In this document: one piece after another, positions 1 to 64,000 of the stretch
Layout of the letters: each line of letters opens with the position of its first letter
Numbering within the stretch: position 1 is the stretch's first letter
Source: a virus
Taxonomy: Duplodnaviria; Caudoviricetes
IMG/VR virus record: IMGVR_UViG_3300035208_002115
DNA length: 64,000 bases
Reading direction: 5' to 3' (one strand)
The notes under the pieces: generated by a model
Seen by the model: the letters and a program-made list of their open reading frames with translations, nothing else
What the model was told of the DNA's origin: nothing
The model's database searches: none
Program-made: the position numbers and the translations under genes

Positions 1-84
1 TTCACCCTCATCAGTATACATATCATTGCCAATCATAATTTTTTTCAATAATATTTCCATAATATTAGTTCTAATTTTAGTCAT
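1..84 (-). CDS. 5' part of a gene running off the left edge (MTKIRTNIMEILL...)
   Basis: ATG at 84 on the minus strand, frame open to position 1, directly downstream of 103..840. Confidence 0.55.
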   Translation of the reverse strand, partial: MTKIRTNIMEILLKKIMIGNDMYTDEGE

Positions 85-102
85 GTTTAATTTTTTTTTA
101 AT

Positions 103-840
103 TTATTTATATTTGTTATATATTCCTTCAACGAATACATTTTTCATTGCATTAATAAAAATTTCCCATGTACCAGCTACTAGGGTATAATTATTTTCTT
201 TCAATCCTTGAACCATAAAGGAATTAGTAGATTCTATATAGTCCATAATACCATCTTTTTTATCACCATAATTAATTCCAAGTCTACCCATATCATTATA
301 TGCAAATACTAATGGTTCTACTGTATTTAATAAATCTTCTGAATCTGTGAAATTTAAATACATTGGTACAACTAATTTAGCATAATACCATCTTTGTTTA
401 CAAGCTTCTATTAAATTACCATGATGCTTATGCCATTGTTCCAAAATAAAAAATTGAGCTTGTTGTTGAGTATAACCTTTTGTTGTCATTAAATATATGA
501 CAGCACTGGTAGCATCTGGATAAGAATAATATTGAATGGCTAAATCTTTTTCTTCATTTGTCAAATTAGACCATCCAATTTCTTCTACTATTTCTTTTAT
601 ACAATTTTTGTAAACTAAATAATCATTAGCTATTACCCCCCCATATAAATTCCAATTCGTAATAGAACTGATATCAACATAATTTGTCGGTATAGTTTGA
701 CCACTATAAATTATTTTAAATGCACTATTCCCACTTAAATCTATATTAGACCAAGAAGTTAAATCAACACCAACAGTTTGTGATATAGTAGACCCACTTA
801 TTATTGCGCTTATTTGATATGCTAAAAGATATTTTTTCAT
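103..840 (-). CDS. hypothetical protein, probably virion-associated
   Basis: 245-aa ORF co-directional with and just downstream of the tail-fibre-like gene. Confidence 0.6.
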   Translation of the reverse strand: MKKYLLAYQISAIISGSTISQTVGVDLTSWSNIDLSGNSAFKIIYSGQTIPTNYVDISSITNWNLYGGVIANDYLVYKNCIKEIVEEIGWSNLTNEEKDLAIQYYSYPDATSAVIYLMTTKGYTQQQAQFFILEQWHKHHGNLIEACKQRWYYAKLVVPMYLNFTDSEDLLNTVEPLVFAYNDMGRLGINYGDKKDGIMDYIESTNSFMVQGLKENNYTLVAGTWEIFINAMKNVFVEGIYNKYK

Positions 841-855
841 TTTAAATAATTTTTT

Positions 856-3800
856 TTAAGAAACTCTAAATATTTCTAAAGAACAATCTCTTATATTTAA
901 TGTACCAGTAGCTTCTTGGGAAAACTCTAATGTTATTGTATGTGTAACAGTTGTACTGAAAGTTATAAACATAGTTCTTGTTGTATAAAGCCAAGTAGTA
1001 GTATCCGATAATTCATGATTATGAACATTACCCAACATTGTACCATCAACTCGAATTCTTGATAATATATCACTGCTAGTGATATTTTTATTCATACCAT
1101 AACTTCCAGTTATTTTATATAATCCAATCGGTAATACACCAGTTGTAATAGTTAATTTAGTTGAATATGTTGGTGTTACTGATGTTGTAGTAGTTTGTGT
1201 TAAATCTTGTGCATAATTAAATTGACTACCATAAATAGTCGGTTGAATTTTAGTATTTATTATTTTTTTATTATTATCGATTGATAATAAAGTATATCCG
1301 CTATATGACGGTGGTACATAAGTACTTGGAGTATTTGATAAATAAATAGCAAATCCACCTGTTTTAGATACAAGAACAAAATCACCACCTATTTTATTAA
1401 CCCAATAATCACCATTAAAATTTGCAATACCAACACCAGTGAAGGTTAAGGCTGGACTTGTTTGGTTAAATGTTTGTGTTGTATTTGGTAATAAATCAAC
1501 ATAATATGATGGTATACCATCATTTGTATTGAAAGAAAATGTATATAATCCATTATTTGTTAAATTCCAGTTTATAGTCCAATAAGCTAAATTTGTTAAA
1601 TCTGGGCCGTCTGTCCCTGTTACTGTGATATAATAATATGTAGTGTTTGTTGTTGGTATAGCGGTTGGTGCTGGTGTATTATAAGTGTATGTACTTTGTA
1701 CTATTCCTGTTATACCACTTAAAAAAGTAGAACCACTTATACCCAGATTATTATATAAATTTGTTGACCCAGTGACTTTTAATGTACCAATTACAGCTTC
1801 ATTTCCTAAAATATTCGAACTATTAGCCGTTAATGAATTACTTATGATTGTAACACCATTTACTGTTAAAGTATTATATAAGTTTGTAGCACCAGTAACT
1901 TTTAATGTACCAGTTACAGTTTCATTACCTGAAACATTTATACTATTAGCTGTTAATGTGTTATTTATTATTGTAGCACCATTTATTGTTAAAGTATTAT
2001 ATAAGTTTGTAGCACCAGTAACTTTTAATGTACCAGTTATAGTTTCATTACCTAAAATACTCGAACTATTAGCTGTTAATGTGTTATTTATAACAGTTGC
2101 ACCGTTTATAGTTAAAGTGGAATTTAAATTTGTTGCCCCAGTAACTTTTAACGTACCAGTTACAGTTTCATTTCCCAATATATTCGAACTATTAGCTGTT
2201 AATGTGTTATTTATTATTGTAGCACCATTTATTGTTAAAGTAGAATTTAAATTTGTTGCCCCAGTGACTTTTAACGTACCAGTTATAGTTTCATTTCCCA
2301 ATAATGTTATACCACTTAGAGTTAAATTTTTTTGCATTATAATGTTACCAGTAGAATCAATTCGCATTTTTTCATCTGCTGCTGTTGTACCATTTGTAAA
2401 AAATTTCAAAATTTTAGTTGGAGTGGAAGTTCCTATTGCTAAATGACCACCATTAGCTATTAAATATGAATCATCACCATCAACAATTGAATAACTTGGG
2501 TCATTATAGGTAGAAGAATTTATACCTAAATCTACATACATATCGGTTTCGCTTCCGTTATCTGCTGTTGCTACAATATCAGAAGAAGCATAATTACCAT
2601 TGCTACTATTATGGATATTTAATTGAATATAGGTATCTGCATCTGCATATGCACTTATTATATTTTTCGATTCAGTATAACTTTGAACAAGAAAACGTTC
2701 AGGATTTAATACATCAAATATAGGATTACCAATGGCTACATTACCACCACCAGTTGCTAAGTATACATTATCAGACGAATATGTATTAATTTCAAATGTA
2801 CCACCAGTGCTATCTAAATATAGAGAATTATTTCCATTATCACCACCAGAAATTATACTTGATGCACCTATTTGTGTGTGTATGATAAGTCTATCTGTTG
2901 TTAAATTAATAGAATTTGTATTAATATTACCTACATGATAAATCGTATTATTACCAACTGCATCTAAGTAGGTTTTGTTTGTATGTGTGTGGGTATTTGT
3001 ATAAGCAGAATCCCAATTAGTTTTATTATAACCACTGATAGATGTTGTACCACTGAAGAAACTATCAATATTTGTTTTTAAATAATAGGATGTAAACCCA
3101 TTATATGATGTTAAATTTGATATATCAGTTGATGTGTGAGTATGTGCTGAATTAGCTTTTAATAACAAATTATCATCAACATATTTCTTATCTATTAAAT
3201 CAGTATTTGATGTAAATGTTGGGTGACTATTGTATTTTTGAATACCAGTTATATTTCTTGTTCCGTCAGTTTTAAGATATTGTAAATGGTCATCTGAATC
3301 TAAACCACTTAATGAACTGTGTTTAGTAATACTCCCCCCACCAGAACCAGTTTGTCCACCAATACGATAATGAAAAGGTAAAGGTCTAATATCATATATA
3401 GAATCTGAAAAAGATGTTGTACCCCCTGAGTAAACTATATAGGCCATGTTTATTGTCGTAGTATCAAATGGTGCTATTTTAGCAGGTAATCCAGCATTAA
3501 TAGCATCTTCTTTAGATTCATAATAAGCCTGTGCTAAATAAAATGATAACTGACCCTGTGCTGTTCTTAATATCAACGATTTTACCCATTTTCCAGAAGG
3601 TATTTTCACCATTGAAAAATTGGCAATACAGGTCAAATCAATTCCACCTGTACCTAAGTACGGAGAATCTAAACTTATTATAGTTTGCGAACCTGTCCAT
3701 GTAATACCAGTGGCTAAGACCTCATTAATATATGACGTTGTATATCCATCTTCATATGCATAAATTTTAAAGAAATCATCTGATGGAAATTGATTTGTTA

Positions 3801-6800
3801 CATTTGAATCACAAGTTACAATTGTACTATATTGGGTAAAAGTAAAAGTACCACCTGTTATTATTACAAAAGAATTTTTTGTGATATCATTATAGACATT
3901 TGTTGGTATACTATAATTGTTCAAATAAACTGCTTTGTTTATATATGAAAAGTCTAACCCAACACCTTGGTCGGGAGTTATATAATTAATCATAGTAGTT
4001 AACCCAGTGACATCACTTTCTGTTGTACCAACTTCTTGGAGATTAACTGTGGTCAGACCCATTTGAATTTTACAAGCAGAACTTACAATAAGTGTTGTAT
4101 CACCACTTAATAATTGAATATTTCCACCATTATCATAAATAAATATTCCCAACCTTTTAAAATATTCCGATGTTCTTGAAAGTGAATTATTTATAACACA
4201 CCCATCTTGTCTAATTGACCCGATTTGAGCTGCCCAATAAAATGAACCTAATCTAATAAAATGAATGTTATCAGTTTCTGTTGTAGATAAATGGATGATA
4301 CCATCGGTGTCAATATAAACATAATATGTACCAATATTATCTGGAATTATATAATCGTTTGTGTCTATTGTATCACCAGACCAACTTATCAATTTGTGAA
4401 ACCCATCATATATAATATATCCACTACCACCAACAATATATAATTCGTTGATGTCGGTTTGAATTAAAACGACTTCTGGTTCTAATCTACCCGAAATTTG
4501 AGTATCTTCAATATAATGTGCAACTTTTTGATTAAAATCATCAACATTTGTGCTACTCCATTCTGGTACATTTATATTTATGTCAATTGCATTTCTATTT
4601 TCAATATCTGCTAATGTTGAACCACTAAAATTTATATCATTCCATGCGATAGTTTCACCAGTATTCATCTTACCATTCAATAATGAATCAATTAATGTTG
4701 ATTGATAATAATTAGTCAATCCAGTATATGATGATAAATCCGAAATTTCATTAGCAGTGTGGGTATGACCTGTTATCGTGTACCCGTTAAGTATATTATT
4801 TATATTTGTTTTTGTATAATAGTATGTATTTATATCAGTTATACTTGATACAACATGACTATGACCAATTAAAGTGTACCCACTTAATAACGATATTGTT
4901 TCACTCTTAGAATAATAATAAGTAGAAATATTATCAATATCACTAACTAAATGAGTATGCCCCGTGTCCGACTTAGAATCCAATGTGGATTGTAAATCAT
5001 TAATATCACTTATTTCATGTGTATGCCCTGTAAGTGAGAACGAATTTGGGTCAATAGTAGTATCAAATCTAAATGATGTGGCATTCCAAATTGCCAGATT
5101 ACCATCTGTTGGTGTATCTTCTCTTGTTGCAACTGGTAATAAATCCCCAATTTGTCCTATTTTAAAAGTTTCACCTGTTTCATCAAATAAAAACCGATAA
5201 TTTGTTGATTGTCCTCTATCTATTTCAATTCCAGCAAATCCTTTAGTTACACCAGTTCCAGTTTCACCACTATTAATATAAATCATATTATCGAATACAT
5301 TTAAATCCTCTGTGTTTATAAATGTAGTAGTACCAGAAACAGTTAAATCACCTGTTATTATTAAATCATTATTGATGATATTATGAGTGTGTCCACTATC
5401 CGATTTTAATGCTAAATTATCATCTGCATATTTTTTTGATATAAGATTTGTATCAGATGTAAATGTTTTATTATTATTATAAGAAATAACATCAGTTATA
5501 TTTCTTGTTCCATCAGTTTTAAGGTATTGTAAATGGTCATCAGCATTTAAACCAGACAAATTACCATGAACTGTCACACCAGCACCACCGCCACCAGATG
5601 TCGTATAAGAAAATGGTAATGGTCTTAAATCTATTAAATTTCCTTGTAGTGTTGTCATATCTGGTGTTACTATAATAGCACAGACTTTAATACTTGATTC
5701 AAGTCCGTGTGTATCAGGTAATGAACCTTTTTCTGCATCATCATATGAATCGAATAATTGTGTGCCATATATCATATTAGCTAATCCAATATTAGCATTA
5801 AAATCTCTTATGACTAAATGTTTTACATATTTACCATTTGGTATATCTACTAATGATTTATTAACAACTGCTATTCCAGTATCACTTGAACCGAGATAAG
5901 TGTTTGATAATGTAATAGTAGTTCCTAAAATAGAATCTACTCTAATCATATTTAAATCCGTGTCACCACTTAAATATACAAAATCCCCAACCTTTACTTC
6001 AGCCGAGAAGTCAATAGATGTTGTAACTGATGTACTACCATTAGTAAAGGTAAATGTACCCCCTGTTAATAATGTGTAATTGGGTAAATTTGGGTTGTTA
6101 TATGATATGTAATTTATTATTCCATTATGATTAAATTGGGAATCAAAATCTCCACCCCAACCACTTGGTGAATAATACCAATTAAAAAATTTAGTTCCAA
6201 CATCTGTTGATAAAATTTCTTGTAAAGTAACACTATCTAATGTAGACTGAACATTTATTTCTGGTAATTTTAATTGCATAGCTGTTGTTCCACTACCACT
6301 GCCAATCGTTGTGGCTAATCCACTATTATCATAAACGAATCCACCAAGACGTGATAAGAAATCATGCACTCTGGTTACAAATGAATCAATTCTTCTCTTA
6401 GATGAATTAACAGTTCCTATACCAGCAGCACCTGAATTTAATACGAAAAAACCCAGATAAATATGAGTGTAATTACTTAATAAATCAGTTGTTAATATTA
6501 TAGTTGAACCAGTTGTAATATAAACGTTCCAAAGATTTGGTTCATATTCTGTTACATCAAAAATAGTATTATCCCATCTTATTTCATCGAAAAAGTTTTC
6601 ATATGCAATATATCCATTACCAGCAAGTACTGTCAATTCTAATGTTCCAGATTTAGATAATAATAATGGATGTGCATAACCTGTGCCTGTTATTAATTCA
6701 ACATTATTAGATAATTTATCTAAAAATCCTTTAACGTTTTGTTGTGTTCCAGTCCAACCTGTATTTACATGTGATATCACATTTTCACCATTTTGGACAA

Positions 6801-8157
6801 ATTGATTAATACCATGCTCAGTTATTAGAGCTGATGCGCTATCACCCGATAACACATTTAAAACAGTATCAATATAATTACTATTATCACTACCAATTAA
6901 TAATGTGTTTGTTAATAATCTATTATTTTCGTAAAACGTTCCATCACCATTAAAAATAGAATAATATGTAAATCCAGAATTACCATCAATTATATAAGTA
7001 GTTGGTAATGTGCTACTGAATGAATTAAAAACGGTGTTTAGTACATTAATATTATCGTTTATCGTTATAGCAGCACCAATAAAGATATTTTCATCATCAA
7101 TATTAGTATTCCATGATATGTTACCTGATAATAATGATATCGATGAATAATCAACAGATTCTTTATTATACACTGTAATAAAATTTAATGTACTTGAATT
7201 AAGACTTACACATTCAAATGATGAATTGTTGATTAATGTGGCAGATGTCGAACCACTATGATAAACATTATAAACAAAATTATTCGGGCTTAATCCATTA
7301 AAATTATATCTAACAATTGAATTTTCAATTTTAATAATAGTTGCTGTATTCGTATTATTGTTATATAAACATCCCATATAATTACTATCATTATAGGTAT
7401 AATTTAGAATAGTAGAACCATTAGTTAATATATTAATATCATTCGAACCATGAACATAAAATGTGAAACTGTTATTATTAACACTTAATATTTCAGAATT
7501 AACTAAATATAAATATGTTTTCCCTTTTATATCTAATGTTCCATCGCTTATGTCTATAACACATTTTATATCATTATCAATATCCCAGAAACTTTCAAAT
7601 ATAACATCTGAAAAAGATACGTTAGTATTTTTATCTAATATACATGTTGGTCTATTAGTTGTGGTGAATTGGATATCTTTTAATTTTACAAATCCAAGTG
7701 TTTCACCACTCATTGTCAAATTACCTATAACTTTAACCACCGATGATGCAATACCTTGTATATAAACATAATTTTTCATGATTATGTCTTCGGTATAAAT
7801 ACCCGAACCAACTGATATAAAATATGGATTTTCACTTGAAGCATCTGTGATTGAATTTATAGCTGATTGTATTGTATCATACGTTGCACCAGATTTAGCA
7901 ACATACAACTCATTCAACACATTATCATAATAATTAGGGATAGCATTACTATATGCATTTGCATAGTCTACAATATTTCCATCGACTACTCTAACTAATG
8001 TATTTCCACTTAAATAATAATCCAGTTCATTTGATAAAATAGCTTTATCAAAGTTTTGTAATTCAATAGTTGACCCAGATGATATTATCAACCCAAAATC
8101 TTTTAGTTCAACGTCTGATGCCGTTATATTTTTTATTAAAAAAACTTCTTTATTCAT
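856..8157 (-). CDS. large tail fibre / virion fibre protein (2433 aa)
   Basis: Rich in T/S/G/N/I. Beta-helix-like start (YDTIQSAINSITDAS...VGSGIYTE), many GHTHxxxDI repeats typical of phage fibres, an internally duplicated module ending DDHLQYLKTDGTRNIT, and 41-aa tandem repeats near the C-terminus. Confidence 0.8.
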   Translation of the reverse strand: MNKEVFLIKNITASDVELKDFGLIISSGSTIELQNFDKAILSNELDYYLSGNTLVRVVDGNIVDYANAYSNAIPNYYDNVLNELYVAKSGATYDTIQSAINSITDASSENPYFISVGSGIYTEDIIMKNYVYIQGIASSVVKVIGNLTMSGETLGFVKLKDIQFTTTNRPTCILDKNTNVSFSDVIFESFWDIDNDIKCVIDISDGTLDIKGKTYLYLVNSEILSVNNNSFTFYVHGSNDINILTNGSTILNYTYNDSNYMGCLYNNNTNTATIIKIENSIVRYNFNGLSPNNFVYNVYHSGSTSATLINNSSFECVSLNSSTLNFITVYNKESVDYSSISLLSGNISWNTNIDDENIFIGAAITINDNINVLNTVFNSFSSTLPTTYIIDGNSGFTYYSIFNGDGTFYENNRLLTNTLLIGSDNSNYIDTVLNVLSGDSASALITEHGINQFVQNGENVISHVNTGWTGTQQNVKGFLDKLSNNVELITGTGYAHPLLLSKSGTLELTVLAGNGYIAYENFFDEIRWDNTIFDVTEYEPNLWNVYITTGSTIILTTDLLSNYTHIYLGFFVLNSGAAGIGTVNSSKRRIDSFVTRVHDFLSRLGGFVYDNSGLATTIGSGSGTTAMQLKLPEINVQSTLDSVTLQEILSTDVGTKFFNWYYSPSGWGGDFDSQFNHNGIINYISYNNPNLPNYTLLTGGTFTFTNGSTSVTTSIDFSAEVKVGDFVYLSGDTDLNMIRVDSILGTTITLSNTYLGSSDTGIAVVNKSLVDIPNGKYVKHLVIRDFNANIGLANMIYGTQLFDSYDDAEKGSLPDTHGLESSIKVCAIIVTPDMTTLQGNLIDLRPLPFSYTTSGGGGAGVTVHGNLSGLNADDHLQYLKTDGTRNITDVISYNNNKTFTSDTNLISKKYADDNLALKSDSGHTHNIINNDLIITGDLTVSGTTTFINTEDLNVFDNMIYINSGETGTGVTKGFAGIEIDRGQSTNYRFLFDETGETFKIGQIGDLLPVATREDTPTDGNLAIWNATSFRFDTTIDPNSFSLTGHTHEISDINDLQSTLDSKSDTGHTHLVSDIDNISTYYYSKSETISLLSGYTLIGHSHVVSSITDINTYYYTKTNINNILNGYTITGHTHTANEISDLSSYTGLTNYYQSTLIDSLLNGKMNTGETIAWNDINFSGSTLADIENRNAIDININVPEWSSTNVDDFNQKVAHYIEDTQISGRLEPEVVLIQTDINELYIVGGSGYIIYDGFHKLISWSGDTIDTNDYIIPDNIGTYYVYIDTDGIIHLSTTETDNIHFIRLGSFYWAAQIGSIRQDGCVINNSLSRTSEYFKRLGIFIYDNGGNIQLLSGDTTLIVSSACKIQMGLTTVNLQEVGTTESDVTGLTTMINYITPDQGVGLDFSYINKAVYLNNYSIPTNVYNDITKNSFVIITGGTFTFTQYSTIVTCDSNVTNQFPSDDFFKIYAYEDGYTTSYINEVLATGITWTGSQTIISLDSPYLGTGGIDLTCIANFSMVKIPSGKWVKSLILRTAQGQLSFYLAQAYYESKEDAINAGLPAKIAPFDTTTINMAYIVYSGGTTSFSDSIYDIRPLPFHYRIGGQTGSGGGSITKHSSLSGLDSDDHLQYLKTDGTRNITGIQKYNSHPTFTSNTDLIDKKYVDDNLLLKANSAHTHTSTDISNLTSYNGFTSYYLKTNIDSFFSGTTSISGYNKTNWDSAYTNTHTHTNKTYLDAVGNNTIYHVGNINTNSINLTTDRLIIHTQIGASSIISGGDNGNNSLYLDSTGGTFEINTYSSDNVYLATGGGNVAIGNPIFDVLNPERFLVQSYTESKNIISAYADADTYIQLNIHNSSNGNYASSDIVATADNGSETDMYVDLGINSSTYNDPSYSIVDGDDSYLIANGGHLAIGTSTPTKILKFFTNGTTAADEKMRIDSTGNIIMQKNLTLSGITLLGNETITGTLKVTGATNLNSTLTINGATIINNTLTANSSNILGNETVTGTLKVTGATNLNSTLTINGATVINNTLTANSSSILGNETITGTLKVTGATNLYNTLTINGATIINNTLTANSINVSGNETVTGTLKVTGATNLYNTLTVNGVTIISNSLTANSSNILGNEAVIGTLKVTGSTNLYNNLGISGSTFLSGITGIVQSTYTYNTPAPTAIPTTNTTYYYITVTGTDGPDLTNLAYWTINWNLTNNGLYTFSFNTNDGIPSYYVDLLPNTTQTFNQTSPALTFTGVGIANFNGDYWVNKIGGDFVLVSKTGGFAIYLSNTPSTYVPPSYSGYTLLSIDNNKKIINTKIQPTIYGSQFNYAQDLTQTTTTSVTPTYSTKLTITTGVLPIGLYKITGSYGMNKNITSSDILSRIRVDGTMLGNVHNHELSDTTTWLYTTRTMFITFSTTVTHTITLEFSQEATGTLNIRDCSLEIFRVS
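1750..2300 (-). repeat. 123-bp (41-aa) tandem repeat, about 4.5 copies, inside the fibre gene
   Basis: gtacc anchor recurs at 1784, 1907, 2030, 2153 and 2276 (exact 123-nt spacing). Unit is approximately GNETVTGTLKVTGATNLNSTLTINGATIINNTLTANSSNIL. Confidence 0.95.
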
Positions 8158-8166
8158 TGTTTAAAT

Positions 8167-8751
8167 TTAATTTCTCCATGCAATCTCTACTAAAGTTGTT
8201 ATATTACTCAATTCTGGACTTGTGTTATTAGCAATTGCGATAACGTTTATAAAATCATTCGTGTTAAAATCTATATTACCATTTGTTACACTTGCTAATT
8301 TATTACCTGATAATATTGTTACAGTTACTTTATTTGTATTACTATCATTAACTCGTACTTCCACATTTCTATTTGCACCCATTATATATGCATTATCCAC
8401 TGTTGCGCTGAGTATTGTTCCGTTTCTTGACATTAAAATACCAGTTGTACTTGAATGGACAGCATCTGCCACACCTAAATAAGCTGATGTATTTTGATTA
8501 ATATAACTTCTCCCAAGAGATAGACTTGTGGTTTTGACCGACAACCACTTACTTCTAACAGAATCGTATTGATATACAATATTATCTGTTAAATAATAAA
8601 ACAAATCACCATTTACAGGGGTTGCTGGAAAAGTTAAACCTTTTTCAATTTGTGGATATTTGTATAAAAAACCACCAGAACCATCTGATATAATTGTTTT
8701 CCCACTTAGTTCGCTACCAGAAGTTATTTGTTTTACTTTAACTCTATACAT
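8167..8751 (-). CDS. putative virion structural / fibre-associated protein
   Basis: 194 aa, FPATPVNGDLFY..W motif common in tail proteins, first gene of the operon containing the fibre. Confidence 0.6.
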   Translation of the reverse strand: MYRVKVKQITSGSELSGKTIISDGSGGFLYKYPQIEKGLTFPATPVNGDLFYYLTDNIVYQYDSVRSKWLSVKTTSLSLGRSYINQNTSAYLGVADAVHSSTTGILMSRNGTILSATVDNAYIMGANRNVEVRVNDSNTNKVTVTILSGNKLASVTNGNIDFNTNDFINVIAIANNTSPELSNITTLVEIAWRN

Positions 8752-8772
8752 CTATTTACATTATACTTTTTT

Positions 8773-8785
8773 TTATATATTAAAA
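8773..8785 (-). promoter_or_regulatory. putative late promoter (TTTTAATATATAA)
   Basis: Same WATATATA motif lies about 15-45 nt upstream of nine virion or leader-bearing genes (see findings). Confidence 0.55.
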
Positions 8786-8822
8786 TCTTAAAAAAAAATA
8801 CTACTAATAAAAAGTATAGGTT

Positions 8823-10166
8823 TTAAATGAATTTTTGACTTTTAACCTTTTCTGGTGGTAATTCACCAACCTCTTTCTTTTTATCTTTCTTAGATGTATC
8901 TTGGGATTCCTTATCTTTTAATTCTTTATCATCTAAATAAATTCGGCCAGTTGTATCTACTATATTTTTAGTATCAAAGAAATCACTAAAATTTAATAAA
9001 TTATTTTGTTGAGAAAGATATTCTTTGTTAGCTTGTAATAATATGTCCAAAATTTTATCAATCTTATCCACAAGATTATTAAAAGCTATCAAACTTTCTT
9101 CCGAGAATATACCGATTGCTTTTTTCTTCTTTTTATTGAAAGAATTTAATATTATTTTGAAAACATACTCAATCTTAGGATGAGATTTTATATTCTTCAG
9201 TGTGGTCTTATTATTTAAAAGATTATAATTTATTTTGAACTTATCTTCTCTAAAAAATGATGGAATCACAAAGTCCCATGCAATAATATCTTCCTTCATG
9301 TTTTCAATATAGTCATTAAATAATAATGATATAAAATCCACATATAACTTATCTTTTGTGATATTTGATGGATTATATTTTCGAATATCTTTTAATTGAC
9401 AGAATTCTAAAAAATTAGTCAGTATTAAAGTATAAATTTGTAAATGTTCAGTTGTATTGTCTTTAACAATTTTTTGATAAAGAGGATTTAAAATTTCAAA
9501 GGTGTAATTAGTGTCACCTTCAATTTTCATGATAATCTTTTCAAGATTTTCATTATAATTTCCATTCTTCATAAGAAATGAAGCTCTGGTGAGAGGATTT
9601 AAAATTTTATAAAAGAACTGGGCGAAATTAGTTTCACCGAATACAAACTTCAAATCTTCTTCCGATGTGGAAAGAAAAAGAGATATAACTTCTATTTGTT
9701 TCGGACTTAACGTACCTTTAAATAGAATAGGTAGTGGCTCAACATCAAATAATTTAGCGTATTCGAATATTTCATCTATATTATAAAAATATCTTGACCC
9801 CTTAACTATACAAGTTAATATCATATTATTTTTTGGTAATCTGTTGTATGTTATATGAGCTGGTTGTTTATCGGGAAAATATTCAAAACAGAACCACCAG
9901 CTTGGACTTAGTAGATTAGTAACATAGTCTGGGAGTGAGTGTAAATACAGATATGCAAAATTATAATACTTCTGTACAGCCAAATCCACAAAGTTTAAAT
10001 CTTCATTTTTAATGGACTTGGGTCGTATATTAAATTTTTCACCATTCCAGTTGACGTATATTCTACTACCTTGGACATCCTCGTAAACTATTAAGTTTTT
10101 ATTGCTAATTTTTTTAAGAAAATGATTCCTTTCCGATTCCTCGTTTAATCTTATTAACTTTGTCAT
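8823..10166 (-). CDS. RNA-ligase (Rnl2)-like fold protein lacking the motif I lysine
   Basis: YEDVQGS where EKxDGS is expected, then FEY, PILFKG and EKIIMK in the order of nucleotidyltransferase motifs. Leader MTKLIRLNEES. Confidence 0.4.
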   Translation of the reverse strand: MTKLIRLNEESERNHFLKKISNKNLIVYEDVQGSRIYVNWNGEKFNIRPKSIKNEDLNFVDLAVQKYYNFAYLYLHSLPDYVTNLLSPSWWFCFEYFPDKQPAHITYNRLPKNNMILTCIVKGSRYFYNIDEIFEYAKLFDVEPLPILFKGTLSPKQIEVISLFLSTSEEDLKFVFGETNFAQFFYKILNPLTRASFLMKNGNYNENLEKIIMKIEGDTNYTFEILNPLYQKIVKDNTTEHLQIYTLILTNFLEFCQLKDIRKYNPSNITKDKLYVDFISLLFNDYIENMKEDIIAWDFVIPSFFREDKFKINYNLLNNKTTLKNIKSHPKIEYVFKIILNSFNKKKKKAIGIFSEESLIAFNNLVDKIDKILDILLQANKEYLSQQNNLLNFSDFFDTKNIVDTTGRIYLDDKELKDKESQDTSKKDKKKEVGELPPEKVKSQKFI

Positions 10167-10246
10167 AATTAAATATTTTTGTTTTTATATTTACTTTATA
10201 TATTTAATTATTAAAGGCTCAATTTTTTTATTTAATTTTTTTAATA

Positions 10247-10254
10247 TATTTTTG
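10247..10254 (+). promoter_or_regulatory. Bacteroidota-type -7 promoter element TAnnTTTG
   Basis: TATTTTTG about 29 nt upstream of the ATG at 10283, first gene of the plus-strand cluster. Confidence 0.6.
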
Positions 10255-10282
10255 ACTGTTATAATGTGGAAATTTATAGATT

Positions 10283-10693
10283 ATGATTAACAGAATCATA
10301 TTACACACTAAAGAATTTGGTAAAATTGAAGTACCTGATGGTAATTGGGCTAATATATCATTAAATGGTATAACGTTACATTCTACTAATGAACCAGCCG
10401 TTCAAGAATATTATGATAAACATGTGAGGTGTCTTTGGTATTATAATGGTAAACATCATTCTTGGTTATCACCAGCTATTTATACAGCTCATGATGATTT
10501 AGTATTGTTAGAAAGTCAACAGTTTGATGTCTATACAGATTATACTTCATATTTCTTGAATAATCAACATAAGTATACGACTGTTTATTATATGATACAT
10601 GGCGTAAATATATCATATAATGAATGGTTTAAAAAAAGAATGTGTGATTGGAGAAAAGAAAAAATAGAATCCTTTCTAAATGAAGACTATTAA
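10283..10693 (+). CDS. hypothetical protein with C-terminal RxxKI tail
   Basis: Ends RKEKIESFLNEDY. Confidence 0.65.
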   Translation: MINRIILHTKEFGKIEVPDGNWANISLNGITLHSTNEPAVQEYYDKHVRCLWYYNGKHHSWLSPAIYTAHDDLVLLESQQFDVYTDYTSYFLNNQHKYTTVYYMIHGVNISYNEWFKKRMCDWRKEKIESFLNEDY

Positions 10694-11219
10694 ATCTATA
10701 TTATTTTATATCTTATTATTTGTTATATCATTTTCATTTATAAATGTTGTAAACGTATTAATATGTATTTATTTGAATGAATATATCAAAAACGCACATG
10801 TGGTGTCTACTTTATTCATAGTTATGTACTTTGGGTGTTTTTTATTAGTTTATGGGCCAACGTACAAATCTTTATATTATAATTCTGGTGAAATAAATAA
10901 AGAAATGTTAATGCTTATACGTAGAAACTTTTTTTCATTTGATTATACCATAGATGTTATTGATAAGGAAGATGCTTCGAATATTATACAAAAGGTGTTA
11001 CGTAATAAAAAGTATATAAAAATAGAAACGTCCAATAAACGTCATATTAATTGTATTTATTTCATATATAAGATGAAAAAAATGCCATATCTCTTAAAAA
11101 ATGAAGATTTCATTAATATTTTGAGAATAATAAGAAGTGATGTTATCTTAGAAAAGTATTTTATATCTGACCTTCGTGCAGAGAAACTTAAAAAATTATT
11201 TGATGAGCAAGTTTTATAA
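10680..11219 (+). CDS. membrane protein (2 TM) with C-terminal RxxKL tail; paralog of the next gene
   Basis: Two hydrophobic segments. FIYKMKKMPY matches FVYKMKKLPI in the next ORF. Ends RAEKLKKLF. Confidence 0.65.
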   Translation: MKTIKSILFYILLFVISFSFINVVNVLICIYLNEYIKNAHVVSTLFIVMYFGCFLLVYGPTYKSLYYNSGEINKEMLMLIRRNFFSFDYTIDVIDKEDASNIIQKVLRNKKYIKIETSNKRHINCIYFIYKMKKMPYLLKNEDFINILRIIRSDVILEKYFISDLRAEKLKKLFDEQVL

Positions 11220-11733
11220 CATATTGTCATTTATTGGAAATATTATCATATATATAATATTAACTCAGATAAGTAATGTAATAAGTAAAGATATTTCACA
11301 TAGTTTAGTTGAAAATAGTAACTGGGGACTGGTTTTATATATTATTATTAATTTAACAATATTATTTTTTTTAGCTATTTTTCTATTTAACATTTATGAT
11401 AAAAATATAAGATATGAACTCGGTGTCGGTAAGGTAGACCTTCTTATAAATTTAAGAAAACAACCATTATCACCGAAAGTTGAAATAACAATTAGAGGTA
11501 ATATAAATCAATCTTTATTTAATAATCCAACTATTAATCTTTCTTCATTTGAATTACGAACAAGAAAAGTATTTATTAATTCATTTGTTTTTGTCTATAA
11601 GATGAAAAAATTACCTATTTTTATAGGTAAGAAGGATTTTGTTAAGTTGCTTATCATAGCAAATGAGGATGAATTGTTAAAAAAATATTTTCCAATAGAA
11701 TTACGAAAAGAGAAAATAAAGAATATTTTATGA
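11203..11733 (+). CDS. membrane protein (2 TM) with C-terminal RxxKI tail
   Basis: Probable start MSKFYN (ATG 11203). Ends RKEKIKNIL. Confidence 0.65.
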   Translation: MSKFYNILSFIGNIIIYIILTQISNVISKDISHSLVENSNWGLVLYIIINLTILFFLAIFLFNIYDKNIRYELGVGKVDLLINLRKQPLSPKVEITIRGNINQSLFNNPTINLSSFELRTRKVFINSFVFVYKMKKLPIFIGKKDFVKLLIIANEDELLKKYFPIELRKEKIKNIL

Positions 11734-12242
11734 TTAAATATTTTTGGTATAGGATAATTTTCACTCCCGCCACATTTGTATTTTTTCACGTTTTGGTTAG
11801 TGGTTTGGTATTTGGTATAGGTTTTAGAAATATTTCAACAATCGGATTTATAATAATATTATGCCTGTTTATTATCTGGTCATTGTGTGTTATAAAACCA
11901 ATTAGAAAGAAAATATTTTATTTATTTTTTCAGAACTTTCATATCAATCATATGATTGGCGAAATGAAGACCAGATATAATAAGATTGTGATTAACAAAT
12001 TTCCAAACACTTTAGATTTAATAGTTGATATACAAACTAACGTCTATCAAGGGAGTGAATGTAAAAAATTTGATTATTTAAAATATTCAAAAGATATTGA
12101 TAAAATATGGAAATCAAAAAATAAAGAACGAGACATTCTCTTATTCGTTCAAAAATTAGATATGACAAAAGCCTTGAACCAAGAAGTTATAGATAAAATT
12201 AATATTTATAATCGAAAAGAAAAAATAAAAAGTATTCTATAA
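11730..12242 (+). CDS. membrane protein (2 TM) with C-terminal RxxKI tail
   Basis: N-terminal hydrophobic hairpin. Ends RKEKIKSIL. Confidence 0.65.
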   Translation: MIKYFWYRIIFTPATFVFFHVLVSGLVFGIGFRNISTIGFIIILCLFIIWSLCVIKPIRKKIFYLFFQNFHINHMIGEMKTRYNKIVINKFPNTLDLIVDIQTNVYQGSECKKFDYLKYSKDIDKIWKSKNKERDILLFVQKLDMTKALNQEVIDKINIYNRKEKIKSIL

Positions 12243-12265
12243 TTTTTAAATTAATTTAAATCAAT

Positions 12266-12273
12266 TATTTTTG
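12266..12273 (+). promoter_or_regulatory. TAnnTTTG promoter element upstream of pncB
   Basis: TATTTTTG about 18 nt before the ATG at 12291. Confidence 0.6.
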
Positions 12274-12290
12274 CTTAAAATCTATATACT

Positions 12291-13541
12291 ATGATAAAAT
12301 CAGCAATCGATAACGACCTTTACAAATTCACAATGATGTATGCAATTCTGGTGAATCCAGAACTGATGAATTTGAGAGTTAGGTATGGTTTTTTCAACCG
12401 AAATGATATACAATTCCCAGATGGATTTGATAAAATTTTACAAGGTGAAGTGAATAGAATGGGTTCTTTGCGATTAACTCGTCAAGAAAAACGTTTTATT
12501 ATTAAAAAATTATATTTTTTACCACTTTGGTTTTTCGATTTTCTTGAAGGATATCAATTTGACCCCTCGGAAGTTATTATCAAACAGGAAGGTGGTAATC
12601 TAATGATTGACATCGATGGAAGTTGGTTTCATACAATTCCTTGGGAAGTGCCTCTATTAGCATTAGTATCTGAATTATACCATGAAGTCAATACTGATTA
12701 TGACTTTGATTCACCTGAAAACAGAAAGAAACGTCTGGAAAATAATCGTTGGAAAGCAGACCTGATGGTTAAACATGGTCTTTCAGTTTCTGAGTTCGGT
12801 ACACGCAGACGTTTTTCATTCGATAATCAAAACGAAGTTATTGAAGATTTAAAAAAATATGCAACATCTTCACTTACAGGTACAAGTAATATGTATTTGG
12901 GTTACATTCATGACCTTCCAATACATGGAACAAATGCTCATGAATGGTATATGATTCACGCAGCTTTGTACGGTTATATAATGGCTAACAAGAAAGCTAT
13001 TGATAATTGGATGTGGGCATTCCGAGGAAGTCTTGGTACAGCATTACCCGATACATTCACTACTGATGTTTTTCTCAGAACTTTCGATTTACAGTCTGCT
13101 AAGTTGTATGACAGCACCAGACAAGATAGCGGTGACCCATATAAATTCACGGATAAAATAGTTAATCATTATAATGATTTAAGGATTGACACTGCCTCTA
13201 AAGGTATTATTTATAGTGATGGTATTAATATACCATATGCTATTAAACTAAAAGAATACGCTAAAAATAAAAATATAAAAGATGCCGATGGTATTGGCAC
13301 AGACTTAACCTGTAATTTAGAAGGTGTCAAACCTTTAAATATTGTGATAAAAGTTACACAGGTATATTATCAAGACCATTGGATTGATTGTGTTAAATTA
13401 TCTGATAATATGGGTAAACATACTGGTAAAGCCGAAGAAATTAAAAGATGTAAAGATACCCTCAATATCGGAGATGTAACATATGATAAACAACCATCTG
13501 GTAATGAAGGTGATGTTGCACACGTTAATCTTATAAAATAA
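12291..13541 (+). CDS. pncB: nicotinate phosphoribosyltransferase
   Basis: DNDLYKFTM, EFGTRRRFS, GTSN, GTNAHEW (phospho-His), DTFTT, RQDSGDP, SDG and KLSDNMGKH motifs of E. coli-type PncB. Confidence 0.95.
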   Translation: MIKSAIDNDLYKFTMMYAILVNPELMNLRVRYGFFNRNDIQFPDGFDKILQGEVNRMGSLRLTRQEKRFIIKKLYFLPLWFFDFLEGYQFDPSEVIIKQEGGNLMIDIDGSWFHTIPWEVPLLALVSELYHEVNTDYDFDSPENRKKRLENNRWKADLMVKHGLSVSEFGTRRRFSFDNQNEVIEDLKKYATSSLTGTSNMYLGYIHDLPIHGTNAHEWYMIHAALYGYIMANKKAIDNWMWAFRGSLGTALPDTFTTDVFLRTFDLQSAKLYDSTRQDSGDPYKFTDKIVNHYNDLRIDTASKGIIYSDGINIPYAIKLKEYAKNKNIKDADGIGTDLTCNLEGVKPLNIVIKVTQVYYQDHWIDCVKLSDNMGKHTGKAEEIKRCKDTLNIGDVTYDKQPSGNEGDVAHVNLIK

Positions 13542-14752
13542 TGGGGAATATTTATGTGTTTGCAAAATTATCAATAGATAATAAATCTTATACTGGTGCA
13601 GCTATCGGTTATTCTAATGACTTAGGACTAACAGAAAGAAATGCAATAAAAAATTTGTTAAGTAAAATGAGAAGAAAGGGAGATAATATATGACAGACAG
13701 GATAAAAGGTTTCGTGGTAACTTTGGATAAAGATATCCGAATTGATGATGTTCAACCAATAATGGATGCCATCAAAATGATAAAGGGTGTGATTGATGTA
13801 TCTCCCAGTGTTGCCGATTCAGACGACCACATGAATCGTGAACGTGTTGCACATGAGTTTCGCTCTAAATTCTGGAATTTTATGAATAATGAATTAAAAT
13901 AATGAATCCAGAAACAAGATATCTAATTTTCGAGAATGGTATTTATTTCGGGTATCCACTTTGTTGTATAAAAGAATTTATAAAAGATATTGAAGAAGGT
14001 GGTGAAGCACCATCTAAAAGAGTTAGAAACATTAAAGGAATTGATGGTTCTTTTTGCCCTTGTAGAAAACACACACAGGAAATAGAAGAAGGTAAGATAA
14101 CGCAAGAAGATTTAATTGATGGTAGAGTTTGTCCACATCCATTTCCGATAAGAAACGAAAATGATATTATTGAATCAAAATAATTCATGAAAGAAAATAA
14201 AAAATATATTTTTGAAGTCGATTTTTCTAATATATTTCCTATATTCCACACTTTCAGACTTATCTATGATATTAAAAATTTTTTAAAATTTTGTCATTTT
14301 TTAATATGTTATAAAAATACACCAGTTAAAGGGTTTGAGGGACGGTGCATAAATTGTGCTATTAAGGATACATATTGTGGTAAATTGGATATAGTAAGAT
14401 GTCCAAATAGGTTTGACCGTCATTATGAATTAAGATACTTATTTAAATGGATAAAAAAATTATCATAAAAAATTATATATTGTATTTATCTGAAATATCT
14501 GAATTTTTATCAATCGATAATAAAAAGAAGGTGGCAGATAAAATTAATACTATAAATAATAGTGACTGGACTGTTGAAAAATTGGGTAAACATGATACAT
14601 TAGTACCAATTAGACTTCAGCTTTTTTTGCTTTATCAAGAAATGGAAGTTATGTTTACAATAGAAAATATTAATGAAAAAATAATATGGTTGAAAGATTA
14701 TGAAATTCAATATATTAGAAAATTAAAAATTAATGATATTTTATCAGAGTGA
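13541..14752 (+). other. run of small hypothetical CDS (13541-13693 not in track, 13690-13902, 13902-14183, 14187-14468, 14447-14752)
   Basis: Abutting or overlapping start-stop junctions. The last ORF ends RKLKINDILSE. Confidence 0.6.
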
Positions 14753-14761
14753 TAAAGAATA

Positions 14762-14769
14762 TATATTTG
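14762..14769 (+). promoter_or_regulatory. TAnnTTTG promoter for the RNase P RNA
   Basis: TATATTTG ends 5 nt before the predicted 5' end of P1. Confidence 0.65.
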
Positions 14770-14774
14770 TAATT

Positions 14775-14980
14775 AATTAAACACAGAGGAATCATCGCTC
14801 TACGGAGAGGAAATTCTGGACACATGGGGAGAACGCAGAAGGACTAATAAACCGCTATACTGCATAAGAGTGTGCAACGAAAATTGAACTTGGGTCTTGT
14901 TTCCCACCTATAAGTTCTGGTTTCGGCCTTTAGACAAATGATGATATAAAACGGAATCCAGATTACGCTCATGTTTAATT
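14775..14980 (+). ncRNA. rnpB: minimal RNase P RNA (catalytic domain intact, S-domain vestigial)
   Basis: CR-I GAGGAAAUUCUGGA and CR-V ACGGAAUCCAGAUUA form P4 with the bulged U. P1, P2, P3, P5, P15, P16, P17, the P6 pseudoknot and the L15 GGU can all be paired by hand. Confidence 0.9.
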
Positions 14981-15039
14981 CTAATTTTTTTTATATTTAA
15001 AATGTTTTTATTTTTGTATAATAAACATTTTTAATCATT

Positions 15040-15785
15040 ATGAATGATAATTTTTTAAAGGCACTTGTAAATATTATCAATACTATGGTTGATATGCGGT
15101 CTCATTTATCTAAACCAGAAATAGTTGGTATGTTTTATAAAGACACCAAAGATATTGTCATATATGATGAATTCATGAAAGAATCTAATCTCATTGTAAA
15201 CCATCTGATGAATATCAAATTGGATATTGAGCTAAATCCACATATGAATGATATGATAAATAATCTTTTATTTTCTAATCAGATTTTAATGGTCAAACCT
15301 GATATAATTATACACATTAATGACAGTTTAAAAAGAGACAATAATAAGGAAAAATGGTTGTCTTTTTTCAGATTGATATTAAGTAATAAAAGAACACCAA
15401 ATAAACAAAAAGAATGACAATAGAAATAGGTAATAAAAGTTTTTCGGATTTAACAGCCGATGATATCAAACAAATTATTTTGATAGAAGGTTGTTCGCCA
15501 GTCCCTGAACATTGGAGCGAACCTGTCATAATGGATTTCAACAACACTATGTTCAGTGATACTGTTGTTGCTGATTTTGTGAGTTATAGAAAATCCGATA
15601 ATATGAAAAGTTGCGAATATACCTTTTTCTTCAATTTTAAGGATTTTCATATTCATTACGTGAGGGATTTGTATGTGAGAGATTTGGAAAAAAACAACCC
15701 AGTCTATCGACCGAAGGGGAAGTCCATAAAGTTGGAGACCCTTAAATATCTGATTAAACAAGGCTTTGATGTACCTATTTATTGA
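15040..15785 (+). other. two hypothetical CDS (15040-15417, 15414-15785)
   Basis: TATTTTTG promoter element at 15009-15016 and an ATGA overlap between the ORFs. Confidence 0.6.
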
Positions 15786-15807
15786 TTTAAAAATCAAAAA
15801 ATACAAT

Positions 15808-16761
15808 ATGAAAATACAAAGTTTATCAATTCACGTACCAACTGGTAAATGTTTTAATAATTGTAAACCATGTGTGTCTCAAATGCACGATTCCCCATAT
15901 CTAAATAGAATTGGTAATGCAATAGACGATGACATCGATTTCACATCAGCTACCAGACGTGCAAAAGAAGAATATATCAGAAGGTTACAATTTGCTAAAG
16001 ATAACGGAGTAAATACCATTATTTTAACTGGCATTGGTGAAGCTATCCAGAATAAAAAATTCCTAAAATGGCTTGGTGAAGTTATGAAACAAATAGGTTT
16101 CCATTGGATTGAACTCCAGACAGCAGGGAATCTTTTATTGTATAAAGAAAAGTCAGATGTAAAAACTGGTGATGATTTTGATTTTTATAGCAATATTGCG
16201 TTTATGAGAGCCATCGGTGTTTCAACCGTGTCATTATCATTGTTTGATATGTTTTCTTCTGATATTAATGCTGAAATAACCGAAATGCCAAAAGCACATC
16301 GTTTTGAAATTGATGAGCTATGCCACAAAATAAAACAGTTTAATTTAAACCTTCGACTTTCTTTGAATATATATCGTGGATATAAAGACCATAGTATATC
16401 TGAAATCTTCGAACGAGCAAATGAATTAGAAGCTGACCAGATTACTTTTCGTAAGTTATACGAATCCGATGATAAATCTCTAAAACAAAATCAATGGATA
16501 CGTTTACAAAATACTGATGGTTTCTTAGACCGTTTCTTTGATGATTTAAATGCTTATATTAAAGAGAATGGTGTATTCTTAGGTAAACTACCATTCGGGG
16601 GGATGAAGTACTCTGTAAATGATATATCTGTGGTTATTGATGATAATTGTATGGATAACGCTGAAGAACGTGTTGACCTTGATGTTTATAAATACCTAAT
16701 ACTACGCCCTAATTGTAAACTTTATTCCGATTGGACATACAAAGCCAGTTTAATATTTTGA
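15808..16761 (+). CDS. radical SAM protein
   Basis: CFNNCKPC (CxxxCxxC) near the N-terminus and a TGIGE motif. Likely start MKIQSLS at 15808. Confidence 0.85.
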   Translation: MKIQSLSIHVPTGKCFNNCKPCVSQMHDSPYLNRIGNAIDDDIDFTSATRRAKEEYIRRLQFAKDNGVNTIILTGIGEAIQNKKFLKWLGEVMKQIGFHWIELQTAGNLLLYKEKSDVKTGDDFDFYSNIAFMRAIGVSTVSLSLFDMFSSDINAEITEMPKAHRFEIDELCHKIKQFNLNLRLSLNIYRGYKDHSISEIFERANELEADQITFRKLYESDDKSLKQNQWIRLQNTDGFLDRFFDDLNAYIKENGVFLGKLPFGGMKYSVNDISVVIDDNCMDNAEERVDLDVYKYLILRPNCKLYSDWTYKASLIF

Positions 16762-16966
16762 GTTATGATATTACGAGAATATAATATGCCAAACCCCATG
16801 TGGTTGTGTAACGAGCTTGAATGTGAGAAAAGCGGTGTGAAACTCCAAAAACTAACTAAAACTTTAGGTAAGCCTGATGTTATTTACAATATAATTGATG
16901 GTGAAAATTCATATAACATCATGGAAGACGTATTTGAAATTGTAAAAAAATTATTAAAATAATATT

Positions 16967-17578
16967 ATGAAAACATTTATTCTTAAACTAAAATTATTTT
17001 TCCTTCTTACTATTGTTATTTTTTTTAAAAAAATAAATCGTTCTTATAATAAAAATTTTCAAGTGACTGCACTTGAAGATGGTAAGAAGTATTGGATTTC
17101 AAGAAGCGTAGCTGTTGACGCTATGATTTTTATTTATAACCGTCTCGACAGAAAATATTATGTTTTGATGGTTAAACGTGGTAAGGGAGTTAGTTATAGT
17201 GGTTATTATTCGTTGCCGTGTGGTTTCATGGATTTTAATGAGAATGGGTTGCAAGCATTGATGAGAGAACTCTGGGAAGAAACCAATCTAAAATTAGCAG
17301 ACTTACTGAAATTCGAAATCTCAGCTAAGTATATTGATATTCCATATTTCGTAAACACCGAACCATTAAAAATTGATAATCAAAATGTGTCATTATATTA
17401 TGGTTTGGTTTTGGTTGTAAATTCATTACCATCAGTGTCAAATATTAATTGTGAACCAAATGAAATAGATGAAGTAAAATGGGTCGAGATATTTGAAGAA
17501 CTTCCAAAGCTGAGTAAGATTGCTTTTAATCACGAAAGACGTGTTGAAGACTTTTGTAAATTAAATAACATTGGGTGA
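16967..17578 (+). CDS. Nudix hydrolase, ADP-ribose pyrophosphatase-like
   Basis: Nudix box GFMDFNENGLQALMRELWEETNL, upstream VAVD..KRG..YSLPCG, and C-terminal AFNH. Confidence 0.9.
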   Translation: MKTFILKLKLFFLLTIVIFFKKINRSYNKNFQVTALEDGKKYWISRSVAVDAMIFIYNRLDRKYYVLMVKRGKGVSYSGYYSLPCGFMDFNENGLQALMRELWEETNLKLADLLKFEISAKYIDIPYFVNTEPLKIDNQNVSLYYGLVLVVNSLPSVSNINCEPNEIDEVKWVEIFEELPKLSKIAFNHERRVEDFCKLNNIG

Positions 17579-18189
17579 ATAAAAAAATTGAAATATTAAG
17601 TTTAAATAATGACGATGAAGTCGTTTTTTTAAGATATTTGAATGAAAGATATTTCAAATTCTCTATTGGTGATAGATTTATGTATATACCATCATCTAAT
17701 GAGTTGTTAATTAACTTAATGAAAGATACAATTAATTTTAACGAAATCGGTTTTGTGAATCATTCTTTAGTTTTATTAAACGGTAAGTTGAATATTATAA
17801 AATACGGTAATAAAATAAAAACAATTCTTTCTGAACATGAGGGAAGACTTCTTGATATCAATTTTCCAAATATATTAGTAGTTAAGATTGACGATATACA
17901 AGGTGGTTTAAAATCATTTGATAGGTCATATGTGACGTTATCCAACTTTAATATGATACATTTTTATAGTGATGAATTTTTTTATATTCAGAACATTGTA
18001 TTTAATTTGATGAATAAGTACGATGAATTCATTAGGAAATCTTTATTAATGAATAATTTTGATTTATTTTTAGCTGAAATTAATAAAAAGGGCGATGATA
18101 GAGATAGAATAAACGATATATTAAATAGTGATAAATACGCACCCCTGATTAGGCAATATAAATTGAAAAGTCTTGGTTTTGATGAGTAA
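17575..18189 (+). CDS. hypothetical, possible degenerate gp32-like SSB fold, with C-terminal RxYKL tail
   Basis: Paralog of 19073..19699. GKLNIIKYGNKIKTIL...VVKI..GGLKSFDRS. Ends RQYKLKSLGFDE. Confidence 0.5.
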   Translation: MNKKIEILSLNNDDEVVFLRYLNERYFKFSIGDRFMYIPSSNELLINLMKDTINFNEIGFVNHSLVLLNGKLNIIKYGNKIKTILSEHEGRLLDINFPNILVVKIDDIQGGLKSFDRSYVTLSNFNMIHFYSDEFFYIQNIVFNLMNKYDEFIRKSLLMNNFDLFLAEINKKGDDRDRINDILNSDKYAPLIRQYKLKSLGFDE

Positions 18190-19080
18190 AGAAAAATTTA
18201 TAGTAGAAAAATTTCAGGTTAATGAAGATTGCCAATTAATTGTAGATGATAATGGCGAAATCACTATCTGTAATACTTCTAAAACTCTATATTTATTGAA
18301 CGGTGCATTAATTTTTATGAATGCTACTTATAATAGTGTTTGGTTGCCTGATGATTTATATGAGGATAAATCATTTGAATTGATTTCAAAATATGCCTCA
18401 GTTCGTAAAGAGTATAAAGATGAAATGATAAAAAATAATAAAAGAGTCCAGACTAATTATATTAATAATGATGATAATAAGATATTATTTTATTTGTTTA
18501 ATTGGTATACCAATGATGGTAGATTGTTATCAGTAAAAGAAAATATTAATTTGGAGAATATGTATCTAAGGAGATTGAAAATAAAAAGTATATTATAATG
18601 GATGCTCATACAATAAAACATATTGTTAAGTACGAAGTGATAAAGGATGTATATTTGGACACTTATACTGGTTTAATTGAACTGAAAAAAAACGTTATAT
18701 GTTTTATTTTAAATGATATATTATTTATAGAACAACACTACATAGCATGTATCGTGGATGATACAGAATTAAATAACGGGCGTTTATCTGAATATTTTAA
18801 AAAAATAAAAACTTTTGATGATGTTAAAGTTGAGATAACTAAGATAACCGTAAATAAGAATATTCGGGTAGGACATATATATCTTGATAAATATGGTAAA
18901 CATATTACGGAATATAGTAAATGGTATAAAGACCAATATTATTTAGAAGATTTAGTGGAAATGACTATTGGTGAAATACTATTAGATGACGACCATTATT
19001 GTGATTATTTGGAAACCACAAGATTGGAACGTTACCACATTCGCAAAATGAAATTAAAAGAAATTATTACAGGTGAGTAG
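18182..19080 (+). other. two paralogous hypothetical CDS (18182-18598, 18598-19080) with RxxK(I/L) tails
   Basis: Shared LLNGALIF / ILNDILF and WY motifs. End RRLKIKSIL and RKMKLKEII. Confidence 0.6.
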
Positions 19081-19699
19081 ATTACTATATCATAAGGTAT
19101 TGGAACATGAAGATAAAGTCGTATTTTTACCATTCCCAAATACGAAAGTATATCAAAAAAAATTTTATACCTTATATTTCAATAAAAATTTTATTTTAGT
19201 TAATCCTAAGAGTATTTATTTTAATCTTGTGAGTGACATCATTCGTAGTACTAAAAATAAACTTTTCAGTGGGGGTTATAAGTTTTATTCATTGGTTATT
19301 CTAAACGATGAACTTTGTTATATAAATTATGGCACTGTTATTAATAATATCATTGAACAGTGGAAAGATAAAGTATTAGATGATACTAATCCAGCCACAT
19401 TGTATATAGTCAAAATAAATAAATATGGATTTCCAGATTTTTCTAAATCTCATATCATAGATAAAACAATATGTATCCAAGAGTATTTAAATGAATATAA
19501 TGTACATAGTCATATGAATAATGTGGTGGATGAGTTAAATTCACTTATTAATATTAATATTATTGATAATACTTTTGAAAATTTTTACAATTGTTTGTTG
19601 AATTTAAACGATGGTGATATAAATAGAGTTATTAACAGTTTAAATTATGTGTCACTCATTAGAAGATATAAATTGAACAAACTCGGTTTTAATGATTAA
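19073..19699 (+). CDS. hypothetical, possible degenerate gp32-like SSB fold, with C-terminal RxYKL tail
   Basis: INYGTVINNII...LYIVKINKYGFPDFSKS. Ends RRYKLNKLGFND. Confidence 0.5.
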   Translation: MSRLLYHKVLEHEDKVVFLPFPNTKVYQKKFYTLYFNKNFILVNPKSIYFNLVSDIIRSTKNKLFSGGYKFYSLVILNDELCYINYGTVINNIIEQWKDKVLDDTNPATLYIVKINKYGFPDFSKSHIIDKTICIQEYLNEYNVHSHMNNVVDELNSLININIIDNTFENFYNCLLNLNDGDINRVINSLNYVSLIRRYKLNKLGFND

Positions 19700-19710
19700 A
19701 TTATTTTAAA

Positions 19711-20187
19711 ATGAAAAGTATTCATGATGTATGTAATATTACTAAGTTAAAAGCGACTAAAGATATATCATTACCCCATCGCTTTTTTTATAATATTACA
19801 ATAAATACGGGTACTAATGTTGTATTATTAAATAACGTTTTATTTTCAAAAACATTTTATTTTCCGATATTTGAGAATTCGGCTTTTCAAGAAGACTTAA
19901 TAAATAGTTCATTTGAAATAATTGAAAAATTTAATAATATACATGCAATAGCCACTAAGATTGCATACGATAAATACGTTCGTGTTAATCATTGTTATTA
20001 CACAAATGATAATTTATTAATCACAAATTTTAGTAAATGGCATTTTATTGAACAATTAAATAATATAGACGAAAATTCAATTCAAAACAATCTAATAGGC
20101 TTTTTTGATGATTTAAATATCTATGAACAAGTTGAATTAGAAACAAATTACATAAGAAAATTAAAAATAGAAGAAATATTATCATAA
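19711..20187 (+). CDS. hypothetical, paralog of 18182/18598, with RxxKI tail
   Basis: LLNNVLF and FSKW motifs. Ends RKLKIEEILS. Confidence 0.6.
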   Translation: MKSIHDVCNITKLKATKDISLPHRFFYNITINTGTNVVLLNNVLFSKTFYFPIFENSAFQEDLINSSFEIIEKFNNIHAIATKIAYDKYVRVNHCYYTNDNLLITNFSKWHFIEQLNNIDENSIQNNLIGFFDDLNIYEQVELETNYIRKLKIEEILS

Positions 20188-20235
20188 TTTTTTTATATTA
20201 ATTAAATAAATTATTTTTGGATAATATTTTTATTT

Positions 20236-20655
20236 ATGGATAAATTAAAAGTCATCTTAATTATTGGTCTACCTTGTTCTGGTAAAACAATGTTTGCAAA
20301 AAGGTTATTGGAAAAGAATAAAGGCTGGACGCTAATTGATGACCCTAAATATTTTAAAAAAGTAGAAGATGTAATCTGGACTGCTACTGAACCAGTTATT
20401 ATATCTGACCCTAATTTTTGTTTAAAAGAAATTAGATTATCAGCTATTCGGAAACTTAAAGATATAAGAAATGTTGATATAGACTTTGTTTATTTTGAGA
20501 ATAATCCTCAGAAATGTTTACGAAATTTCAGATGTAGAGAGCTGAGTGGAGATGATAGAAATGTTTTAAATACAATATTATTATACTCAAAAAAATATAC
20601 TATTCCTGAAGGAATGGAAATAATGTATATTTGGCAAGATGACAAACGAGGATAA
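20236..20655 (+). CDS. small P-loop kinase (AAA_33 / polynucleotide-kinase-like)
   Basis: Walker A GLPCSGKT and CLRNFRCR lid. TATTTTTG promoter element at 20212. Confidence 0.75.
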   Translation: MDKLKVILIIGLPCSGKTMFAKRLLEKNKGWTLIDDPKYFKKVEDVIWTATEPVIISDPNFCLKEIRLSAIRKLKDIRNVDIDFVYFENNPQKCLRNFRCRELSGDDRNVLNTILLYSKKYTIPEGMEIMYIWQDDKRG

Positions 20656-21070
20656 AATATATAAAAAATTTTTAGATTTATTGACTAAGAATAAAATCTA
20701 TTACAGTATTGATTCTGATTTATTGCCAGATATCGAAACAGTTGTTGATGAATATATCACAGGTGGTGTTGGTGGTAATACCTGTTGGGAAACTGAACAA
20801 TATACAATATACGGTGAATCACCATCATATGAAAATATTTATAGAGTATTTACTTTATTTTTTGGTCAGTCTGATGAAACTTATAATAAGATATTGGAGA
20901 ATAAAATGAATTTTATAGGTGAATATGAAGTAAAGGATACTCCAGATTATTATGGAAATTATATTGATAAATGTTATTTATTTTTAAATTTGAAGGAATT
21001 TTTTAAAATAATACCTGCACATATATTACGTAAATTAAAAATAGAAGATGTTTTTGAAAACGAAATTTAA
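20639..21070 (+). CDS. hypothetical with RxxKI tail
   Basis: GGVGGNTCW motif. Ends RKLKIEDVFENEI. Confidence 0.65.
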   Translation: MTNEDKIYKKFLDLLTKNKIYYSIDSDLLPDIETVVDEYITGGVGGNTCWETEQYTIYGESPSYENIYRVFTLFFGQSDETYNKILENKMNFIGEYEVKDTPDYYGNYIDKCYLFLNLKEFFKIIPAHILRKLKIEDVFENEI

Positions 21071-22796
21071 AGATTTGAGCGTATCCATTCACCAGATTAA
21101 CACAGTTACTGGTGATTTAAGAGGTAACACGGCTAAAATAATAAAAGCAATTCTTATTGACCAAGAAAGGGATATAACTATATCTGCATTTCCTGAGACA
21201 GCAATAACTGGGTATATGTGTGGTTCATTATGGGACACACCGAAGTTTCTTAAAGACCAAATGGATTGTTTGGAGACAATTAAGAAATCTTGTTTACCAT
21301 ATCAGATTGTTACTTTAGGGTTTATATCTTATCATGGTAAGAAAAGAAATGGTTACCCTAAATTAAAGAATTCAGTGGCAATCATTCATGCTGAAAAAAT
21401 ATTTGTTTATGATAAACAATTACTGGCTGACGCTGACCACCATGAAGATAAAAAATATTTCATTGCTGGTAATGAATCGAAAGTATTTGAAGTAACTATT
21501 GGTTCAGCTATGGGTCTTAAAATTGGTTGCCCGATTTGTGAAGACATTTGGTATAAAGACCATAGCAGAAATATAGCACAAGAAATGGTTGAACAGGGTG
21601 CTAATATTTTAATTGTACCAAATCAATCATATTTTTACTATGATAAACAAGAATATCGTTACGACTTACTTTCAAGTATTTCAAGTAATACAAACGTTCC
21701 TGTTATTTATGTAAATTCGGTTGGAGTTGGTGATATTGTAAAAAATATTTTGATTTTTGACGGTGGTTCTCTTGCATATAATAATGAAGGTAGATTGATT
21801 CGTGAAGCTGAAAGATTTAAGGAACAATCTATCAAAGTTAAACCCTTTAGTGATTCACCTATAAAACCCAAAGTAACTGAAAAATACGAAGAAATAACTG
21901 ATGCGTTATTATTCGAACAAAAAGAGTTTTTCCATTTATGTGGCCTGAATAAAGCCCAAGTTCATTTATCTGGTGGGGTGGATAGTGCATTAACCGCAGT
22001 TTTAGTCGCTAAAGCAATGGGTAAAGAAAACACTATTTTCATTACTAATCCATCTGAGTTAAATACTGAAAGTATTAAGTATGCCGAATACACAGCTAAT
22101 AAATTGGGGGTTAAATTATGGGTGAATCCAATTGTTGATATTGTTAGTAAATTAATTGATGTTGACAAAGAATCCTTCAAAGAAAGTAATTTAAAATTAG
22201 AAGGTGCTGGATTGGCTTCGGCTCATGCTGTTTTAAGAACAGTTCAGGGATTAATGGCCTCTCATCGTTTTGGTTCTGGTATCGTGTCAACTGGAAACCA
22301 CACCGAGAATATACTTTCATGGTTTAGTTTTCATGATATTGGTAGCATTGGTGTACATGCTCTAATCGGTGATTTAACTAAAATGGAAATATTTGCCATG
22401 TGTGTTTATCTTAATAAACGATTTGGTGATGTTATACCAGAAGAATTATTGAATGGTATTTTTGTTCCATCGGCTGAACTACCAGATTCAAAAGAAGACC
22501 CGTTTGATTATAAAGTTCAGTCAGGTATATGTGCCGAGGTTATTCGTTTCAGGAAGTCTAAAGAAGATTTAATGTACGAATTTGAGAATAAAATATTATC
22601 AGTCGATTTATTTCCTCATCAGGAACATGTTTATTCTTATTCAAAAGATGAATTCATGAAGCAAATAAATCTCACATTTAAATTGATGAAACGGTCACCA
22701 TACAAGACGGGTCAAGCAGCACCCCCAGTCAACATATCTCCGAGAACAAGAGGGTTTAGTACACGGGAAACCCTGATTAATAAATATGATTATTGA
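21048..22796 (+). CDS. nadE: glutamine-dependent NAD+ synthetase
   Basis: Nitrilase-type glutaminase triad (FPE, YDK, ICEDIW) plus synthetase motifs SGGVDS, STGNHTE, GDLTK and PSAEL. Confidence 0.95.
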   Translation: MFLKTKFKDLSVSIHQINTVTGDLRGNTAKIIKAILIDQERDITISAFPETAITGYMCGSLWDTPKFLKDQMDCLETIKKSCLPYQIVTLGFISYHGKKRNGYPKLKNSVAIIHAEKIFVYDKQLLADADHHEDKKYFIAGNESKVFEVTIGSAMGLKIGCPICEDIWYKDHSRNIAQEMVEQGANILIVPNQSYFYYDKQEYRYDLLSSISSNTNVPVIYVNSVGVGDIVKNILIFDGGSLAYNNEGRLIREAERFKEQSIKVKPFSDSPIKPKVTEKYEEITDALLFEQKEFFHLCGLNKAQVHLSGGVDSALTAVLVAKAMGKENTIFITNPSELNTESIKYAEYTANKLGVKLWVNPIVDIVSKLIDVDKESFKESNLKLEGAGLASAHAVLRTVQGLMASHRFGSGIVSTGNHTENILSWFSFHDIGSIGVHALIGDLTKMEIFAMCVYLNKRFGDVIPEELLNGIFVPSAELPDSKEDPFDYKVQSGICAEVIRFRKSKEDLMYEFENKILSVDLFPHQEHVYSYSKDEFMKQINLTFKLMKRSPYKTGQAAPPVNISPRTRGFSTRETLINKYDY

Positions 22797-22819
22797 TTTT
22801 CATATCCAAATAAACAAGT

Positions 22820-22855
22820 CAAAAAGTGGTTAAGAAATTGACCACTTTTTGTTTT
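22820..22855 (+). terminator. intrinsic terminator after nadE
   Basis: caaaaagtggt / accactttttg inverted repeat followed by Ts. Confidence 0.8.
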
Positions 22856-22905
22856 ATACAAATAGAACCATCTTTTAATAATATATAAAAAGAAAACATT
22901 GTATA

Positions 22906-25900
22906 ATGAAAATTGATATTGATAAGTACTTTGACGCATTAGATTATTTAACAGAAGTGAATGGGAAAGATTTTGAAGAATTGGATTTATCAGAATTATT
23001 TACCCCGTCTCCAGATAAAGAACTACTTTTAAAGATTAAAGAAAAATATACCAAACTTAATAACTTTAATAGGATATATGTATTGGTAGCATATCAACAT
23101 GAGCGTGAATATTTTAAAATTGAACTTAATAAAGAAAATAAGAAATAAGGTATGTTTAAGAAATTATCAATAATAAACACAACATTGTTTTTCTATAAAC
23201 AATATATTTATTTTGATTTTGACGAACTAAATAAAGTAGGTAAACTGGTTGTAACCCCAGCATGGTTTGTTAGAGCAATATTGTTATGGGTGATATTTGT
23301 TTTTATTTATCCACTATTTTACTATCGTTACAAGTATGATAAACAAATAACTAAATTTCATAAAATAGCTGGTACAATCAGACATGATTTGTATATGGCC
23401 TATTATAAGAATAAAGTATTCTAAAATGTTTTTAATATTATTTATAACTGTTGTTGTTATATCTCTTTTATCTCTTTTATTAGAATCTTTGTGTACAGCC
23501 AAGATTAAAGAGTATTTTATTTCTTTGATTAATGGGGGCGAGAAGAAAGAAACTGATAGAAAATATCGATTATTTTTATTTATATACCATTTTAAATTTT
23601 TATTTTTATTAGTCACTGGTGTTATGGGTTGTTTTACAACATTTTATATACATTCTATATTTTTATTTTTACTTTTAATATTCGAAAATTTAATTAGAAA
23701 AAAAATATATAATAATAAGCGAATAATATTGTTTGGTGTACTTTCAGTGACTTCTTATTCTATACTCTTAATTCTTGGGAGTATCTTATTGCACCAAATT
23801 ATATAAAAAATACATTGTATGTTATGAAACTTAAAATATATATTCAGGAAGATGATTTAGAAAGTCTAAATAAATTTCTTAAAGATAATAATACAACTAC
23901 TAAACCTAAATTTGAATACTGGACTGATTATGCCGAGTTTGAAAAATTAACATTCATCGGAAGAATGGTTGAGGTAATCATAGATTATGATGACTATTTA
24001 AAAATTCAATACATTTAAAATGAAAGGTGCATTACACAAACTCGTTTATTTAAAACTTAAAGAGAAGGTTGAAAGTGGTGAAATTCAATTTGGGTTTAAC
24101 ACTCCAATAAAAGAATTTACATTAGAGTCTTATGAAGAAAAACATGGAGATGTGATATATTGTATATGTAAATATATTGAAAACGGTGAAGTTTTTCAAA
24201 AATATTGTGAATTGGTAATTTAATACTTTTTTAAATAATATATTTAATGTATTTTTGTTCCTATGAAAAAGGAACAGATATATAATTTAATGTACTTCAC
24301 TTTCATATTCAGTACAGATGGAACTATATTAGAAAAGTGTACACCTGATTATATACTTGAAAAATATAACATCTTTGTTTCATCTCCTTCAACTATGGTG
24401 TATGAGAAATCAAAAAAGTTTAATAAATTTTTAAAATCGTATTATAATAAATGGTGTATATACAATTCAAAAAACTATAAAAAAAACTCCAAACTATATT
24501 ATACTACATGGTGTACTGAATCAGTAGAGTTTATTAATGTATTATATTTTCTTTTCGAAACCACTTATGAGACATATGTATGGGATACTACACCAAATTT
24601 TGTATTAGAAAAATTTAAAAAATATATAGGTGACCCAGAAATAATAAAAGACGGTGTAGATTTGTGTAGTACAGTTCATATTTTAATAAGAAGAAAATTC
24701 GAAGAATCTTATTTAACTGATGTTATTAACGAAAGGCAGATAAAAATATTAACTATCCTATGAAAAAATTAGCAGATGGAACACAAGTTTCAGCAAGAAC
24801 GTATTATTATTTGCTTGATTTTAATGATAGATACAACTGGGAGTTTATGTATAACACCTTTAATAAAAAAAGGCTTTGTGACTTAACAATAGAAGAATAC
24901 AGAGTTTTATTTGAACATGCGACAGAAGTGGATAAATCATCATTAATTTTATAAAACTATGAATATCAAAGAAAAAGCCAGAATATATGACGCTCAACAA
25001 TTAGTTGATAAATTTAACCAATTATATCCAATAGGGAGTAAAGTTATGGTTAAAAGAAATTCTACAAAAAACTGCCCGTTAGAAGAAGTAACCGTCAAAA
25101 GTGAAGCTTTTCTATCTTATAGTAATGCACCAGTATGTTTTTTTAATGAAATATCTGGATATTTTTCGATTGATAAAAAATTTATTAAATATCCAAAAGA
25201 ATAATTATGGAAACAGAAGAAAAAGATTATAGTAGAATGACCATAATAGCTGGGTACTGTGGTCTTGTACCATATATTGACCGTTACGGGAAAATTAAGG
25301 ATGGTGTGTATACTATGGTTGGATATCACGCACCAGTTGATTTATCTGCCTGTGCCGAGGATGAAAAGTCTATTTTTAAAACAGCATTGAAACAATTATC
25401 CGAACAAATAGATGAATCGTATCATAATGCTATTGAGAGAGATTTGTTAGACTGATGGATATAAATCAATTTAAAAATATTATACAGTTCTACTGGTTGA
25501 ATACTAATTATTTGGGGTATATATTTGAAAATCCAACGTATACACTTGAAATATATTTTCATTATATTGGTGGAATACCATCTGTACACAAAACCTTAAA
25601 TGAAAGATATCAAGAGGGATTTGATAGGTATGTATCCAGATATGAATTAACAAACATAGTAGAAAAGGAGATAATAGAATGTATAATTAATTTTACAGTT
25701 GACGTTAATTGTTCATATCTTAAACCAATATTAAAGACTTTTAGACCAGCATTTGAAGAAAATATTGGTGATATCAGTATTGTGAAAAACACTGAACTTT
25801 GTTATTCTGATGCTGTACTTGATTTTATCAATGATAATGAACGTTTATTTAAATTATTAACTTTAATGTAATTTGATTTTATTTTTCAGATATTTTTTAT

Positions 25901-26339
25901 TAATATTGTAGAAATATTATAAACGGTAATTATTAATTACAATATGACAACAAATCAATTAGCCAATTTATTAGAGTTTTATCTTTTCCTAAAAGATAAT
26001 ATAAGAGATGGTGGAGCAAAAAAAAATTTATCGGCTTATTTCCGTTATATTGGATTAGCTCCTGATGCGAATAAAGCATTAGTGTCAGATTCTGATACCT
26101 TGAAATATGTTAAAATGTGTAAGATGGGTACAATTGAAACTGACGTTTACTGCTCAATATTATCTTTTTATAAAGATGTTAAAATTGTTGATATAACCGA
26201 AATTGTTGGTTCATTTGTAAAAAATATCGGTAATTTAGAAATGATAAAAAATAACAAATTTGATATGTCGGTTAAAGCCCAAGAATTAATCGATAAAAAC
26301 CCAAAAATGATTGAACTATTCACTAACCTAAACAATTAA
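22906..26339 (+). other. cluster of small hypothetical CDS; 24263, 25455 and 25944 look paralogous
   Basis: Tightly packed ORFs with shared F..YIG / F..NIG motifs. 24263 ends RQIKILTIL and 25455 ends RLFKLLTLM. TAnnTTTG at 24250. Confidence 0.55.
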
Positions 26340-26341
26340 TT

Positions 26342-26986
26342 ATGGAAGAATATATTCTTTATAAAGAATCCACTGCGTCTTTGGATGTAGATTCACAAAA
26401 AGGGTTCACCCCGCTTTGTCCAAATGAATTACCAGTTCCAGAAGGTGATGAAATTGTTGATGAACAAAACACACAAGCTAAAAAAGCTAAATATCGTCTT
26501 GGTTCAAAAGATGCCCACCATAGAAAAGCTATTTGGGTGGCAACTGCAAACGAACCCCAATTAACCCCTATTGTTGGTACAAATGTTGACGTTCGATGGA
26601 ACTCTCATTGTAATATCGGTGAATATGGATTCGAATTACTTGATGGTCTTCCACCTGTAAGTGAATACGATTTCTTTGTTTACAAAGGAATTGAACTCGA
26701 TATGCACCCGTATTCTGCTTGTTATCATGACTTAGCAAAAACAAAATCGACTGGACTTATTGAATGGTTACTACAACATGATATATCAGACGTTATTGTC
26801 GGTGGACTTGCAACTAATTATTGTGTTTTCGAAACAGTAGTCGATTTGGTAAATGCTGGATTCCAAGTAATATTGAATCTTGGTGCATGTCGTGGTCTCG
26901 GTGATATCAATCCATCAATTGAAAAAATGAAAGCTATGGGTGTAATCATCGTCAACAATGCTTCCGAAATTGTTGTACATGACTAA
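26342..26986 (+). CDS. pncA: nicotinamidase / pyrazinamidase
   Basis: DVDSQKGF..ELPVPEG, KDAH, WNSHC, KG..YSA and GGLATNYCV (catalytic D, K, C plus metal ligands). Confidence 0.93.
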   Translation: MEEYILYKESTASLDVDSQKGFTPLCPNELPVPEGDEIVDEQNTQAKKAKYRLGSKDAHHRKAIWVATANEPQLTPIVGTNVDVRWNSHCNIGEYGFELLDGLPPVSEYDFFVYKGIELDMHPYSACYHDLAKTKSTGLIEWLLQHDISDVIVGGLATNYCVFETVVDLVNAGFQVILNLGACRGLGDINPSIEKMKAMGVIIVNNASEIVVHD

Positions 26987-27034
26987 TTAATGATAAATAT
27001 TAGTTTTTGAAGTTTTATAGTATTACAGATTTTG

Positions 27035-27063
27035 AAATGGCATTGAAAATAATGCCATTTTTT
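27035..27063 (+). terminator. intrinsic terminator after pncA
   Basis: aaatggcatt-gaaaat-aatgccattt followed by a T tract. Confidence 0.8.
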
Positions 27064-27125
27064 ATTGATTTTTTTTATATTTTTATTCTTCATATATTTG
27101 TTGTGAAAACCAGAAAATACAACAT

Positions 27126-28226
27126 ATGAAAGCAAAGACAATAAAAAAAATAAGGCTTAAAATGAAACCATATTTGGTTCAAAGGAGTTATGCTATATGT
27201 GGTAATTTTTATTCTATCAAAAGTATGGAAGACGTTGTTTTAGCACGGAATGAAAAAGAAGCAGTTAAACGTTATTGTAAAAGGACACATGCAACTGCTG
27301 ATTTAAACGCTTTCGATAAAGAGCCTTATACTATTTGTAAAATGTTTGGTGTATGGATGGTAGTTCCTTTTGATAGACCGTTCGAACGTTTTGTAACATA
27401 CTGGAAATAAAAAATTATGGTACATAAAATTAAAATACAACTTGCTAATAAAGATTTAAACGGTTGGGAATATTTTTATTTAAATGTCACCCAAGATGAT
27501 ATTAGTGAAGATACAGTTAATGTGTTTTATCATATCACTATACCGAAACACATTTTTGATGCCGTTAAAGATACTCAGGATAAATATATTACTGATTTGA
27601 GCGATAAAAAAGATGTTGTTGGTTTTAGTACCCGCAAACCTTTTATAAATAAAATAAAATCCATTTCCCTGAATGATTTAAGGGAGAAACTTTCTACATT
27701 ATCATCCGATGCACTGGCAACAAAAGAATTAAAAGAATCAATCGGAGATAAAATGATTTGTATTAAATTCAGTCATTCTTATAAGAAAGAGGCCGAGGGG
27801 ATACATGGTGGATATATGGGGAAAAGTAATTCATCGTATTTCCAATGGTTTGTCGCTTTTAAAAAAGAAATTAAGAAACATTTGCATATGTTTGGGGAAT
27901 CAAATCCAGAACCATTTGTAACGGTTTATATGACTAATAGAGCTTATAAAAGAGGTTCTATGGCAAAATGGGATACTTCTGATTTACCAGATAATGAAGC
28001 TTTTGATTGGCATCCCCTTCACGACCAAGGTAGAGTTAAGGAATTTGAATCCAAATGGCAAATTATAAAATGGTCAGAAGAACGAGAAGTGTTTTTTAAA
28101 AGCATTGAAGAAAAGTTCAACCAAATAAATACCGAATTGGATGGTTTTCTTGGAAATATCACTGAAGAAAATGTAGAGGCTTTAATGAGTAAAAGTATAT
28201 TATCTTTAAAAGAAAAGAATTCTTAG
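27126..28226 (+). other. two hypothetical CDS (27126-27410, 27417-28226)
   Basis: TATATTTG promoter element at 27093 and intact ORFs. Confidence 0.6.
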
Positions 28227-28435
28227 ACTTTTTCAAACCAATCATCCAAACTTCCATTATTATAATCTTTTATAAAAGATTCAACTGTTACGCCTGATTT
28301 CTTCGCCCACGTTTCGATTGTTGAATTATCACCAATTTTTAAATTGGTGTATGGAGATTTCCATTCTTTTTTCAATTTTAATCGGGTATCAGAATTAATA
28401 TTTGATTGTGAGTGTTGTTCAAAAGTTTTTATCAT
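28223..28435 (-). CDS. small protein with N-terminal leader (MIKTFEQH)
   Basis: Leader motif, last gene of a minus-strand three-gene island. Confidence 0.65.
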   Translation of the reverse strand: MIKTFEQHSQSNINSDTRLKLKKEWKSPYTNLKIGDNSTIETWAKKSGVTVESFIKDYNNGSLDDWFEKV

Positions 28436-28436
28436 A

Positions 28437-28760
28437 TTAATTTATTTTCATTGTAATTTCTAACACTATTTGTTGGCGTTGACCGTTATAATAATCGTGT
28501 TTACCTGTTTTTAAAATGGGTTTCAAATTTTCGTGAACCTTCATAAAATCATAAATATAAAAAATATAATCGGATGTTATTTCATTCCAATAAAATTCAT
28601 ATGTGATTTCTGGGTCATCAAATTCTCCGAAATATTGCCAATCAAAGAAACCATTTATTTTATTAGCTTTAAGTTCTCTTTTTAATTTATTACCAATATT
28701 CATTATTTCATTGGTTTTATCATTAGAATTGATATTTTCGAACCTTTTTAAATGTTTCAT
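28437..28760 (-). CDS. small protein with N-terminal leader (MKHLKRFEN)
   Basis: Leader motif. Confidence 0.7.
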   Translation of the reverse strand: MKHLKRFENINSNDKTNEIMNIGNKLKRELKANKINGFFDWQYFGEFDDPEITYEFYWNEITSDYIFYIYDFMKVHENLKPILKTGKHDYYNGQRQQIVLEITMKIN

Positions 28761-29131
28761 TATTTTCCAAAATATTTTCTGTTTAACATATACTTATCAA
28801 AGCTAAAATTATCCATTGTATATTCTTTGTCTATTTTACCATTGTGTATAGAACCAATTTGTTGTTTAAAACCTCTATTATCTTGAAAATAAATATCCAT
28901 ATCATATCCATCGGACATATTTCTTGCCCAAACTAAATTGGTGGTGGATAAAATAACATTTTTCCATTTTCTTTCACCTTCTTTTATAGCCAATGTTTTT
29001 TTCTCAATAGCTTTTAATATAACATCTTTTAAATAATCGGTAGCCAGTTCAATACCATCGGATGATAATTCTTCAGGGTCGTATTTTAATTTAACTGATT
29101 CATTGTATTTTTCAAAATTTAAAATTTTCAT
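28760..29131 (-). CDS. small protein with N-terminal leader (MKILNFEKYNES)
   Basis: Leader motif. TTAATATATAC motif at 29154-29164 upstream. Confidence 0.7.
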   Translation of the reverse strand: MKILNFEKYNESVKLKYDPEELSSDGIELATDYLKDVILKAIEKKTLAIKEGERKWKNVILSTTNLVWARNMSDGYDMDIYFQDNRGFKQQIGSIHNGKIDKEYTMDNFSFDKYMLNRKYFGK

Positions 29132-29203
29132 ATTTTGAATGTTTATTTTTTATGTATATATTAATTTTTATTTATATATTTGGAGTCCAATAAATATATT
29201 TTT

Positions 29204-32200
29204 ATGAAAATAAATGATAATTTAGCCTATGCTATTATAGCTGTCGCTGTTTGTACATTATTCGCTGTAATGCTTATAACTAATTCTAAAGAAACTGCGA
29301 ATAATTTTGATAAAATTTCAGTAAAATGTGTTGTTAGCGATATTAAAAAAAATAGTGGCAGATATTATCATTATTATAAAATAATAGGTGTATCTTCAAC
29401 CGATTCTGTTGTAATAAATAATGTGGTTGGAACTAAATCTTATGTCACGTTATCAGAAGAAACATATGAGGTCAATGATACCATTAATCAGATAATTGAA
29501 ATCCCAAAAATAAAATAAATGGACAAGATGAATCTTACCATAGGGAATTCTTATATTATTGACGAGGGCTTCAGTAATTCTGGTGAAGTTGTATTAATTC
29601 AGATATATGGTAAATTCTTTTGTAGAGTTAAAGACCCAGATACTGGTGGAGAATGGGATACTATGATAAATCGTTTATCTGAACTAAAATAAAATAAATT
29701 AAAATGAAACGTGAAGATATTAAAGAAAATCAATTGGTATTACACAATGAAAAGGGGGTAAATGGCATTGCATTAATAATAAATGTCAGAAAAGCGAATA
29801 GGGGTGATGATAAGGAACTTATGTTCGATTTAAAATATTTGATTAGTAGTAAGGAAAATCATGAAAATATTTGTGAACATAGTGGAATGACCAGTACTTT
29901 TCTTGAAGTTATCTCAAAAGAAGATGCTATAAATATGGCATTATCAAAAGAATATGACCTTGATATTAGAATAGGGAAACTAAACAAAAAGAAATTAAAT
30001 GTGATTAAAGGAAAATCTGTTTTAAATACACTATAAAATGTTTACATCAATAAAACATCCTGTAATATTGTTGCCGTGTAACGCTTCACCACTTGGGTAT
30101 AATGATGAAAATAAGTTAGATTTATCAACTAATTATGGTTTTGATGCTTTTAACACAAAAAATAATTTTCGCCACAAACCAATCCAAATATTAATTGTAA
30201 CGAAAACAGACGATGTATTTCCTGATGATTACGTTTTAAACTTTAATAGTATAGAAAAGGTTCAGGGTGTTGATGATGATGATTATTATGTTAATAATAA
30301 ATCGGTTAAATATTCGAAGAATGATATTCAAAAGATATTAGCCATATACCCTAAATATGAGGATTTACCATCTATATCAATTTCTTTTATTAAAAGATGG
30401 ATTAAAAATACTTCGACAGAAATTTATGTTAATTATTCCCAATTATATCATCCCATAAATATGAATAATATTAGAGAAATAAAATGGGGTGTGATATTTG
30501 ACCAGAAAAATGAGATTAGTTGTCGGTTGTTAGATGATGATGAGTATAACCCAATGGTTATTAATATTCGTCCAATCGATGAATTAGTTAGAGATTATTG
30601 TTTCAATATACACGAATTTACAGGTACAACTAATTATGATATAGAAGATATGATATCTGCATGTTTAGATTTTGCTATGTCTGATGATGTGAAAGAATAT
30701 TGGTTCAGAGAATTTAATAAAAGAAAGCAATGTTAAAGAGAGAAGACTTACCGTTGGGTTGTAATTGTCCTGTTTGTTTTGATTTGTCAAGATTACAAAA
30801 TTTAACACCAAATAGTGTTGTTGTTTCGGCTATGCAAGATATAAATGATAGTATAGAATTATATGATAGTTACATAGCACCGTATAAATGTCCTAAAGGA
30901 CACATATTTTACATATCATACCAGAAATCATGAAAGAACTTACAAGAATAATAGATATGTTCAAAAAGAGTGTCTATAAAGATGTTGTGGATAATTCAGT
31001 GACAGAATATATAGACTACAAAATAAAAAGAAGTCGGATTTGGAAATATGTGTACCTGATATTATTGTTAATTTCATTTGTAGTAATAGTTATAGATTAT
31101 AAAACATCGCTTGATATTCCATTTTGGAGTGTGCTATTAAGTGTATTAAGTTTTTTAGTTGGAATTACACTATCCATAGTTTTTACTATGAAAGAAATAT
31201 TCTATATCATTATGAAGAAGGATTATAAGAAATATTTGATGAATAAAAATGAACCAATTAAATCAGAATTTTTATGAGAGACTTCAGAAGATTTTATGGT
31301 ACTTCAATATTTCCAAATACTAAAAAGAAAAGTAAACTACAATGGTTCTGGGAAGATTTCATGAAATGGTATAATTGCAGACGAAAAAAACATGATTTTA
31401 TCAGATGTTATATTGATAATATAGAATATAGATATTGTGCTAACTGCCCTCACACAGAAAGAAGTGTAATTGGAGCTTGGATTCGTGTTGAAAGACCACA
31501 TGTTGAGAATTTGGAAGACTTAAAAATATTATAAACTCAAAACTAAATGTTATGAAAAAGACGAATCGAGAAATTTTTACACTTAGAATTAAATTATTTA
31601 GAATAATAGGTATTACATTTTTATGTATTTCATTTCTACTTGCAGTATTTTTTATATTTCTAAAAGAAACAAATGTTATACCTTGGTATATTAACCAAGA
31701 TACCGTATTTGTTATAATACTTTCAATTTTTGGTATTGCTTATATTACTACACTATTTCTAAGAAAGAACCAAAATTTATTAAACTTGGAAGATTATAAC
31801 GATGAAAAAAAAGTTGTTAAAACTATTTTGAAACAACTAAAAAATAGGCATTATCCAGATGCTATTAAAACTTATAATGAAAGTATAAAATTCAATAAGA
31901 ACAGAAAATTTTTAACACCTTTTATACTGAGTGAACTTCTTAATTCTCGAAATATTGTTTATATTGGATATGCTGAAGAAATTATTTCTCAGTATTTTGA
32001 ATCATCTGGTGAATTTTATTTGAAATCTATAAATCTGTAAACAATAAAATAATATCCAAAACCTTGGAATATTGGACAGACAAATTAATAAATAATATAA
32101 TTAATATTTTAATAAAAAGACGTGAAAAAGTCTTTGGATATATTATTATATCTAAAAAAAATATTTTAGAAACATTAGAATGGACTATGTTCTTTTTGTA

Positions 32201-32602
32201 TTGGATATCGTTTATATTTATAAATTATTTTTTCATCGATGGTCAATACATAAAAACGTTTATAACTATTGGGTGTACAGTTATTTTTGCTTGTTTATAT
32301 TTTTTATTTCAAAGACTTAATAAGTAGTGTTCAGATTATTAGATAATATGATAGCCGATTTTAGTCAAAAACGTGAATCTTTTTTTGAATTCCTCTGTGG
32401 AGTATATTCTTTTATTAAAGAACATTTTTTTATTCTTCTACAAACATTTTTAACTTTATTTTTATTATTCATTCTTTCAGCTTTAGTGTATGTTCATATA
32501 CACGGAATAGAAGAATATCATAAACTAATAACATTTACATTAATTATTTCTATTATAATATGGTTGATTGTTGTTATTGTTAATTTTATGAAAGAACTTT
32601 AG
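29204..32602 (+). other. cluster of small hypothetical and membrane CDS
   Basis: Packed ORFs, several with 1-2 TM segments (29204, 30930, 31552, 32064, 32327). TATATTTG at 29175. Confidence 0.55.
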
Positions 32603-32643
32603 TATTATAAATAAAAATCATTAAACTATCTTTAATTAAATTA

Positions 32644-32671
32644 AAACAAATCTATTTTTATCATATATAAT
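32644..32671 (+). promoter_or_regulatory. putative promoter class AAACAAA-N15-TATAA(T/A)
   Basis: Same spacing at 35968, 46567, 58163 and 58475, each just upstream of a gene start. Confidence 0.55.
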
Positions 32672-32692
32672 ATCTAAAATTATGGTATTAGT

Positions 32693-33121
32693 ATGAAATT
32701 TAGAGGTAAACCACTCCATTATAATGAATTTGTTTATGGGTTCTATGATAAAAAAATCATTAAAGAAAATATATTAAAATTAGAGTATCATACTATATCT
32801 GTACCAGATGAACAAGTAGTTTACGAAATATCTCCTAATATTGTTGATGAATTCACTGGGTTGTATTATGTTGATGGTAAAGAATCTTATGAAAATGATA
32901 TTTTCAAAGATGACAGAGGGCGTTTATATAGAATTTATAAAGTTAAAGGTGGGTTTTCAATAAGTTTACCTCAATTTCCATCAACCTTCACAGGTGAACA
33001 ACCATTTCCTTTGCAACCATTAGCTGATGAGCAAACCGTGTCATGGTTTGAAAGTCAGGCTGTTTATGTTGGAAATATACATGATAATAAAGATTTACTA
33101 AAAAAAATATTTAAACAATGA
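32693..33121 (+). CDS. YopX-family phage protein
   Basis: MKFRG...EFTGL...GKESYENDI...VGNIHDNKDLL signature. Confidence 0.85.
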   Translation: MKFRGKPLHYNEFVYGFYDKKIIKENILKLEYHTISVPDEQVVYEISPNIVDEFTGLYYVDGKESYENDIFKDDRGRLYRIYKVKGGFSISLPQFPSTFTGEQPFPLQPLADEQTVSWFESQAVYVGNIHDNKDLLKKIFKQ

Positions 33122-33708
33122 TGGAAGAACTCGCATTAAGAATGTATTTTTTTGTTCCTTATAATATAAGTCCCATCCAGCAAGCTATACAATCTGGACA
33201 TGCAGCTTTAGAATATGCTCGCCTATATGGTAATACAAAATTATTTAAAGATTTTGTGGAAAAACATAAAACATGGATTATTTTAAACGGTGGTACAACC
33301 AATAATGATATCGATGTAAGACGTGGTTCTTTACAGTTGACGTGGGATTCTATTCGCACGTTTAATAATGAAGAAGGTTATGTTCGAAACAATCCATCTG
33401 GTATGATAAAGGCGAGTTATTTTAGTGAACCAGATTTAAATGATGCTATGACAGCGTTTTGTTTTATTTGCGATGAAAGGGTTTGGAATTATAAAGATTA
33501 CCCAGAATTCGTAGATTATATGATTAATGTAATTGAATGTGATACTAAACATTATCTTGCTAATTATGATTTTATTTCAATTAAAACAAAAAGTAAAGAA
33601 GAATTACAACAGATGTACCCAGAACAGTATAACATCTGGCTAAAAAACATAGGTGGTGAATCTAATTTATTTCTTAGAGAATTATTAAAAGGAAAAAAAT
33701 TAGCCTAA
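33118..33708 (+). CDS. Pth2-like (peptidyl-tRNA hydrolase II fold) phage protein
   Basis: MYFFV..NIS..QQAIQSGHAA, TWIIL and FSEPDLNDAMTA match the Pth2-like pattern. Confidence 0.55.
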   Translation: MMEELALRMYFFVPYNISPIQQAIQSGHAALEYARLYGNTKLFKDFVEKHKTWIILNGGTTNNDIDVRRGSLQLTWDSIRTFNNEEGYVRNNPSGMIKASYFSEPDLNDAMTAFCFICDERVWNYKDYPEFVDYMINVIECDTKHYLANYDFISIKTKSKEELQQMYPEQYNIWLKNIGGESNLFLRELLKGKKLA

Positions 33709-34516
33709 TGGAAGTAGCTGGAAAATATGGTTGTTATTTTATTATGTGTAGATGTTGTAATAAAGGAAGGTGGACTATTACATATCTTAATGACGGTGTA
33801 GCAACTCTTTTTTGTAATCATATTGGAGATTTTACGACTTATAGTATTGGTGATATATTTGATTTAGACGAAGTAACTAATATGAAGATAATTAGTGAAG
33901 CTATGTCACCACCTGAAAATACAAGCGAAATAAGAAAACAAAAATTAGAAAAAATATTCAAAAATAAATTATAAAAATGGCAACATTAAGAAGAATTTCT
34001 GATGGTAAAGGTGATTCTGGTGCAAGAGTAGAAGCTATTGCATGGGATGAAGACGGAAAAATTAAAGAAGTTGTATCAAATAGACCAACTGTTGGCTGTT
34101 CATTATTAGTTGGTAGTGTAACTGCTCGGTCATACAGTAAACAAGATTATTGGTTAACAACCGAGGTGACTGAAATTTTGGAAGAACGAATTGATGAAAA
34201 TAAAGTTTTGTATGTTAAATTCAAAACTGGAAATAGTATTTATGAATTTTGGGGTTAGGAAAACATGATTGAAATAAATATTAATATAAATGGTAGGCCA
34301 GTTTTACTTGATATAAGGAAATCTATACGTTGGGTACGATGTTTATTCACAAACACATGCCCGAAATGTAATGGGACTAATCATGTATTATGGCATGATA
34401 ATGGTTTAATAGGTGGAGCTACCTATGGTTATTGTAATAGGTGCTTTGGTGATGGTACTTTTTTCAGAAAAAAAAGAAAACCTACATTATTATTCAAAAA
34501 TAACCCTAAAATATAA
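33708..34516 (+). other. three small hypothetical CDS (33708 with RKQKLEKIF tail, 33977, 34265 with two CxxC)
   Basis: Packed ORFs. Confidence 0.6.
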
Positions 34517-34591
34517 TAAAATACTTTTTGTTGATTAAAAAATTAGTTATACTTTTGGTTCTCTCAAATAAAAAAAATAAATCTACATAAT

Positions 34592-35545
34592 ATGAAAAAA
34601 AATAATTTAGCCTCTACTGGTTTAAGCTTATCACAGGCACAGTCAATTTCCAATTTGTGTAACCAAGCTGCAAAAGAAATTGAAAGAACAATTGATGAAA
34701 TAAATAATTGTTCTAAAACGATAAAGGTTAATTCAAAAGACCACACACTATTAGAATCACATCCACTACCTGAAAATATTATTGAACTTATTGAAAAGAA
34801 AGGTAGACTTCATGCTTGTCAGGCTTTTCTTATGGAAAATATTCGTGCCAAAGATAGTCTTTTAAATGAAGCTAAGATGGAATTACCTGATATTTCAGGT
34901 ATTGAAAAACCAAAACAACCAGAATATAAAGTAGCCAATATTATACCAAATGTTACTGACGACTGGGGTTGGTCTCAACTTTCTGCAACGGAAGTTAATG
35001 AATATACTGAGGCCGAGGCTATGGCTTCTCATATTGGTTTGTTTATCCATAAAGGTTCTAAATTAGATTTACTTCGTAGAGAGTTGTCGGTTATACCTTC
35101 TATCGAATGGTTCAATGTTGAAGATGGTAAAAAAACACCTGTCGAGATAAAAAAACACCACAACGCAGAAAAGTTGTTAAAACTACATGAAGAACTGGCT
35201 GCAAAACACCGAGATTATGAAAAACGTGTTAACTATTATAAGGCTAAAGTTAAGAACTTAAATACACAGGAGAATGCAGGTATCGCAAAAGTTAATGCAG
35301 ATGCTCAAACAGAGGTTGAAAAATACAATTCGGAACTTTCAGCAGAATACACCAATTTTCAAAAAATATATAGTGAAAAGGTTAAAACTGTTAAATCTGA
35401 GTTTGAAATAAAACGTCAGAATAATATTAAAAATATCGTTTCACTTCGTATTCAGGTTGACCTGCGCTTTCAGAAAACCGTTGATGAATTTCTGAAGAAC
35501 CTTGGTAAAGAAGAAGAAAAAAACGAAGAAAAAAACGAAGAATAA
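34592..35545 (+). CDS. coiled-coil-rich hypothetical protein upstream of a structured RNA
   Basis: 317 aa, heptad-rich (E/K/A/L). Has its own TACTTTTG promoter element at 34550. Confidence 0.75.
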   Translation: MKKNNLASTGLSLSQAQSISNLCNQAAKEIERTIDEINNCSKTIKVNSKDHTLLESHPLPENIIELIEKKGRLHACQAFLMENIRAKDSLLNEAKMELPDISGIEKPKQPEYKVANIIPNVTDDWGWSQLSATEVNEYTEAEAMASHIGLFIHKGSKLDLLRRELSVIPSIEWFNVEDGKKTPVEIKKHHNAEKLLKLHEELAAKHRDYEKRVNYYKAKVKNLNTQENAGIAKVNADAQTEVEKYNSELSAEYTNFQKIYSEKVKTVKSEFEIKRQNNIKNIVSLRIQVDLRFQKTVDEFLKNLGKEEEKNEEKNEE

Positions 35546-35595
35546 GACATTGGGTGGTTAACAAAGGAAGTATAAACCTACTTTGTTAATCTTTG

Positions 35596-35897
35596 TGCTT
35601 AGTGAGGGGGTTCTAAAATATATATGCTTTAAAACAGCAATACATTTAAGAATGGTATCTTAAAACAGAAATTATCCGCTTCGGTGGATAAAAACCGCCC
35701 CTTCTGCAAATTAAAAATTAAGTTTTTTTGGATTTCTTTTACAAAAAAGACCAAGATGTAAAACAGATTGCACGTATACGTGAGAACTGGTTTACAAAAA
35801 AAGACTTAATCTTTGTCATTGCCTTTGAGTGGAAGGGGGTCTTTGATTTTGATATTGTATTTAGCATTAGCTATATACCTTCTTCACTAAGCAACCA
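35596..35897 (+). ncRNA. unclassified ~300-nt structured RNA
   Basis: 15-bp closing stem 35596-35610/35879-35893, a cUUCGg hairpin at 35672-35691, nested long-range stems, and a following T tract. Confidence 0.7.
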
Positions 35898-35930
35898 TTT
35901 TTTTTTAATAACTAAACAAACTATATATGC

Positions 35931-35967
35931 AAGAATCCAGAACATGATGTTTTGGATTCTTTTTTTT
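35931..35967 (+). terminator. intrinsic terminator
   Basis: aagaatccagaaca / tgttttggattctt stem followed by a T run. Confidence 0.8.
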
Positions 35968-36011
35968 AAACAAAACACGTTCTTTTAGATATAATTCTAA
36001 AAGGATTTGTT

Positions 36012-37100
36012 ATGTATTCAGACCATATTTTTACTATACTATATACAATGTGTGACATAGCTGATGTAGATTATTATTCAATAGATTTTCAGTCTGATGG
36101 GTGGTATTCTAAACATACATGGTCTAAAAATGAAGAATATGATTTTAAAGTGTGGTTTTATGAATACCTCAGAGATAATAAAGAGGCCAGAAAAGAAATA
36201 ATGAATTACCCGTCTACAAAATCAAAAAATATAGAAGAAGCGGTCAGTTTTTTTGTTAGTATGTATGGGTTTGTAACACGCAAAGATGACGAGAATAAAT
36301 AATTATCGTTTTATCATAAATTATTTCTATTTTTGTTTATATGATAACTTTTGAAGAAATATTATTATTAACCAGAAACCAAGAACTGGAATTTAATCCT
36401 GTTTACGATTTTATGGTAAGTAAAATTATTATTGATGGGTTTTCTGTATGTTTTACCAATATTATTAGTACTGGGGTTGTATCATCAACTAATTCAAATA
36501 TTCATAGATATAAAATAATATCTAATGATAAGAATATTTTGATTGATGTATCTAAACAAAGACAGTCGGATGTGTTGATGAGATTCTTTTTCCCTACTTC
36601 TGATATTTCTCAAAAGATGACTTATAATGTGGAGTTTACATCATTTTTGGCTAATAACGATATAGATTTAATATGTAGTGATTGGTTGTTGAGTCAATTA
36701 TGTTCTAAAAAATTTCTTAGAAAAAGAAAAATAGAAGAATTAAACATTTTTATGTAACAAGAATATCTGTTTAACTATTTTTTTATTATCTTAGTCAAAA
36801 CTTTCTAACAAAATCATGGAGTTATTCAATACCGTTCAAAGTGTTCACGATATTATATCGACCTATAAAAAACAATATGTGGTTATAACGTTATATAAGA
36901 GTGTGATAAATAATAGATGGGTGATACATTTTGAAGGTAAGTATGTTAATAATTCAATATATATTTATAAAGCTGTCGCAAAGGAACTTCTTAAAAATAA
37001 ATATTTTATTATATCAGTTCATTCTATTAATAATGATATAGAGTATAATTATAATCCAATAAAGTTGAGACGGGAAAAAATACGGGTTTTACAGTATTAA
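36012..37100 (+). other. three hypothetical CDS (36012; 36341 and 36816 with RxxKI tails)
   Basis: End RKRKIEELNIFM and RREKIRVLQY. Promoter motifs at 35968 and 36328. Confidence 0.6.
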
Positions 37101-37390
37101 ACATCGAGTTCGATGTTCCACTCCACGTTTAAAGGTTCATCTTCAACTATACCAAAATCTTTTCCAGCTAATATTTCTTCGGCTATTTTTTGACGAACTT
37201 CAGGTTTTATTTCATTTTCAGACATTCGACCTTCATGATTAAAACATTCTATTTCGAAACTATGTTCTAAATTCTCGTGATAATCTGCACTGGCTGTTAA
37301 ATCACCAGCCAGTACAGCATCTGAAATAATTTGTCTTTGTATATCATCCAACGAGTTATGAAATTCTTCAAATAATTTAACGTGTTTCAT
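37097..37390 (-). CDS. small acidic protein with leader (MKHVKLFEEF)
   Basis: Leader, highly acidic, repeat motif shared with 43990..44349. Confidence 0.7.
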   Translation of the reverse strand: MKHVKLFEEFHNSLDDIQRQIISDAVLAGDLTASADYHENLEHSFEIECFNHEGRMSENEIKPEVRQKIAEEILAGKDFGIVEDEPLNVEWNIELDV

Positions 37391-37406
37391 TCGTAATTTT
37401 ATATTT

Positions 37407-37832
37407 TTATTCTAAATAAAGTTTTCCATCATCACCTATTACAACTCTTAATTCTCTGAATTCGTGACATATTTTCGATATTTTATCACCGATTTCATAT
37501 CCAATTTCTTTTCTATCCCAGAAACCTGCACCGTGATGATTACGTGTTAACCAGAAATCATGGCCAATCATATCATTAGTAACATTGGTCAAATATTGCC
37601 CTGCTTTTTCCATAAATTGCTCTATTTCTTCTTTAGCTCTGACTCTTGTTTCATCGCTAAAATCGAATATTGTAAAAGCTTTAGCAGAATCATCTCCAAC
37701 TTCTTCAGCCATACGGTCTTCATCTGTCCATAATGCAGTTTCAAAATATGAATTTAATATTTCATCAACATCATGTTCTATTGGTGACGGTTCGGATTGT
37801 GAAAATTCTTCGAATAATTTAAGATGTATCAT
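37407..37832 (-). CDS. acidic protein with leader (MIHLKLFEEF) and GHDFWLTRNHHGAGFWDR motif
   Basis: Leader plus a conserved-looking motif recalled from uncharacterised phage proteins. Confidence 0.7.
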   Translation of the reverse strand: MIHLKLFEEFSQSEPSPIEHDVDEILNSYFETALWTDEDRMAEEVGDDSAKAFTIFDFSDETRVRAKEEIEQFMEKAGQYLTNVTNDMIGHDFWLTRNHHGAGFWDRKEIGYEIGDKISKICHEFRELRVVIGDDGKLYLE

Positions 37833-38140
37833 TATTTACCTTCTTTTTTTTGTTTCTTTAAAATAGCGTCTTGTAATGCCTTCGGTAATTTTTTCTGACC
37901 TGCGGTTAAACCTTCTTTTTTATCATCTTTATCGTCTTTGTCATTATCTTTTTTACCCTTTTCTGTTTTTTCACTCTTTTCCTTTTTATCCTTTTCATCG
38001 TCATCATCCTTTTCAGGTTTTAGACCTTGTTTCTTTAGAATAGCATCTCGTAAAGGTTTGGGTAATTTTTTCTGACCTGCGGTTAAACCTTTACCTTCTT
38101 TTTTTGACTCGTTAAATTCATTCCATTTTAATATACTCAT
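37832..38140 (-). CDS. charged protein with leader and two GLTAGQKKLPK..DAILKKQ repeats
   Basis: Direct repeat visible in the DNA (ttttctgacctgcggttaaacctt twice). Leader MSILKWNEFNES. Confidence 0.7.
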   Translation of the reverse strand: MSILKWNEFNESKKEGKGLTAGQKKLPKPLRDAILKKQGLKPEKDDDDEKDKKEKSEKTEKGKKDNDKDDKDDKKEGLTAGQKKLPKALQDAILKKQKKEGK

Positions 38141-38201
38141 TGTAGTGGGATTATTTTTTATATTTTTTATATTCTATATATTAGAAAATTATATTATATT
38201 T

Positions 38202-38906
38202 TTATTTTTTAAACAGTCCTTCATCTTCCAACTCTTTAAATATTTTCTTCATTTCTTGGTTCGTTTTATCAGTTTCTTCTTTCCATTTTTCTTCACCTAA
38301 ATCAAGCATTCGCTTTAATATTTTTTCATCGTATGGGTAAGAACTTCTGTTTAACATTTTTTCTATTTCAATATTATTTTTTCTCCATTCTATATGTTCA
38401 TCCCAAGTTAATTCTTTATCCGTTCTTTTTTCTGCCGAAGCAATTGCCCAACGATGATATTTTCTATGTAATGTCCAAGTATCGACAATATATTTAATCC
38501 ATTCATTTAAATCAGGGTAAGAACGAATTTTATCAGCTATTATTTCCAGATAATTTGGGTATAATTGAAAATTCTCTTTCTTATGTTCATCTTCTATATA
38601 TTGAAGTTCACCTCTTTCTTCCCATATTACTGAAAAATCCCATCTTGTACCATTTAAATCATCTGGTCTCTCATTATATACAATCCAAAATCCCAAGTGT
38701 TTGTCATATTCATTAACATCCAAATAATTTAAATAAAATTTTCCAGACGCACATGTTCCTATTTCAAGTGGTTCTTTCATATAAAAATGAAATTTCTCTG
38801 TACCACGACATTTCTTAACAATCGATACTATATATTTATAATTTGGGTTACTAAGCATCTGATTATTTTCATTAAGAAAATTTTGAAAATCTTTTAGTTT
38901 TGACAT
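38202..38906 (-). CDS. hypothetical with leader (MSKLKDFQNFLNE)
   Basis: Leader. TTTATATATAA motif upstream at 38927-38939. Confidence 0.65.
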   Translation of the reverse strand: MSKLKDFQNFLNENNQMLSNPNYKYIVSIVKKCRGTEKFHFYMKEPLEIGTCASGKFYLNYLDVNEYDKHLGFWIVYNERPDDLNGTRWDFSVIWEERGELQYIEDEHKKENFQLYPNYLEIIADKIRSYPDLNEWIKYIVDTWTLHRKYHRWAIASAEKRTDKELTWDEHIEWRKNNIEIEKMLNRSSYPYDEKILKRMLDLGEEKWKEETDKTNQEMKKIFKELEDEGLFKK

Positions 38907-38959
38907 ATTAAAAAGTTATATTTGTATTATATATAAAAATAAACATTTTTATTTTCAAA

Positions 38960-39577
38960 ATGAAAGAAATAAAAGAAACTTGCTACAAAGGTACACGAAT
39001 ATTAATCGGTAATGAAAAAAGATGTATCGTAAATAAAATGGCTGAATATCTTATTATTAATAATTATGAAGAAATTTCTATACCAATAATTCAAATGCAA
39101 AATATTTTTGAAAATAAAGTGGGGGTAGAAAATAGAAATTTAATGTTCACATTTACTGATAGAGGCAGCCGAGAAATATGTTTAGCACCTGAATATACTG
39201 CGATAATTCAAAAATTGTCTAAAACTACATATAAATTTCAAAAAGATGTTAAACTATTTTATATACAAGAGTGTTTCCGAGGTGAGAAACCACAACAGGG
39301 AAGATTCAGACAGTTCACCCAATTTGGAGTTGAGGTGATAAATCCATCTAAGAATTATATGGAAGAATTAATTAATATTGCATCTGATTTAATAAAATTC
39401 TTTAATATCAATTTTTTTGAAGTTAATAAAGATGTAACAAGGGGTTTGGATTATTATAAAGATGGTAAAGGATTTGAAATAACTTATGATAAATTAGGTA
39501 GTTCTAAACAAATTTGTGGTGGTGGTGAGTATGATGGTGGTATAGGATTCGCCATTGGTGTTGATAGACTGTTATAA
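38960..39577 (+). CDS. truncated histidyl-tRNA synthetase-like protein (catalytic core only)
   Basis: LAPEYTA, motif 2 FRGEKPQQGRFRQFTQFGVE, HisRS-specific RGLDYY, GGGEYDG and motif 3 GFAIGVDRL. Stops right after motif 3 (205 aa). Confidence 0.85.
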   Translation: MKEIKETCYKGTRILIGNEKRCIVNKMAEYLIINNYEEISIPIIQMQNIFENKVGVENRNLMFTFTDRGSREICLAPEYTAIIQKLSKTTYKFQKDVKLFYIQECFRGEKPQQGRFRQFTQFGVEVINPSKNYMEELINIASDLIKFFNINFFEVNKDVTRGLDYYKDGKGFEITYDKLGSSKQICGGGEYDGGIGFAIGVDRLL

Positions 39578-39634
39578 TTTTTTATTAAAAATATCTTACT
39601 TATTTAATATATAAACAAAAAATATTTTTATTGG

Positions 39635-41059
39635 ATGAAGTTTATCAAATTGTTCGAAGAATTTTCTTTAAATGAGTCTCTAACTGATATTGAATATCAT
39701 TTCACATTTGTACGTTCACTTTATAATATACTAACAACAAATCAAATAAATTTAACTCCTGTTTTTGGTAATAAATCAGACAACGAAATCAATAAAGAAA
39801 AGTTATTTGCTTTGTCATTAACGACTTCAAGAAGTAGTGAATTAGGTTACGGTGCATCTTTACCAAAAACTGAGTTGGTCAGATTAACTTTGGATGGTAG
39901 AGAGTTAAACTATGATTTTAAATCAATTCGTGTTGATTATTGGAAACACCCAAAAGACCCAAATGACCCATTGTATACACCACATCCTGATAAAAAAGAA
40001 TTTACCAGAGATTTTTATAGGAATGTGTCTCGACAAAATGAACTGGAAGACCGAATAATATCAGATAAAAATGTGATAAAACCAGCCAATAAATATATCA
40101 AAAAAGTTGAAATTCTTAATGTCGATAAAGAAAAAGCAGAGGTGTTATTATGGCTGGCTAATAAATTAAATATACCACTTTATATCTATGATGAACTAAA
40201 ATATTTCGATGCAGCTTATAAAGAAAAATCACTTGACATTAATCCAAAAGAAGGTAAACTCGAATACAGTGAGTCTAATGCATTCATGTATATAGACCAA
40301 GTATTAGCTATGTTAGTATATAAAGACCCAGAATTGAAAGAGAAAATATACAAAAAACTTGAAGATTTTGATATTGAGTTAAATAAACTTAAAGATAGTG
40401 TAGAAGTAATTACTCGTGAAAGATTTAAACCGTATATTTCTTATCCAAATGAGTTTTATGAAAAGGATAGAGCTTTGTCAGTTGAGAGTGATATTTTTAA
40501 CGCTAAACGTCATTCTAACGAATTATTTAGATATGTAATACATCAATTTGGTTTAGATATGAAAAAACATAATACTAATACAATTAAAGATTATATTCAT
40601 TATAAAGTTTGGAAAGGTAAGAAAACACAGCAAGAATACAATAAAGAATTCAATGCTAAAATTATAAAATTAATAGATAAAACATATAATAATTATTTAA
40701 ACGAATGGCCTACATCATACTATGATAAAGATGGTAATTATCATGAAAATATTTTTGAATATAAACCAGTTATGGATTTATTAAATTCTTATATAAATAA
40801 AATAAAAAAATATTGTTCTGATTATATATTGAAAAATAATGATAAATACCAATATAGTTATATTTTATCATCAAGAGAAATTAACGAAAATTTGAATTTA
40901 AAGGAAAAAGATTTCGAAAATGTTGTTGATGGGTTTGAAAAGGTTGATTCAAAGACCCTATTTCAAGTTATAGAATCGGTAATATGGGGAATAGACAATT
41001 TCTATTATAATGAAGTTAAACGACTTCAAGAAGAATTCGATAATCAATGGAATTCTTAA
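39635..41059 (+). CDS. leader-bearing protein with predicted ADP-ribosyltransferase-like N-terminal domain
   Basis: Leader MKFIKLFEEFSLNES. YHFT...SLTTSR...ELEDRI gives an H/S/E pattern. TAATATATA motif at about 39605. Confidence 0.5.
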   Translation: MKFIKLFEEFSLNESLTDIEYHFTFVRSLYNILTTNQINLTPVFGNKSDNEINKEKLFALSLTTSRSSELGYGASLPKTELVRLTLDGRELNYDFKSIRVDYWKHPKDPNDPLYTPHPDKKEFTRDFYRNVSRQNELEDRIISDKNVIKPANKYIKKVEILNVDKEKAEVLLWLANKLNIPLYIYDELKYFDAAYKEKSLDINPKEGKLEYSESNAFMYIDQVLAMLVYKDPELKEKIYKKLEDFDIELNKLKDSVEVITRERFKPYISYPNEFYEKDRALSVESDIFNAKRHSNELFRYVIHQFGLDMKKHNTNTIKDYIHYKVWKGKKTQQEYNKEFNAKIIKLIDKTYNNYLNEWPTSYYDKDGNYHENIFEYKPVMDLLNSYINKIKKYCSDYILKNNDKYQYSYILSSREINENLNLKEKDFENVVDGFEKVDSKTLFQVIESVIWGIDNFYYNEVKRLQEEFDNQWNS

Positions 41060-41202
41060 TTCTCTGTATAATTCGGTAAACAAACATATGTCTTTATACC
41101 AGCTTTCTGTGCAGCGTTTATGAGTTTCCAAATATGTTCAGCTTTTTGTTCAAGGGTCGAGTCTGTATTCTCCGTGATTTGATTAAATGATATTAGTTTC
41201 AT
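41056..41202 (-). CDS. 48-aa leader-bearing peptide not in the ORF track (MKLISFNQITENTDS...)
   Basis: Translated by hand from ATG 41202 to TAA 41056. Leader-like N-terminus. Confidence 0.55.
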   Translation of the reverse strand: MKLISFNQITENTDSTLEQKAEHIWKLINAAQKAGIKTYVCLPNYTEN

Positions 41203-41319
41203 ACTTTTTTATTTTTGATTTAATCAAATGTAGAATATTTATATGAGATAAAAAAATCCTATAATCTTATTATTTTTCCAATTAAATAATAAAATATTTA
41301 TTTATATTAAACAATTTTA

Positions 41320-42327
41320 TTATATTTTCTGAACTTCTTTCTTCCCGTACCACGCTTCTTCTATTTCAGGTAATAGATAATTCTTCCGACAGATAGCAGG
41401 GGTGTGGCCTATTTCTTCGGCAACCTTTCTTAACACGTCATTAAACATTCTTTTAATTTCACCATCGGTTTCTGGCTTTTTTAATTTTCTTAATTTCTCG
41501 GACATTAGCTTATTTACTTTGAACCCTCTCAAATCTTTACTGGTAATGTCAAAATTACTCAGATAATTATTTACTTGCACGTTCTTTATCGATAAACCAG
41601 ATGATGTGACAAATACTTCACCACTATTGTTCGTCATAAATTCCTTTAAATTTCTTGCTACTTTACTATCTGAGAAAGATACCGTATGGTTTACACCAGA
41701 CTTACCTATATATGATAACTTAATTTCATTACCATCTATTCTAATATGTTTTTTCATAAAATGTGCTACGCCAAAATGCCCATCTGAAGATGAAAATTCA
41801 TTACCGACTCTTTCACCAGTAATATCTATTATACGGACAATAGTAGCAACCATTTTTATTTTTTCATCTTCCGAATCCATGTCAATGCTAACCTTTCTTC
41901 TGAGTTTTTGAATATTATCCTGAAGATTTAAAACAGCAGAACGCTTTTTATCCCAACGTTTTTTTAAATCTGCTTCTGATATTTCTAATTTTTCTTTTAT
42001 ACTATATCTTTTCTTTGGCGGGTCAGGTCTTTCAAAATCATCTGGTGAATTCAATAATTCATCTTCAAAAACATCATATTCAAACCCATCACTAAATCTA
42101 ACTCTATATGTTCTTGGTTCTCCGTTCTCACCACGTTCTAATGGTGTATCACCACCACCTTCAGTTTCTATTTTAAGTACTAATACTTTTTGATGAGACC
42201 GATACCAAACTTCAGCATCGGCAGACGCTGGGCTTTCAAAACAATGATATTCAAACCAAAATTCTTTACCAACTTTATCGTCAATTAATGCAGCTTCAAA
42301 TAATTTAAATGATAATAAGTGTTTCAT
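41320..42327 (-). CDS. DNA topoisomerase IB catalytic domain fused to an N-terminal domain and leader
   Basis: GERVGN, GKSG, TSKDLRG and GHTPAICRKNY supply the R-K-R-H-Y catalytic set. Leader MKHLLSFKLFE. Confidence 0.88.
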   Translation of the reverse strand: MKHLLSFKLFEAALIDDKVGKEFWFEYHCFESPASADAEVWYRSHQKVLVLKIETEGGGDTPLERGENGEPRTYRVRFSDGFEYDVFEDELLNSPDDFERPDPPKKRYSIKEKLEISEADLKKRWDKKRSAVLNLQDNIQKLRRKVSIDMDSEDEKIKMVATIVRIIDITGERVGNEFSSSDGHFGVAHFMKKHIRIDGNEIKLSYIGKSGVNHTVSFSDSKVARNLKEFMTNNSGEVFVTSSGLSIKNVQVNNYLSNFDITSKDLRGFKVNKLMSEKLRKLKKPETDGEIKRMFNDVLRKVAEEIGHTPAICRKNYLLPEIEEAWYGKKEVQKI

Positions 42328-42863
42328 TAATTAAAATTTATTTGTAATTCCTTATTTACTTCATCCTCAGTTAACATTTTTGAAAATTTATCTGGTGTGA
42401 TATTATCATTATATATTAATTGTTCACATAAATACAATGAATGTCTATAATCAAGACTTTCCCATATCATTTTTTGGTTTCCTCGTGTTTCATCAATACC
42501 AAAATAATCTAATACATAAGTATATGTATCATCAATTAAATCAAATAACTCATAATCGTCTGGGTACATTTTTTCTATATTTAAATTTTTAAATGGAATT
42601 TCAATAATATACCAATCTTTTTTTTCACCATCCAAATAACGATAATTTGAAGCAACATATAAACTATCTGTTAAATAAATACCTTCTATGAAATGGTGAC
42701 TTTTTGATTTATTAATTAATAAACCATCTGTTTTAACACTTGGATTGTTTGTTAAATGATATAATTTTTCAGGGTCTTTGTAAAAATTAAAATTATCAGG
42801 AAATACGGAATTAATACCATTATTTAATCCTTCAAATAATTTAAATGTTAATAAGTGTTTCAT
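42327..42863 (-). CDS. leader-bearing protein, predicted ADP-ribosyltransferase / Tpt1-like fold
   Basis: LYHLT...GL...GIYLT....ASNY...IIEI...EQLIYNDNITP pattern. Leader MKHLLTFKLFE. Confidence 0.55.
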   Translation of the reverse strand: MKHLLTFKLFEGLNNGINSVFPDNFNFYKDPEKLYHLTNNPSVKTDGLLINKSKSHHFIEGIYLTDSLYVASNYRYLDGEKKDWYIIEIPFKNLNIEKMYPDDYELFDLIDDTYTYVLDYFGIDETRGNQKMIWESLDYRHSLYLCEQLIYNDNITPDKFSKMLTEDEVNKELQINFN

Positions 42864-42909
42864 TAATAAACTATGTCTTTATATTATATATAAAAAATAA
42901 AAATATAAA

Positions 42910-43362
42910 TTGAAAAGGGTCTTTTTTCTATTGATACTAACTATTCTAATCTCGTGTTCTTCAACTAAATATACTTTTTATTATGAAAAAAAAGTGCAGT
43001 TGATAGAGAATAAAGGGATGCACTTTATGAAAACTTATATTAATGGTAAACCATTTTATTTATTAATTGACACTGGTGCAAGTAAATCCCTTTTAGATAT
43101 TACACAAAATAAAGATGTTGGTTTTGGGTATATGTTATTAGCCAAAAACAAGTATGTTGGGATTGGTGGGGTCACTGATATTTATGTAATATTCGATTAT
43201 AAAATGGATGATTTATTTATAACCTTCATGGGTTGTGACTTATCAGAAGTTATCTCTTATTTTGATAAAGATGGAATGCATATTGTTGGTGTTTTAGGTG
43301 CGGATTTCTTCGATACATATAAAGCTAAAATAGATTTCACTACGAATATTTTGTATTATTAA
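42910..43362 (+). CDS. retropepsin-like aspartic protease, lipoprotein
   Basis: LIDTGAS and GVLGADF motifs. Signal peptide with lipobox ILISC. Confidence 0.8.
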   Translation: MKRVFFLLILTILISCSSTKYTFYYEKKVQLIENKGMHFMKTYINGKPFYLLIDTGASKSLLDITQNKDVGFGYMLLAKNKYVGIGGVTDIYVIFDYKMDDLFITFMGCDLSEVISYFDKDGMHIVGVLGADFFDTYKAKIDFTTNILYY

Positions 43363-43381
43363 TATGAACTAAAAATATATT

Positions 43382-43741
43382 TTATATTTTCGAATTAGTA
43401 TAAACTTTATCATCGTGTAGTTCAAGCCAATTCTTAACATCTACTTTAGTTGAAGCAGACCACGACCCTTTACCAGTTGCATAATTATAATTACTAAATG
43501 AAACATCAGTTGGATATCTCAACTGTTTTTCAGTGCGTTTGATATTATACTTTTTCTCAATTTCATCATTTATTTCAATATTTTTTTTAGAAAGATTATC
43601 ACCTAATGACATCCATTCATCATGACTTATTGAATTTAATGCTGTGATTGTATAATATTTACCAGTCCAAGATAGTTTTATTTCCACTTCACATTTATTT
43701 CCTGAAGATTCGAATATTTTAAAATTTAGAATATGTTTCAT
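43382..43741 (-). CDS. small protein with leader (MKHILNFKIFES)
   Basis: Leader motif. Confidence 0.7.
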   Translation of the reverse strand: MKHILNFKIFESSGNKCEVEIKLSWTGKYYTITALNSISHDEWMSLGDNLSKKNIEINDEIEKKYNIKRTEKQLRYPTDVSFSNYNYATGKGSWSASTKVDVKNWLELHDDKVYTNSKI

Positions 43742-43747
43742 AATTTT

Positions 43748-43987
43748 TTATTTAAGTGTTCCAGATATTTCAACTTCTTCGCCATCAATGGTCACTTTAA
43801 ATGAATATCTGCCGTATCCTCTATTAAAAGATTTAATTGTACCACCAACGGCTCTAACCAAATTTTCGAGTTCATTGGTACTTATCAAATCATCAAAATA
43901 CATATTAAGTAATGTATTTAGTTTTTTATAATTCTTATTTTCCTTTTTATTTTCCTCGAATAAATTAAAGGATAAAAATGTGTTCAT
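43748..43987 (-). CDS. small protein with leader (MNTFLSFNLFEE)
   Basis: Leader motif. Confidence 0.65.
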   Translation of the reverse strand: MNTFLSFNLFEENKKENKNYKKLNTLLNMYFDDLISTNELENLVRAVGGTIKSFNRGYGRYSFKVTIDGEEVEISGTLK

Positions 43988-43989
43988 AT

Positions 43990-44349
43990 TTATTCACCAA
44001 TTTCTATTTTCCACCAACCACGAGATTCTTCATCACTATCAGCTTTTGCTATTACTAATTCTCCCTCGGTCATTCCATTTTCTACCTGAGATGCTACATA
44101 ATCATAGTCAGCATCACCCATTTCAAAACCATCTTCAAATATTTCATAATTTATAGTCCAATATGGGTGATATCCAGATGTATATTCTTGTCTGATTAAA
44201 GAAGCAATATGAGCTAATTTATCTTCTTCATTTACATCTTCCTGTGATTGAATATCGTCATTATTATCATCTGGTTGGGTTTGACCCTGTAATTCATCTT
44301 GTATTTCATCTTCTTGTGAATATGATTCGAATGTTTTTAAGTATTTCAT
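43990..44349 (-). CDS. very acidic protein with leader (MKYLKTFESY)
   Basis: Leader, D/E-rich, two IA..I..G..G...W repeats. Confidence 0.7.
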   Translation of the reverse strand: MKYLKTFESYSQEDEIQDELQGQTQPDDNNDDIQSQEDVNEEDKLAHIASLIRQEYTSGYHPYWTINYEIFEDGFEMGDADYDYVASQVENGMTEGELVIAKADSDEESRGWWKIEIGE

Positions 44350-44366
44350 TTTTATATTTTTATTTT

Positions 44367-44494
44367 TTAATAAACTATTTTTCTAATAGCGTCTTTTACT
44401 TGTTCTGCTGTTGTAATTTTATCCCAATCTTTTAATATTTTACCTTGAATATTTTTGATATATCATATTCTTCAAAGGTTCTAACGAATTTCAT
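44367..44494 (-). pseudogene. frameshifted small leader-bearing gene (MKFVRTFEEYD / IKNIQGKILKDW...)
   Basis: The ATG at 44494 overlaps the end of the upstream gene. Removing 2 nt from gatatatc joins it to an open frame ending at 44367. Confidence 0.45.
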
Positions 44495-44882
44495 CTTTTC
44501 TATTAGTTATTTTTTCATAATATTCCCTTTCATAACGGGATTTATCATCTTTATGTATAATTTCATTACCATCTAAATCGAAATAATTTTTGTATTTATT
44601 CTTAGTACCAGAGTAAGTCATATATCTAACATCCATTATAGCTGAACCATCTTTCATAACATATAATTTACCTTTATACAATTGTGAATTTGGCTTATTG
44701 GTTACTTCATATTTTTCTTTAACGTATTCTTTATACTTATCTTCAATTTCCACTTTTTCAGCAATAAATGAAGATGTCGAAGATAAATATTTAATTTTGA
44801 AATTATTCCCAATACGTATATCTTTCGGCATTTCATTTTTATTTTCTAATAAAAAGATATCAAAATTATTAATGTGTATCAT
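44481..44882 (-). CDS. protein with leader (MIHINNFDIFLLE)
   Basis: Leader. TTTTAATATATAA upstream at 44904-44916. Confidence 0.65.
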   Translation of the reverse strand: MIHINNFDIFLLENKNEMPKDIRIGNNFKIKYLSSTSSFIAEKVEIEDKYKEYVKEKYEVTNKPNSQLYKGKLYVMKDGSAIMDVRYMTYSGTKNKYKNYFDLDGNEIIHKDDKSRYEREYYEKITNRKDEIR

Positions 44883-44954
44883 TTTAAATTATTTAATTTT
44901 ATATTATATATTAAAAAAATATATTAAATTTACACCTTACATAAATATTTTGTC

Positions 44955-47900
44955 ATGAAACCTATTTTGATTGATGATTTGATTAAGGACAATCTACCAC
45001 AGTCCGAACACACCGTTATTGTAAAAGGTATAAAAATGAAAGGATGGCAAGTTGCCAAACCTCTTAATTATGAACTTCAACATATATCATTAAGAAACAG
45101 AATTGTTATGGCTTTTTACGTATTAATAGGAAAAGCTATCGCTGTTAGATATTTTTGTGATATGAGTGATTCTGAACAATCAAAATACGTTGAAAACAAA
45201 ATTAAAAATAAATAATTTGTTTTATGAAAGCCACAAATCTACATCACTTTTGTAGTAGCCCTGCACCTGCTGAATGGCGTGAAATCCCAGAGATAAAAGC
45301 ACAATATCCAAAACAAATCAACTGTGAAAAATCTTTACAAAAAATAGATAAATTGAATATCTGTGTGTGGATGATTGGTTGGGGTGGTGTCTGGAAACCA
45401 GCCAGTGATTTTTTTCATGTAACAAAATAATAATGGAAGCAAGAATATTAGACCTATTAAAGTCCATAGAATCTTTGGTCGAAAAAAGTATTCATACTAC
45501 TATGACAGAAGAAAAGGCTACGGATATATACGCCATTACTAATGAACTCATGTGTTTGTTAATAGGGAAAAATGATACCGAGACAATAGAGTTTGAATTG
45601 AAAAGTAAATCATTACATGAAATAATACAAAAATGTCAATCGTTGGATATTGACCCCAAAAAGACTAAAATTACATATAAAATTTTTGAAGATATTTCAT
45701 ACCCTGATGAATATTATGCTAAACTTTATTTAAAATATAAAAAGTAATGTCAACTGATGATTTAAAACAAATATATTTAGTTGTATTTAATCAATATACG
45801 AATATAGTCACAGTCACATCAAACTTTGAAAAAAGACTTCATTATTTTATTGGATTATTCAGTTTATATCTTTCAACTGTTACTATTATTTCAATACAAA
45901 TATTTTTGAATACTGACCGTTTCGTATCTTATTATAAAACCAGTTGGCTTACTTATGTTTCTATTATTGGTTTTATATCATTCATCATTATCGACCTTAT
46001 TATATTCACATATTTTTATAAATCTAAAAGAAGATATACAACGAATTTAGGTGATGTCATTGAAATATGTGAATCGCAGAATTTAGATAATGCTCTTACA
46101 TTACATATAGATGAAATGAAATTTTGTATTGAACAAAATTTTAAAAAATATGATATACGCTCAAATCTTTTTAATTTATCTAAAAAGCTATTTTTTATTT
46201 TGATTAATTTTATAGTTTTGGGATTAATAATATTAATAATTTTCACTTAAATGGTATATAGTCCATGCTAAAAGAAGTCAATTATAAAGAGTTGTGTCAT
46301 ATTTTTAAAAAGCTTGAAATATCAAGTCCATTATGTCAAAATTGTGAAAATTACATAAACCATAAACTTATTAAAGACGAACATGGTAGAATTCATTCAC
46401 TACTAATTGAATGTAAATCTTTTAATTTTGTCTAACTAAAAATATATTTATGATACAAATAGGTAATTATATTTATGAATTATGTATAACTGGTGATTGG
46501 GTTCGCTGTGGTAAAATTATAAATGGGGTTGATACGGATTATATAGAATGGTTTGTTTAATAAAATAAACAAATTATCTATAATATACTATAAAAAATAA
46601 AAATTAAATGGAAACTGAAAACCCAAAGATTAATACCTGCTCTACATGTAAACATTGGGGTGGTCAGGGTGTAATTGGTGTAGTACAAGTATTCTCTGGT
46701 GATAATAGAACTTGTATGGCTTATCTGTTTGGTGACATGGATAATGATGATTTTCGACCTATGCCAGATTGGGTTGTAACATTTGGGACTCTGGGTGGTG
46801 CAAAAGGTGTTCTCAAAGTTCATAAAGACTTTGGATGTATAAACCACAATAACAAATTCGAAATATAGATATTTTGGACAGGTTAATTTTATGAATATAA
46901 TATTTGTAAATCGGAAATATATTGTTGGTGGTAAATGGTTGCGATTCGAGAAAATGAAAGGTATAAAATTAATAGGTTTTAAAATTGCAATCGGAAAATT
47001 TGAAGTTAGAATATATTTAATTAGAATAGGTTTAAATAATGATTAATGATTATGTGAATTTAAAACGAGAATGGATGATTCGAACATTTGAAACAATATG
47101 GGGGGTGTTTAAGCTATCTGTTAATTATTAACATTATTATTTTGAAAATAAACAAAAATTCAATATCATACTATAAGAATAATTGGAAATTATTTCTTCA
47201 TTTATTATTAAGAACCAAACGATTTGGTGTCAATAATAAATGGTGGAATGATTTTGATTCATTATTTGGATTGCCATTTGTGATAATAATATGGAGAATA
47301 CTAATTGTCAAACCATTAATTATTGAGTGGTCAAAGATTAAGTTTAGAATAGTTGCATGTCATTTTATTTCAGATAAAGAAAAAAATATAATTGGTATTA
47401 CTAAAATGTAAATTATGTCGAAATATAAATTTAATCCATTAAAACATGGATATGAACCTATCTCAACACACCCAGAATTGAGTTATCGATTTCCATTAAT
47501 GGATGATGTTTGGTTTATAAAAATAATTGCATATGATGATTTAAGTGGTTTGGTTTATTGGTATTCTGCTTTATCTGTTTCAGTTGGATTACCACCTGAT
47601 GATAGAGTACATATAGTATCTGGTACACATGATTTCAGAAGACCAGCCAAATATGAAAAACAAAGTAAAATACATACTAATTATACTGGTTTAATTTCAT
47701 CGGACGAATTTGCCAAGGAACTTCTGAAACATTTGTTTGGCACTACTAAGAATGAAAGTGTTGAAAAGGAAGGTATCGAAAGATATAGTACCAATATAGG
47801 TAAGGAAATGCGTTTAAAATTTAATCACTTGATATCATGAAAATGTCAGTTCAATTGAGTAAAGGTTTTAAAACCGATATGACTGGATTAGAGGTGAAAG

Positions 47901-49539
47901 TCGATGATAAGGTTGTCGGAGAAGTACTCGATTATGATTCGGAAACAGGAATGGCAAATATAAAATTGGATAAAGAAAAGTGTGATGCAATAGGTTTTAA
48001 CCCTCTTGCTGGTAGAAATATAGGATTAATTTTATAGATTATAATCATGATTGAAATAAATGGTAAACAATTTCCTTTATGGAGTCAATTTATCGAAAGA
48101 AAGAGTGAATGGATGGGTGGTACACTACAAGACATGGGTGATGATATGGATGTTTTACTTGGTTTGGGGTCTATGACAACAAAAATAACAGATATTGATT
48201 TAAGAGCTAATGGCGATGATTCTGCATATTTTAGTGTAGATGGGGAAAACTTCGGGTGTGGATTTGATGTTCAATATGGTGGTATAATAGCTGGTGCTGC
48301 GGGGTGGATAACATTCAGTGGTTACGGTGGTCATACTTGGAGAATAAAAATGAAAAATGAAAAATGAAAACTAAAATTATTAGTATTAGAACTGTTCTTG
48401 GAAATGAACGAGTGTTCACGGTTAATGGGGCTTGTCCTGTTACAAATAAAGTTATATCAAGTATAATATTTTATGATAGGTGGGCGTATAGAATGTACGA
48501 TGCTGATGATAACTTGATTTCCGAAGTTGTTAATACACCATGTATTATTGTTTATGGACATGAATAATTCTGATAACATACCAATTAATTTCTGGGATGA
48601 TTTTTACGATGATGATTTTGTACCAGAAGGTAAAATTCAAGAAACATATGCATATATTGAAGAACGCAATTATCCCCTCGAAAAACAAAAAGACTGTTTA
48701 TATTTACTTCTTAGTTATATTAATGAAAATATAAAATTAGAAGGTGTTAAAATATGGATTGAATTTTACGATTCAAAGAAGGAATATCCAGACCTCATCG
48801 GAACTGAGAATGAGTGGTGTTTATTTGAAAGGTGGGAAATAAAAATTGAAAATATAACACATGTTCAACTTGAATATTTGATTGAAGAACTAAATAGTGT
48901 CACTTTGATGTTTGATAATTTACAACTTAATATATATTCTGAATCATGAAAAAGCCAACACACAAAAGAGAAAATGGGTTACAGTTTACTCATGTTAAAA
49001 TAAAACCAATAGTTAAAAACAGACATTATATATCTTTATTTTCTTATAGTTTTAACGATATTGAACCAATGATGGATACCACAATTGGTGGTGAATCTGC
49101 TGAAGAATGCCTTAAAAAGACCGAAAAGTTTTTACAAACTAATTTAAAACCATCTGAATATACATTTTTTTAATGAAATCAATCAATAAAAATGTTGAAT
49201 AATTTACCATCAATATTATTAGGCATTAATCGGAGTTTTATTAGTTGTGGACATAGAAGTATATTATTTGACTTTGCTTGGTACTTTCGATTATTTGACT
49301 ATATACGTGTGTTTGTTAAAAAATATATTCTAACTAAATTAAGATTAAGAGATAAACAAAGTTGTAGACATTGTGGTAGAGACCAGAGTGTAGTATGGTC
49401 TTGTGAAGATGTTTTATGGCTTAGATTACCAAAACGATGGCACAATACCGCATTATGTTTAGAATGTTTCGTAGCTTTACACCCAGATAAATTAAATACA
49501 GAAGATATTAAAATATTGGGTTATATAGAGTCAAGATAA
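44955..49539 (+). other. cluster of about 15 small hypothetical CDS
   Basis: Packed ORFs with overlapping start/stop junctions. 45747 is a 3-TM protein. Confidence 0.55.
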
Positions 49540-50223
49540 TATTTCTTCTAATTTATGTTTTCTTAATTTAGCTATACTTTCATTTAATGTTTTTCTATAA
49601 TGTTTTACCTCTGATTCCATCAAAGTGTTAAACACCCGTTTATCTTTTAATAATAATTCAAAAATATTTTTATGGCCAAACTCAGCCGATTTTTTAATCG
49701 CTTTATTAAATGTGAAAGTAGGGTCAACATTTTTATCTTGTAATAATCTTTCTACTACTTTGTAATTCCCTATTCGTGAGGATTCTATAATAGCTTGATG
49801 ATTGTCGAATGCTGGATGAAATCTATCTTGGGGGTCTTTCAATAAAAAATCAACCATATCCAATCTTCCTTCACTGGCAGAAACAGTTAATAAAGAACGA
49901 TTTTCATAATCATACCCAATCCAATTATTATCAACCAAAAATTTTAAAATATTAAATTTATTATACATGATTGCTGTTATACCAGCTCTAACACCAACAT
50001 GGGGTTTACTAATTTTATCGTGGTTTAATGTGAATATAACTGATAACAGATTACCAGACTTTATAGCATAATCCAATATAATATCAGGACTCATCCCTAA
50101 ATTCAAAGCTAATTTAATTTTCTTTAATGAACCGTTTTTTATATAATCGAATAATATTGCATCGGATTTCCATTTAGGTAATCTTCTCAATTCATTTTTG
50201 TTTAATGATTTATGAATAGTCAT
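49531..50223 (-). CDS. ankyrin-repeat protein with C-terminal RxxKL tail
   Basis: Repeated A...G..+V+.LL units (SASEGRLDMVDFLL, SSRIGNYKVVERLL, SAEFGHKNIFELLL). Ends RKHKLEEILS. Confidence 0.8.
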   Translation of the reverse strand: MTIHKSLNKNELRRLPKWKSDAILFDYIKNGSLKKIKLALNLGMSPDIILDYAIKSGNLLSVIFTLNHDKISKPHVGVRAGITAIMYNKFNILKFLVDNNWIGYDYENRSLLTVSASEGRLDMVDFLLKDPQDRFHPAFDNHQAIIESSRIGNYKVVERLLQDKNVDPTFTFNKAIKKSAEFGHKNIFELLLKDKRVFNTLMESEVKHYRKTLNESIAKLRKHKLEEILS

Positions 50224-50236
50224 ATTATTCTTTGTT

Positions 50237-50416
50237 CTAAATGTCTTTTTTAATGTCTATAATTTCATCAGATTGTTGATTCATTATTTGGTTAAAAAGT
50301 TCTTCTCTTATTTTATAATTATAACCAAATATATTCATATCACTTCTATCAGCTATTCTCAATGACCCTTCCAATACACGAATCATAATAATGAGTTGTT
50401 TTTCGGTAACTTTCAT
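50237..50416 (-). CDS. 59-aa hypothetical not in the ORF track (MKVTEKQLII...)
   Basis: Translated by hand. Minus-strand TATTTTTG at 50439-50446 upstream. Confidence 0.55.
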   Translation of the reverse strand: MKVTEKQLIIMIRVLEGSLRIADRSDMNIFGYNYKIREELFNQIMNQQSDEIIDIKKDI

Positions 50417-50507
50417 ATTTAAATTATTAATTTATACACAAAAATAATATTAAATAATTAATTAATTGGAATAAATTAATAAATTTGTAAGGCTTAAATA
50501 AAATACC

Positions 50508-50795
50508 ATGAAAGTGAAAATAATACTATTATTATCCATATTTTTTATTTTTCTTTCTTCTTGTTCTAAATGTAGAGAATGTAAAAAAGAAGAATGGGTA
50601 GTTAAAAAAATTGAGGTGGAATTAATAACTGGAACAAAAAAAATTGTTTATTTCAAAATTCCACCGTATTCCGATGTAACTATATCCAGTACTAACGGTT
50701 CATATCGAATGAGTGCATGGGTATATGATGCGATTTGTATAAAAAATGAGATAACACTAATGTACGGAGTAGTGTATTGTAAAGTATTAAACTGA
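50508..50795 (+). CDS. predicted lipoprotein
   Basis: Signal peptide with lipobox LSSC. TAAATTTG at 50480. Confidence 0.65.
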   Translation: MKVKIILLLSIFFIFLSSCSKCRECKKEEWVVKKIEVELITGTKKIVYFKIPPYSDVTISSTNGSYRMSAWVYDAICIKNEITLMYGVVYCKVLN

Positions 50796-51162
50796 TGATA
50801 AAAAAAATTAAAAATCCAGTTAAAGTAATACTTACTAAAGAGATATCAAAAGTAACTGGGTTACAAAAATGCACTAAATGTGATAGCCCAAAGAATGGTT
50901 GGAGTTCGCATTGTAAATTTTGTGGTATGCCCATTGTTTATTAAATTAATAACATGAAAGTAGGTGATATAGTAAAACCAACAAAAGAAAGCGGATTCAT
51001 ATTATGTTGTGGTTCAGGATGGTATGAAGACGCAGTGGTTGTTTCTATGTCACCATTTATGCTTAAATCAAGAGAAGCTGATATGACGTGGATTAGTACT
51101 ATTAAAGAAGAATATTTTTATGTGGTCGGTGAAATAGACCATGAAACGTATATAAATTATTA

Positions 51163-52542
51163 TTGTCGATGAATATGAAAATGGTCGATATCATAGAAGA
51201 AGATGTAACTGCTGTTATAAAAAAATTCACAACCAGAGATGGTTCTGTATTTATATCAGAAGGTCATCAAGATTGGCAGATAAAAAAGGCTAAAGAAGCT
51301 GCTGAATTTCGTAATCTCGAATATGATTTCTTACATTTCAAAGTAGATGAAAATCTCTTAAAAACTTATAAAAGTGAAAATTGGCTACATTTTAAATGGT
51401 TTATCTACCAACGTGGCTTGATATGTAATAAGATTAATAGACAATTTGGTGATGATATTTACGAGCCATACCGTAATATCAAAGAATTTAATAATATAAC
51501 AGAACAAGAATTTCGTTTTTTTGTGAAAAAAATGTTATTTAAGAAAACATCACAAAATGTTGTAGTTATAAAACCAAGCTTTCTGAAAGATAAAACATTT
51601 TTTGACCTTATATTTTTCTCTGGTCTTATAGATTTTAATGATAATAAAGGTATCATTAAAATGTATATGTTAAATGACGGTGTGAAAGAAGAAAATTTTG
51701 ATGATGTTTATCCAGAGGTTGAAAAATATTATCTCGATAGAATGAACGATGCTATATTTGGGGTTGTAGCATTAACTGAAAATACTAATTATTTAGAAGA
51801 AGTTATTAAAGCTGGTATACTAAAACCAACATTAGAACATTTGTCTCGTATTGGATACTATCGTTTTAATGGAAAAAATAAAATATTAAAGGGTACAAAA
51901 TTAAACGTAGTAAAATATGATATAACATATAAATTTGAATTTCCCTCTGATGATAAATCAGAAGAATATTTCAAAAAATATATGAGTTTATGTCCAAACA
52001 CACAAAAAGAAATTTTATATAAAATATTATTTAATCACAATTATTATTTATTCATTCAGTCTAATTATGGAATGTTGTGTATGTATTATCAGTACTTTCA
52101 TAATATGACTGAATTAGAGTCATTTAAAAAAGCTGAAGAAATTCATTCAGCATTTCTACTAATTGCACATAATAAAAATTATTCTTGCTTACAACCTTAT
52201 GCTAAATTCGATGAAGATTTATATGATATTATAATTAATGTTCCATTTTTTACGATGGACGCTTATAGCTATAATAAAACATTTATTCCAATCGCTTATA
52301 GATATTTAATTGATAATTTTCCAGATAGAAAAGCAGAAATAGACATTTATGCTGTCTGGTCTTCTGAGGGTAGTTTTATTCCAGAAATTTATAAATCAAA
52401 TAAAACGTTTGTAGATATTAAGTTTTATATTAAATTGGAAAAATTAGTAATAGATAAATCCAAAACAAAATATAATATTAGATATACTTTCAGTGAATTT
52501 AAGAAAAAAATATCTAACATGGCTATTGATTTTGTAATTTAA
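51163..52542 (+). CDS. hypothetical protein (459 aa)
   Basis: Long intact ORF with no motif recognised. Confidence 0.65.
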   Translation: MSMNMKMVDIIEEDVTAVIKKFTTRDGSVFISEGHQDWQIKKAKEAAEFRNLEYDFLHFKVDENLLKTYKSENWLHFKWFIYQRGLICNKINRQFGDDIYEPYRNIKEFNNITEQEFRFFVKKMLFKKTSQNVVVIKPSFLKDKTFFDLIFFSGLIDFNDNKGIIKMYMLNDGVKEENFDDVYPEVEKYYLDRMNDAIFGVVALTENTNYLEEVIKAGILKPTLEHLSRIGYYRFNGKNKILKGTKLNVVKYDITYKFEFPSDDKSEEYFKKYMSLCPNTQKEILYKILFNHNYYLFIQSNYGMLCMYYQYFHNMTELESFKKAEEIHSAFLLIAHNKNYSCLQPYAKFDEDLYDIIINVPFFTMDAYSYNKTFIPIAYRYLIDNFPDRKAEIDIYAVWSSEGSFIPEIYKSNKTFVDIKFYIKLEKLVIDKSKTKYNIRYTFSEFKKKISNMAIDFVI

Positions 52543-52548
52543 CTAAAA

Positions 52549-55500
52549 ATGAACGAAATAGATTTTTTAACACATTATCTAAAGACCACTGATTTAACAA
52601 TTATTGAATTGGTAGATAGAAATGCACTTAGCGCAATTTGTCAGGCTATGAGAGCATATAAGATGGAAGACGCTCCAGAAGAAATGTTAACTGTAACTGA
52701 AAAATTGAAACGTTTGCATAAGAAAGCTAACGATATATACAATCATACTTTTTTAACATGGGAAGAAAAATATGGTCAGATTTTTTCGGAAGATGTTTCT
52801 AAAAAAGTGTTTGAACTCATACATCTGGATTATTATGACCCAGACACTGATTACGATGAAGATGTTAAAGCTTTTATGGATGCCTTTAACGAACGAATGA
52901 AAGAAATAATATGAAAAACAAATAGTATGAAAAAAATAAAAACATTTTTAATTTTATTATCAATTGTTTTATTATCATCTTGTGTAATACATGATAATAT
53001 ACAAGACTCTGATTATCAGTATGTCATAACATTAAAGTCTGGTGAGAAAATAAAAGTATGGACTACTAATGTGTGTGATGCTGGATTGGTAGTTTATGAA
53101 ACCCACACATCGAATTATTACATATTATCAACGGACGCTTTTATAAAATGTGAATATGTTGGATTAAAACATAGAAATGAATAATATGCTAAACCTACTG
53201 ATAAAAACAGGGAGTGCTATTTTAATAGGAATTATTTGGTTATTGGTAATTCCAAATTTTGTTTTAATTTTCCCGTTTACTGGAAGATTTTTACATGAGT
53301 ATGATTTTACTGATTTTCCATATGAGTGGTACTGTAACACAAAAAATAAAATATTATAATGGAACACGAAAATTTTGATGTTGTAAAAAAGACCGAGGAA
53401 CTATATGAACACCTTGGTGATGATTTAAGTCTTGAAAAATTAATTTCATACAAACTGGATATTAACATAATATCCAACGAGTGTAAGAAACATACTATAT
53501 TTATTGATTCTAAAGATAAATATGATAAATTTGTAACTGAATTAGAAGATGAAGTAACGGATAACAATAAAAAATTGATAGCAGCTTGGAATCATATGGA
53601 TAATAGACTATCGGAATCCCCAACCAGTCTTCATTTTATGGGGTCTGTAATATTGACAATACCAGTTATTGATTACGTTCTTCAAAAATATTTTTAATAT
53701 GTACGCAGATTTAGCTGGTGCTTTAGAAAAAATAAATAAAAGTTACAAGGTTTTCGAACATAGAGGTAAGTCTTTGTCCAAAGACCAAGTAAGAAAAATC
53801 CTTAAATATGGTCTCTCAAAAGGATATAAAACAACTAACGATTTCACTGATGAAGAAGTTGATGAAATCTTAAATAATTAATTTACATGATTGTAAAAGT
53901 AGTTGACCCAACAAGCCTATTAGACGGTGGTGAATATGAAGTTATTGAAGAATTTGATAATGGTTATTTCATCCGTTGTCACAGTGAAAATTGTAGAGAA
54001 TTTGTTTTAAAAGAACATACAATTATACAATAATTATGGGATTATATACAATAGAAGAAGAACAAAGACGTAAAGATTATATACCTATAATCAGAAAAAG
54101 AATACTTGAACGCATTGAGGATTTAAAATCCAAAATAGAAAATAATGAGAATTTTCCTCATGGTGAACAAGATATAGACGCTTTAATGCAAATTGATGAT
54201 AACATAGAAGCATGTCTAAACAACTGGTATTATTGAAATTATTAAAAACTTTAAAACTTTAAATATATGACAACAGCATTAATAATTTTAGGAGTTATTG
54301 TTTATCTTTTTATTGGTAGAGTGATAATATATCTATGTGCAATAAATTATACCTTCGGTATTGATGCAAACGATGTAGAATATCTTTTATGGATATTTTC
54401 AATATTATTTCCATTGGTTATTTTTTGGGGATTACTTACATTAGCAGCCGATACTCTTGCAGTAAAAATTAATAAAATAATATAATCAATATATAATATG
54501 GAAAAAGATTTTTATAAAGTCGAAATTAAAATCAATAAATCAATGGATTCTGAAAAGGCCAGAGATGCTTTACAAAGAGCAGTTTATGATGCTACGGTTG
54601 TTTTTTATGAAACTATTGGTGAAGGTGGAAGGTTAACAGACGGAAAAAGACTCATTGGTAATGGTCATCATATGGCTCAAAATATGGCTGAACAAGCTTG
54701 TAAATTGTGGGATGAACGTTTAAAATAATAATATTATGTCACACACAACTAAATGTAAAAATAACACGGTATTTATCCACAATTCGGATATGTCTGGAGA
54801 TGTTACTATTGTAACTGGAAAAGGGGAACTTGATGTGAATGGTCATGATATTATCGAGTTTGTCCTACAACGTCTCCCTGAGAATAAAATTGAAGATTTC
54901 AAAAATAAGATGGTTGATGAAATGATGAGTTGGTTTTCAAAGGATTGATATGGAAGAATTAATGATTGGACTTGTTCTATTAGTAATCGCATTATTTATA
55001 TTTGCTAAAGTTAAAGATTGTGGTAGTAACCCAGAATATGAAGCTTGGGTCACACAAGATAAGGCCAAATATCCTGAATTTTATACTGATTAACATGAAC
55101 GAAACTTTAAAATCCGCAGCAAAAGAAATCTTAAAGGGTTTATTAGCTGAATGTACCGAAGGTCAACAGATGATGTTTAAAAGGATGTATTCCCATAATA
55201 ATTTGGAACTTCCTATAAATGAAGTTGTTGATAAATTACCTGATAGTAAAATAGACTGGGCAATTTCCCAGTGTGAAAACACAGTCAACAAAAATAAAAT
55301 TAAAAACAATGAAAGTCTTTAATTTTTTTAAATCTATATACACAAATTTTAAAAAGAATCGTGAGACCAAAAAAACAAGGCCACCAAAGCACCGTCATAA
55401 AAAAGAATGGAAACGGGTTGAATATTTGGTTGGAACTAACCATTATATCGATGGAAAAGAAATTCAGAAAAAGGTATATCGGTATGATATAGTTTGTACC

Positions 55501-57342
55501 GAGTGTCACAAGACTATTGACATTGGAGATGTGTATGATTTGGAATCTTGGATGAGATAAATATGAAATGGGTAAAGGCGACTGAACGTTTACCACTATT
55601 AGGTGGTATAGAAAATAAAGTTATTATTCGAGGTAAAGATTTTGTAACCTACGGGTTTAAAAATTTTAACAGAGAAAACCCTCAAATGTATTTTGTTCTT
55701 CGTAACGAATCATTTTTAACAAATGATGTTGAATGGTTGGATGAATCAGAACATTTGTTCGAGAATGAAAAAATAGTAGGGAAATATTTTATAATAGAAA
55801 ATATTTCATTTAATGATTATATGAAAGATGAACATGGTAAAATAAAATTATACGATACGTTAGAAGAAGCTGCTGAAGTATGTGGTATTTATGAATTTCC
55901 AAATGTATTGGTTTGTAAAATAAAATATAATCATGTAGAATAATGGAAAAAATAACAAAAGAACAAATACGAAAAATACTCTGGAATACAGCTCATAAAA
56001 ATGTTTCTGAAAAAAGATTAAAAAAAGAAACAATTTTTGATGGCGAAGCGGAAGCTATTTTCAGTTTTATTAGAGGTTTACACACTAATGACCTTATTCA
56101 ACCAATAATAGAACACCATAAAAAAAGAGAAGGAATACAATTGAATGAGCCTATAACTCAAAGAGAAGCTAATCTTATTGTTTTATGTCTGGAACAGTTT
56201 GATACAATGCTTGGGAAATAATATGAGTATAATTATTAAAGAAATAAATATGGAATTTTGTTGCGAACAAATGAGAATTAACGTGGAACATAAATGTAAA
56301 ACACATAAAAACCCGTTTGACTGTCCAGATAACCTTATCTATTATTCACCAAATAAAGTATATGGTTTAATTGTACATGATGGTAGCTCATCATATGTTA
56401 TTATTGATTATTGTCCATTTTGTGGTAAAAAATTATAATTATGAATCTTAGAAAATATTTTAACAAACCGAATGCTAATCAAAAGGCGATAATAGCCAAA
56501 CAATTAGATGAAATATTTCAAATGGCTGAAAAAGATAAAGACAGCCACAATCATAAAGAATATAATTCCCAACATATTTCAGATTCAACTTGTCCAAGAT
56601 GTAAAGGCACTCAGGTTGTTGATAGAATAGCCCAAGTAATTGGTAAAGGTAGTGTTAGCGGTTCGTTTTCTTTGGGGTATGGCAGTGTTTATGGTAGTTC
56701 TAAAATAGACACAAATGAAATTAATCATTGTTCAATTTGTGGACATGAATGGAAAAAATATAAAAATAATTATAAATGGGCATCTGATATTATTACAGAT
56801 TATTTAAATAACTTAAAATCACATTTCGAAGGAAAATATGATTTTTATGAGCATATATACAATAAATTAAAACCGTATTATGCAGAAACTATTTACAAAC
56901 TCCTATTGGAAAAAGGTGGCGATTGTTATTTCACAACACAACGAGAATTAACATTGGAGTTATTAAGAAATAAATTCGATTCAGTATTTGATGAAAAATC
57001 TAATAAATGAGACCATTTATAGAATTGCATATAGAAAGACCAACCAACGATAGTTTGTTTTTTAACGAACCGTCTGATACCAATTTAATAAATGTTTTGA
57101 AAACTGTTTGTTTTGACCTGAACACTTACATAGGGGATTTATCAATGCAAAGAGAAAGAGTTCTCGCATTAAATTACGCTATAAAAACCACATTAAAACA
57201 TTATTGTTATAACAATCCAAATTATACTATAAATAGTTTTAAATATTTTATTCGAATTGTGGATACAAGCATGTCCAATTTTAATATCCAAGTCCAGTTA
57301 TTGTTAAATAACAAACTAACTACATTCACTTTAATAAAGTGA
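52549..57342 (+). other. cluster of small hypothetical CDS, including a lipoprotein (52927) and Zn-finger-like proteins (56223-56438, 56441-57010)
   Basis: Packed ORFs. LLSSC lipobox, CCEQM...YCPFCG and CPRC/CSIC pairs. Confidence 0.55.
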
Positions 57343-57393
57343 AATTTCAAATATGATTTTTTATTTTTAATATATAAAAAGAAAAAATCATCC

Positions 57394-58146
57394 ATGAAAA
57401 TCAATAAAAGTTATTCTGAGTTTGTCGAAGGTTTGAATGGTAGAAGCCTTTTTGAAAGTATGACAGAAGAAGAATATAAAAAATTCGGAACTATAAAATA
57501 TGTTAAAAAAGATGCCGATGGTCTTGGTATGTTTAGAGACATAGCTAAAAAGGTAAAAAATCCAGAAGAATTTATTTCTAAATCCAGAGAAATAAAAGAT
57601 GTTCCAACCAAAATTGCCAACCTGTTTTCTAAAAAATATGGTAAAAACAATACATTAAACATGGAACAAACAGCTCAAAACTTTTTAGATGCTGTTAAAA
57701 CCGAAACGGTTAAAGAATCAATAAATGAATCTAATAAAAAGTCTGATAAAAAAGGATACCACGTCAATATAGAAAAAGCCACTATCGATAATGAAGATTT
57801 TAGAAAAGTCTTATACACAGGCGAGCATACACAACTTGTACTGATGTCTTTAAAACCAGACGAAGAAATAGGTTTTGAAACGCACCCAGATATTGACCAA
57901 TTTTTTAGAGTTGACGCTGGTAATGGAAAAGCAATTATCAATGGTAATGAATACACTTTAAAAAATGGTGACTGTGTTATTGTCCCTTCTGGTTCTAAAC
58001 ATAATATCATAAATACTGGTAAAGAACCATTAAAACTTTACACTCTTTATTCTCCACCTCATCACAAAGATGGAATCATATTTAAAACTAAAAAAGATGC
58101 CGAATCGAGTAAAGAAAAATTTGATGGAAAACCAACCGAAGAATAA
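57394..58146 (+). CDS. cupin-domain protein with leader-type N-terminal extension
   Basis: C-terminal FRKVLYTGEHTQLVLM...ETHPDIDQFFRV...GDCVIVPSGSKHNIIN cupin motifs. TAATATATA motif at about 57368. Confidence 0.85.
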   Translation: MKINKSYSEFVEGLNGRSLFESMTEEEYKKFGTIKYVKKDADGLGMFRDIAKKVKNPEEFISKSREIKDVPTKIANLFSKKYGKNNTLNMEQTAQNFLDAVKTETVKESINESNKKSDKKGYHVNIEKATIDNEDFRKVLYTGEHTQLVLMSLKPDEEIGFETHPDIDQFFRVDAGNGKAIINGNEYTLKNGDCVIVPSGSKHNIINTGKEPLKLYTLYSPPHHKDGIIFKTKKDAESSKEKFDGKPTEE

Positions 58147-58152
58147 AATATA

Positions 58153-58521
58153 AATATTTTTAAAACAAAAGGTTTCTTGATGTATATAATTCAAGAAACC
58201 TTTTTTAATAACTATGATTTTGTTTTTTATAAAACAATTTATACAAATTGTTATGTTTGTAATCATGATTGAAATTCTGTGCTGGATTATATGGCACGTA
58301 TTAAATTCTGATTCTTCATTTGAAATTATCACCATAAAGGAAATTAAAAAAACATTATATTATCTATTCTTTAAATATTTTCCTATATTATTTTTCATCA
58401 ACTTGATATTATATTTACATTTTGGTGAATCATTTTTGAAATAATCTAAAAATTTAAAATTCTCAATATTTTTAAAACAAAAGGTTTCTTGAAGTATATA
58501 AACAAAGAAACTTTTTGTTTT
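58153..58521 (+). repeat. two copies of a ~55-bp hairpin/promoter element flanking ORF 58214-58444
   Basis: aatatttttaaaacaaaaggtttcttga..tatataa..aagaaac at 58153-58204 and 58465-58521, each an inverted repeat. Confidence 0.85.
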
Positions 58522-59415
58522 ATGAAGTACATAGATAAAATTGCATCAAAAACTGATAATGCATTAAAATATATCTTTAAAACCGAAGATAATAAAATTA
58601 TTGAGTTTACCTATATAAACAAAGACGATGGTAAAGATATTATTTGCACTCCATCACAGACAATGTGTAACCTCGGATGTAAATTTTGCCACACTACTGA
58701 ATATATTGGTAAAATAAAGTGTCGAAACTTAAATACGTTCGAATTATACCACCCACTGGAATATATTGTTAAAGATTTAAATCTTTCTGAAAATCAAAGA
58801 ACATTATTAATATCTGTAATGGGTTGCGGTGAGCCAGTTTTCAATGTTGACCATATTATAGAAATGATGGTTGACTTTAAAAAAACTGCTGAAAGTGACT
58901 GGAATATTCCTTTTGTTAGGTATGCAATCGCAACCAGTATACCCAAAAGTAAATGGGAAGAATTCTTCCATTTAACATCTAAAATAAAAGAACATAATTT
59001 ACCTGTTAAATTACATTTATCACTACACTATACTTTTGATTTGATTCGAAAAGAGTGGATGCCAGCATCTCTGGATATCATACCTTCTATTTCAGCCGTT
59101 GATTTTTATAAAAAAATAACTGGTAACGCAGTTGAAATACATTACACTTTAATCGAAGGTGTGAATGATACTGAACAGGACGCTATTCTTTTGAGTTCAT
59201 TCTTGAAAGGTAAAGACATTAATGTGAAGTTTTTACATTATAATGAAAAAGAATCAATGAATTATCATGCGTCAAATAAAGATAAATTAAAAATATTCAG
59301 AAAACATTTGGATGTGAATAATATATCACATGAATATTATACACCACCCGCAAGTGATATCGGTTCGAGCTGTGGTGCGTTTTTATTAGAAACATATTTG
59401 AAATATCAAGATTAA
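58522..59415 (+). CDS. RlmN/Cfr-like radical SAM RNA methyltransferase
   Basis: CNLGCKFC, MGCGEP (for MGMGEP), LHLSLH, YTLIEGVND and C-terminal DIGSSCG. Likely start at 58522. Confidence 0.8.
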   Translation: MKYIDKIASKTDNALKYIFKTEDNKIIEFTYINKDDGKDIICTPSQTMCNLGCKFCHTTEYIGKIKCRNLNTFELYHPLEYIVKDLNLSENQRTLLISVMGCGEPVFNVDHIIEMMVDFKKTAESDWNIPFVRYAIATSIPKSKWEEFFHLTSKIKEHNLPVKLHLSLHYTFDLIRKEWMPASLDIIPSISAVDFYKKITGNAVEIHYTLIEGVNDTEQDAILLSSFLKGKDINVKFLHYNEKESMNYHASNKDKLKIFRKHLDVNNISHEYYTPPASDIGSSCGAFLLETYLKYQD

Positions 59416-59434
59416 AAAATAAAAATATAAAATT

Positions 59435-62232
59435 ATGGAATTCGTAGAACACATTGGTGATAGAATGAAAGCTGGTGAGATTGCTGAAAGTTGTCTAACA
59501 ATTACAGACGATGATATACCAACTTATATTAACGCAGCATTTAATACATTTATTAAAGAATATGAAATATCATTTTCTAAATTAGCAGATAGGTTTAGAG
59601 CATATTGGTTATTGACTCATATTAAAAAAGAAGCTTCATCATTTGATTCAAATTCTAAAATGTTGATGTTGAATGATAGAAACATTCAGAAAGTGAAAAT
59701 AATTCAAGAATATATCGAATATGTTATTTTGAAATATCAGAAGACTGGACTTATATTAGATGAGGAAACACAACACATATAAGTTCATAATTATGGAATT
59801 ATATCGTTCAAATTACTATAAAGATGAAGTATCTGAAGCCGACTTAAATATAATTGTTAATAAAATTGAAGAATTATTTTCCGAGTTGAAAAATAGAATT
59901 TTGAATGCTGATGAATTGAAAAATATAATAGAATCTGATAAGTATTCTTTTACTTACACAATTTCATCCAGATTCATTTTAAATATTTTCTTTTATAACA
60001 ATTATAAAATAGATAAAACCATCAGGTATACCATTGAGGTGTGGGCTAAAGATTATAAGAAACTAACGTATTTTGGGGGTTCATCAGAAACGATAAATAT
60101 ACCGTACCAGTTAAGAAAGAAAAAAATTGAAGAAATATTTTTAGATTAAATGGGAAAGACACGATTAAAATTTTTAAGAAAATTTGGTTGGAAAGGCACT
60201 GAAAAAGAGTGGGATGAGATAATAACACTCGAATATGTATTGACTTGGGGGTATGAAAATGAAGGTGATGAAGAAAGATATAAATTTCTTCGATTAAGAG
60301 GCGATGGTGTATTATAAAAATAATAAATTTGAATAAAAATTATTTTATATGGATACAAATTATATTTTAAACGGTGGAAAATCATTTCCAGTGTTGGTTT
60401 TTTGTGAAGAAAACAATATAAAATGTACTTGGGACTTCTCTAAATCTGACGGAGCAGAATGGACTGAAATTTTTATTGATGACACATTGGTTATGCAATT
60501 TCAAAGTACAACCACAGTTAAACAATTCATAGAAGCTATTCAACGAACTGAAAAGGATTTTAATGATAAATGTAGTGATACAGAAGGTGATGATTTCTGG
60601 TTTGTTATTGATAAGAAAAAATATTTTGATGCATTTATTAAAAAACATGGACATCTATTTAAATCATTATGAGTACAAGAACAACACACCGATGTGAAGA
60701 ACTTTCAGGTCTTGGGTTAATATTCTCTTTTAAAGAGAATGCATACATTGGGAAGGATGATAATTCAAAAGATTTCTATATTCCCTCTATCGATATACAA
60801 TTCATCGAGGATGACGCTTGGAATGTCCTTATTGAAAAATTAAAAACTGAAATTAGTAATAGACATGAGTCGTTTTAATACATCACTTATTATATTTGGA
60901 GCTGTCGAAATAATGAAAACTTCTTTCGGTGGAACTGATGTTAAAATAATAAGTCAAGAAATGTATCGGAATCAATCTGATAATACAACACTAATTGGTA
61001 TACTTGGAGTTGATATCGAAATAGAAGGATATAAAGTGTTTTTATCATATTCTATCGCTGAAGATATGTGTTTATACGGACAACATGTAGCAGATAATTT
61101 TGTGTTTAATATACTTAAAGGTGATTATAAAAGAAAAATTAGGAAAGAAAAAATAAAGGAAATTCACCCAGATATAAAATGAAAAATATTTTATGAAAAA
61201 TAAAAATATAAAAGATGTCGCAATGGATTGGTGGAATAGTTTACCAATCCAAAATTTAGTAGACATGGATGATAGTTGGGTTGGATATGTTCATAAGTAT
61301 TTACCAAACAGAGGTGGTATTTATGCATTATCTGATGCCGAGATTTTATATATCTGGAAAAAAGAACATAGTACATCTTTTGTAGAAATAATGATTAAAA
61401 AAATCTTTTGTTAATATGAGTGAACAAATTCAAGAAATGTTTGAAACATTTAGAACGTATGACGACATATATATACAACTTTTAACAGAAGGTGTTGAAA
61501 CATGTCAATACTTATTAGATTCGGATTGTATCTGGAAGCGGTTAGAACTACAATGGATGTCTGAATACTTTTTACAAAAAGAAGAATATGAAAAATGTGC
61601 AGTATTAAAAGAATATATTAATAACTATTTTATTGCACCAAATGAGAAACAGGTTGAATTTAACAGTAAATTACAATTTATAAAACAATGAATTTTTACC
61701 GATACGAAACAGTTGAATATGCGTCTATTGGTTGGGACGGTGAATACACCCGTTCGAAATATCCTAACCCTAAATTGGAACTAAGAACCTTTGATTTGAT
61801 TAGTGAAACACTAAAAGGTTATTGGATTGGTTATAGTGGACTTAGGCCACTTAAATTTAAATGGATATCTAAGACATCTAAAAAACGATATGCTTATCCA
61901 ACTAAAGAAGAAGCTTTAAATGGTTACATTTCAAGAACAAAAAGACGATTGGATATATTAAATTATCAACTTTCTTCTTGTAAAATAGGTATAGATTTAG
62001 CCGAAATGGAAAAAAAGAAAGTGTTAACATGAAAAAAGAATTGGAACTATTAAAAGAAGCCAATGAAATTATAAAGTCTTTTAATAGTGTTATTGAAAGA
62101 AGGGGTGAAGAAACAAACTGGGACGCTCTTGAACAAAGAGTAAAAGAAATTTTAATTAAACAAAAGGTGTTTTTTAAATTAACTAAGTGTCTCCCGTTGG
62201 TAAATATAATTATTATTATATTTGCCTTATAA
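59435..62232 (+). other. cluster of small hypothetical CDS (59760 and 60865 with RxxKI tails)
   Basis: End RKKKIEEIFLD and RKEKIKEIH. Confidence 0.55.
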
Positions 62233-62241
62233 TTTTAGACT

Positions 62242-62985
62242 ATGCATATTGTTAGTGAAGAATTAAAAAATATCTACGAAGATACGGTCGCTCAATTAGA
62301 TAAAACACCTACAAAAAGCGAAACTAAACTTTATTCTTATAATCATTTACCATTCACAGTAAATATTGGTAATTATGACACCCAAATAGTATCTGTGATA
62401 CCTAAAGACACAATTTCATGTGCATTGGACTTCAGAGGAAACGGTAAAACCGCTATCCTTAATATGGCTTCTAACCGTAGAGCTGGTGGTGGTGTTATAA
62501 ATGGTGCTAAAGCACAGGAAGAATGTTTGTTCCGTTGCACCGACTTATATAAAACTATGACAATGGATTTTTATCCATTAAAACTTGCACATGGTTTATA
62601 TACAACAGATACTTTGATATTTAAAGATGCTCGTTATAATATATTGGAAGAACCAATGTATGTCGATACTATTTCCGTACCAGCGATTAATCTTAATAAA
62701 TTGAGTATGGAAAGAGATGTTTATGAAATAATTACCGAAGATAAAATAAATTTCATCTATAATCTCGCAGCAGCACACCATGTTGATAACCTGATACTGG
62801 GTTCTTGGGGCTGTGGTGTGTATAAAAATGACCCAGACTTCATATCCAAATTGTTTCTTAAAGTGTTACAAGAAAAGGGATACAAATTCAAAAAAGTGGT
62901 ATTTGGTGTCATCAATGACCATAATTCTGTTGGAAATAATTATGAGATATTTAAGAAAAATATTGATGTATCCATACCACAATAA
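62242..62985 (+). CDS. TIGR02452-family macrodomain (bacterial PARG-like) protein
   Basis: LNMASNRRAGGGVINGAKAQEECLFR and LILGSWGCGVYKNDP motifs. TATATTTG at 62217. Confidence 0.9.
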   Translation: MHIVSEELKNIYEDTVAQLDKTPTKSETKLYSYNHLPFTVNIGNYDTQIVSVIPKDTISCALDFRGNGKTAILNMASNRRAGGGVINGAKAQEECLFRCTDLYKTMTMDFYPLKLAHGLYTTDTLIFKDARYNILEEPMYVDTISVPAINLNKLSMERDVYEIITEDKINFIYNLAAAHHVDNLILGSWGCGVYKNDPDFISKLFLKVLQEKGYKFKKVVFGVINDHNSVGNNYEIFKKNIDVSIPQ

Positions 62986-63137
62986 AATAAAACAAAGAAT
63001 TAAATCTGGAGAATTGATAAGATTTGAATACGTAAAAAGATATAAAAATATATCACCTTGTCTATTATTACATTTTGAAACTGAACCTAAAGTCAGGCCA
63101 ATAAGAGAACATCGGTTTAAAGAATATGATGATATAC

Positions 63138-63899
63138 TTATTCGATAAATTTTTTAATTACTGCTGGTACATCTTTCCCATTCTTCACATGTAATATAAC
63201 AAATTCATCATGATACCCACCAAACACACCCAGATAATCCATTTTTAAATTATTCAATGACCAAAATTCATTCGTGGTATCAGCATCAGGTACACAAGCA
63301 TAAAACAACATCTTATACTTCTCAGGTAAATCCGAGGGGGATTCTATAAACTCTGACAAATCAATATCTTTATATTTCACTTCACCAACTATATCTGGTA
63401 CATCTTTAGCTGTCTTCTCATAAAAAAACTTCTGTATTTCCCTGTACTGTTTTATATCCAATGCCTCTATCCATTCACCCAAATTAAAATCTTCTCCATA
63501 TTTTTCTCCATTAATAACAGGACACCTATCTAACATTTCTTTTAAATTAACAGTTTCTATATCATCAGAAGAATCATTTTTTAAATCAACCCCATATAAA
63601 TATAGTTCTTCCCCACCGTCTTCTGGTAAAGCATGTAAACACATTTTTATAGATGGTGCAATTGATACCCTCGGTGTAAAATCATCTTCTATGATATTCA
63701 TATCATCATCAGTAAATGGTCGATTTGGTATTCTTGTAGTAAAAGTGAACGTTTTGTTATTATCACCTTCTATTAAATAATCCTCAGATATATGAAAATA
63801 TTTATACATATTCTCTAAATCTACCATCGGTATTTTATAAATTGTAGTATTACCAGCCTTTTTGATGCTAAACTTTTCAAAAGTTTTTAAATATCTCAT
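63138..63899 (-). CDS. leader-bearing protein, predicted ADP-ribosyltransferase-like fold
   Basis: Leader MRYLKTFEKF. YFHIS...PRVSIAPSI..CL.AL...VPDADTTNEFW gives an H/S/E pattern. Confidence 0.5.
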   Translation of the reverse strand: MRYLKTFEKFSIKKAGNTTIYKIPMVDLENMYKYFHISEDYLIEGDNNKTFTFTTRIPNRPFTDDDMNIIEDDFTPRVSIAPSIKMCLHALPEDGGEELYLYGVDLKNDSSDDIETVNLKEMLDRCPVINGEKYGEDFNLGEWIEALDIKQYREIQKFFYEKTAKDVPDIVGEVKYKDIDLSEFIESPSDLPEKYKMLFYACVPDADTTNEFWSLNNLKMDYLGVFGGYHDEFVILHVKNGKDVPAVIKKFIE

Positions 63900-63914
63900 T
63901 TTAAAAATAATATT

Positions 63915-64000
63915 ATTTCTTATTTAACAGATTTATCATATAATCCTGTTCTTTTCTATATTGAGGATATGGTTTATTATATTTTTTCGCTCTTTTTGCT
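63915..64000 (-). CDS. 3' end of a gene entering from the right edge (...AKRAKKYNKPYPQYRKEQDYMINLLNKK*)
   Basis: Open minus-strand frame ending just upstream of 63899. Confidence 0.5.

Follow-up and report, generated by a model that had tools for sequence, protein, structure and literature searches.

Few ribozymes are shared by all cellular life; RNase P RNA is among them, and it has been treated as a cellular gene. The closest described systems for the RNA analyzed here are the bacterial type A RNase P RNA (Rfam RF00010; the M1 RNA of Escherichia coli and Salmonella, encoded by rnpB), the archaeal type T RNA (Thermoproteaceae; RF02357; PMC3579882), and the engineered catalytic-domain (C-domain) derivative of the E. 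coli RNA (Eco CP RPR; PMC5839562). In type T RNA, P6 is modelled as present and P18 as absent (summarised in PMC5839562). The C-domains of the E. coli and Pyrococcus RNAs cleave without the specificity domain (S-domain), with or without protein (PMC5839562); P6-like pairing is important for this activity and P18 is dispensable (PMC5839562), and loss of the S-domain lowers the catalytic efficiency of the E. coli constructs (PMC5839562). None of the literature that we searched, which included the huge-phage paper and a 2024 RNase P review, reports an RNase P RNA encoded by a phage; the search was not exhaustive.

The stretch of DNA analyzed here (the window, 64 kb) corresponds to positions 61,370–125,369 of a 675,678-bp IMG/VR virus record, with a CheckV completeness of 98% and the IMG/VR end label 'provirus'. 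The RNA in question (hereafter the window RNA), about 206 nt in length, occupies positions 14775–14980 of the window on the plus strand and is housed in a 287-nt intergenic gap (14753–15039) between two plus-strand ORFs. The G+C content, 27.4% for the 676-kb genome, peaks at the window RNA (0.36–0.45 vs about 0.2–0.28 in the flanks). A first-pass annotation, made from the sequence alone, had described this RNA as a bacterial-type ribozyme in a phage that consists only of the catalytic domain. The homology held, and catalysis remains inferred: the window RNA is a homologue of the C-domain of bacterial type A RNase P RNA with almost no S-domain. This conclusion rests on a covariance model that was built without the window RNA, a profile of the interior of the RNA, relatives that pass the Rfam RNaseP_bact_a threshold, and covariation that includes P4 and P6.

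All the helices listed in that annotation are present, and their coordinates hold except for the span of P3. P1 (14775–14788 with 14968–14980) consists of 9 bp and 3 bp around a small mismatch, C14784/A14785 opposite A14971, and P2 pairs AUCAUC (14791–14796) with GAUGAU (14940–14945), with 6/6 positions complementary. P3, previously placed at 14798–14809, is a mini-hairpin spanning 14798–14807, with only 3 bp (CUC/GAG) and a UACG tetraloop, and is found identically in two other members of the family described below (L020 and L022). CR-I (14807–14820) comprises the J3/4 strand GAGGA and the 5' strand of P4, AAU[U]CUGGA (14812–14820), which forms 8/8 pairs with 14957–14964, leaving U14815 bulged. 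P5 joins CACA (14821–14824) to UGUG (14871–14874), which is followed by CAA, and the P6 pseudoknot joins GGGGAG (14826–14831) to UUUCCC (14900–14905), with a duplex energy of -8.5 kcal/mol. J5/15, GCAA (14874–14877), places two As at the position of E. coli A248/A249, as mapped via the alignment of Salmonella M1 RNA; in 52 other family members, this strand is conserved at 90% or more, and the window RNA retains it. In the arm formed by P15, P16, and P17 (14878–14925), P15 (14878–14882 with 14921–14925, CGAAA/UUUCG) and P16 (14886–14891 with 14912–14917, GAACUU/AAGUUC) appear in both the MFE and the centroid folds, and P17 (14892–14895 with 14906–14909), identified as pairing in the sequence, carries the 3' strand of P6 in its loop. 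The L15 GGU (14919–14921) aligns with the GGU of other family members. The P6 pseudoknot and the L15 GGU, both claimed in the annotation, are accordingly confirmed as present in the sequence; we take the GGU to be the binding site for the tRNA 3' RCCA, which is an inference, with no RCCA binding data. The J18/2 position (14931–14939) reads UAGACAAAU (Rfam consensus, uAGAugAAU), and CR-V (14946–14965) comprises J2/4, AUAAAACGGAA, followed by the 3' strand of P4, UCCAGAUU (14957–14964), and an A. All these elements are on the plus strand.

The specificity domain, P7–P14 with the T-loop binding site, is not present in the window RNA, and P8–P14 are gone. The 46 nt between the two strands of P5 contain a single structure, a 29-nt remnant at the position of P7 (14835–14863, plus strand), in which a 4-bp stem (GCAG/CUGC) is followed by an internal loop (AA/GCUAUA) and a 2-bp hairpin with a 9-nt loop. 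The remnant is aligned by covariance model R1 (see below), and its 3'-side motif, ..UAUAC, agrees with the family consensus. P18 is absent as well, with just 5 nt (14926–14930) between the 3' strand of P15 and UAGACAAAU. The earlier claims of about 45 nt between the P5 strands and of a missing P18 held, and that of an S-domain reduced to a small hairpin held in part, the remnant being a stem, an asymmetric internal loop, and a hairpin. The unconstrained fold of the window RNA recovers P1, part of P4, P15, and P16. The fold energy is no better than that of shuffled sequences (z = 0.06), and the same applies to both strands, so that thermodynamics gives no support to the structure; homology and covariation do.

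Standard searches do not detect the window RNA. No RNase P family was matched by the window in an Rfam scan at the gathering score, and at E ≤ 10 there was no RNase P match of any type, with the type T model included, in 551 nt around the window RNA. RF00010 yielded no match in the whole 676-kb genome. Thus, the RNaseP_bact_a and type T models, with which the annotation had proposed to check its claim, were both blank on the window RNA. The weak Rfam matches near the site (SpR14 and snoRNA models, E about 1) were dismissed as noise. A blastn search against GenBank phages with the region and two family members gave no useful matches, BLAST being too insensitive for an RNA of this kind.

The universal RNase P core (Rfam clan CL00002), that is, a P4 with a bulged U flanked by GAGGAAA and ACnGAA, is met in the window RNA by 14807–14820 with 14951–14964. 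With Salmonella M1 RNA aligned to RF00010 (316.8 bits) as the reference, the strands of the window RNA fall at J3/4-P4, J5/15, L15, J18/2, and J2/4. The relatives of the window RNA were retrieved with a pattern that consisted of the two universal core strands at the spacing of the window RNA, with three variable P4 positions per strand left free. This pattern matched 21 viral contigs of 12–416 kb, with less than one chance match estimated, and most of the matches lie inside tRNA arrays. The alignment of the window RNA with these relatives extends from end to end and takes in the stub as well as the interhelical strands. Two family members, L016 and L021, pass the Rfam RNaseP_bact_a cut-off of 100 bits (118.5 and 106.8 bits, respectively), which ties the family of mini-RNAs to true RNase P, and four more reach E = 1e-14 to 1e-18 with the same model. 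Two matches to the exact CR-I 17-mer in viral contigs were rejected, both being within coding sequence and unrelated, and a metagenome scan for the A/U-type P4 of the window RNA itself returned no matches.

The first relatives were chosen by a motif that the window RNA also matches, which creates a risk of circularity; three controls were therefore run, in which the window RNA was left out of the model, its interior was tested alone, and a pattern free of P4 was used. The 14 sequences behind covariance model R1 (200 positions) are other phage mini-RNAs and do not include the window RNA. R1 matches 14777–14980 over model positions 1–200 (105.1 bits, E = 3.7e-25), the runner-up in the window scoring 9.8 bits, and the window RNA is its sole copy in the 676-kb genome. 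R1 also recovers two RNAs from outside its 14 building sequences, L016 (69 bits) and L021 (80 bits); given that these two RNAs pass RF00010, the shared match to R1 links the window RNA to accepted RNase P RNAs. A sequence profile of the interior only (nhmmer; without the window RNA and without the pattern positions) produced one match in the 676-kb genome, namely, the window RNA (E = 1.4e-5). The second pattern, made of J18/2 and J2/4 with no P4 positions used, added 24 family members. A further R1 match was found at 181,309–181,539 of LR756501.1 (101.8 bits).

Covariation across related phages, another check that the annotation had named, supports the structure. In an alignment of 21 sequences, 93.9% of the 931 pair cells form standard pairs, compared to 64.2% after shuffling and 33–45% when the partners were slid, and double (compensatory) changes are found in 38 of the 47 pairs. 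The nested helices were fitted by R1, which biases these pairing figures upward; P4 and P6, being pseudoknots, are not in R1, and 98.8% and 84.8% of their cells, respectively, are paired. Among the nested helices in the 21 sequences, the fraction of paired cells is 92.4% in P1 (all 11 modelled pairs with double changes), 97.1% in P2 (5/5 pairs covary), 96.7% in P3, 97.6% in P5 (3/4 pairs covary), and 93.7% in P15, which covaries; the outer stem of the S-domain remnant, with 92.6% of cells paired, covaries in the family. P1, P2, P3, and P5 are already visible in a plain MAFFT alignment and are supported by pairing searches in the individual sequences.

In members fetched without P4, all 8/8 pairs of this helix and its bulged U are kept through many sequences. 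The variants in the relatives include AGUUCGCGA/UCGCGGCU, AGCUCAAGA/UCUUGGCU, and AACUCCAGA/UCUGGGUU; the P4 of the window RNA, AAUUCUGGA/UCCAGAUU, is another variant, unique in sequence, and two of its pairs (both U-A) are compensatory variants that no other of the 21 sequences has. For P6, the cognate 5' strand outpairs non-cognate strands on its own P15–P17 interior in 49 of 51 sequences (p = 8e-10), and the energy of the P6 duplex of the window RNA is equalled by only 2 of 50 foreign strands. P2 and P4 covary in the homologues, as the annotation had required, and its claim that P4 has a bulged U with compensatory changes held.

Apart from pairing, the window RNA keeps 37 of the 38 columns that are conserved in at least 90% of 52 relatives, among them GAGGAA, the bulged U with the next C, GCAA, the AGA..AU strand, and AC.GAA. 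The one departure is G14953, and a G at this position is common to four other members.

The window RNA belongs to a large family of mini RNase P RNAs of big, tRNA-rich phages. A tRNA gene lies within 200 nt of 29 of the 52 family members, and 14 of the 52 are stand-alone genes. The window RNA stands alone, neither in nor beside a tRNA array, unlike most of its relatives. Genome bins of bacteria and archaea also contain family members, on 17 contigs and mostly next to tRNA arrays, and one member lies within an array of 32 tRNAs in the genome of an Achromobacter anxifer isolate. The paper describing the 735-kb phage LR756501.1 (PMC7162821) does not mention RNase P, though the record carries a mini RNA gene. 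A protein adjoining the window RNA is 35% identical to one of LR756501.1, and the 676-kb virus is therefore a megaphage with a distant relationship to the largest known phages (PMC7162821).

The closest relative that we found, the sister phage, is a complete genome of 639,979 bp with direct terminal repeats, and its DNA is about 80% identical on both sides of the locus. Positions 13678–15798 of the window, a 2.1-kb block with six small ORFs and the RNA gene, are replaced in the sister phage by an unrelated 1.1-kb block, and neither R1 nor RF00010 matched anywhere in its 639,979 bp, though it has at least 28 tRNA genes. The mini RNA gene is therefore accessory, located in a variable cassette, and dispensable in this megaphage lineage; evidently, host RNase P suffices in the sister phage. 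The absence from the sister megaphage is also a point in favor of considering the window RNA a relic, that is, a recently acquired or decaying copy in a variable cassette that has no present function. Also consistent with this possibility are the lack of any Rfam match, which makes the window RNA the most divergent member by this measure, and the location within a 2.1-kb block whose small ORFs have no known function. However, decay would hit base pairs and core residues first, whereas all ten helices are intact, the changes in P4 are compensated, the only conserved position that differs (1/38) carries a variant common to four other members, and the GC content is held well above that of the flanks. 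We consider the relic explanation very unlikely.

The 676-kb genome encodes 40 tRNAs, in three tight clusters plus a lone suppressor tRNA with the anticodon UUA (ochre suppressor). No tRNA genes were found within the 64-kb window; the nearest ones are at 37,754 and 131,509 of the genome, that is, 38 kb and 55 kb away from the window RNA, which is at 76,146. CCA is encoded in only 5 of the 40 phage tRNA genes, most of which end with the discriminator base and one C, and a member of the CCA-adding enzyme family is encoded at 398,507–398,896 of the genome (PF01743, 112 bits). For the small ORFs flanking the window RNA, no Pfam or PHROG family could be assigned. An alternative genetic code was considered as the cause of the short ORFs and rejected, TAG or TGA recoding adding little coding density; the result for TAA recoding was uninformative at 27% GC.

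The isolation of the gene, far from the tRNA arrays, is compatible with an active ribozyme whose main substrates are not ordinary tRNAs, but tRNA-like structures or hairpins with a 3' end in phage transcripts, or else one special tRNA, such as the ochre suppressor. Once the S-domain is gone, only the acceptor stem and the 3' end are left to be recognized, a mode that suits minihelix-like substrates as well (PMC5839562), and a suppressor tRNA with the anticodon UUA is indeed present in the genome. Against this explanation, no candidate non-tRNA substrate was identified, and the family-wide link is to ordinary tRNA arrays, so that we regard it as unlikely.

RnpA (Pfam PF00825) was not matched at E ≤ 10 in a six-frame search of the 676-kb genome, and the control genomes were recovered; nor do the small proteins flanking the window RNA have a basic charge like that of RnpA. 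The use of host RnpA, as suggested in the annotation, is only inferred, with no RnpA in the phage itself, and the assignment of the host to Bacteroidota was not shown. Given that the phage lacks RnpA, any holoenzyme must use a host protein, which leaves room for an RNA that acts mainly as a decoy or hijacker: a C-domain-like fold that binds host RnpA or the 3' ends of tRNA precursors and diverts or shuts down host RNase P, instead of serving the phage as an enzyme for tRNA processing. The lack of linkage between this gene and the tRNA genes in the 676-kb genome, its accessory status and absence from the sister phage, and the reduced catalytic efficiency of E. coli constructs devoid of the S-domain (PMC5839562) all fit a decoy. 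A protein sponge, however, needs no active-site strands, yet J5/15 GCAA, the L15 GGU, J18/2, J2/4, the bulged U, and P6 are all kept (37/38 conserved columns), and most of the relatives lie inside tRNA arrays, which points to tRNA substrates. A decoy therefore seems unlikely. The conservation of the active-site strands speaks against both the decoy and the relic; the accessory status of the gene and its distance from tRNA genes keep the two alternatives alive.

Upstream of the gene, the annotation had noticed a TAnnTTTG promoter. The match is real: TATATTTG, at 14762–14769 (plus strand), fits the -7 promoter motif of Bacteroidota and lies 5 nt ahead of P1. The AT-rich 64-kb window, however, shows no enrichment of this motif, with 111 occurrences found vs 124 ± 11 expected, which makes it statistically uninformative, so that the claim held only in part; 14762–14769 could be a promoter, but this is inferred from sequence, with no expression data. 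On the downstream side, a run of eight U (14985–14992, plus strand), 5 nt past P1, is a possible transcription stop. A scan for consensus promoters and terminators returned nothing specific and did not call the U run at 14985–14992.

We lean, by a modest margin, toward the view that this is a stand-alone gene for a mini RNase P RNA that acts in tRNA maturation; expression, catalysis, and the protein partner are all inferred. Under this scenario, the mini RNA would be transcribed from its own promoter, fold around the P4 core, and cut the 5' leaders off tRNA precursors, with the phage's own 40 closely packed tRNAs as the predicted main substrates. Substrates would be recognized by their acceptor stem and 3' end, and not by the T-loop elbow. 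The RNA would most probably assemble with host RnpA, considering that the phage encodes none, and together with the phage CCA-adding enzyme, might provide the phage with a tRNA maturation capacity of its own during infection. Standing against this main reading are the blindness of Rfam, a fold energy at the level of shuffled sequences, the distance from tRNA genes, the sister phage without the gene, and the lack of a phage RnpA.

A bolder reading, which as a joint proposition we would neither bet on nor bet against, is that large phages encode a natural RNase P ribozyme of the bacterial type, reduced to the C-domain, with which they mature tRNA 5' ends themselves; in this megaphage, it would be a mobile accessory gene with its own promoter, and it may take host RnpA, an unknown phage protein, or no protein at all. 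All of this is inferred. If this reading is true, the maturation of the CCA-less, packed phage tRNAs would be independent of, or dominant over, the host enzyme, and the freely rewired P4 would imply that the base sequence of this helix, near-invariant in cells, is not needed for catalysis.

A conserved phage-borne version of RNase P RNA would be the first virus-encoded RNase P ribozyme on any record that we found. Should it be active, 5' processing would join the phage translation toolkit of tRNAs, synthetases, and the CCA-adding enzyme, and the possibility of competition between phage and host for RnpA is raised. As a natural counterpart of the laboratory C-domain-only constructs, this RNA would make it directly testable how much RNA accurate tRNA processing needs, and the broad natural set of P4 variants could indicate which parts of the active-site helix must stay conserved. 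Standard annotation pipelines miss the genes for mini RNase P RNAs.

Compared to the bacterial type A RNA, the window RNA has the same order of C-domain elements, P1–P6 and P15–P17, and shares the bulged U of P4, the P6 pseudoknot, the L15 GGU, and the unpaired core strands GAGGAAA, GCAA, uAGAnAAAU, and ACnGAA. The differences are substantial: the window RNA is about 206 nt long, whereas the type A M1 RNA is about 377 nt; it lacks P8–P14 and P18, its P3 is reduced to 3 bp and a tetraloop, and in place of a specificity domain of roughly 170 nt, there is a 29-nt P7-like stub. Three pairs of P4 are altered (AAUUCUGGA/UCCAGAUU in the window RNA vs AAGUCCGGG/CCCGGCUU in type A), and the RNA comes from a phage that has no cognate rnpA and goes undetected by RF00010. 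Within the phage mini family (for example, 181309–181539 of LR756501.1), the size class, the stub, and the missing P18 are alike, but the window RNA is about 50–59% identical to the other 20 members of the 21-sequence alignment, resides in a 676-kb megaphage, stands alone, and has a P4 of unique sequence. To the family, the window RNA adds a megaphage host, a stand-alone gene, a unique P4, complete invisibility to Rfam, and absence from the sister genome.

Like the type T RNA, the window RNA is natural and diminutive, with a degenerate S-domain. Type T, however, belongs to an archaeal lineage and functions with archaeal proteins, whereas the window RNA has a bacterial-type arm, with P15–P17 and the L15 GGU, and a bacterial-like core. 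Given these features and the lack of a type T match at E ≤ 10, the resemblance is one of architecture only, resulting from convergent reduction rather than from membership in type T. The parts kept and dropped are the same in the engineered Eco CP RPR (PMC5839562), which is likewise a C-domain without an S-domain; that RNA, however, is a laboratory truncation, whereas the phage RNA is the product of a natural, conserved gene that retains a small conserved stub.

The mini RNase P RNA gene (window 14775-14980, + strand) lies in a locus that differs sharply from that of the sister 640-kb phage, L028 (IMGVR_UViG_3300037067_007156). The two genomes are about 80% identical on either side of the locus, and where the window has a 2.1-kb block (13678-15798), L028 has 1.1 kb of unrelated sequence that is made up of small ORFs (L028:8901-10005). 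The locus, which is flanked by the NAPRTase gene on one side and a radical-SAM-like gene on the other, looks like a hotspot of cassette swapping. Directly upstream of the RNA gene is a 101-aa ORF (14447-14752, +), with a C-terminal end, ...YIRKLKINDILSE, that fits the tail pattern R-x-x-K-[IL]-x-x-[IL]. The RNA gene is surrounded by a cluster of NAD-salvage genes, which encode NAPRTase (12291-13541, +), a NUDIX hydrolase (16967-17578, +) and NAD synthetase (21048-22796, +).

The 3' CCA is encoded by only 5 of the 40 tRNA genes in the 676-kb phage genome (G000:C1). In the remaining genes, about 35, the discriminator base is followed by a single C and then by an A/T-rich spacer; examples of the phage tRNA genes, all outside the window, are found at G000:C1:131,509-140,981 and 605,885-647,053. 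The same genome carries a gene of the CCA-adding enzyme family (398,507-398,896, -; PF01743, 112 bits), the match being contained within an 843-aa open frame. One of the tRNAs (37,754-37,827, -) has the anticodon UUA, that is, is of the ochre suppressor type. Simple counts of stop-free frames across this genome showed no genome-wide recoding of TAG or TGA; for TAA, this test is uninformative at 27% GC.

Searching with R1, a covariance model built from 14 other phage mini RNase P RNAs with the window copy left out, we detected a copy in the 735-kb 'largest phage' record, LR756501.1 (181,309-181,539, -, corresponding to L050:1501-1731, -; 101.8 bits). The P4 helix of this RNA is rewired (AGUUCGCGA/UCGCGGCU), and there are no tRNA genes within 1.5 kb of it. 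The record carries no annotation, and the paper describing this phage (PMC7162821) does not mention RNase P.

Other family members show further peculiarities. In L011:7800-7998 (+), GACGGUU occupies the position of the 3' strand of P2, and its complement, AACCGUC, lies downstream rather than upstream of P4. This strand order suggests that the P1/P2 topology has been rearranged or that the 5' end is truncated. In the 416-kb phage contig L005, a group I intron match (426-667, -; 91 bits) adjoins or overlaps a tmRNA match (652-1037, -; 80 bits), and this pair (426-1037) is a few kb away from the mini RNase P RNA of the same contig.

A mini RNase P RNA was also identified in the genome of a cultured isolate, Achromobacter anxifer LMG 26857 (NZ_CAHLAR010000005.1; L044:6075-6298; 110 bits to R1), where it is embedded in a tRNA gene array that packs 32 genes into 8 kb. 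The carrier is presumably a prophage or a mobile element, and this copy would offer a tractable experimental system for the study of mini RNase P RNA.

Follow-up and report, generated by a model that had tools for sequence, protein, structure and literature searches.

A structured RNA with triplets phased at six nucleotides is the genomic partner of a conserved huge-phage protein and may form a ribonucleoprotein with it

Do a phage protein gene and the stretch of DNA directly behind it together encode a ribonucleoprotein? The question was raised by a 64,000-nt stretch (hereafter, the window) of the IMG/VR virus record IMGVR_UViG_3300035208_002115, for which an initial annotation, made from the letters alone, had described a coiled-coil protein gene followed by a structured RNA with 6-nt periodicity, and had suggested that the repeated hexamers serve as binding sites for the adjacent protein. 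The complete source record comprises 675,678 bp (CheckV completeness 98%) and encodes 40 tRNAs, and is therefore the genome of a huge phage. The module occurs in it as a single copy, and the genes around the 317-aa protein gene are small phage ORFs, for example YopX and a PHROG hydrolase.

Some further features of this genome are recorded here as observations in their own right. A 2433-aa minus-strand ORF (856-8157) contains TAAATTTG/TAAGTTTG repeats at an interval of 123 nt (window positions 1588-2255), a recurrence that points to 41-aa tandem repeats in the encoded protein. The idea of a minimal RNase P RNA at 14775-14980 was unsupported, with no Rfam match to positions 14500-15200 at E ≤ 1. 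Outside the window, ARAGORN predicted a suppressor-type tRNA with the anticodon UUA, which would decode UAA (G000:C1:37754-37827), and tRNAs of the same type were predicted in two relatives (L014:2849-2926 and L186:1745-1822). Such tRNAs hint that stop codons may be read through or recoded.

The ORF of the 317-aa protein was confirmed (Table 1), and it belongs to a large family. A protein-based scan of IMG/VR returned 39 loci with identities of 49-87%, many of them on contigs of 100-640 kb, and the family as a whole falls into 1,905 clusters when grouped at 90% identity, with 783 representatives remaining at 50%. All of the ~1,900 clusters derive from uncultivated, mostly huge phages, and no source supplied an informative name for any of the 1,905. 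The 317-aa protein itself matched no Pfam or PHROGs family and no PDB sequence, with nothing at the curated cut-off. Searches of the deposited phages in GenBank with blastn and tblastn gave no match either, the protein family being absent there. Among 185,579 species genomes, the protein was found in five MAGs only, on contigs that resemble mis-binned phage, one of them of 362 kb. The MAGs that carry the module include two labelled Paceibacterota and Omnitrophota (L275, JBAZIW010000001.1, 362,763 bp, and L277); for L275, the 362-kb contig, a huge phage genome placed in the wrong bin is the likeliest explanation.

Structure prediction with AlphaFold2, using the alignment, gave a confident model (pLDDT 85.8, pTM 0.76) with long helices and two beta-hairpins. 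The earlier label of a coiled-coil protein is thus loose, the predicted fold being a helical bundle that also contains the hairpins. The best Foldseek match in the PDB had an E value of 0.15, all matches being generic helical bundles, while VIA-align reached a best Z of 8.0, to unrelated helical bundles, and the ESM Atlas returned only generic helical bundles and hypothetical proteins. Across the PDB, BFVD and the ESM Atlas, the sole strong structural match was an uncharacterised phage homologue. Mean column identity in the protein alignment was 61% among divergent phages. Six His, three Glu, five Arg and two Lys are invariant and about seven more Lys near-invariant, the named invariant positions being H74, H147, H153, H190, H199, H206, E82, E142, E210, C23 and several Lys/Arg. 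Together, the conservation, the invariant residues and the confident fold make the protein look functional. The invariant residues would suit an enzyme, or a protein that binds RNA tightly, and the six His and three Glu suggest that it may be metal-dependent. Pfam, PHROGs and the fold searches revealed no recognisable RNA-binding domain.

How closely is the RNA tied to this protein? Starting from the protein, 39 out of 39 loci that extend past the gene carry the RNA, and nearly all of the 39 IMG/VR loci have an ORF-free stretch of 300-430 nt past the gene in which conserved blocks align. Starting from the RNA, we ran two RNA-only pattern scans of IMG/VR and filtered the raw matches, mostly due to chance, with an nhmmer profile. 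The scans yielded dozens more RNAs, and apart from two matches truncated at contig ends, every one of them directly follows the protein gene on its strand. Stop codon and RNA are 0-13 nt apart in about 50 of the 57 unique instances, and the remaining instances carry inserts of ~20-300 nt or, in one case, of 1.47 kb. This longest insert (L035:3940-5410) contains an ORF with YD/RHS-like repeats (…YTYDE.G…) and indicates that the pair tolerates separation. No other neighbouring gene was conserved across the loci. We also inspected three to four distant representatives of the protein (profile E ~1e-30 to 1e-37) and found the hallmarks of the RNA downstream in all but one, whose contig stops at the gene. 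These hallmarks consist of a 250-330-nt gap that holds the closing helix (P1), a helix resembling P2 and two tracts with GUCUUUG. The persistence of the pairing over such distances indicates that it is old and that protein and RNA are obligate partners in these genomes.

The structured RNA behind the gene extends over ~347 nt (35551-35897). The 425 nt 3' of the gene fold with -115.8 kcal/mol (z = -7.1 compared to dinucleotide shuffles), and RNAalifold on 28 homologue sequences produced three helices, designated P0, P1 and P2 (Table 1). In the modelled pairs, 97.1% of 1,026 cells were paired, compared to 41-51% when the partner strand was slid by 1-3 columns. Compensatory changes on both sides were found in 36 of the 37 modelled pairs, and not one of 500 shuffles matched the observed pairing values. 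G-U pairs are frequent in the helices, and A-C pairs and other non-pairs are rare, which indicates that the RNA functions as the plus strand, i.e., in the orientation of the protein gene. The initial annotation had made its reading depend on conservation of this region in relatives, and the region past the gene proved to be both conserved and covarying among homologues.

The three helices correspond to the post-stop hairpin, the 15-bp closing stem and the long-range stem (placed near 35698 and 35829) that had been drawn from the single sequence; all three were recovered and covary across the 28 homologues. P0 has a loop of 14 nt that includes a 2-bp mini-stem (35570-71/35576-77) and is flanked by a conserved GGUG-like sequence on its 5' side and UCUUU on its 3' side. 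The complementarity of P2 is 9/9 in 44 of 48 sequences. Support is more graded in the other parts of the RNA. The two hairpins of the 5' arm that had been reported are present in the minimum free energy (MFE) fold, but the arm differs in length and sequence among homologues. In the source phage, it ends on its 3' side with a conserved unpaired AACCG, and a conserved unpaired (A/U)N(C/U)CG always precedes P2. Within the inner domain, where UAAGUUAC and GAUAAUUA are conserved motifs, the earlier stem (35718-35730/35795-35809) and hairpin (35757-35796) are likewise part of the MFE fold and obtained partial support from segment alignments: RNAalifold on the inner segment recovered P5/P6, and P3/P4 appeared in two clade-specific variants. 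A crude all-against-all covariation scan for pseudoknots was dominated by G/U-rich columns. Two further ideas were discarded. An extension of P1 by pairing of CUAUAUA with an upstream AUAUAU found no support in the variants, and the 3' ACCA, considered as an RNase P/CCA-type end, occurs only in the source phage and its closest relative, the others having R-A-C followed by U or C.

Table 1 Coordinates of the protein gene, the RNA elements and the putative transcription signals in the window
Feature	Position	Strand	Observation
Candidate promoter TACTTTTG	34550..34557	+	Match to the Bacteroidota -7 element TAnnTTTG; 34 nt 5' of the start codon
Conserved 317-aa protein gene	34592..35545	+	ORF; predicted helical bundle with two beta-hairpins
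P0, post-stop hairpin	35551..35595 (stem 35556-35566/35581-35591)	+	11/11 pairs compensatory; 96.7% of cells paired
P1, 5' strand (core closing helix)	35596..35610	+	15/15 pairs changed on both sides; 97.9% of cells paired
Variable 5' arm	35611..35697	+	MFE hairpins 35645-64 and 35672-91 (UUCG loop)
P2, 5' strand	35698..35706	+	9/9 pairs covary
Inner domain	35718..35809	+	P3 35718-30/35795-809; P4 hairpin 35730-52
Inner domain, continued	P5 35758-66/35787-95; P6 hairpin 35771-82	+	MFE fold
Tract A, single-stranded	35811..35828	+	Three hexamers, CUUUGU CAUUGC CUUUGA; conserved in homologues
P2, 3' strand	35830..35838	+	Pairs with 35698-35706
Tract B, single-stranded	35838..35877	+	Near-invariant GGUCUUUG; five U-U/A-G triplets; invariant CUAUAUA (35871-77)
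P1, 3' strand	35879..35893	+	Followed by conserved R-A-C and a U run
Intrinsic-terminator-like hairpin and T run	35931..35967 (hairpin 35931-35961)	+	Shared only with the closest relative, L001

The locus had been described as a self-contained unit with a promoter and a terminator of its own, an arrangement that turned out to be limited to the source phage and its closest relative. The proposed promoter does match TAnnTTTG, yet the window as a whole contains no excess of this motif over chance (111 observed versus 124 ± 11 expected); a sigma-70-type site was not found in the region of 34550. The terminator hairpin with its T run also exists and is probably the transcript end in the source phage, but other phages apart from the closest relative lack it: there the module ends in a U run or leads directly into tRNA genes. 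Since we found no promoter-like element between the protein gene and the RNA, the two are most likely co-transcribed. An RNA that begins so close behind a stop codon, with no separate promoter-like element, could be a cis-acting 3' UTR that stabilises the mRNA of the protein or acts as an autoregulatory operator. Phage proteins that regulate their own mRNAs, such as T4 gp32 and RegA, count in favour of this. However, ~300 nt with at least six helices, tracts of fixed length and deep covariation exceed what known 3' stabilisers need, and the autoregulatory operators that are known lie at the 5' end. We therefore regard a 3' UTR function as improbable.

The best-conserved feature of the RNA is formed by its two single-stranded tracts; tract A, situated 5' of the P2 3' strand, reads UUUUUG UCUUUG CCUUUG in homologues. 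Tract B, measured from GGUC to CUAUA, is exactly 33 nt long in 48 of 48 homologue sequences. Its triplets are spaced at exactly 6 nt, with three conserved positions alternating with three poorly conserved ones, and the information content peaks every 6 nt on U-U/A-G. The periodicity that had been noticed by eye at 35811-28 and 35841-70 is thus borne out by the information profile. In the window, the triplets occupy 35813-15, 35819-21 and 35825-27 in tract A, and 35843-45, 35849-51, 35855-57, 35861-63 and 35867-69 in tract B, the last two being UUA. The most conserved unpaired stretch of all is GUCUUUG, which occurs in both tracts. Judged by their pattern, the tracts look like serial docking sites for a repeating partner.

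A period of six could also come from translation, a possibility that the initial annotation itself had raised for ORF 35728-35988. One frame through the tracts gives a V-F-D-F-D-like peptide and is open in many homologues, so that this ORF and its equivalents might encode a small protein of alternating hydrophobic and acidic residues. The sequence evidence speaks against coding. ATG is absent from every homologue examined, and the open stretch is inconstant, with 9-50 codons upstream, 5-44 downstream and stops at variable places. Moreover, the reading frame differs between tracts A and B, conservation falls on a whole triplet followed by three free positions with a period of 6 and without a third-position codon pattern, and the helices that overlap the frame covary. 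On these counts, we rejected a small protein-coding gene, for which start, frame and third-position variation should be conserved, and we consider such an origin of the periodicity hardly credible.

What kind of partner would dock at such sites? The protein TRAP binds the trp leader at 11 spaced G/UAG triplets, with one subunit per triplet. The RNA described here shares with the trp leader conserved triplets (UUG/UAG in this case) separated by short free spacers, and it contains the at least five conserved triplets with free spacers that characterise a TRAP-type target, i.e., five in tract B and three in tract A. In contrast to the TRAP system, the spacing here is strictly 6 nt in blocks of 3 and 5, the protein is a helical one of 310 aa rather than a 75-aa beta-sandwich that forms an 11-mer, and the RNA is a large scaffold, whereas the trp leader is an attenuator.

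Given this comparison, we propose one explanation for the locus and its relatives, which we hold to be moderately probable as a whole: a two-part huge-phage module in which protein and RNA would form a triplet-bound ribonucleoprotein, with a more weakly indicated role at tRNA or in translation. The module would consist of the conserved ~310-aa protein and a dedicated structured non-coding RNA of ~270-390 nt, made from the strand of the gene a few nucleotides past its stop codon. P0 would come first, followed by the core that P1 closes, in which P2 and the inner domain would position the two unpaired tracts and so offer 3 + 5 UUG/UAG triplets at exact 6-nt spacing. Several molecules of one protein, most probably that of the adjacent gene, would then bind the triplets in a TRAP-like manner, one per subunit, yielding a defined particle. 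A ribonucleoprotein is the best-supported reading of the locus; that the protein binds the RNA we infer from the patterns above, and likewise the oligomeric state and the function of the protein. A homo-oligomer prediction for three protein copies with the alignment scored 0.26, where the mark is 0.42, a value that weighs neither for nor against an oligomer. As a counterargument, the adjacency of gene and RNA could reflect co-expression alone. The narrower assignment to a class, namely an ornate scaffold that presents eight phased UUG triplets to copies of a new-fold protein and acts on tRNAs or the translation apparatus, is tentative, and we offer it as a possibility rather than an expectation.

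The triplet tracts might instead capture a protein of the host. The heptamer reported as the preferred site of Bacillus subtilis CspB, 5'-GTCTTTG/T-3' (PMC1904285), matches the near-invariant beginning of tract B letter for letter and recurs in tract A, which makes a host cold-shock protein a possible alternative ligand of GUCUUUG. The RNA would then sequester, as a decoy or sponge, a host protein that binds single-stranded RNA, and the phage protein would assist or regulate the RNA; genes with a cold-shock domain are absent from the phage and present in Bacteroides. As in the sponge RNAs CsrB and RsmZ, many copies of a short motif are present in one RNA, but the GGA motifs of those RNAs lie in hairpin loops at irregular spacing and come without a fixed adjacent cognate gene. 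Furthermore, the resemblance to the CspB site covers 7 nt only, the binding data concern a Firmicute protein on DNA, and no cold-shock domain was detected in the adjacent protein. The remaining hexamers retain UUG only, and the obligate phage protein would be left unexplained. We thus consider a sponge a rather remote alternative to the ribonucleoprotein.

Among possible roles, the initial annotation had also listed a type III-like antitoxin. Known antitoxins of type III systems consist of ~34-36-nt tandem repeats that precede the toxin gene and are separated from it by a terminator. A protein gene with an adjoining structured RNA that bears internal repeats recalls such pairs (ToxIN/CptIN), in which the RNA would neutralise a toxic protein. 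The defining features are lacking here: gene order and RNA architecture differ, as the predicted protein fold appears to, and the RNA lies downstream and adopts a single complex fold, and its repeats are phased at only 6 nt instead of forming 36-nt tandem units. When we looked for a ToxN/AbiQ-type endoribonuclease, the protein showed no Pfam or PHROG match and the fold searches listed generic helical bundles. A single copy in a lytic-type huge phage does not fit well either, and a toxin-antitoxin function is very improbable.

The RNA had not been recognised as a member of a family in the initial annotation, and this agrees with our searches of Rfam 15. At gathering thresholds, the whole window gave no match, and a search of positions 35400-36100 at E ≤ 10 returned only sub-threshold chance matches, the best being VrrA with 26 bits (cut-off 50). 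The same search of eight homologous loci, some of them distant, detected tRNAs and a single Hatchet ribozyme and nothing else, with none of these matches over the RNA. The Hatchet ribozyme (RF02678, 82.7 bits) is located at L024:1416-1553, ~1.4 kb upstream of the module, in one clade. The families without a match include GOLLD, ROOL, RNase P RNA, tmRNA, 6S, group I/II introns and the small ribozymes. A tmRNA, which would have a tRNA-like domain with acceptor and T arms and a tag reading frame with a stop codon, was predicted by ARAGORN neither in the window nor at any of 52 loci, and neither a stop codon nor a frame is conserved in the tracts. By the libraries searched, the module is undescribed; the RNA may sit without a name in an existing catalogue of 10,006 unnamed viral structured-RNA candidates (PMC10690425).

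To place the module in its genomic surroundings, we surveyed tRNA genes at 68 non-redundant loci, of which 23 have a tRNA at a distance of up to 1 kb and 12 at up to 100 nt. Nearly all neighbouring tRNAs are co-oriented with the module, and some begin 6-25 nt past the RNA. In a FastTree protein tree, the loci with such tRNA neighbours cluster mainly in one deep clade, where the module lies inside co-oriented tRNA arrays, and in part of a second, so that the adjacency counts as one or two events in evolution. The clade of the window lacks it, and in the source genome the nearest tRNA array is ~34 kb from the module. Odd tRNA-like genes follow directly after the RNA at L014:4242-4400, L182:5401-5489 and L194:4523-4593; one of these has an apparent intron-like insert and the other two are predicted with 2- or 4-base anticodons. 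In the clade with tRNA arrays, the module would be processed along with the tRNAs, and it is from here that the weaker suggestion of a particle acting on tRNA or translation is made.

The same surroundings recall GOLLD and ROOL, large structured RNAs of phages and prophages that often lie by tRNA islands, no protein partner having been identified for ROOL (10.1101/2024.12.08.627333). Like them, the RNA could act without the adjacent protein, through assembly, as a scaffold or with a host partner, and the protein would be a co-expressed neighbour or an RNA chaperone. The position within tRNA arrays in one deep clade and the missing RNA-binding domain are consistent with this. The RNA differs from GOLLD and ROOL, however, in sequence and structure, as neither Rfam model matches it, in size (~300-350 nt compared to roughly 600-800), in its obligate adjacent protein and in its long phased single-stranded tracts. 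Two observations argue against an RNA acting alone. Adjacency, orientation and near-zero spacing hold over deep divergence, whereas the other neighbours change, and ~50 nt that are conserved as unpaired with only the triplets fixed would be untypical of RNA-only tertiary packing. An independent RNA is therefore unlikely, though it deserves serious consideration beside the ribonucleoprotein.

Large structured RNAs with unexplained roles are rare and have repeatedly been a source of new biology. In the present case, neither component is annotated, each is abundant in huge phages from the environment and the two are strictly coupled; a defined protein partner, candidate binding sites and a fixed register provide a handle for study. 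Entries in Rfam for the RNA and in Pfam for the protein would be justified. Should the particle act on tRNA or translation, huge phages would have an RNA-based device among their means of remodelling the protein synthesis of their hosts.
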